Shown here piece after piece: positions 1 through 64,000 of a stretch of 64,000 nucleotides of DNA (position 1 is the first letter of the stretch; the number at the start of each line of letters is the position of its first letter). The DNA is from Hormiphora californensis. Lineage: Eukaryota > Animalia > Ctenophora. The notes under the pieces were generated by a model. The model was not told the origin of the DNA and made no database searches. It saw only the letters and a list, made by a program, of their open reading frames with translations. The translations under genes were made by a program, and so were the position numbers. The stretch lies in assembly GCA_020137815.1 (NCBI GenBank), contig CM035360.1, positions 4,960,001 through 5,024,000 of the forward strand, given 5' to 3'.

Positions 1-1679
1 CTACAAAAAAATAATCCGGGACATACCGGGGGAAAAAAAGGAAAAAAAAGGCAGAAAGTAAAAAGAGAAGCTGAAGAGACTCAAACCCCTTTGGAACACA
101 GGGTTACAAAAACCCCCTTTTCCCCCTTGGCAGGGGAAACGGGGGGAAATAGACGCTGTTGGGTCATCCCGATGTGGCCCGGGTTTAAGGGCCCCGCATG
201 CACTTTTTCACCCCCATCTTTTTATTCGTTTAGGGTATAAAAATTATGCGACGGAAAAAGGGGGTTTAGAGAAGAAAGGGAAATGAGAAAGAAAAAAGGG
301 AGGGGGGAAAAAAGGGGGGCTAATTTAGCTTCAAATACAAATAAACCTACAGGCGAGGTCGCTCATCAAGACCAATCCGAGAGAAATGACAAAAATCTTT
401 GGGGTTTTCAAACACTCCCCCCCCCTCTCTCTCCTCCCTCTTTCCCCTCTCACCTAATAAAAAGCGTAACCCACACCGACTCTCAACCATCACGGCCAGT
501 CCAGAGCACGCCTACTTTTCCCACGGACCCGACTCCCTCCCTCTCTGCTAAAAATACGATCGCTCATTGGGTACTGTCTCGAGGGGAGAATACTCGATTG
601 TGATTGGTCAGTGACCCAGGTCATGTGATCCCCGAAGGAGGAGAGAATATAGCCTTAATCCTTTTTTCGATTCCAGAGGGGGAGATCGTGGGAAAACCCA
701 ACTGAAAAGGGGGAAAGGGGGGTCCCTTTCTCCCGAGGGGTAAAAGGGGTAAAGGGAAAAAGAGAGAGGGAGAAAAAAGGGAAAAAGGAAAAAGGAAAAA
801 GAAAAAAGAGGGGAGAAAAAGAGAAAAAAGAAGGAAAAAAAGGGAAAAAAGGGGGGAAAAAAAAAAAAGACATTCAGATAACTTAGAAGGAGCAACCAAT
901 GGACCCGGCCCTTCTAGCAGTTTTTTTCCCCATATCACACTATTAAAATCGAGACAAGGGGGACTTTCGTGGCAGAGAGATGGGTTGATACCACCAGACA
1001 GCCCCCATTCAAACAACAGTTGTTGCAGTTCGTAAACAATCGTCAACTCATGCAAGGTTTCTCTCTTTCCCACTCTCTCTGTCTCTCTGACCTCTCTCTC
1101 TAACTCTCTCTCTCCTGACAATATAATCATTTCATGGCTATTGATACATTATGCCCAATCTCCAAGGCTTCCCTACAGTTGTGAAGAAGTGTCTCGTAAA
1201 GTAGGTGGTAAAGACGCGAAAGTCTGTGCTATAATATTCAAGAAGATAATAATAGGAGACGTGAGGTTCTATAATAGTCAAGAAAATAATAGATGTGAGT
1301 GGACACTAAAGATAGAAATGACTGAGGTCTCACATTTGCATCCCAAACCCATAACACGATATCTCTCTCGCTAATACAGCTCCCCACTTACTTAACCAGC
1401 ACACGATCAGCATAATGCGGGGTAGGGGGGGGGGCAATTAGGAGAACAAGAGAGAAGAAGAGATAGATCGGGCACAACAACTCCAGATAGAATAGGGTGA
1501 CGGTAGTCCATGAGGAGAGAGAGGATGAGAGAGAGAGGGTGTGAGAGTGAGAGAGAGAGAGAGAGATTGGACGAGCCACGAGAGCTAGAGATATTACCCA
1601 AATTGGTGTTCTAATGGTACCAGCGGCAGCCGCATAGGGGGTACGCGAAGAGGCTGTCGTGTTTAGTCAACAAGCCCTC

Positions 1680-1768
1680 CATACTGGTCCCTGATTGGCT
1701 GATAACGAGTCACGTGACCTAACTAACGAGTTCTGATTGGTTGTTTACTTGTGTCGGTCAGTTCCTGC
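1680..1768. repeat. Short interspersed repeat, second copy at ~55690-55780
   Basis: ATACTGGTCCCTGATTGGCTGATAACGAGTCACGTGACCTAA..AACGAGTTCTGATTGGTTGT..ACTTGT..CGGTC..CCTG is nearly identical at both loci. Confidence 0.85.
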
Positions 1769-3391
1769 AAGCTCTCCATCTAGGACTTCTTCTTCTTCTC
1801 AGTCTCACTTGGTCTATTAGCCCTCAACAACCCTCTTGGGGGAGTGTGGTGTTTAATGGGGGGAGGGCAGCCCATGAGAGACCGGGAGAGGGGCAGCCCT
1901 TTGTTCCTAGCTGATATCACACAATGGTGACTCAGCAACTGGAGAAAGAATGAGTGGTGATTGAATCCGTCCTTGGAAAAATATTATCTAAAATAGCCAT
2001 AACTCAAGCCTAAAGAAGGCCGGTACGATCTCTTTATCATATTTGTCTCACAACCTCGCGTGCCTCTCGTTGCCCCTCTTTAGCAAGCTAGGAAGTGTTG
2101 ATGAGACAGTTAGGGAGATAAATAGTTACTAAATAGGACCCGGTGATTGGAAAAGAGAGAGCAGCTTGATCAGGTTGATTGGGTAGAGCTGGGAACAAGA
2201 GTAAACAAATTAGCTCCCTCCCCTCTCCACCCCCCTCTCCCTCTCACTCCCTCTATCTAGCTCTCTCTCCCCCCTATATCATCATTGCAGAGTAAACACA
2301 GTTAGCGGTGAAATAGAAGACGCGGCGGGTAGGATATGACACGGAACACCAATCATACTCCCAGGGTGATCTCCATGTCTCCCTAATTGATCACGTGATG
2401 AGTTCAGATCGTGTGTGTGAGTGAAGCTGTACAAGAGCTGCTGTGTACATTGCTGGATCAGTTGTTGAGAAATAATAGGTGGGAGGGGATGGCCAATAGG
2501 ATCCCGGTCCCTTGATATCGAAGACACCTCACGCGCGCTGGCAAGGGGTAACTTCGTAACCAACCCGGTCCCCGGATCAGTGAAATGGAATGAGAGTTCC
2601 CGAATAATCGATCAATTTTCAGTTGATACAAGAAATGGATACCCGATACAAAGAAAAAAAAGCGGGACTACTCGGGTCTTGTTGGGCAAGGAACCCCTCT
2701 TTATCAATGGAATACCGACTGATACAAACCCGTAGAGCACGAAGAAACAAGAACAACACTATCAAGAAAGAGAATCAATAGAGATATCATGCCTGCATTG
2801 TAGGGTAGGTATCTTGTTGTGTATGGGTATCATGGATCAAATCAGTGTTGTTCTATTTGAGAGGGGTAACACAGTAACACTATTTGTCTTTAGTGGTATA
2901 GTCTATATGGTATCGAGATCATGAGATACTGTCTCTGTCATAAGAAAGAAATACGAAATAGCTGTCTATTTCACGAACAATACAGCGTTGAAGAGAAAAT
3001 TATATCAAGATCATCTGAATCAAAACAACATACTCAAAAGTCCAAGATCGACTTGATAGACAATGGCTCTTGGCTTGACGTTCAATAATATTGGCCGACT
3101 ATAACAGCAGTAAAACAATAGATAATGGAGAAATGAGTGGGAGATAATGGTTCGGAGTACTCTCTCTCTCTCCTATCTCTCTCTTTCTCTCTTTCTCTCT
3201 TTCTATCCATCTCTCACTCTTTCTTTCTATCCATCTCTCTCTCTCTCTCTCTCTTTTTCTATCTGTATATCAATCTCTCTACTGCAGTTAAAGTGCACGC
3301 TAGGTATCAAAGCTCTAAAGTCACGCCCACTGGAGCCCACTGCACGCGTCTATATCGTGCACTTTGTATGATCAATAGCCCTCCTCCTTCA

Positions 3392-3496
<105 letters not shown>

Positions 3497-3814
3497 TCTC
3501 TACCACTTTAACGCTGGTGGTGGTGGGCGGCTTGTCTCTGATCGTACACAGAGTCAGATTAAAAGAGCACACACCAGCACGATTCGATGCTCTCAGACTC
3601 TCTTCCATAGTTACTCTCTCCATTTCTTTGTCTATCATGTCTATCTCTTTTTCTCCTTCGCGTACGAAAACTATTTAAAAGGGCACGCATTAACACAATG
3701 GGGATCACAAGACGGCTTTGAAAGCATCTATCTCTTTTTTCTCTCTATCTCTCCTTTTGATATCTCAGGCCACCACTGTTGATCAGAATGGGCTACTCAT
3801 GTGCAGTGTGCTCC

Positions 3815-3922
<108 letters not shown>

Positions 3923-4750
3923 CTTTCTAAAGGATGATACTCTACGATAAGTATTTAACCGCTCGTGTGGGAGTGGCTGTAAAAAGGACGGAACAGAGCA
4001 AAAAAAAACAATGAATAGGCTTTGAGAGGATATCTGTGGGGGGGGGGGGGGGGGGGGTTGGTCTGTCTGGGCCATTTTAGTGCAAACTGATCTGGCCTCT
4101 GAGCCATGCATGGGACAAAGTAGTAGTACAGAAAATGTAGAACTGCCTGCTCTTGCCTTTTTGGCCTATTTCGAATATCATATGGCCGTTCGCGTTCTGT
4201 ATGAATTAGTTTGTCGATAACGCACTAACGAATCGGGGGAGGTACTTCTCAAGAAGCCGCGGGTAATAAACAGCACCGGTCATAATGGATAACACGAGAA
4301 ACCATGGGCCGCGAAAGCCGTCTGCACAAAATTAAATTTAGATATATACTTTGAACATTACCAGAAAACGAAACGTGGAACTTGCTTTGTTCAACAGGTC
4401 GAAACAAGAACGTTGGAACAGGGGGAGAGAATAAAAAACCCTTTTAAAACATAGGCTTGGGAGGAAAAAACCCCTTAAATTTTAACCTTTTTTGTAACTT
4501 TTTGAGCTTAGCACGATGTAGCAAAAACAATGAACCGAACACTTCACTGCTCCTTTTTCCTGCTAAATTCTTTCTCTTAACCTGCCTTGCCCAGTCAAAA
4601 TTTTATTCTCGAGCGCTTCCTTCACGGGTTTTCTAATTTTCCCAGCCAGAATAGAAATAGAGTGCCAACTTGTTGAGTGCTTAGTAAGTACTCAGCAAGT
4701 TTCTATTCTGGCTGGGAAAAGTACTCAACAGGTGCCAAGGGTGTGTCATT

Positions 4751-5940
4751 GGCAGGTGAGTAGAACTTCGCTCCTAATAAAAGGCTGCAAAAAGGGCGCA
4801 ATAAAAGGTGCAATAAAAGGCTGCAATAAAAGGTGCAAAAAAAAGGCTGCAAAAAAAAGGCGAAATAAAGGCTGCAAAAAAAGCGAAATAAAAGGCTGCA
4901 AGGGATCACGTTTAACCAGACTAAAGCGGGGAAAGACCAAATCGTCCCTCCCAAATAGTGTTTCGTATACGTATCGGTGTAAGAGACCGATCCCCCTCCC
5001 CAAATTATAGTGATTGTGCCCCGTATCCAACAGACATATGCGATAGGACCAGTAGAGGGGTACGGTGGAAGAGAGAGGAAAAAATCAAATCCGGTAGTAT
5101 CCGTACCATGGTATCCTCAAAATGAAAAGCGGTTCCCCAATTGCAAAACCCTCATCTTCCCATGTGATTCCTACCGCATATGTTTTCTCCTTTGTCTTTC
5201 CGTACGATAACGTTTCGTAGAGGTATCGTAACTCTGAGAGTTTTGGGTTTAAATTAAATGAAGGGGGTTTCCCTATAATTTCACCAAATGGGGCCCCAAA
5301 TACTATTCTGATTTTTACCCTTTTTCGCCAATAGTCTTTTTGACAATTCAGTAGAGGGGGATCACCCAAAAATACATGATAGGGGAACCAAAGGGGTTTG
5401 GGGGTTTTACCTGTCCCCTTTTGCTCACGCTCAACAAAGGATTTTTTCCCCCTACCGGTAGGGAGTACCTCATTGACCAACACTCTCAGAGACTGCTACC
5501 TCTACTAATCGGGGATCTACGGGAAAGACAAGGGGGATACATAGCGGTAGAGAATCACGATCGGACCCATGAGGTCTCAGTTGGTAAACCCCTTTTCTTA
5601 GAGGAACCATGGTACGTGATACCAACCGTGATTCGTTTTCACTCTCTCAGTTCTCCTGATTTCGCTCTCTATCTCGGTCTCTATCGCATAGGTCTGTTGG
5701 GATACTGCCAAACACTAAATTTAGGGGTGGTGATTCGGCCCCTCTCTACAGCCGAACTGATAAAAAACACTATTAGGGTGGGGCGTTCGGTCTACCCCCC
5801 GCTTTAGTCTGGTTGGATACGTGACCCCCTTTCGCCTTTTATTGCCCCTTTTTTATTGCAGCCTTTTATTGCACCCTTTTTATTGAAACCTTTTTTTTGC
5901 GCTTTTATTAGCCTTTTTAGGAGCAATTTTCCTCCCTGCC
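4751..5940. mobile_element. Foldback-type palindromic element (~1.2 kb) with subterminal tandem subrepeats
   Basis: Ends are GGCAGG.. and ..CCTGCC. (AATAAAAGGCTGC)n at 4775-4900 is mirrored by (GCAGCCTTTTATT)n at 5830-5920. Inner matches include CCAGACTAAAGCGGGG (~4917) vs CCCCGCTTTAGTCTGG (~5797). Confidence 0.65.
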
Positions 5941-6489
5941 GTGTTTTCTCAAAATTTGTTACAAAACAATGTAAATTTCACTTTAATTTACTGTAGTACA
6001 GCCTGCAGTAGAAAAAAACTACCTTAGAGTAACCGTTGAAATTTTTATAAAAAAGTACCGCTAATACATGTTTTTTCTCCCCTCGTGTTTTTTTGTTTTT
6101 TTTGTTGCACATATATTCGTGCAATTGACAGTCGTTGTTGTTCATTTGACGGGGATCGGGGATCCCTTTTTTTGTTGAGAAACTCTAGGTCCCTGCGGGG
6201 AAAAATAGGGCCCGGTTACAGATTTTTCGAACTCAAACGAGCATAGCTGTTCATATGTGGTTTTTTAAAAAAGGAGGGCCCCGGGGGGGGGGGGGGGTGA
6301 AAGGGGGGGGGAAGAGGTGAAAAACTAAGAGGGGGAAAAACTTCAGTACGTAGAGTATTTAGAATAGGGTAGTAGAGATAGTTCAGGTATAATATAGTAT
6401 ATAGTTTGAAGAAGAGTACGAATAGTTCATGTTTGCCCCGCCTGCTGGTTCTGAGGGCCCTGTTAAACCCCTTGTTTTACCTGCATTGC

Positions 6490-7911
6490 CTCTCCTCTAG
6501 TTCTCTCTCTCTCTCTCCTTTCTCTCCCTCTCGTCTCTCTCTCGTCATCTTCTCTCTCTCTCTCTCATCTCTCCTCATCTCTCTCTCTCTCTCTCATCAC
6601 CTCTCTCGCTCTCTCATCTCCCTCATCATCTCTCTCCTCTCTCTCTCCTTCTCTCTCCTCTCGTCTCTCTCTCTCTCTCTCCTCTCCCTCCTCTCTCCCC
6701 CTACTCTCTCTCTCTCTCTCTCTCCTCTCCGTCTCTCCTCTCTCTCTCCTCTCTCGTCTCCTCCCTCTTCTCTCGTCTCTCATTCTCTCTCGTCTCCTAT
6801 CTCTCTCTCACTCGGTGACTCTCTCTCTCCCTCTCTCTCTCTCTCTCTCCCCCCCCTCTCTTCTCGGTCTCCCCTCCTCGCTTCTCATCCCTCGCCGCCT
6901 CATCTCGGGCTCTCTCTCTCGTCTCTCCCTCTTCCTCTCCCCTCCTCCGCCTCTCTCTCTCTCCTCACCTCTCTCTCCTCCTCCCTCTCCCCCTCTCACT
7001 CCGGCTTCTCAATCTCCCTCCTCCTCCTCCTCCTCTCTTCTCTCCCTCTCTTCTCTTCTCGTCCTCTCCTTCCTCCTCTCTCTCTCTCTCTCCCCATCCT
7101 CATCTCCTCTCCCTCCTCTCTCCCTCCCCCCTCCCTTCGTCCTCTCTTCTCCCCTCGCTCCTCTCTCCTCTCTCATCTCCTCTCTCTCCTCCTCTCCCCG
7201 GGTCACCTCTCCTCCGTCTCCTTCTCTCTCTCGGTCTCCCCTCTCACTCTCTCGTCCTTCTCTCTCGCCCTCTCCCCCTCCTCCACCCTCCTCTCCTCTC
7301 CTCCAACATCTTCTCCCCCTCTCTCCTCCTCTCCTCTCTCTCTCCTTCTTACTTCTCTCTCACCTCACTCACTCCGTCTCCTCTCTCCCGCCCTCCCCGC
7401 CTCTCTCTCTCTCTCTCCTCCTCTCCCTCCTCACCCTCTCTCTCTCTCCTCTCCCCTTCCTCTCCTCCTCCCTCTCTCTCATCCGCTCTTCCCTCTCATC
7501 TCACCTGCTCTCTCCCTCTCTCTCTCCCCTCTCTCTTTCTTCTGATCTCCTCTCCCCTCTCTCTTGTCTCTCTCCTCTCCCCCATCTCTCTCTCTCTCCC
7601 AAATTCCTCCCTCTCCTTCTCTCCTCCTCCCTGCTCTCTCTCTCCCTCTCTCCCTCCTTATCCCTCTCTCTCTCCTCTCTCGCCCCCCCTCTCCCTCTCT
7701 CCTCCTCACTCTCCCTCCCCTCTCCCTCTCTCGTCCTCTCTCCGGTCTCCGCTCCTATCCTCCCTCTCGTCTCCTCGCCGCCTCTCCTTCCTCTCCCGCA
7801 TCTTCCTCCTCATCCTCTCTCTCGGTCTCTCCCCTTCGCCTCTCCCCCTCGTCTCTCCTCTCATCTCTCTTCTCTCCTAGTTCGAAATCTCTTCATCATC
7901 TCGATCTCTCC

Positions 7912-8002
<91 letters not shown>

Positions 8003-8005
8003 TCT
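6490..8005. repeat. ~1.5-kb degenerate CT-rich/(CT)n tract
   Basis: Almost pure pyrimidine on the + strand, ending in perfect (CT)n. Similar tracts occur at 3160-3500, 3820-3930, 21985-22090, 22757-22980, 37758-37905, 43240-43360, 44415-44900, 45940-46200, 47460-47530 and 52500-52800. Confidence 0.95.
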
Positions 8006-9281
8006 TTTGACAGTTACCGTCAGTAACCTTGTTACATTTGACAACTAAAATAACAGAGAAACCATCATACTGGAACACCGGCCCCCTGCATTGTTGTTAT
8101 AATACTCAACAATGAACACCAGTTCTTCCCTTTGATGTTTATCGCCCCCCACTCCTGGACTAGGATTCCCTTGTTTATCGCCCCCTCCCTCGACTAGGAT
8201 TCCCTTAACTATACTTCTTACCCTCCCTGATCTCGACAAAATAGTATGTCTCGTGCAGTGTCTAGGTCAAATTATTGAGTTCCTTCTTTAGTGAAGGAGA
8301 ACCCCGCGTAATTCAGTTGACTGATTGAGACCATTGTGTAGACTACATTATTATTGATATCACCGCAATGCCCTACCACTGATCTTGCGATAATCATATA
8401 GCTACCCTAAACTGAGCCTATACTTGTTGCTGAACACCAGCCTACTATAATACATGTCTCCTGTCATGCTATGGAGACTACTGTTATACGTAACTTCTTA
8501 TGACGTCATACATATCACGTCATCCCTGCTGTTGAGGAGGAGGCTTATGACCATGCATTCATTTTTTCAATCTTTGTTTCATGCTATTGCGAGTTTTCTT
8601 AGGGAATAAACCTTTGTAGGGTACACCATCTGGTTTCCCAATCACAGCGAGAGGAACTTACTAAGGAACTGCCCCATGTGAAACAGGGCCATCTTTCTCC
8701 CTCTCTCTCTTTCTCTCTCACTCTCAAGTAAAGGATATATCTCTCACTCTCTCTCTCGCTCAACAACTCACTTTCGCACACACCTCCAAGATGAGCTCGC
8801 AGTGCACTTTTTGTGTTTTATTGCTCAAATTACTTGAAGTTCTGGCAACAAAACAATGACCACCTGATTCCGAGGCCGGTCTCCACTTTGTGAGCGATGT
8901 AAACAAGTAGATTACCCATCGTTCCACCAGAGAGAAGGGAGCTACTGGCTGTTATCTATAAATTCGCATATATTTTAAACGCTAAATCGATTCGGACTCC
9001 ATACACCAATGAGTTTTACAATCCAGCTCTGCAGGATTCCCCCGGTACGTCATTATTAGCTGCAGCAGTGAAATTCTGCTGACATTTTTTTCATGACGTT
9101 CAGATGGCTCTGGATTATTATTATTCTGTATAACTATCAAATGATGTTTAAAAACCCCCTGCAGTCATGATAATCCTTGTTGAGTAAGTAACCCCTTTTG
9201 TAAAGATAATCTAGAATATCCAGAAGATCATGTCACATTATGACAGTGATTCCACGAGCTCGTTTTAGGATAAGAAATATA

Positions 9282-10095
9282 GGGTCATTGTGGAAGGAAA
9301 ATGAGAAAGTGGGAGACTCAGGTCACGCCACATTTTAACATGTCTAGTCCTTACCTCATATTGCGACTAATAATCTGCTTTAAACGTTTTTAGTTTTGTC
9401 GCATAATAATAATGCTGGGTCGTGCAGCTGCAGTAGAGTTAGACATTCAAGATTGCAGGCTTTAGCTTATGACAAAAGTCCCCGAAAAGTTTCATTTTAA
9501 GTTCGAAATGTTCCCAGTTATTGTGATTGACATTTGACATTTGCTCGTCTATACGTGAAAAGAGGGATAGGGTGGGGCGGCTTGATCCTGCACCTGCACT
9601 TGTAATTACTTGATTTTGTCATCGTTCCATGAAATTGTGATTGGCAACTAGTGAATCAGTCGGCCAGCCGATGTGAGGGAGACAGCAGACTTAGTTTGTA
9701 ACTGCGTTATGTATTTAGTTTCAACATCCCCCGATGCAAAAGATAAATACGTCAATAACTAAAATTTTGAGTTATTTACGTATTTATCGTTTGCATCGAG
9801 TCAAAATCATCATAAAAATCGAGCGTCATTCTGTGTTTGCTATTCATGTCAGCACCTGAATTGTCAACCAGTTATATCGTCACTGCAGCAGGCATTATCA
9901 ATCGATGCAGCTGGTCAAGCTTGTCGAATTGCTGGAGAATCTCCAACATTTGCATCTTTATTGTTGTTAATTGATAGAACTCTGGCACAGCTGATGCGAC
10001 GCGTGACTCGTGAGATAGTTTAAAGCCGAGATTTTTTGAATCTTGATTGATTTTGAGTACTGTAAAAATGTTCTCTTTCTTGTCCAAAATGACCC
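9282..10095. mobile_element. Possible non-autonomous TIR element (MITE)
   Basis: TATAGGGTCATTGTGGA at ~9278 and its near reverse complement TCCAAAATGACCCTATA at ~10083. Confidence 0.4.
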
Positions 10096-10186
10096 TATAC
10101 TTAGCTCTTATGATCCCACACCATGAGTATGACCCTTTAATACTAGTACTCCCTAGTTAAATAGCAATTAAAGAATCCTTCACACG

Positions 10187-13100
10187 ATGATAAAGAAGGA
10201 GTTCGATGCCCTAGAGACGTTCTACCTGGTGTACTTTTGTGTGATATTTGTAGTGGGGATGACACTCAATATCCTCATCACACTGACCTTCATGAGGCAC
10301 AGGAAAATAAGGTATATTGTACCTCACACCTCACACATCACACCTTCGTTCAAATACTCTCTCTGAACAAGTCAACTCACGCCGGTAAGGGTGGCTTCCA
10401 ATATACCTTCTCCAGAGCTACTATGGGGGGAGCAAAGTTACCATCTCTAACTTTGTTGTACAACTCAACATATCTAACTAACATGTGTTTCATTGTTCAG
10501 TAACAACACGTGTATTTCAGGGGCAGTATCAGCAACATGATCTTTATGAGCCTGGTGTTTGTTAACTCCTGTACCATCGTCATCACCATCCCTGTATCCA
10601 TCGTGTCACGGGTAAGAGAGCTCCACAAGGAGAGGGTTAGATTTTGTTGTATCCATCGTGTCACGGGTAAGAGAGCAACGAGAGGGATTGATTTTGTTGC
10701 ATCCATCGTGTCACGGGTAAGCAATTGTGTGCACTGGACCCACTATCGATATTTCAATCAGAATATGTTTCCCAATTCTCTATATGTATTTCTTATCCCA
10801 TACTTGCCTTGTTCGACCCTCTCTCTCTCTCTTCGTCCCGTAAGGGGGAGTCAGAAAATAACAAGTCAATAATAGAACATATGTTTCTCAGTATTAGGAT
10901 TATATCCCCTACATCTTCTCTCTTATCCAGTTGAGAGGTTCATTCCCCTGGCCACTAGATGAAGAGGACCAGAGTACCCTGTGTTCTATATTTGGGGTGG
11001 TGGATAACACAGTGGCAGTTTGCAGTATCTGGACTCTGGGATTGTACGCTATCGATAGGTGGGTTTATCTGATCATAACTAACGGTCCACAATAGTAGCA
11101 TACTCCTGACCCTAGCTTTTTATCAACCCCCAACTCAGATTTCAGAACTCGTATAGCAATCAGAACGACCTTTAATAATATACTTGCTAAACTACTCCAA
11201 ACCTCACCCCCACTATATTTGCAGGTTGATGTATGTGATGTTTCCTCTGAACTACCACAGAAAGATAACCCGTTCCCGGATAGTTGGTGCCCTAATTGCC
11301 ATCTGGCTGTTCTCTGTAGCCCTCTCCCTACCACCCGCAATGGGCTACAATCACTACAGGTACACAGTGTGTAGTTCATGTTCTCGAATCTCGGCATTCT
11401 CGCGAGAAATAGAAATGATGATTGACCCCGATATAATACCGTGCTCGTTACCCCGGTCAATAAGGGTCAGATCGAAGTTGAGTAATGTTATCCTAGAACC
11501 ATGTTGCTGTTAGTGAGAGGATCTTAGTTATGATTAGTGCAAGTGAGATGGGACCCCGATTCTGATTAGTGGAAGGATGCTGGATCTGATTAGTGAGAGG
11601 ATCTGATTAACACGTACTCGGATCACGTGATCTCAGATCTCCCTAACAACAACAGGGTATATCGTGTTCTCAACTCGCACCAGATACGTGACCCGCTTCC
11701 TAACCCGCCATGTGATACGGGGTGCGTTTAGGGCATTCCCTATCTCTGCTTGTTAATCAGATATCTCTTATAAGCAGTCCTACTGTCACATCCAGATATC
11801 ATCAATCACTATCTCTCCTCTCTCTTCACTGCCAACAACTAACAATCTAAGATGAATACTCCTCGGATATCTCCTAACCTAAGAATTCACTCCGCCCGCC
11901 GCCTCAGATCCTCTCCTACCCCCTCCTCACTCCCCCTCTCTCCTGATTCTGCCAGTGGAACTCCTAGCACACATCCTTATCCTACCTGCCTCTCCCTGAC
12001 CTGGTCAGGACTTCCAGCACCTGCTCTACACTCCGGTCCCTAGTGACACCTCTCCAACGTGCTTCCATAGCCATACTCCGCCGGACACGAAGAGGAGATC
12101 AGGAGAATCTGACCGCCAGCCCTTCACCTGATCGTGCTACCTCTCTTGGACCCCTAACTGTCCTGAACGTTTCCCCTGCCTCCAGTAGCAGCCCTAGCCC
12201 CAAGTTTAGGACACCTGTCGCAGCCCGGATGGACAGGAAGCGACCCGCAGCAACCCCTAGCCCTGACACCTCCCGGATATCTGATACAGCACCCCTTGAA
12301 GCCCAGAAGACACCGCTAAGGTCTATGGATAAGAGGAGCAAGAAACGATTGAGACGTCTCTGAGCTACTATGATGTGGATAATTATTTGTTATTTGATAT
12401 TATTTGAAATTAATTAATCTGAAATAACTGAACATGAATTTGATACAAGTAGAACATTTCTCGAACTAACCAAGTATTCTCTCCCAGGTTCAGTATGAAC
12501 TCCTACACATGTGCCATCTCGATCACCTTCCACGACTACATGCTGATATTCTTTGTCGGTGCATTCCCCATCCCCCTAACAACCATCTGTATCAGCTACA
12601 TCCTCATCTACACCATTGCCAGGTACGGAATACACAAATTAAATATCCCAAATTTCATGGGACTGTTAGGAATGTCTTCTTCTTCTCTCGGTGTTGGGTC
12701 AGGGTGGTAGAAAGAGACATTACACTTCACAATTTGTGAAGACATGGCCATTCTGACACAATTAAATTCTCACATAGGGCAAACGATAGACGTGTTGGGC
12801 ACCTTGCAGTTACTCTATACGCAGGGAACCGTTCCCTTATTGACAAGGCGAAATCCAAGTAAGTGCCCAACTCCAACTAGCCCCATTTCCCCCTTCCCTA
12901 GCCCCGTTTCTTTATTTGTGTCCTATTATGCTCCCCGGTTTGATTCTGATCAGATAGCAATCACTGATCCAACCTCTCTCGATTGCAGTATCTCGTACCC
13001 CCTATAACCCCCTTACCTCATTTCCAGTATCAAGTCGACGGCGGTGGTAACAGCTGTCATTTCCATATCCCTGATCTGTATGCTGCCAATCTTTATCATT

Positions 13101-13857
13101 GCCCTCAGTGTGTATATCAACGGTCCTGGTGGAAATTATGAAGGTTAGACTCTCATTTTATATCAACCTAATAATCCTAAGCGATTAGGTGACTGAGATC
13201 AACATGGCTATCATGGTAAAAACAAACAAAACCATACAACAAAACTCTCTCCCCCAACAGGTTTGGACATACCAAATCAGATCGGGGTAGTGCTATTCTT
13301 CCTCAACTGTAATGCTGGCACCCTCATCTTCTGCTCCTGCAACAAGCAACTTAGAACGGTAGGTAGTACCCACTGGGTACAACGTGGGGTTGGGACGATT
13401 TGGGGTTGGGACGATTTGTTTCGGTCAGTAATGTGCAGTCTGTTATATTTTGCGCCCCATCTAGAACACATGTTTTATACTAAGCGACCTATTTGTGAAC
13501 CAGAAAACTTTCATTTCCCCCGTTACACAGGCACTAAGGAACGTGTTGTGTTGTGTTGGTGAGAAACACGCACTGAAGAAACTACACATGAAACAATCTG
13601 AGACACAGTAAGTAGCTGGCAGTACATTGTGTACAGCCTGAGTATACAGTTTAGACGCCGATGCAGTAGCTCCACAGCTATACCTAACAAAATACTCTAT
13701 TATAGGACTGTATTACAGGATTTTAGGACCAACTCAGAATAACACACCTCCCCTTTCTATTTATAGATTGCGAACCAACCGGTCCGAGGTGTCCTACGCC
13801 TCCCCACGCCTCAACTCTCCCCGGTCTGTGGACCGACTACCTGTTACAGCCGTCTAA
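10187..13857 (+). CDS. Class A (rhodopsin-like) GPCR, ~9 exons
   Basis: GT-AG exons at approx. 10187-10311, 10521-10611, 10931-11058, 11225-11359, 12488-12622, 13028-13144, 13261-13358, 13531-13607 and 13767-13857. They translate to seven hydrophobic segments: YFCVIFVVGMTLNILIT, SNMIFMSLVFVNSCTIVITIP, LCSIFGVVDNTVAVCSIWTLGLYAIDRL, IAIWLFSVALSLPP, FFVGAFPIPLTTICISYILIY, SLICMLPIFII and VLFFLNCNAGTLIFCSCNKQLR. The DR(L) motif, TM3 and ECL2 cysteines and a helix-8 Cys-Cys are present. Confidence 0.88.
11852..12363 (+). pseudogene. Emi1/FBXO5-like F-box protein with RL tail. Nested in GPCR intron 4; two +1 frameshifts (pseudogene or consensus errors)
   Basis: Removing one base near 11936 and one near 11973 gives MNTPRISP..SLLILPVELLAHILSYLPLPDLVRTSSTCSTLRSLV (F-box)..DQEN..KFRTPVAA..DKRSKKRLRRL*. 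The tail matches the Emi1 C-terminus SKKNLRRL. Confidence 0.7.
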
Positions 13858-14231
13858 CAACCATGAAACGACCTGGATAACAACAGTTCGTCGCTAAGCA
13901 ACCATGAAACGACCCATAGCAACCAATACAACAGTTCCTCGCTTAGCAACCATGAAACGACACAACCAATAAAACAGTTCGTCACAATTTGGATAAATAT
14001 TCTGATCCGTGCTGAACAAACTTAATGTACATGGTGCTGTACCTGCAGTAGCATGTCTCCATGGCAAAATTAAACTCTACTTTTATCTTTCAACATTTGA
14101 TTGACATTAGAAATAAATGCCTGGCGTCGTTGATTCTCAGATCGGGTCGGCGCCGCCAGACAGATAAATAACGAATAATATTAAATTAAAAAACTGTCTT
14201 TTTATGCGAGTCTCTTTCAGTATGTTGGTCA

Positions 14232-17200
14232 CTACGTCATTAGTCGTGACGTCACCATCGCCATGGTAACCATAGTTACCGTTGCCATGAGAGAGGGATA
14301 TGTGGTTGCTAGGGAACCTGAAGTGTCATTCGCTACTGTCCCCTTACAAAATACTGTGTTTAGAGTGGGGTCCCAGTATAGCCCTTTTTGGTCGTCGTTT
14401 AATTTTTTACCTGCAGAAAATTGTGTGGTGTTAGGGCCGGGGTGGTAGTGATATTGGATATAAGTGATTCTAAAGACAGAGAAAGGTTTTCTCAAGTATC
14501 GCCGATTGTTTTTTTCAGGCCTCTGATCACAGTTCTCGCTGTGTTAGGCCAATACTCTGATAGCGACTGTTCAAACTTACGTTGGACCCCGTACTTATTT
14601 TTCCAATCCCCATCATTAGTAAGTAGACAAGCACGGAAGGCGGAGCCAAGGAGAGTCAATCCAGGGTTACACACTATTGTAACTGCAAAAACGAGGGTTA
14701 CACACACATCGTCCAGGGTGCGGTGAGACAGGGTCGGACAAGGCAAAATATTACCTCCACACAAAGAATAAAACTTACCAGAACTTTTTTCTTTAAAAAG
14801 GCCGGTGCTGCCATCAGGACCACCTCCGATATAATACGCGTTCAAGTTCTTAGCTTTCGCTGGGTCAATACATCCAGCTGCGTAGTATTTGAGTATAATA
14901 ATTGAAAAACCTTAATTATATCGTTTATTCGGGGCCTGGTAAGGCCCCCCGACCCGAATATAACCCAAACTCAACCCATCCCCCCTAAAACATCCCCCCT
15001 AAAACTAAAACAACGGGGCCGAGCCGACAGGCCCTTAATACCAGATGAAAAAAAAACCATAAAACCATAAACCATAAACCATAAACCATAACCATAACCA
15101 TAGATATTTTTAGAGTGAAAGTTTTGAAGCCCCCTGAAGTAGTAGAGAGGTGTTCTATGGCTCGTTGGAAAGGTCTCGAGGTCCCGCGACGTATAGGGGG
15201 TGTGGCGATGGCCATACCCAAACCTATAAGGGGTAGGACGCGAAAAACAGTCAAAATAAGGGGTATACAGAACTCGGCAATTAGAAGGAGTAGAAAGATG
15301 TTCTAGGGTGCGTTCGAAAGCTCTCGAGGTGCTGAAGTAATTGGAATGTAATTGGAAGTAATTACATGTAATTAAAATGTAATTACATGTAATTAAAGGG
15401 TAATTACATGTAATTAAAAGGTCTAAATGACCCCAAATGACAATTCAGACATATTTTGACATATTTGGAGGCCCTGAGACCAGCGGGTGGCAAAATTTAA
15501 TCCGGTTTCGGGTCGGCTGACGTAAAAACTCCGCGTTTTGGTCGAGGTATTTCAAGAAACCTTTTTCAAGGTATGAGCAGAATGCCTCTGAAATCCAATG
15601 GGATATTATCCGTGTCAGATACAGTAGGACCCCGATTTACCTGGCCTGGTTTACCGGGCGCCAAACCCTATCCCCGAGCATTCTAGTAAATCGGGGCCCG
15701 ACTTTGCATGTTAGTTTCTCACCCGTGCACGTATGGTAGGCTAAATTCTTGGCATCGGTATATTCTTCTTTGTCGGGGTCTTTCATGGCTATAGCTTCGG
15801 GTAGGTACCCGTTATCTGTGCAGTACACCCAACTAGGTTTTGTGCTAGTTCCATTCGTCGTGGAGAAACCATAGTGGCAATTCAACAAGATCTCTGCAGG
15901 GAGACATTGGGTAGGGGGGGGGGGTATTGAGTGGGGGGAGAAACCATAGTGGCAATTCAACAAGATCTCTGGGGGGGGACATTGGGTAGGGGGAGAGAAG
16001 GGACATTGGGTAGGGGGGGGGGGTATTGAGTGGGGAGAGAAGGGACATTGTGTGGGGGGGGGGGGGGTATTGAGTGGGGGGAGAAACCATAGTGGCAATT
16101 CAACAAGATCTCTGGGGAGAGAAGGGGCATTGGGTAGGGACTAGGGAGAGAAGGGAGAAGAGTGGGGGGAACCATAGTGGCAATTCAACAAGATCTCTGC
16201 AGGGGGGGGGGGAGGGGGGTATTGAGTGGGGGGAGAAACCATAGTGGCAATTCAACAAGATCTCTGCAGGGGGAGAAGGGACATTGTGTGGGGGGGGGTA
16301 TTGAGTGGGGGGAGAAACCATAGTGACAATTCAACAAGATATCTGGGGAGAGAAGGGACATTGGGTAGGGGGAGAGAAGGGACATTGGGTAGGGAGAGAA
16401 AAGGGACATTGGGTAGGGAGAGAAGGAAATCAAAACGGGGTCTGGCGCGGTGCCATACAGCAGCTCCACTATACGTACTGGATGTTGGTAGACGTTGGAC
16501 GGGTGCTTTAAAGTTGTCCAGGGATAGAGAGCCCTTGGGGTATTCCACATCGTAGTTATAGTTACCCAACCAAGCCTAGGAATTACACATGACCATGTTA
16601 ATGATAATACACAACCATGTTAATGATAATACACAACCATGTTAATGATAATCATAGCACTGGCAAGTGCCCCGGGCCCAAAAGGGGGGTGTGGGGGCGC
16701 AGCCCCCACCTTAAACGGGGGTGTGGGGGCAGAGCCCCCACCTTAGAAATACCCTCTAACTCAAAAAATAAAAGAGAGAGCACACGCAACACTTCTACAC
16801 ACAAGCGCGTTAACCTGCCAGTGCTACTATATACCATTGCAAATTTCGGGGTTTTTGATGCTTTAAAAATGCATGTTCCAGATGAATTAGAGGGATGAAA
16901 TTTTGTACTCTAAGGGCCCTCATATAGGAGAAGAGGCATACAAAATTTCAGAATGATCGGATGTAAGGTAAAAATTTGCCAGAGGGGTCCCAAAATGCAA
17001 AAATGTAAGGGAGGGGACGGGAAACCAGAAATAGTAGAGACTTGCCGTTTGGAACATTGGTTCCTTGCATTATTTGGCGTGGTATAGGCTATGTGAAAAC
17101 TTCGAAATCGCCATAGTTCATTAATTATTCATTAATTATTCATTAATTATTCATTTTAATAACTTAATTGCGTTATATTTCCACTTCGGCTCGTCCTAAA

Positions 17201-20065
17201 ACGTTTTCATGGGTATATTCCGACTCAAAATAGTCGATTTATGGGGGGTCGTCCCCCGGACAAAAAATCGTATCTCGCACCGTTTAGCCATTATTTGCAT
17301 ATTTATGCTCAAATTCATGATTTTATGCATAACCGTTAAAATGTCCACTTCGGCTGACCCTAGAACGTTTTCTTGGGTATTTTCCGACTCAAAATAGTCG
17401 ATTTATGGGGGGTCGTCCCCCGGACAAAAATTCGTATCTCGCACCGTTTAGCCGTTATTTGCATATTTATGCTCAAATTTATGCATATTCTTTAAAATTT
17501 CCACTTCGGCTGACCCTAGAACGTTTTCTTGGGTATATTCCGACTCAAAATAGTCGATTTGTGGGGGGTCGTCCCCCGGACAAAAATTCGTATCTCGCAC
17601 CGTTTAGCCGTTATTTGCATATTTATGCTCAAATTCATGATTTTATGCATACCGTAATCTGGGGTAACTTTGTTTTGCAGGGTAACTTTGGACACTTTCA
17701 AAATTTGGCTTTTGTCCAAAATTACCAACAGATAACGACAGATTTGGCATAATTTTTGGGTGTACAAGTAATTGACCCACAAATATCTAACTAACGGTAC
17801 AATTATTTTTTCAATTCTATGCTAATTAACTCCTAATTAGGGGCAAACATAATTGATGTCAAAATCGCTAAAAATGTTCAAATCAAAATGGGTACCATAG
17901 ATTTGACCGGGCTAATGACCGAATCAAGTTTGCTCCATAGAGTGGAGGGGTTTCGATCAAATAATTCGGGGCACCATTTTTCAAACCCGATCAATTACTT
18001 TAATTGAGACTAATAGGGGTGGCTAATGTTACCCCACCATTTTTTGAATTTGGGGTAACTTTGGACGGGGTGCCAAAGTTACCCCACACTACAGGTTTTG
18101 TACTTTTGGTGTCTGCAGAGTTGCCTTAGACCCTCTCTGAATTGTTTAGGGCCATATAACCAAGATTCAGCCCACTCAACGCCCATTTCCATCCATCTAT
18201 TCGATATGTTAGTAAAAAAACTAGGATTTGGAGTATTTTATGAAGCTAAATCACAGAAATCCGGCATGAAACCCATCAAACTTCAATAATTTGGGGTTCC
18301 TTATCTATCCTGTAGCTTGTTAGATGGTATTGGATCTCTAGGCGAATGTTTTAGCTCTTGTAGACAATCTATGCAGGAGCATGGAGATACCAAAACTCCT
18401 TTATTTAGCCAGTACCCATAAGTAGACCACTTCCTGTCTATCCAATTCAGTAAAAAGAACTAACAAATTCGCCTAGAGGGCCAATACACTCTACCAAACT
18501 TAAAACTACAGGGTGGATGAGGAACCCCAAATTACTGAAGTGTGCAGTGATGGGTTTCAGACCGGATGTGGCAACCTCTAAATCAAGTCCGATTGAGCTG
18601 AAATTTTATTTCGTTGCTAGTTTCATCATTCCTCATACCCAAAAAAGTTGGGTCGACATCACCCTGTTGTACTTTTTTAATTTATTGGCCCATTTAAACC
18701 CCATTTAAACATTTTATGTTCATTTATTTATCATTGCAAAATGTTCGGATTTATGTTTGTTCCAATATTACTATCGTGGGGTAACTTTGGACGGGTGTCC
18801 AAAGTTACCCCACCCTCATTCCAAAGTTACCCCATGCCCTAAAACCCCACTTACACTAAAATACACGTTAATTAATGTAATTAAATGAGAGGGGACCAAA
18901 AATTTCACTAGTTATATCTGGTGTACTAGGTCTGGAACGGGATTATTTGGTCCAAAAATTTTCGAGTGTGGTTCTGGCAAGGAGTTATTTTAGGAGAATG
19001 CTAAAAAGTGGTACAAAGTTACCCCAACTTACGGTACCCTTTAAAATTTCCACTTCGGCTGACCCTAAAACGTTTTCTTGGGTATATTCCGACTCAAAAT
19101 AGTCGATTTATTACACCAAAAAGAACAGAAATTTAGTCCAAAAACCAATTAAATAAATTAGTTTGGATGCCCGGGCCCATTTGGTGTCACGGGGGTAAAA
19201 CCTTTAGGCTACTGTCATAAATGATGAATATCGAGAGAGATAAAGAAAAACAAATTGTGATATAAAGAGTGAGATATATCGAGAAAGACGGAGAGATAGT
19301 AAGAGAAATATAAATAAAAGAGAGAAAAAAAGAGAAAGAGGGAAATATGGAGGTGGAGAGTGGGAGAAAGAGGAAAAGAGGGAGAAAGAGATAGAGGGAT
19401 GGAGAGAAAGAGAAAAGAAAAACGAGAGATGTGTATTGAAAAATAAACGAGATATGCCATTATTTATGACAGTAGCCTAAAGGTTTTACCCCCGTGACAC
19501 CAAATGGGCCCGGGCATCCAAACTAATTTATTTAATTGGTTTTTGGACTAAATACACAACCATGTTAATGATAATACACAACAATGCCTAGGAACAAAAC
19601 CTTTCAGGCCAATGCTTTGACAGAACACAACCATGTTAAGGACAAAGTGTATGGGTGTGGACTGTTATAGCATGGAGCAAACTGTTAAAATAGGGGGTTT
19701 GTATGAAAGACTCTGTCAGGCCAATACTCTGACAATGAGCACTTGATCCCGGGACCCGGATCCGGGTTGCGTTTGAAATAAAAAATGAGACCCAACCAAG
19801 ATCAAGTCTTAACTTATCAAAATACCATCTAAAACTCTCCAAAACTCTCTAAAACTTACAGCAGGTATTTTTGGACACCCTTCAGCACAGAAGGACCGAA
19901 AGTTGGTGAAAATGTCAGGGTAAAATATGCCATTGTTACAGTAGACAGTTATACTTCCCGCGGGGCGATTCTTTTCATCGATCTTTCCCAGGTAGTCAAT
20001 GTGGTCCCCAACCCTGAAGAGTGAAAGGTTTGTGGAAGAAAGAGAGAGAGGGAGAGGGAGAGAGA

Positions 20066-20113
<48 letters not shown>

Positions 20114-20984
20114 TGGAAAGAGAAGAGACAGATGATACTCACGAATGAATGCATCTTGGATCATCCTTCATGCCATAATTGTCTTCCCAAAATGTCTTGA
20201 CTTTACCCTTCAGATCGCCTACATTGGCGGGTTCAATGTTCCGGAACCTGTTTTGGAACGTCCACGTGCTTATCTAGGTGGGGATTTATTGAGTAATAAT
20301 ATGTGGGGAGAAGTTGTGGATCGTATTGAGATCATAGGGCCGGAGGCTTCTCGCCCAACAAACTAAACTCCTGTTTGGATAACCCGCTCTAGCTTGTTGT
20401 TCTCCACCCCTCAACAACTCTGAGCACATTGTCACGCGTCCATCTTATACATACTGACTTGTTGACTCAACAACATCTGACCCCTACCTGACACTCGACA
20501 AAGATGGTCGCGTCATGTAGCATTGCTGTGCCATCTGTGGTTAGTGCTGCTGTTTCTGAGACCGGTGTCAGGGTCAGCTCATACCTCCACTCATCAGGAA
20601 GCGGACAGATCGCATTCCCTCGAACTGGGGGTGATATATATCGTTATTGTTGGTGGTACACCTCAGGCATTGACGGACGAGAACAGCGGTCAGAGCATTG
20701 GCCTGACATTGACCCAATTACAACACACGAGCCGACAAACTGGGAACATTTCAACCCCCATGCGTCGTTCCCAGCGTCCAAAACTAACAATGTATGCTTT
20801 TTTAGACGCTGTGAACCACGCTAAGTCGCCTGACACTGTGGACGACACAAGGGGAGCGCTATGCGTGTGGCTCAATATATAACGGAGTACCACTGTTATG
20901 CAGTCTGTGTGGTTGGCACCCCCGCTCCTAGTACAATAAATTACCTGCGGTAACAAGGATCAAAGATAACAAGATAATATACAT
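14232..20984 (-). CDS. Secreted, possibly GPI-anchored protein with divergent sushi/CCP-like cysteine modules (~9 exons)
   Basis: Signal peptide MYIILLSLILVTAVRG (ATG at 20984). Frame-consistent exons encode NAICPLPDEW..TIFVECQ | ISTWTFQNRF..DPRCIHS | ..ITVYCNNGIFYP..FCAEGCPKIPA | AWLGNYNYD.. | ILLNCHYGFS..VYCTDNGYLP..HTCT | ..AAGCIDPAKA.. | VTIVCNPGLTLLGSAFRACLL..W | ..LYWDPTLNTVFCKG, then a hydrophobic C-terminal tail. Stop at 14232. Confidence 0.7.
15622..15707. mobile_element. Mini pogo/Tigger-like MITE; related copy at ~46711-46797
   Basis: TA-CAGTAGGACCCCGATTTAC...GTAAATCGGGGCCCGACT. The second copy ends TAAATCGGGGTCCGACTG-TA. Confidence 0.65.
15865..16430. repeat. Complex tandem repeat with six copies of a 31-bp unit spanning a splice acceptor and exon start
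   Basis: GAAACCATAGTGGCAATTCAACAAGATCTCT at ~15865, 15940, 16083, 16169, 16235 and 16314, interleaved with GGGACATTGGGTAGGG and GGTATTGAGTGGGG subunits. Confidence 0.9.
16651..19551 (-). mobile_element. Helentron/HINE-like non-autonomous element with internal ~160-bp tandem repeats
   Basis: Interrupts the host 22-bp repeat ACACAACCATGTTAATGATAAT without a TSD (TT site on the minus strand). It has 12-bp subterminal inverted repeats TGCCCGGGCCCA (~16668) / TGGGCCCGGGCA (~19505) and a terminal hairpin GCACTggcaAGTGC. Tandem units are at ~17178, 17340, 17497 and 19043. Confidence 0.55.
17652..19034. mobile_element. Non-autonomous Tc1/mariner-pogo-type DNA transposon nested in the element above
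   Basis: TA TSD (17650-51 and 19035-36). TIRs CCGTAATCTGGGGTAACTTTG / CAAAGTTACCCCAACTTACGG. The motif GGGTAACTTTG recurs internally in both orientations. No transposase ORF. Confidence 0.85.
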
Positions 20985-21315
20985 CTCTCCACAACAAGGT
21001 CTGCTGTAACTAGTCTCTCCAATACTCTACTAGGGAGACTTTTCTAAAGTATCTCTCGGAGTAGCTACAGGGCAAACAACATGTAGACAAAGCGAGTCAT
21101 GAAATATATAGGAGTGTGTTGGTGAATCGGGTCCGTGGATAATATCAAAAGATATTTCGGGTAACACTGGTGACAGCAGGGAAAACTTGATCTGTCCCTT
21201 GATCTTGTGTCATGACTAATAATTAGAGTGGTCAAATATATGAAGGTTAAGTCCAAATAAAAAACACGTTATCTCAAGGGGTTGATAAAAACAAGAATTA
21301 AACGCAGTTAATAAG

Positions 21316-24093
<2,778 letters not shown>

Positions 24094-24538
24094 ACCTGGA
24101 AACACACACAAGCTCTGTGTTACTAGCTCCTTATTAGTTAATTAATTAATCAATCAATCAATCAATTAATTAACTCACATCTTATCGAAAATAATGCAAT
24201 GGGGTCTTTGTAAAGGTTTGGTTTACATTAAAAAAGTGTCACAAATCACGAGAACTAGGTACAAAATATCTCTCTTTCCCATGTCGACAAAATATTTTCT
24301 TATAAAAAGTATGCTAACAAATACCACACACAAACGATCACAAAACTTTAATAGCTCTAATATAATATGCGAACTATTAATTGTTTAATATGAGTGATAA
24401 AAATTCCAAAAGTATTTCTCTCAAAATATAGGAAAATCACGTCCCTAGTAATATATCAGCAACTCCGATATGGAGAACAATCAACACTATCGTCGACAAC
24501 TCTCCCTTCCCCTTTAATCCATCTACCTAACGTACTCT

Positions 24539-26449
24539 CTAGTATCCCTGCCTTGGTTGTAAAACTGACATACAAAACTCATAGGTTGCATTAATTATCC
24601 CCCAGGTTATTAGTGCACGAGTGAAGTTTAGCTGGACCCCATAGTAGATGGATCTTATCTTGTAGTTCCGCTCTACCAACACTGCCTAGGGGTGGAGTTG
24701 TGAATTAATGAGATATAGAATTTGCAAACATCTCACAGAGTATAAAATGTTGCCAAGTTAGAGTTGAACAAAACAAATAAAATGCTTACAAGTTTGTTTG
24801 ATTGATTGCAATGACACATTTATCTACCTTGCCTTAAAATGCTCGACAATGTCTGTTGGTAATGTAAAGGAGGGTTCAGCACCTACCTTGCAAGATGATA
24901 TGAGGGACTGGTTTTGGCGGGTCATCTGTTTCTGCTGATAACTCTTCACCACGTTGACAGGGTATATCAAACTGCTGTTCAGACCACCTGATGGGAGAGA
25001 TAGAGAGATAGAAAGAGAGATACATAGGGGTACACAGAGTGAGAGAGGTGAAATATTTTTGGCCTGCATTAATATAGCTGCAGCTATAATAGTGCAACAG
25101 TGTGTAAGCAATTTTCGGTTGGGCAACAGCTTAGACACACTTGTCATGTTCTAACCCTCCTTTACATTTGTAAAGGGATAGGGGTCGAGCTAGGCAAGTA
25201 CACACATACCTAGCATGGCTCCACAGATAAAATCATTCAGGAAGCGGGTTTGTTTAGAAGATCCCGTGGGTAGCAAATCCCGGAGTGGGGATCGCAGTAG
25301 AAAGAAGAGGGAGTTTGTCGTGCAGTTGCGGATTAGAATCAAGCTAAGTCCTCTATACCACATGCTAATACTTTTCAGATGGTGCCTGGTAAAGAAAGAG
25401 GAAAGGGTTTCAGTTTTTGTAGGATTTACAAATACCAACAGCACACTTCAGTAGAGAATGTAAAATCATGAGCACACATAAGAAACACAAAACTACATAA
25501 TTACCTAATTAGTAATTACCTAATTAGTAATTACCTACCGTAGATCAAGAGTGTTCTTTATTTTCCCGTGGAATGCCGGGGTTAGAAGTAAGCTCTGGCC
25601 CCTCTCAAAGGGCGTCCCCAGCATGGCTTCACTAACACCAGTTAGACATGAGGCGAGAATTGTCCGTTGTGTTGGGTTCGACACACTGGCAGGGAGTTTC
25701 TGAAAATATATATAGTTTCAGTACTGGAGAGTGTAAAATGTTTCTGAAAATACAATAATTCCATCAAGAGTGTCTAACTAGTGTGCTTTGAGTACTCTTT
25801 TCCGGATGAAATGTAGAGATAATAATAGACATTGTGAGACATGCAGTGAACTGTGAGACATTATTATATGCAGTGATAGGAGAAATGTGCATGTTGGAAG
25901 GTGGAATGAAGCCAAAACAGAGCTGTTTTAACTTAATCAAGAGAGTTTTGTGAGTCACAAGTGTATAAAATGTTCTGAAAATTGGAAACAATTAGCAAAC
26001 ATAATATCGAATTTTGTAACCATAGCAACCTTTCTCGCATGGTAACCATAGCAACCTTTCTCACCTGGTGATAAGTCTCGTAGAGGCCCCACATTAGGCA
26101 GACCTGTCCGGACTTGTTGCAGAGGGGCAGGGCGAGACCTCGGAATAGCATTGATGCACCCTCCTTACGGACCTGATGGGGTGGGAATAATAAGGATAAG
26201 CGAGAAGATCTTGCGATAAAAAGCGGTGATGTCCATGCAAGCGGTGATGTCCATGCAAGAGAGAATCATATCATGGACACAAAATTAAGCTCTATATACC
26301 TGTCGTAGTGCCATTCTAAAGTTGACTCCATAGATTTGTTGTCTAAAGATGACTTTGTTGATAGGGAATGTGATTGTAACGTTAGTTATCCCCGCAATCC
26401 AGCCAGACAGGTAGTGCGGCCATACCGCCTGGCCGCCGCCTACACCCAT
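24539..26449 (-). CDS. SLC25A51: Mitochondrial carrier, SLC25A51/MCART1-like (NAD+ transporter family), ~6 exons
   Basis: HYLSGWIAGITNVTITFPINKVIFRQQ, LFRGLALPL, EAMLGTPFERGQSLL, WYRGLSLILIRN..FFLLRSP, NDFICGAMLG, YPVNVVKSYQQ and IYYGVQLNFTRALITWGIINATYEF. Three carrier repeats with MCART1-type signatures. Confidence 0.88.
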
Positions 26450-26969
26450 CTACATGCTAGATGAGGAGTGAGGTATTAGTATAGGGTGAGGTATGTGGTC
26501 AGTGTTGTCAGATTTGGGAATGCATGAACCAGAGAAGACGGGGGATTGTAGTCGGGAGAGTGGACAGGTAGTGCTAGCAAAAAAAGGTCATAGTTTAGGA
26601 CATAAAATAGTAATATCTTAGCATAAGAATGTTAAAAACGTGAAATAAAATTTAAACAAATAATTCAAACTGTCTCCAAGACAGAGAAGAGAGGTCTAAG
26701 GTACTTTGCAAATAAAGTACGCAGCTAAGCGCTACTGCTAAACTCGAGCTCAATAAGGTTCTCAAGTCATTTCCGCAAAGGCAACACCTACTATAACTGT
26801 CCAGTAGTAGACAAATAAATACGACACAGTCGATACATATTACACACACAGAAATAACTCTCCGCACAGTCAGTTTTACATACCTACAGTCTTCACACAA
26901 ACACAAACAATTGTGTTTAATATCACTATGGTCACGCACTCTTCATATGTTACTATGGTAACACACACA

Positions 26970-28435
26970 TCACGTGAACATGAGCGTAGATTGGGCCCAT
27001 TTTTGTACCGCACTGGGGAGATTGCATGTTTTCACTATGGTCATCAAGTCCATGATATCCACGTTGAGATACATTTGCCGGTAATCCTTCTGAACCTTTC
27101 CCTGCCGGGATGACAAGTTTCGGACAAGTTGGCATTGGGTTAGTTTCTCGACTGCTCGCACCGCCAGATCTCGATTAGGAATGGCGTTCAGCTTACTTCC
27201 TTCAAACGTAACAAACTGAGAGGGAATGGGGTGGTTAGAGGGGATTTATATGATAATAGGGGGCCCTAAGACTTATTGTAGTAGCTACCCTCGCTCCTAT
27301 ATAACTAAACTAACCGTAACCGCACTTTTAGAATTGACGACCCCTCTCCATCAACATGCCCCCAGCCCATAATACAGGTTACCCCAAAACCAGACCCTCC
27401 TCTCACTTAATATGCCCACCAAAATCAAAACCAACTCACCTCCTTGTACTCGTAGAGGACCATCTCCAAGTTGAAGGGTTGGTTAGCATGCCTAGCAGAG
27501 AGACGAGCCATAGCAATCAACAGACTGCACTCCAGCTTACTCAGACTTCTGATCAACACTGCCACCGAATCTTTAAAATAACTGACCAACCGACCCTCAA
27601 ACCCCTCAATGTTGATCTTGGGAGAAGTCGCATCGAGGTCCACTGCAATCCAAAACAAAATGTTTTTGAGAACTTTGATATTCCTGGTGAAGTTATAGAT
27701 ACGCTCCAAATAAACTCGAATCTTGTTCCCCTCCGTATCATTTAGTGTCTTTTTAACCTCTTTACACCACGATGACGATTTGATGGTGGAAGGGCACAAC
27801 AGTTCCTCCACCACCACCATATAACTATCAAATGTGTCAGGTCCGTAGAGGTAGAGCTGGCGATGGGAGAACCGGGATTTAACTCTCTTCTCCATAAGCT
27901 CCATGACATCCTGTCTACATGTTAAACCCACCACCGCAAGAGGTGTCGATTTGGATTGTGATAGATCGAATAAGTTGTACAGGAGGTGTTGGTTATGGTG
28001 CTGGGTAAACAGATCAAATTCATCCAAAATGAACACCACCGATTGGTTGCCCTTGCCCCCGGAGCTCAGGGTTTCCAGGAGAAATGTCATGGTTGCTGCA
28101 AAGGATGTCAAGTTGAGATCCTCCAATTTCTCCTCTGAGCACATCTGTTTAGCAATCTCCTTGAGCGCCTGTTGGTCAGTCTCACAGACATACCCGTTCA
28201 GATAGACAAATACAAAGGATGTGATGCAGTTACTCCTGATTTTATCGAGAGTGTAATTGACGAGGGATGACTTCCCAGAGCCCCGTGGTCCTATGAGGAG
28301 GCAGGAGTTTCCCTCACCGTTATTTATTGTACTGAGCAGCAAATCGTAAAGCTGGGTCTGCACTGATTCACTGTTGATAGGCAGCACGTCTGATGCCCGC
28401 AACTCCTTCAGTATGGCTTCTTTAACCCCGCTCAT
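26970..28435 (-). CDS. ORC4: Origin recognition complex subunit 4 (two coding exons; intron 27216-27439)
   Basis: GEGNSCLLIGPRGSGKS (Walker A), VYLNGY, FILDEFDLF..QHLLYNLFD (Walker B), GLTCRQDVMELMEKRVKSRFSHR, LSKLECSLLIAM..FNLEMVLYEY. Exon 2 ends LPSAVQKWAQSTLMFT*. Confidence 0.95.
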
Positions 28436-28748
28436 AATAGCTACTAGGGAATGTGTGAGGGGTCAGAAGAGATTCTTAGAATAATAATAAAGGTTTGGGG
28501 ATCTCAAGCATAAACTTTAGGCTCGAGAGCCTAGCCCACAGACTACGATATTATCAGGCAGCGTGTTTACGGGGGTATTGAAAACAACCATGGATTATAG
28601 TGAAATCGTATTGATTAAAAAACCATAAAAACTGCATTTAGTGTTCACTGTTCATTGTTCAAATAGAGGTCAGCAAGGAGTATACTGTTCGGGGAACCAT
28701 AACTTGAAACACTAGATTACCACTTACACCCATACATGAAAATAAAAA

Positions 28749-31700
28749 CTAGCCAATGATTCGACTGAGTTTATGCCATTCTCCCCCTCGGTATTTCAAT
28801 GGTCGAGCAGAGCTGGCTGCATCACTTGCATCATCCTCTATCCTAACGTCTGTGGAGTGTCTGTGACAATGTAGGGAAATGTAGTGTTTTGTAAGAAACG
28901 AGATATATCCAAAGGTCTGACCACATCTCGGTATCGGACACACAATTTTAAGTTCTGGACCCCGTTCTCCTCCAACAAATGTACATACAAATGTCTTCTT
29001 TTGTTCGGTGTCTAAGAACCGCCTAACTTTCAGTTGTGGTCTCGATCCGTAGTAGGGCATGTGTCGCTGTGAAAACACGTGCGGCATCTCCAGTTGTGGT
29101 ATTGAGCTGTCTGCCTTTCTTCTACGATCAGGACACAGTCCACAAAAGGAGGTGTACATCCCATACTTATCTCGGATCTTGGAGCACGTGTCCAGGGTAT
29201 GGCCCTCAGAGGGCTTATCTGAGAACACCCGTGGACACGTTGTACACGTGTAAAGGAACTGGAAGTGAAGCATCTGGAAGGCGATGACAACTTTGAAAAC
29301 ATCTTCAACGGCAATCTCATGACTGGTATGGAGATGTTGGTAGAGATTAGTTCGGTACACAAACCCCGTTCTGCAAATCGAACAAACCACCCTCCAGTCC
29401 TTGGAGAAGGGACTCCTCACCGGTATACGGGGGTCTACAAAGTGTTTCAGAGAAATGTGACGTGAGAAACTGATTGGTGAATCCCACAGTGCATTGCAGC
29501 ACCAGTATCTCTCATCACGTGCAAGGTGTTCCAGATACATGTGTTCCAGCATCACAGTGAGGCTGGTATACGACTTTCCACAGATTCTACACAACCCATC
29601 TGTACGGTGCTTCTCGGTCACATGTTCCACTAGTTCCGATTTAGTGGATCTTTGTGCCCTGCACAGGGGACAATCCCAGCGATGATTCCCTTTCACCAGG
29701 AACATACTGGATCGGAAGCAAACGTCTTGGTTCGTTGTCTCCGTGGTGGTAGGTGGTTCCTTCCCATCATCACCACCATCCTTGGTGTCTCTCTCAATGT
29801 TCAGCTCAACAGTATCCCAATCTACTGGTGCAGTTTGTCGAGGAGAGGGAGGAGATTCAGAGATGTCCAGAGCAGAGGTAACAGTAAACTCAACAGGGGT
29901 TTCTTTGGGTTTCTTTTTGGGAGGGCCTTTCTCTTTAGGTGTTGGATCTGGATCAGTAGATGGACAGTCATCTTCCAAATCTATAACAGTGATGCTATTT
30001 TTAGAAGCACAATCGGTATCCCAAGCTACTACTGCACTTGTAATAGGAGGATGGTTCGTTTCTTCAGGTGATTCATCTGGATCATTTGACGGACCAGCAT
30101 CTTCCAAATCCCTGTTTTTAGTGATGCTATTTCGAGGATCGCTATAAGGTAATCCAGTTTTTCTAAGTAGATCGGGATTTGCATTACCCAAGTAAAAATC
30201 ATTTCCAAAATGATCTGAACAGATATATCTCCCAAACACGATATGTTTTAGCGATCGTGATGAAGGAAAACTGCGATATATCCACTCTTTCCATTTGTAA
30301 GTAAACTCATGAAAGAATAACCACTTCCGATGAGTGTGCTTGCTAGTGTCTTTTGAACCAAGTCCACAGATTGAGCAAGATATATTTTCGTCATCGGACG
30401 TTAAAGGAATCCACGATGTCTTCTCCAGTCTCTCTTGCATTGCTTTGTTGAAACCCGGGGCGCTGGGAAAGAGGGTCAAGCTAGGCAACTCTTGTGTTAC
30501 CTCCGATGTCGAGGAATCGCCTATTAGTTCAGCATCAGGTATAGCAGAAGATTTCAGTACCATTTTCCCAGCCTGACTCTTGTGGAATGATTCCAGTCTA
30601 AAATGATCTGAGCAAATCGTTTTTAATACATTATGCTTTAAAAGTGAATTTTTCCAACTGTCTTTAACGTGGTAAAAAGCCAGCCACGGTCTACCAAGTT
30701 TGCTTTTGTCCTTGGAAGCAATACCACAAATAGAGCATTCTTCTTGATGTGTATACTTATAGATGTCTTGTTTATCACTGGAACATGCTTTTACCACTAA
30801 CTTACCATTAACTAACGGCACTGAAAATAAATGTTATTTAAACGTGTATAAACAATAAATGATCACAGCGATCTGAGTGTTATTGGGCAGATGTTTGTTA
30901 CATGCTGTTATTTGAAATGTTGCTCTACAGAAACGGTTCACCTTGGCCTTGCTCAGCCGACCTCTTGAAGGAATGCCATCTTACATCATTACCATACCTG
31001 GAAAGAGAGAGGTGGGATACTGGGATGTTAAGGCCAGAGGGGGGTGTGACGGGGGACATTTAAAAGCAAAAAAGATCTGGGAAATCCTAACCAATCTATG
31101 TCCTTCTTTCTCGCCTTCAGGAATGCAGCCTGTTCATCGTCGGTCAGTTTCCTGATTACAGATCGGTCTGGCCTGTCGTTCGGTTCATCGCTCTCAACTG
31201 ATGACATTTAGCAAAGTAAGAAGACACGATAATTAGAAAATTAGAAAATTTCTATTTGATCAAACAGACTTTAGGCAACCATCGGAAATCCAATTAGTGA
31301 TAGCAATTTGTGAAAAATACCTCGTTCCTTAAAACAGTCAACAGGGTAAGCTGTTTTTGTCAACCGAATCTTGCAATTGGGCTCTACTCTGCCCGGTCGT
31401 ACAAATTGGTCATAAGCAAAGTGATCCGAACAGATATGAATCTTGGATCGCTTGATATTCAAGTTAACTCCACACAGTGTGACCCATTCCTGGCCCCTTG
31501 GTGAATTTTGTCCCGCCGGTAAAGTATAATCTCTATTATAATTTGGAGATGAACGTCGAAGTGGTGGTCGTTCGTTAGGCGGTATCTAAGCGACAGACTG
31601 CTCCTTCATAAAACACTTCATATGACGAAAGCTGTAAAGCTGTTATATTCACACTTTCTGAAGTTCCAGTGGAAGATTCTTAATATTCCGAATGACTTTT

Positions 31701-32019
31701 AACAGGCCAGTCCCCATAGTTACCAATTCAGTTGCCATGGCAACCGTGATATTGACGTTGAAAGGGCGAAAAGAACCACCCGGCGAAGCCGGGTAGGTAA
31801 TCAAAAAGCCCTTACTTGAGGCGCACCCAATGGGTGCGCTAGTACCTGAAAATTGTGTTTGAAATTATCGCAGTCTGGAAATAGGAATAAAGGTATTACA
31901 TGTAAAACAGAAACACAGAAACTAAAATTAAGCTCTTACCTGACGAAACCGCGATTTTCGACTTTTGGCTCAGTGTTCTTGGTCGAATTGTTACTACAGC
32001 CAGGAACATCACAAGACAT
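28749..32019 (-). CDS. Multi-THAP-like plus C2H2 zinc-finger protein (5 exons)
   Basis: Exons at approx. 31940-32019, 31321-31532, 31093-31197, 30942-30997 and 28749-30820. THAP 1 is CDVPGC..LP..W..ICSDHF..AYP. Two further CxxC..W..ICSDHF modules follow, then at least five C2H2-like fingers (e.g. CPLC..HVTEKH, CRIC..HMYLEH, CSIC..HLHTSH, CPIPRC..HYISLH). Confidence 0.85.
31530..31842 (+). mobile_element. Non-autonomous Helitron-like element (313 bp)
   Basis: A|TCTCTATTATAA 5' end and CTAG|T 3' end with no TSD. Subterminal hairpins CCCGGC-GAA-GCCGGG and GCGCACCC-AAT-GGGTGCGC. Excision restores a canonical TTTTCAG acceptor and an in-frame exon. Confidence 0.8.
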
Positions 32020-33212
32020 CAACCACTGTTTATGGGAATCATTAATAGTGGCACTTGGCAGTATGTAAGTTTAATATAATCATTTATATATAGTGTAAAA
32101 TAATGGAGCACGCGCCAACAGCATACGCTTGACATACTCGCTCACTTTCAAAAGTGGTACAGATACACAGCACGAGCATAACAAAACACGAACATACAAG
32201 CACGAACGTTCAAAACACGAACATATCAGTTGCTAGAACATCGGGAATTTTTTACCATCCGGTCAAGAAAATCTGAAAGGGAAATCTGGACTGAGCTTGC
32301 TGTACAGTCGGGCGCGATTATAATCTGGGTGCCTTGCAGCCTATTGACAGGTGCCTGGTGCACGCTAGCAAAAATGAAAAAGAGTACACTTTAAGTTTTT
32401 TTAAGACCGACTTTTTTGGCCAGCGTTAAAATCTGGGTGTTTCGTGAGTGCTGCCAAACGGTTTTTTAGGGTTAGGGCTAAAGTAGGGTTAGGGTTGGGG
32501 TTGGGATTAGGCCTTGATATTTCCTACCAGATAAACTTTAAATTAGCCAAAACGGTTGAGTGGTTTGGCGGTTAGAGCCATTTTAGTGAATAAATTTTTT
32601 TGGCAGCGTGCAGGGCGCGATTATAATGTGGGTGCCTTGCAGCCTGTTTACAGGTGCACGCTACCAAACGAGTACACCGAAACCGACTTTTTCAAACGGC
32701 TATAGCCACACAACCACATGGCCAATTTGAGTAAACTAAACGGTATCTGATAAAGAATCGATAGCCCTAACCGATAACCATAAACCAAACTCTGACCAGA
32801 CCCTAACGGATAGCCCTAACCCGTCGTGCGCTAGAACAACGAATTGTTAGCAATGAAAGGCCCCATATTTTAACGTTTTCCCAGCGTGCACCTATAAACA
32901 GGCCACGAAACACCCAGATCGCAGGGGCGGCTCTGCCATGCGGACGATGCGGACGCGTCCGCATTTTTACTTCGGATCGTGGAGAGAAAAAGAAAAATGA
33001 GGAGCCTCGGAAATGTTCAAGTCGTGCAGAAAAGAAAAGAGGTTTATCATCATCATCATCATCAATTAACATTTAATATACCGCTTTATAGCATACATTG
33101 GTAAGATAACACTAATAAAAGAAAAAACTTTACGGATATCTTCCTGCTTTCAAAAGCGGTTTTACTCTACTAGATCATTAGATTAGAGTTCAGAACTAGT
33201 TTGTATGAATGT

Positions 33213-34182
33213 TCAAGCGTCCCTTGGTGCTTCTACCACCCTCTTTCCACGGATTATGTAGTGGGTTCCAGGGGACCGCTTTATTTTCTCCCTCAGCTCA
33301 ACTACCAGCTGCTTCCGTTCTTTCCGTTCTTCCTCAGTTCTATCGGGAGAAATAAAAACTTTTTCGAACTTATCAGTCCCTTTTAACAGGCATTTCTTTG
33401 ACAGGATCGATATTTGAGCTTCTCTGCTCCTCAGCACAACTTTCACAGGTCTTGCAAATGAGGCCTGCTTTCCCAAGCGCTCCACAGATTTCATTTTCGG
33501 AGCCTCTTCAAGCTCAGTAAAAAGAGACTTTAGTTGAGTTTCAAGCTCAGCACTCTCTTCTAGGCCATGGATGATGATGTTACACCCACGGTCCTCCGAA
33601 GCTGCAACGATAGCCGACTGTATCTTCTTTGGAGCCAGGGCAGTGGCACATTCTTTCTCCAGAACAGATGCAAAACTCTTCAGTTCATGCTGTGCCGTTG
33701 TCTGAACAGCGGTGATTTCAGTTTCTCTCTTTTCGAGTAACTGTCTCTGCATTTTTAGCAGCTCCTCCTGTGCAGCTACCAGATCTCTCTGGGTTTTTAT
33801 TAGCTCTTCGCTTCGTGTTTTGAGCTCCTTCTCCAGCTGGTTTATCTTCAAGGTTTCGTAACCCACTGTTAACAACTGTTCTGAAACTGGGAAGGTATGT
33901 TCCATAAGAATACGGCATGCCTCCTCCACAAGGTCTAAAAGCACTGGCTTGTTCAGAGCATTGAGTTTGTTCCTGGAGGGAACTTTCAGATCATTCCATA
34001 CGTCCTCTGCATGTTGTCCGCACTGCACTAGGCGCGGGTCAACTTCACCGAACCCACCGGTTAGGGTTAATATCTCTTACCCACTCCACCGTTTGTTCTT
34101 GACAGTATCGAATATCTTCCTCTTCAACGTCTGTTTCCCGCAGGTAGATCCGTATATCCATTTCATCGTCGGAGCTTGTCAT
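33213..34182 (-). CDS. LINE (CR1/L2-type) ORF1-like protein; probable frameshift near 34060-34080
   Basis: Coiled coil followed by NIIIHGLEE..VERLGK..RPVKVVL..VFISPDRTEEERKERKQLV, the typical ORF1 RRM/CTD pattern. The ATG at 34182 (MTSSDDEMDI..) is in a different frame from the 271-aa ORF. Confidence 0.75.
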
Positions 34183-34310
34183 TTTCTTGCTGCCCTCCTG
34201 GGCTCTTACATAGACATTTGCTGAAACTCAATAAATAGTTTTACGTTGTAGTTGATGAAAGTTTGAATCAAGAAAAAGAGCCAGAGAATATAAAAGGAAC
34301 ACGTGTGCGG

Positions 34311-34921
34311 CAGGGACGGCGCTCGTGGGTGTCCGGGTGTCTGCGGACACCCAGACCAAAATGACGGAGAGAGAAAAGAAGAAAAATAGAAAAAAACAAA
34401 AAGAATTTGAAAAAAATCGGTGAAAACTGCGAAATTTTGGATTTGCGCGCAGCCGGGTGTCCGCAGCTCTGCCGGACACCCAGGTTCACTGCGCGCACCT
34501 GTAACGCACGGCAGAGCATAAAGAGGGTTCTTTCGCGCGCCACAGTGCATTTTGACGTGACCAGGGTGTCCGGTTCACCCAGAAAATTGTGTGAGCGCGC
34601 GGATGATTTTTTTTCTCGTGATCAGGAAACTTTCATCTTTTTTTCCATTTTTCACAAAAGGAGTTCAGAAATGCTTAAAATCGTTTAAAAGCGCCTCAAA
34701 ATGTCCGAAATTTTCGGGGGGCTTCGCCCCCTCAACCCCCACCGGGGCTTGCAGCCCCTGGACCCTGCCTGCGGGGGCTCTGCCCCATACGCCCCCGCCG
34801 GGGCTGCGCCCCTGGACCCTGCTTGAGGGGGGTTTCACCCCCACGCCCCCTGACCGAGGCTGCCGCCCCTGGCCCCGGACACCCAGGGACTTGCTGGGCC
34901 GAGGGCCCAGCGCCGTCCCTG
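34311..34921. mobile_element. hAT-family MITE
   Basis: TIR CAGGGACGGCGCT / AGCGCCGTCCCTG. Exact 8-bp TSD GTGTGCGG at 34303-10 and 34922-29. Confidence 0.92.
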
Positions 34922-36120
34922 GTGTGCGGGTGTACCATCTAGAAAGAGTTTTTTTTTTACAGAAACACAAAGTGTAAGAAAATATAACGGAACACGACTG
35001 TGCGGTTGTACCATTATAGTGTTGTGTTGGCACACGGAGGAGAAAAAGAGTCAACTTTTCTCAAAATTCTTTTTTTTCTTCTCTTTTTTCTCAAAATTTG
35101 ATGTTTTGAATCGGATTTTTTGTGTAATTTGCGCGCCATACATATTTTTAGCCGTCGCAGTATTTATTTATCCGCGCGCTACGTCAAAATAGCCAATGCG
35201 GGCCGTCCGCAATGGGTATTTCGACGGAACGCGCGAATTAAACATTTTTCGGCCGCATATTGACCAGAGCGAGCAGCTGAAATGCGACTTTGGCAGATTT
35301 TAAAACGCTGGCCTTCCTTTAATTACAATTCATCGATTTTCAATTTTGACGGTTGAGACGGGTTAAGGTTGCCCGTTAGGGTCTGGTTAGGGTTTGGTTT
35401 GGGGTTTTCGGTTAGTGCTATCGATTATCTATCAGATGCCGTTTAGTTTACTCAAATTGGCCATGTGGTTGCGTGGCTATAGCCGTTTGAAAAAAGTCGG
35501 TCTAATTGTTTTTAAGTGTAAATTTTTATTTAAACTGAAGTTTAATAAAAATTAGAATTTGGGTGGCGTGCGCTACACGTTAACAAAACAATTCCGTGCA
35601 CGACTTTGGGGGGTGAACAGTTGAAAAAATGGACTTTACTCTTTTTGGTAGCGCACACCTGTAAACACGCTGCAAGGCACCCATATCATAATCGCGCCCC
35701 AATCCCGCCCTCCTGATCAGTAATCAGGATATATGAATGATCCTGATCAGGCCTGATCAAAATCGGGTTAACTGACCTTCTGAACGCACATTCACGTGCA
35801 GTTTACCACACCCCTAGTTTTTAAACATTGGGCGCCTCTAGTTGGACCTGTTTTGTTTCTCTTCCGGGCTTTGATGGCTTAAAATATACAACAAATCAAT
35901 TTTTTTCCGACTGTTAGGAGTCCCACCAGGTCCGATAACATCGCTTATTTTGCAAAGGATATTTATATTAACGAATAAGCGCTTTAGATTGATCGGGAGG
36001 ACACTTTGTATAAGTTGATCTTTATTATTATTTTCATACAATTTCCACTGTCCCTCAATATACCGTGTCTCTGGTCCCTGACATGTCACTATACATTATA
36101 CAACCCATTTCGTATAGGGT

Positions 36121-59798
<23,678 letters not shown>

Positions 59799-62700
59799 AG
59801 AACGTTGCGTGGCTGGAATTTTCCTGTGCGGTTAGAAACCATTCAAGTGAAATATGGACTTATAATGTGGACAATAATTGAGTTATTTTAGCGTGTTATT
59901 GTTATCAAAGTTTTGTTTAGTGATTTCTGTGACGACTGTATGTATGACTTCTGTGAATATGAACTATCTTTTATTTTTAAGTTTTTACGGGCGATCATTA
60001 TATTTTAATTTAGTGTGATATCAAAATATTTTATTCTATTGAATTTTTATCTGGAATTTATTATCTGTAGTTATAGAATCTGATTCTGTGTAAATACTGT
60101 ATGTTGAAATCTTTACAAACTTAAAATAACGGTCTTTAGAACTTTGTCCCCAATTACAGAACTTGTAACAGTCTTCAACAAGATCAATTGTTCGCTCTGT
60201 ACAAAAGAATGGTATCATGGAGCTAAACAATAGAAGTTGTAATATGGGGTACACTGAAGCAGCAACAAATAAAGGAGATCCCCGTGTGGTCCAGTTTCCA
60301 CATTTAACCTCTGTTAACTTAAATTGCCACCTGCACACTTTTCTCGCTACTAAACATGTAACGCGCGGGGGTTTCCAACCAGACCAAAGTGCGCATCACG
60401 CGCGCGTAAACAGACCGTGGGAAAATTTGCAGAATTGTACCGTTGAGCGGGGAGATTGATCTGTGAGAGTTCGGTAGAGCAACGGAGAAGTACTCGTGGT
60501 CGTATCGACACCTGAGGCTACTGCAATTACAATTGCAACGGTCCTCTATCTAAGACGTAATTTTTCACGGTGGTAGGCAGCAACAAGCACATTAGAAATA
60601 AGAAACCTCGGCTCCATGCCCAATCGATCAGAGGGAGGGGACAACGTTACCAAGATCTCTACGTTGCCTGCCAGTGCCATTGCCAACCAATTTGAACAAA
60701 GTTATAGACGGAGTTTTTTTGTAACATCAAATAGTAAAATAATTCATTTTTAACATAATCACTGTCTATTATTCTCTCCTCTCTCTCACAAAACATCTAG
60801 AAAAAAATACACACTGCACAATATTCATACCTCTCTCTCTCATCGTACTATCTATATCATAACTAAGTTTATTTGCCCAAAAACAACAACACAACAACAA
60901 CCTCATCTCTGAGAGAAGGATATATTATAGAAACACTAAGAACCCATTTTTTAGGAAGCTCCTGACCAAGAAGAATCGCGAAAAAGCTTCGCTGTTTCAT
61001 CTGTATCAAGACCTAAAATATTATAATTATGCTACTCACAATTCTACGACTTGTATTCACATTTGAGTCACATATCAATTATATAATGTAGTCACAGTTC
61101 TCGAGTTAATTTTTTTGTCAAATGCGAGTGTGTTCAGGTCTGAGCTAGAAATCTCACGATCAGAGAAACACCGCAGGGGGGAAATTCAAGTGGTTTTGGG
61201 GGGAATTACCAATACAAACCGACACAAAACTAAATCTCTTATTACCTCGAGCTTCTCTTTTTGCACTCATTCTCTCTTAAATCGTGTTCTCTTGGGGTTT
61301 TAGGGTTGGGGAGGAAATTTTAGACACGCAGACGAACAAAAAATCTCTCTCAGATCTCTCTCTTGTATAAAGGTTTAGTTTTAAAAAGCCTAAAAGACAC
61401 ATTCCGTGCATAATAACATATTACACCGAGAGTGAATAACCGAGAGAAGTGTCCCAGCACCATTTTTTAGAAAAGCTTGGCTATCAACTTCTTCGGATAT
61501 TACTCGGTATAATGCGAGGGGGAGGTCGGGAGAGTTAGAAAAGAAAGAACAACACTGCCCCGCAGTGTTTGCCTCAAATCTCAATACATCCCCACTCCCC
61601 ACTTTACTGCACAAAAATAGGGAATAGAAAAACACACATTCACACATCGCGTTCACACAAAAATATTAGCAGGAGGTTGTTAGGAGAAAAACACGTCAGA
61701 AAAAGAGAGGATAGAGCGATATGATGGTGGTACAAAAATAACGACATATCTCATCCAGAGAGATGAATTGTCGATAAATATTAAGAGGTCGCCCGAGAGA
61801 TGGTGCGTGCAGTTGAGATCTATCTCTCATTCTCCACACATCATTAACACATAGTTCTGTAATCCATTATTGTTATCAATGTATAAAACATAAACAGTAA
61901 AAAGGGTATATAGATCGCTGCAGAATTGTACTTCTCAATTGGGGGTTGTTGAGTAAGTTAACCCCTTACTCAACAGGGAGAGGGTGGAAGAGCATCTCAG
62001 AAACACCGGGAAGGGAGTTGCCATACAGAGAGGGGAATCAGGGAATTGGGAAATAAGGAAGGGTTCACACATTCACACAGGATTTCAGGACAATGTACAA
62101 AGTTAAAAGATAGCTAAAATCTCAAAATGATTTAGAAGGAAAGGTATCTATAGCTCCGCAGGCGGGGAAACTTCACTTTTAGCTCAGTATGGCGGGGGAG
62201 AGAAGTGATCGTTCTGCACTTAACTATAGATCATATCAATACGGTGGGTATATGGTTCTAATAATTTAAATGTATATAATTATATATTAATATGTACACG
62301 CTGACCAAAATATTATTGTTGTTAAAACACATTGTACTTTTTTTTTGTGTTGTTAATATTATCATGGCTCTCCTCAAAAAATGTGCAAAATTGTTGTTGG
62401 CTTTGTGCCAAATTAATCTAACCACTATTACCCAATCAGACAATATGATATGGGAAACATGGTCAAAAATATGTGAACAAATTTTATCCTTTAGCAGCCG
62501 TTTTCGCTAACTGTTCGTGCAAATATATAGAGATCCAATACAAAACAACAGAGCCCTGTGAACACACGCACGCACACACACACGCACAGACATGTTGGCT
62601 ACATGACTACTACCATTCTCAAAAAACAACATATTTGAAGCGTTAATAAATATTACAGCACCAGAAAATACCTTGATAATTATACACGTGCACACTCACA

Positions 62701-64000
62701 CATACTAATTGTTGCAAATCTCTACTGTACTACACACACACGCGTTATCCCTCACGCAGAACTCTCTCACGCGTGAGTATAGGTGTGTGTGCGTGTGTAG
62801 TACTGATAATTTCTACCCACATTGTTATATTATTAATATGTACAAATCACATCACCAATTTCACGTTATATAACCCTGCTTAGGTTTACACGTGTCACAC
62901 GTGTAAACACATTATGAATATACCGTGGTATGGGGGTATAATGGGAGGGAGGGGATATGATTTATATATGGCGGGAGGGATGGGAGGGGGAATGAAAATG
63001 AAAAAAAAACAATATTTGCCACACAAATTACACATTTTGAAGGGATTTATATCGCAACACGGTTACACACATTACTTTTTAAAACTGGAAAAACTTCTCT
63101 CGTGATGGGAAGTGGGAGAAAATGGCACAGTTTGGAGTTTAGCACGTGCAAGTTACCGTGTGCTGGGAGATAGGAGAAATAAGTTAACGTAATTAAAAGG
63201 ATTGACACGTGTGTATAATGCACCTCGTAACAGACGGTTACTATGGTTACCACGCGTTACCAAGGATTACACACACGTGCTGGGAGAAAGGGAGAATGGG
63301 GGAAATATGTGTACATTATTATCGTGAATAATTTACATATATTACCCGCAAAGTTATTCGCTCTTTCTCTCACAAATCAGACACGAGGCACGCATTTTCT
63401 TCTATTTACACAATTATTAAAGCGTGCTCGATCTATATTCCAAAGTACAGTATTAGCTTGCAGCAGCAGTGCAGCAGCAGCAGCTTCGACATCAATTCTC
63501 ACTTTACACACTCACACACACTAGTGTGATATATCACTGCTTCTCTCACTCTACAAATCTACAAAAGAACACACAGTACAATACACCACAGCCCTAACAT
63601 GATACTGCACGTGTAGAACACACGTGATGTATCATGGTATACATGAGTCCAAGGTGATCCCTCATTATACTAACATATGAACGTTCACAGATATTCTAGA
63701 ATCGGGAATTAGATCCTCGTCACTACCACTGCACAAGTCACACACTCACAAACACACACAAGAGCGCTTGTTATAGCGCAAAAAATGGGGGGAAACAATC
63801 TTTGGGGGATATCGCGAATAGCCAATAAATTAGGGGAAAACCAAATTGGGTTATTGGGGGAAATAGTGAAAATAGTAGGGAGGGGGTGGTTTCTTACTCC
63901 TTGTCTTGTGGGAGAGAGAAAGTGATAGAGATAAGAGAACAAATTCAAGGTTAGAACCGTCTGAATTTCCCTCTTATCTCCACCTCTCCCTCTACCCACA

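Follow-up and report, generated by a model that had tools for sequence, protein, structure and literature searches.

The window (the whole 64,000-nucleotide stretch analysed here) carries a rhodopsin-type GPCR gene of about nine exons on the forward strand (10187-13857), and a second gene, encoding a small F-box protein, lies wholly inside one intron of this host, in its 3' half and on the same strand (Table 1). The exons on either side match the Pfam profile 7tm_1 at colinear positions 87-125 and 133-178, the intron between them is of the GT-AG type with an in-frame join, and the remaining host introns measure 117-408 bases; the intronless, same-strand nesting within a GPCR intron described in the initial annotation is thereby borne out. 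A 7tm_1 receptor with GT-AG introns marks the source as an animal, and genome traits suggest a ctenophore. Nesting on the same strand is not rare in itself, since one report counts 2357 nested genes in a ctenophore genome, many of them parallel to their hosts (PMC8527503). At two junctions of the host model, near 10501 and near 12810, the phases are incompatible, which may point to further assembly indels or to missed micro-exons. Elsewhere in the window are eIF3h exons (21399-24141, reverse strand; Pfam JAB and eIF3h_C), an open frame of 694 codons that encodes a THAP domain and C2H2 zinc fingers (28752-30833, reverse strand) and, recognised by eye within 53682-54799, a second GPCR-like frame on the forward strand (54350-54799, no Pfam 7tm match) with adjoining open frames on both strands. 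Two candidates were set aside: a ctenophore spliced-leader motif, whose single match (49631, three mismatches, in a stretch of A/T runs) was unconvincing, and a Cys-rich pattern resembling a zinc-binding region (ZBR) elsewhere in the six frames of the window, which had no supporting context.

Table 1. The nested F-box gene, its motifs and its surroundings in the host intron
Feature	Position	Strand	Basis
Host GPCR exon, TM4	11225..11359	+	7tm_1, E 2e-5
Host intron, 1128 bases, GT-AG	11360..12487	+	holds the nested ORF
Conserved non-coding block	11581..11851	+	few substitutions; CACGTG palindrome 11624, TATAAG 11769, TGATTAG repeats
Intronless ORF, 169 aa after omission of two extra letters	11852..12363	+	run contigs, selection, homologs
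Motif RISPNLR with SP site	11864..11884	+	N-terminal pattern conserved in 30/30
Extra assembly letter, apparent frameshift 1	11930	+	left out in contigs of X1-X6
F-box	11940..12042	+	Pfam PF00646 above cutoff; homologs; three helices in the P0002 model
Extra assembly letter, apparent frameshift 2	11975..11977 (11975 or 11977, depending on allele)	+	absent from X1-X6 contigs
End of post-F-box helix, DQENL, KEN-box-like	12088..12111	+	[DN][KQH]EN in 30/30
D-box-like GPLxxLN without P1 Arg	12142..12168	+	pattern 29/30; Arg at P1 0/30
KFRTPV, conserved aromatic-x-TP	12202..12219	+	[FY]xTP 25/30; RTPL 0/30
KTP site, then basic RL tail with LRRL at the stop	12307..12363	+	LRRL end 17/30; RL end 23/30
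Host GPCR exon, TM5	12488..12622	+	7tm_1, E 0.054, colinear; junction in frame

In the letters as given the ORF is spread over three frames, from the ATG at 11852 to the TGA at 12361-12363. Omission of both extra letters leaves 510 bases encoding 169 aa, with zero internal stops and one Cys, in good agreement with the ~170-aa protein reconstructed earlier; an in-frame stop stands 12 bases 5' of the ATG. Indels had been predicted at ~11932-11940 and ~11970-11976, and both were found close by. Both apparent frameshifts are assembly errors, because the contigs of all six DNA runs (X1-X6) are without the two letters. Both gaps are listed in the contigs of X1, X3, X4, X5 and X6; X2 has the first gap listed, and its second was deduced from a 332-letter contig that spans 334 places with two gaps. 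The six runs come from two studies, and four of them represent one sample, possibly that from which the window itself derives, so that the independent studies number two; run contigs, moreover, omit rare variants. In X4 the listed gap at 11930 accounts for only 66.5 of 94.6 summed depth, and in X6 the gap at 11977 for only 541 of 1720, the rest falling to other overlapping contigs. The homologs described below align with the first frame of the ORF (RISPNLR), which confirms its start and read-through independently of the reads. The nested F-box gene is real and intact. In a seventh run (X7), presumed to be RNA, none of the contigs covered the ORF and all matches in the GPCR exons were diverged, which bears on expression neither way. 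A 96-codon ORF on the reverse strand (12389-12102) was rejected as a shadow of the forward frame.

The ORF is under purifying selection. The X5 contig differs from the window at 39 places, 37 of them listed, and 32 of these fall in the ORF, where they affect 23 codons synonymously and 5 non-synonymously, with 24/32 at third positions (dN/dS 0.08-0.12, p about 5e-8 or lower). Read in the other two forward frames, the changes are synonymous in only 5/29 and 1/28 cases, and stops interrupt the antisense frame with which the ORF has its third positions in common. For the other haplotype of the first sample the count is 13 synonymous against 3 non-synonymous changes from 18 listed differences, a set made up of 17 of the 24 contig differences and one more. 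Coding heterozygosity is very high at 12043-12348, where 24/306 bases distinguish the two haplotypes of one sample, mostly synonymously where listed. Upstream of the ORF, 271 bases show 5 listed substitutions (at most 7), as against 24 per 143 synonymous sites, and tolerate indels, including frame-breaking ones. This block is likely the nested gene's own promoter and 5' UTR, to judge from its pattern of change; E2F, CHR and CCAAT consensus sites were not found upstream of the ORF. The block is bounded by the 5' portion of the intron (11373-11599), which other alleles skip or replace over 208-226 bases.

The F-box, previously called a textbook example, passes the Pfam threshold even on the longest natural piece of the frame (11977-12069), which holds two thirds of the domain and scores 26.1 bits against a cutoff of 20.5 (E 7.5e-6); the profile also matches 10 of 11 aligned family members at E<=1. 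With an F-box and neither a WD40 nor an LRR domain, the protein falls in the FBXO class. Several other readings of the initial annotation stand: the many S/T-P sites amount to 15, KFRTPVAA and the terminus SKKRLRRL are both present in the letters, and there is no Cys cluster, the protein having one Cys, none after QENL and no CxxC. The stretch is one selected reading frame and leaves no room for a ZBR exon. RxxL is likewise absent from the 169 aa, and the first 116 residues contain no Lys. LRRL followed by a stop occurs once among the 6399 stops in the six frames of the window, and the tail pattern has a probability of about 4e-7 from the composition of the protein, for a pattern picked with knowledge of Emi tails. 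The proposal that FRTPV is a D-box finds no support: RTPL occupies that position in 0/30 members, the residue following TP is variable, and PLxxLN is the better candidate. KFRTPV is likely a CDK/Cks site instead, by the Cks consensus. A conserved QEN/KEN motif had been overlooked.

By its sequence, the 169-aa protein belongs to an unnamed, conserved family of zinc-free F-box proteins. Its 29 homologs, from ENA or Logan sources, are 34-48% identical to it. A phmmer search over 1.84 billion representatives returned seven hits, six of them true homologs and the seventh a repeat protein (P0003), a chance match that was dropped before all counts. A profile search covering 7992 candidates of 69-329 aa gave 15 hits, all at E<=7e-30 with none weaker up to E 10, and added 10 homologs; cluster look-ups contributed another 13. 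Single-sequence word searches found no homolog among 184 candidates, nor among 2796 longer ones, and a metagenome scan (two loci, 595 candidate stretches) turned up a YLPLPDLV match within 61 open residues, which was discarded as chance. Family counts below are out of 30, that is, the homologs plus the window's protein, and include many near-duplicates.

The family layout runs from the F-box through a helix to [DN][KQH]EN, an Arg-less PLxxLN, TP sites and a basic tail. The N-terminal pattern [IL][SVF]PxL and an SPDR-type motif occur in 30/30 members and a PLxxxN-type motif in 29/30, whereas the stricter PLx[DE][LVI]N is found in 24/30 and is absent from the window's protein. The KEN-like site reads QENL in 27/30, KENL in 2/30 and HENL in 1/30. 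RxxLxxxxN, CxxC and DSGxxS were each found in 0/30 (DSGxxS also in none of the window's six frames), and at most three Cys follow QENL in any member. In a divergent subset of 10 hand-picked members, 31-69% identical, with truncated and duplicate rows left out, the E-N-L, S-P, T-P and R-L-x-R-L tail elements are matched by 9/9 homologs at most positions; LxRL is terminal in nine of the ten and lies 10 residues before the end in the tenth. Five of these ten have a Lys-free stretch of 45 residues around QEN, while the two members that keep KENL are not Lys-poor, with four Lys around the motif. Since the layout is common to 29 homologs, none with CxxC, the zinc-free form is that of a conserved family and not the outcome of decay, and of the two origins offered in the initial annotation it is the streamlined architecture that is supported.

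Five members are without an RL tail, all of them in one expanded clade of 16, and P0018 and P0030 have 10 further residues after the LRRL motif. Nine distinct members (P0013, 15, 17, 20, 22, 23, 24, 26, 27) each have 354,362 as the length of their longest contig, and three others have 262,926; this likely reflects a tandem expansion in one species in which some copies are without the RL tail. In the structural model of P0002 an F-box of three helices is followed by a long helix that runs as far as QENL (pLDDT about 90), beyond which the chain is disordered and no folded substrate-binding domain is present. A model built from a single sequence is poor (pLDDT 59).

On entry into the cell cycle Emi1 switches off the APC/C, and the ZBR is held to be the reason why Emi1 inhibits the ligase and is not its substrate; DSGxxS is the beta-TrCP degron consensus of its N-terminus, and the human motifs quoted earlier are the D-box FRTPLAS and the tail SKKNLRRL. 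The closest known proteins are Emi1/FBXO5 of vertebrates and Drosophila Rca1, the layout having been compared for Emi1. F-box and C-terminal RL/LRRL tail are shared with Emi1, Emi2 and Rca1, and what is missing is the ZBR before the tail and the canonical RxxL D-box after the F-box. Like Emi1, the nested protein has an F-box followed by degron-like motifs and ends in LRRL, exactly the motif of Emi1 and UBE2S; its C-terminal half is largely disordered, and CDK-type sites are numerous. Unlike Emi1 (447 aa), it has almost no N-terminal region, no linker-ZBR and no DSGxxS, and its KEN-like motif follows the F-box whereas that of Emi1 precedes it. Its last 8 residues are 5/8 identical to the mouse tail of Emi2 (Erp1/FBXO43), up to 7/8 in a homolog, yet LPGSAQ, which precedes them in the 14-residue RL tail, is unmatched (0/6), and Emi2 is far longer and has a ZBR. 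The end also resembles the C-terminal peptide of UBE2S, which is basic, terminates in LRRL and occupies the APC2/APC4 groove, but UBE2S has a UBC domain where the nested protein has an F-box and degron-like motifs. Yeast Acm1 and other zinc-free pseudo-substrate inhibitors are similarly short and disordered with KEN and D-box pseudo-degrons; Acm1 differs in its described ABBA motif and is not known to carry an F-box or LRRL tail.

Statistical searches do not make this connection. None gave a link to Emi1, Emi2 or Rca1, with no Emi1 sequence run as a positive control; PDB sequence searches gave zero matches or other F-boxes only (best E 0.012), Foldseek nothing at E<=0.001 with F-box-Skp1 structures on top, and the Atlas generic F-box clusters only, under 0.9. 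No ZBR-bearing match appeared in the protein-collection searches (69-329 aa, 7992 candidates in the profile search). The case for kinship and function is one of motif order. In published work, Emi1 and Emi2 are ordered as F-box, degron-like motifs and RL tail, with an IBR-like ZBR whose zinc ligands are seven Cys and one His (PMC4141206), and Emi1 inhibits through its D-box, ZBR, LRRL tail and KEN box, the last preceding its F-box region (PMC11579458). The Emi1 tail competes with UBE2S at APC2/APC4 (PMC5717348, PMC6534075, PMC4944252) and suffices by itself to inhibit elongation by UBE2S, the isolated D-box being a weak inhibitor, and the Emi1 C-terminal domain is disordered outside the ZBR (PMC8182066). 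The family motifs fit the consensus [DNE]KEN and, for the D-box, positions P3, P4 and P6-P8, never P1, for which the substitutes described are Lys, His or Gln and not Val, Leu or Thr (PMC5717348). A zinc-free Emi1, or any Emi1 in ctenophores, sponges or placozoans, was not found in a mostly open literature, supplements excluded, and the passages covered in PMC3101788 contain nothing on an invertebrate Emi. Because the ZBR and the canonical D-box are absent, the protein is not classed as Emi1, and on its motifs it likely works like one. Descent from Emi1, with the ZBR lost or with a split before its gain, is a good deal more probable than convergence.

The reading that we prefer, with a probability of roughly 0.6, is that of a minimal Emi1-like inhibitor of the APC/C that would block the degron sites of Cdh1 and the docking of UBE2S. 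A pseudo-substrate that excludes UBE2S and leaves UBE2C priming open is suggested because F-box, KEN-like motif, D-box-like motif and tail are kept while the linker-ZBR is absent. As pseudo-degrons, QEN/KEN and PLxxLN would occupy the KEN site and the D-box site of Cdh1(-Apc10), and the basic LRRL tail would fill the APC2/APC4 groove and shut out UBE2S, the chain-elongating E2. With no linker-ZBR present, priming by UBE2C would continue, so that K11 chain growth and substrate entry would be suppressed without full shutdown of the ligase. The scarcity of lysines and the K-to-Q change in KEN would guard the protein from destruction as a substrate. Its release in mitosis would come from CDK phosphorylation of the conserved TP/SP sites, one of which immediately precedes the tail, and the F-box would bind Skp1. 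An intact, selected ORF and a motif order as in Emi1/Emi2 argue for this inhibitor; the missing ZBR, the defining functional part of Emi1, argues against it, as do the searches that gave no statistical link to Emi1, the lack of a canonical RxxL(xxxx)N and of DSGxxS throughout the family, the prevalence of QEN over KEN, the tail-less members and the extended P0018 and P0030.

Several of the objections favour the chief alternative, itself rather unlikely, in which the protein binds the APC/C by the same tail and motifs as a substrate, decoy or positive modulator. It would then compete with UBE2S or a true inhibitor, or tether an SCF ligase to the APC/C. Loss of a functional ZBR turns Emi1 into an APC/C substrate, and the catalytic module is activated by the C-terminal peptide of UBE2S (PMC8182066); the isolated mouse Emi2 RL peptide releases arrest (PMC12040968). 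These findings also weigh against an inhibitor, as do the two members in which KENL is intact and Lys is not scarce. Yet the paucity of Lys and the QEN of most members suit a pseudo-substrate, and no conventional Emi1 to be antagonised turned up, the genome lying outside the search.

Improbable, too, is an unrelated, lineage-specific SCF adaptor whose basic end is a nuclear localisation signal or nucleic-acid-binding patch that came to resemble Emi by convergence or chance. It would account for the fact that statistical matches outside the family are all generic F-boxes and that the similarity to Emi2, stopping after 8 residues, is so short, itself a point against an inhibitor. A localisation signal, however, requires neither a terminal position nor two fixed leucines, whereas LxRL ends nearly all of the divergent members; KEN-like and D-box-like motifs are conserved alongside the tail, and an adaptor's folded substrate-binding domain is wanting in the P0002 model. 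A pseudogene or decaying retrocopy derived from an ordinary Emi1, the other origin first offered and the one expected had the frameshifts been fixed in reads, would fit the two frameshifts in the window, the lack of introns and the transcript not seen, but is refuted by the absence of the extra letters in 6/6 DNA runs, a dN/dS of about 0.1 and a zinc-free layout that 29 homologs share even where pairwise identity falls to 31%.

If the minimal inhibitor is accepted, a further step may be offered, tentatively and at odds against: in an early-branching animal lineage, likely the ctenophores, a zinc-free Emi1 of 170 aa might be the sole Emi1, a motif-only APC/C brake built on an F-box, with the gene in a tandem array in one species, so that the ZBR would be dispensable and possibly a later addition. 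A selected, zinc-free family that extends across deep divergences provides a natural test of the minimal parts of an APC/C inhibitor, and its conservation marks the residues worth mutating. Should the hosts be ctenophores, the family bears on the form of the first animal Emi1. Two base errors hide the gene in the assembly and profile searches leave the family unnamed, and for a gene thus hidden and unnamed, surveys of presence and absence would score Emi1 as missing.

What the first reader, a model, noticed from the sequence alone, without database searches (positions are those of the whole stretch)
31521..31939. Exonic Helitron insertion whose own 5' end offers an in-frame replacement splice acceptor
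Seen: deleting 31530-31842 (A|TC...CTAG|T) recreates, on the minus strand, a 94-bp intron ending TTTTCAG followed by G TAT TAT ACT TTA CCG, giving ..FVR-YYTLP in THAP domain 1. The element therefore landed 3 nt inside exon 2. With it present, the old acceptor reads AG/G TAC TAG, an immediate stop. The antisense copy of the element's 5' terminus reads ..AATAG|AGA, contributing exactly 3 nt in place of the 3 nt lost and giving ..FVR-DYTLP in frame. Inference: the element could be spliced out with the intron, so a Helitron shifts an intron boundary at the cost of a single Y-to-D change. This would be an introner-like, self-rescuing behaviour. The new acceptor's pyrimidine tract is weak, so a null allele is the alternative.
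Basis: partly seen in the sequence, partly recalled or inferred. Interest (0 to 1): 0.85.

Follow-up and report, generated by a model that had tools for sequence, protein, structure and literature searches.

The report
Heterozygous Helitron insertion in comb-jelly exon
A 313-base copy of a very common jumping element sits three bases inside a coding exon on one of the two chromosomes of this animal (likely a comb jelly); it likely breaks that gene copy, and the in-frame replacement splice site at its end is weak and has not been seen in RNA.

Summary
31530-31842 is a non-autonomous Helitron-type element (A|TC...CTAG|T, no duplication) inserted antisense, 3 nt into exon 2 of a THAP/C2H2 gene. 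The empty site stands in three samples from three studies; one sample holds both forms at about 1:1. The family is very high-copy, and other copies have the same ends. The old acceptor is intact and now reads R-Y-stop; the element's AG at 31533 is the only one of 20 in intron plus element that restores the frame. Rescue is unshown: no laid RNA covers intron 1. Scored against 29 acceptors from this window, the new site falls below 28-29 of them in 10 of 10 settings, and below the old site. In-frame geometry is cheap: 119 of 193 exonic AT sites would give it, and roughly 0.1-1 exact 3-for-3 case per genome is expected by chance. The Y-to-D change would hit the position matching conserved THAP1 Phe22. 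Most likely a null or weak allele carried as a heterozygote; minor rescue is possible, with precedent in Tc1::dpy-19. It is not shown to be an introner.

The parts
31530..31842 (+). Non-autonomous Helitron-type element, 313 bp, 5'-TC ... CTAG-3', between A and T, no target duplication
   Evidence: empty-site joints; depth about 1e5 against 55 in flanks; second copy L001
31821..31839 (+). GC-rich terminal hairpin, abutting the terminal CTAG
   Evidence: identical in L001; a loop variant with the stem kept in X8 (table 5c)
31779..31795 (+). Second GC-rich palindrome about 48 nt from the 3' end
   Evidence: identical in L001
31940..32019 (-). Exon 1 of the THAP/C2H2 gene (start codon, first two zinc cysteines of THAP domain 1); donor CAG|GTAAGA at 31939
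   Evidence: reading frame and motifs; not confirmed by RNA
31846..31939 (-). Original 94-nt intron 1 with intact acceptor TTTTCAG
   Evidence: score 2.6; inferred, not seen spliced
31843..31845 (-). First 3 nt of original exon 2 (GTA); with the element they read into an in-frame TAG, and form a possible regenerated donor
31533..31534 (-). Candidate replacement acceptor AG, 3 nt from the element's 5' end; branch-like CTAAC 43 nt upstream
   Evidence: weak score, use untested
31321..31529 (-). Rest of exon 2 (THAP domain 1, W...CSDHF...AYP)
   Evidence: Pfam THAP 25 bits; RNA contig of X10 covers 31494-31321 and splices to 31197
31092..31197 (-). Exon 3
   Evidence: its acceptor seen in X10 RNA contig
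30942..30997 (-). Exon 4
   Evidence: frame and splice motifs
28749..30820 (-). Exon 5: two more THAP domains and C2H2 fingers
   Evidence: homologue P0001 72% identical

Best explanation
A non-autonomous Helitron-type element sits antisense at an A|T site 3 nt inside exon 2 on one chromosome, and it likely makes that allele null or strongly hypomorphic. Shown: the insertion, its ends, the empty allele, both forms in one sample, the intact old acceptor and the stop behind it. Inferred: the spliceosome keeps using the nearer and stronger old acceptor, so the mRNA reads R-Y-stop at codon 29 (whether the element is kept in the exon or partly removed through its internal donors) and would be degraded or give a 28-residue peptide. 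The in-frame AG is a by-product of the TCTCTA terminus read backwards. The allele likely persists because the other chromosome is intact.
For: Empty site in samples S1, S2, S3 (studies P1-P3); filled junction seen only in S1, about 1:1 with the empty one in X4. The empty-allele contig of X2 differs at 2 places in 31460-31529, so it is another haplotype. New acceptor: score -0.9 against 2.6 for the old one; 28 or 29 of 29 native acceptors score above it in 10 of 10 settings; 3 of 9 pyrimidines at -12..-4 against 4-9; purines at both -5 and -4 in 0 of 29 native sites; 165 of 1728 decoy AGs score as high. The intron would grow from 94 to 407 nt; median of 28 introns here is 188, 4 of 28 are longer. 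Chance: 55 + 64 of 193 AT sites in 24 internal exons would be in frame through one of the two terminal AGs; 0.1-1 exact cases per genome expected for 500-3000 copies. Y28 lies four residues before the conserved Pro, as Phe22 does in THAP1 (beta1 F22-K24, P26 invariant: PMC3479173; Phe22 conserved in the human THAPs: bioRxiv 10.1101/2021.02.01.429122).
Against: No RNA shows which acceptor is used on either allele. The old acceptor is itself only 7th from the bottom of 29 and has no YTRAY within 60 nt, whereas the new one has CTAAC at -43 and a 51-nt AG-free zone. With 20-25-nt windows the new AG ranks 1st to 3rd of the element's 16 AGs (7th-8th with 8 nt). A native acceptor scoring -2.4 exists. 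The model rests on 29 hand-delineated sites. In C. elegans Tc1 landing 11 nt from an acceptor yields GU-AG isoforms (PMC12779559). X2 shows only the empty contig at the left flank, and X1 only the empty one at the right flank. The Y28 = F22 match is by counting from the Pro, not from an alignment.
Confidence: 0.7

Rival explanations
1. Partial rescue at this one site: some or most transcripts skip the old acceptor and join exon 1 to the element's AG, giving a full-length Y28D protein. The cause would be chance geometry, not an evolved trait.
For: Only frame-restoring AG of 20; branch-like CTAAC at -43 with no AG between; best of the element's AGs in 3 of 10 scoring settings; decay of stop-bearing mRNA would enrich it; precedent for host donor to element-end splices when Tc1 lands near an acceptor (PMC12779559, Extended Data Fig. 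9 legend).
Against: Weakest or second-weakest against 29 native acceptors; intact competitor 313 nt nearer; Y28D probably harms THAP domain 1; no RNA.
Confidence: 0.19
2. Two-step (recursive) removal: exon 1 first joins the old acceptor, which regenerates a donor CAG|GTACTA, and this is then spliced to the element's AG. The removed piece, 31845-31533, is a 313-nt GT-AG segment shifted 3 nt against the element. The mRNA is the same as in direct rescue.
For: The regenerated donor scores 2.3, inside the native range (-1.1 to 6.3); a native CAG|GTACCT donor exists in the neighbouring eIF3h-like gene.
Against: Needs the same weak acceptor; internal donors at 31815 (2.2) and 31723 (3.1) compete and leave the stop in; the empty allele has an equally scored regenerated donor (2.8) that cannot be used productively; recursive splicing in such short introns was not tested here.
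Confidence: 0.05
3. The family is an evolved introner: antisense copies are regularly spliced out of exons and are enriched at acceptors or at exonic GTA|T sites.
For: Helitron-derived introners exist (about 1% of classified cases, PMC12130899); the terminal CTA that gives the AG is kept in a TCGCTA variant seen in X5 (table 5c).
Against: One case only, heterozygous; expected by chance; no new intron is made here on the direct route; the only other copy held (L001) lies outside a coding frame, upstream of a cofilin-like ORF (family name from my reading).
Confidence: 0.04
4. Assembly artefact: the element was wrongly placed here.
For: The filled junction contig has only 24 letters in the element; the right junction was not listed in any run; X2 shows only the empty form.
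Against: Exact A|T site and exact ends; junction contig with 0 differences at the depth of the empty joint; the two forms lie on different flank haplotypes.
Confidence: 0.02

Closest known systems
Non-autonomous Helitrons (TC/CTAG, A|T target; Helraiser, PMC4778049, passages read)
   Same: 5' TC, 3' CTAG, insertion between A and T without duplication, GC-rich 3' hairpin, no terminal inverted repeats, head-to-tail joints
   Different: Hairpin abuts the terminal CTAG (11 nt upstream in Helraiser), with a second palindrome 48 nt upstream; no RepHel partner could be sought
C. elegans Tc1::dpy-19(n1347): transposon 11 nt from a host acceptor (PMC12779559, Extended Data Fig. 9 legend read)
   Same: Element lands just inside an exon; the upstream host donor can be joined to sites at the far end of the element, about half of the isoforms GU-AG
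   Different: Shown by RNA there, unshown here; Tc1 has inverted repeats and uses SOS splicing too, which needs them; this element has none
Maize ZmGDIalpha-hel (PMC6981192, abstract and passages read)
   Same: A Helitron's splice sites outcompete host sites and change a few residues while the gene stays functional
   Different: Intronic insertion, whole exon replaced, shown in transcripts
Introners, including Helitron-derived ones (PMC12130899, passages read)
   Same: A repeated element in coding sequence with an AG near one end and a co-optable GT near the other
   Different: Introners make new introns at many loci; here one heterozygous site, the donor is the host's, no intron is gained, splicing unshown
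Ds, Tc1 and 412 spliced from exons (Wessler 1987; Rushforth and Anderson 1996; Fridell 1990; Giroux 1994: titles only, seen in reference lists)
   Same: Imprecise removal of an exonic element from RNA using element-borne sites
   Different: Other element classes; RNA evidence exists there

Membership tests
Helitron (non-autonomous) | 5' terminus TC | tested here: met
   31530-31531; joint ends TC..AG; other copies turn to unrelated flanks within 2-6 nt of this end (loose ends)
Helitron (non-autonomous) | 3' terminus CTRR | tested here: met
   CTAG 31839-31842; same end in L001; unrelated flanks behind 31843/31844 in X2, X4, X8, X10
Helitron (non-autonomous) | Insertion between A and T, no target duplication | tested here: met
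   Empty-site joint 31529>31843 in 5 of the 8 runs laid
Helitron (non-autonomous) | GC-rich hairpin about 10-20 nt before the 3' end | tested here: inconclusive
   Hairpin present and conserved but flush with CTAG; second one 48 nt upstream
Helitron (non-autonomous) | No terminal inverted repeats | tested here: met
   Self-blastn finds only two internal palindromes
Helitron (non-autonomous) | Autonomous RepHel partner with the same ends | not testable with these tools
   No genome held
Introner | Removed from mRNA by the spliceosome | tested here: inconclusive
   X10 contig ends at 31494; X22 0 laid; no RNA of a carrier
Introner | Creates a new intron position | tested here: not met
   Direct route only lengthens intron 1 from 94 to 407 nt at the same phase and codon
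Introner | Many intron copies of one family across genes | not testable with these tools
   No genome; one other copy held, not in a coding frame; none elsewhere in the window
THAP-domain protein | C2CH zinc motif with P, W, F, P signature | tested here: met
   Pfam PF05485: 25 bits in the exon-2 frame (cut-off 23.9), 38.9 bits in exon 5; weak THAP1 match in the PDB, E 0.029

The most novel reading that the evidence does not exclude
Read backwards, this family's ends supply an acceptor (TAG|AGA) 3 nt inside one end and complete a donor (GTA-CTAG) 3 nt outside the other whenever it lands in an exonic GTA|T. It would then be a Helitron introner that leaves a 313-nt GT-AG intron offset by one codon. 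At this site, where GTA is the start of exon 2, it would be removed by acceptor replacement or recursive splicing: a segregating, still heterozygous stage of a Helitron turning into intron in an early-branching animal.
Probability: 0.07. Interest if true: 0.7.

Novelty: new member of a known kind. Interest (0 to 1): 0.3.

Why it matters
As it stands: an ordinary but clean example of an active, high-copy Helitron family segregating in a coding exon, in a lineage where the searches here listed no Helitron study. It is a ready allele-specific test, because the carrier has both alleles and flanking SNPs: one RT-PCR decides between stop and rescue. If rescue were shown, it would be a natural case of a Helitron end replacing a host acceptor, and a look at how Helitron introners could start.

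Tried and rejected
No genome for a census. RNA test: X10 (RNA) and X7 (RNA by guess, but its contig keeps introns, so DNA) give no intron-1 junction; X22, the only listed RNA-like run of the organism, gave 0 laid, which is no proof of absence. 8 of 22 listed runs were laid. Copies: 1 hit in metagenome contigs, 0 in viral contigs, 0 in prokaryote genomes, none elsewhere in the window. Rfam: 0. Residue count at Y28: no homologue of exon 2 (0 of 2 candidates), no PDB hit, PDB alignment covers THAP1 31-79 only, MAFFT did not align that stretch, the Atlas gave no answer, and the representative search had not finished; P0001 begins after domain 1. The AG at 31875 scores higher (6.5) than the old acceptor but gives a 65-nt intron, shorter than all 28 modelled, and a stop: rejected as the real acceptor. 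The gene as part of a transposon: rejected, flat single-copy depth. Left out of the splice model: an uncertain 5'-UTR acceptor of the eIF3h-like gene and the introns of the other genes in the window. PMC4528327 and PMC12235515 (passages) added nothing; PMC231018 and PMC45394 are not held. No supplements were read; those of PMC12130899 list introner families by species and may bear on novelty.

Full report
What is there. The window is animal DNA, likely from a ctenophore: a neighbouring oxidoreductase exon is 75% identical to a protein that NCBI names from Bolinopsis; the 'sb/' ids of other hits I recall as gene models of a cydippid, which no call states. On the minus strand lies a five-exon gene (32019-31940, 31845/31529-31321, 31197-31092, 30997-30942, 30820-28749) with three THAP domains and C2H2 fingers. 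Its flanks have flat depth (55 in X1), and an RNA contig in X10 splices intron 2 exactly as modelled. Introns 1, 3 and 4 are inferred from frame and motifs.

The insertion. 31530-31842 begins TC, ends CTAG and lies between A and T. Contigs that skip exactly these 313 bases stand in X1, X5, X7 and X2, X4: 5 of 8 runs laid, three samples, three studies. X4 also has a contig identical to the filled left junction (31480-31553, depth 250.8; empty joint 242.7), and the empty contig of X2 differs from the window at 2 places next to the site, so that sample is heterozygous. Caveats: only 24 letters of that contig lie in the element (the tool asks for 31), no right-junction contig was listed, and X2 shows only the empty form; contigs drop variants. 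Depth over the element's ends is 1.1-1.7e5 against 55. That is no copy number, but it means hundreds to thousands of copies. Other copies leave the window sequence at the same ends, L001 has the same last 34 bases in another flank and is 82% alike over 257 columns, and near head-to-tail joints occur in X1, X4, X5 and X8. With the hallmarks given for Helraiser (PMC4778049, passages) this is a non-autonomous Helitron-type element. The hairpin sits unusually close to the end, and no autonomous partner could be sought.

What it does to the gene. The element is antisense, 3 nt into exon 2. The old acceptor is untouched and now reads R27-Y28-stop. Of 20 AGs in intron 1 and the element only 31533 restores the frame (841 aa, D for Y28); two later exonic AGs do so with larger losses. 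Internal donors at 31815 and 31723 could remove most of the element, but they leave the stop in. A productive mRNA therefore needs the old acceptor to be skipped, or its regenerated donor to be re-used.

How good is the new acceptor? I delineated 29 acceptors and 28 donors in four genes of the window; the three neighbouring genes splice to open frames and one was guided by tblastn. In a 20-nt matrix the new site scores -0.9, the old one 2.6, and 165 of 1728 decoy AGs reach the new score. Over 10 settings, 28 or 29 of the 29 native sites score higher; the new site has 3 of 9 pyrimidines at -12..-4 (native 4-9) and purines at -5 and -4 (0 of 29). On the other side: it has CTAAC at -43 and a 51-nt AG-free zone, the old acceptor has no such motif within 60 nt (14 of 29 native sites do), it ranks first among the element's 16 AGs in 3 of 10 settings, and one native site scores lower still. 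The model is small and cannot exclude use.

Is the frame match remarkable? No. Read backwards, a TCTCTA start has AG 3 nt and 1 nt from the end, so 119 of 193 AT sites in 24 internal exons would give an in-frame product by frame alone; 1 of 193 gives the exact 3-for-3 swap. Per insertion that is 2-3.5 in 10,000, or 0.1-1 per genome for 500-3000 copies.

The cost of rescue. Y28 is four residues before the conserved Pro. In human THAP1 that position is Phe22, the first residue of strand beta1 (PMC3479173, passages), reported as conserved in the human THAP proteins (bioRxiv 10.1101/2021.02.01.429122, passages). The match is by counting; no alignment or residue count could be had. An aspartate there likely harms domain 1; domains 2 and 3 would be intact.

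RNA. None of the three RNA-labelled runs listed tests intron 1: X7 is DNA-like, X10 stops at 31494, X22 gave nothing. None comes from the carrier sample.

Comparison. It works like known exonic insertions near a splice site: for Tc1 11 nt from an acceptor in dpy-19, the upstream donor is joined to sites at the far end of the element and about half of the isoforms are GU-AG (PMC12779559, figure legend). Helitron sites replacing host sites are known from maize ZmGDIalpha-hel (PMC6981192), and Helitron introners are on record (PMC12130899). It fails introner membership on intron gain, and the other features could not be tested. Eight searches (top 1-20 listings seen) showed no paper on a Helitron terminus replacing an acceptor or on ctenophore Helitrons; the library lacks most subscription papers.

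Verdict. Observation confirmed; insertion real and polymorphic; most likely a loss-of-function allele (0.70); some rescue, direct or recursive, about 0.24; an evolved introner 0.04. New member of a known kind, interest 0.3, with a cheap decisive test.

Noticed in passing
window 31530-31842 in run X8 (organism B): The element family is present at high depth in a second organism label (838 contigs 99% or more alike) while neither flank nor exons are laid at 96%; shared recent activity or horizontal transfer, or a labelling effect.
   Followed up: partly
window 31842>31530 joints, runs X1, X4, X5, X8: Near head-to-tail joints of the element, some at single-copy depth (441 in X5) and some with 23-34-nt spacers: tandem copies or circles.
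   Followed up: no
window 32310-35699: Nested inverted repeats (arms 44-138 nt) enclose an intronless 287-aa coiled-coil ORF (33213-34076, minus) that looks to me like a LINE ORF1-type protein; Pfam gave nothing above cut-off. Lies just upstream of the THAP gene.
   Followed up: partly
window about 32060-32150: Another repeated element begins in the gene's upstream region (depth 3e3-4.5e4 in X1, X5).
   Followed up: no
window 23238-23716: 479-bp hairpin element (203-nt arms, 94%) in an intron of the eIF3h-like gene; an 11-nt word that includes the donor recurs on both sides of it.
   Followed up: no
window 31875: An intronic AG 29 nt upstream of the real acceptor scores higher than it (6.5 against 2.6) but leads to a stop; a minimum intron length may exclude it.
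   Followed up: partly
window 27425-28462: ORC4-like gene with one 345-codon open frame, close behind the THAP gene, in a region of otherwise short exons.
   Followed up: no
window 37131-55548: 18.4-kb intron of the PYROXD2-like gene holds GPCR-like open frames (53616-54799, same strand) (family name from my reading).
   Followed up: no
L001 18-500 (minus view): The second copy lies upstream of an intronless cofilin-like ORF (name from my reading of the frame).
   Followed up: no
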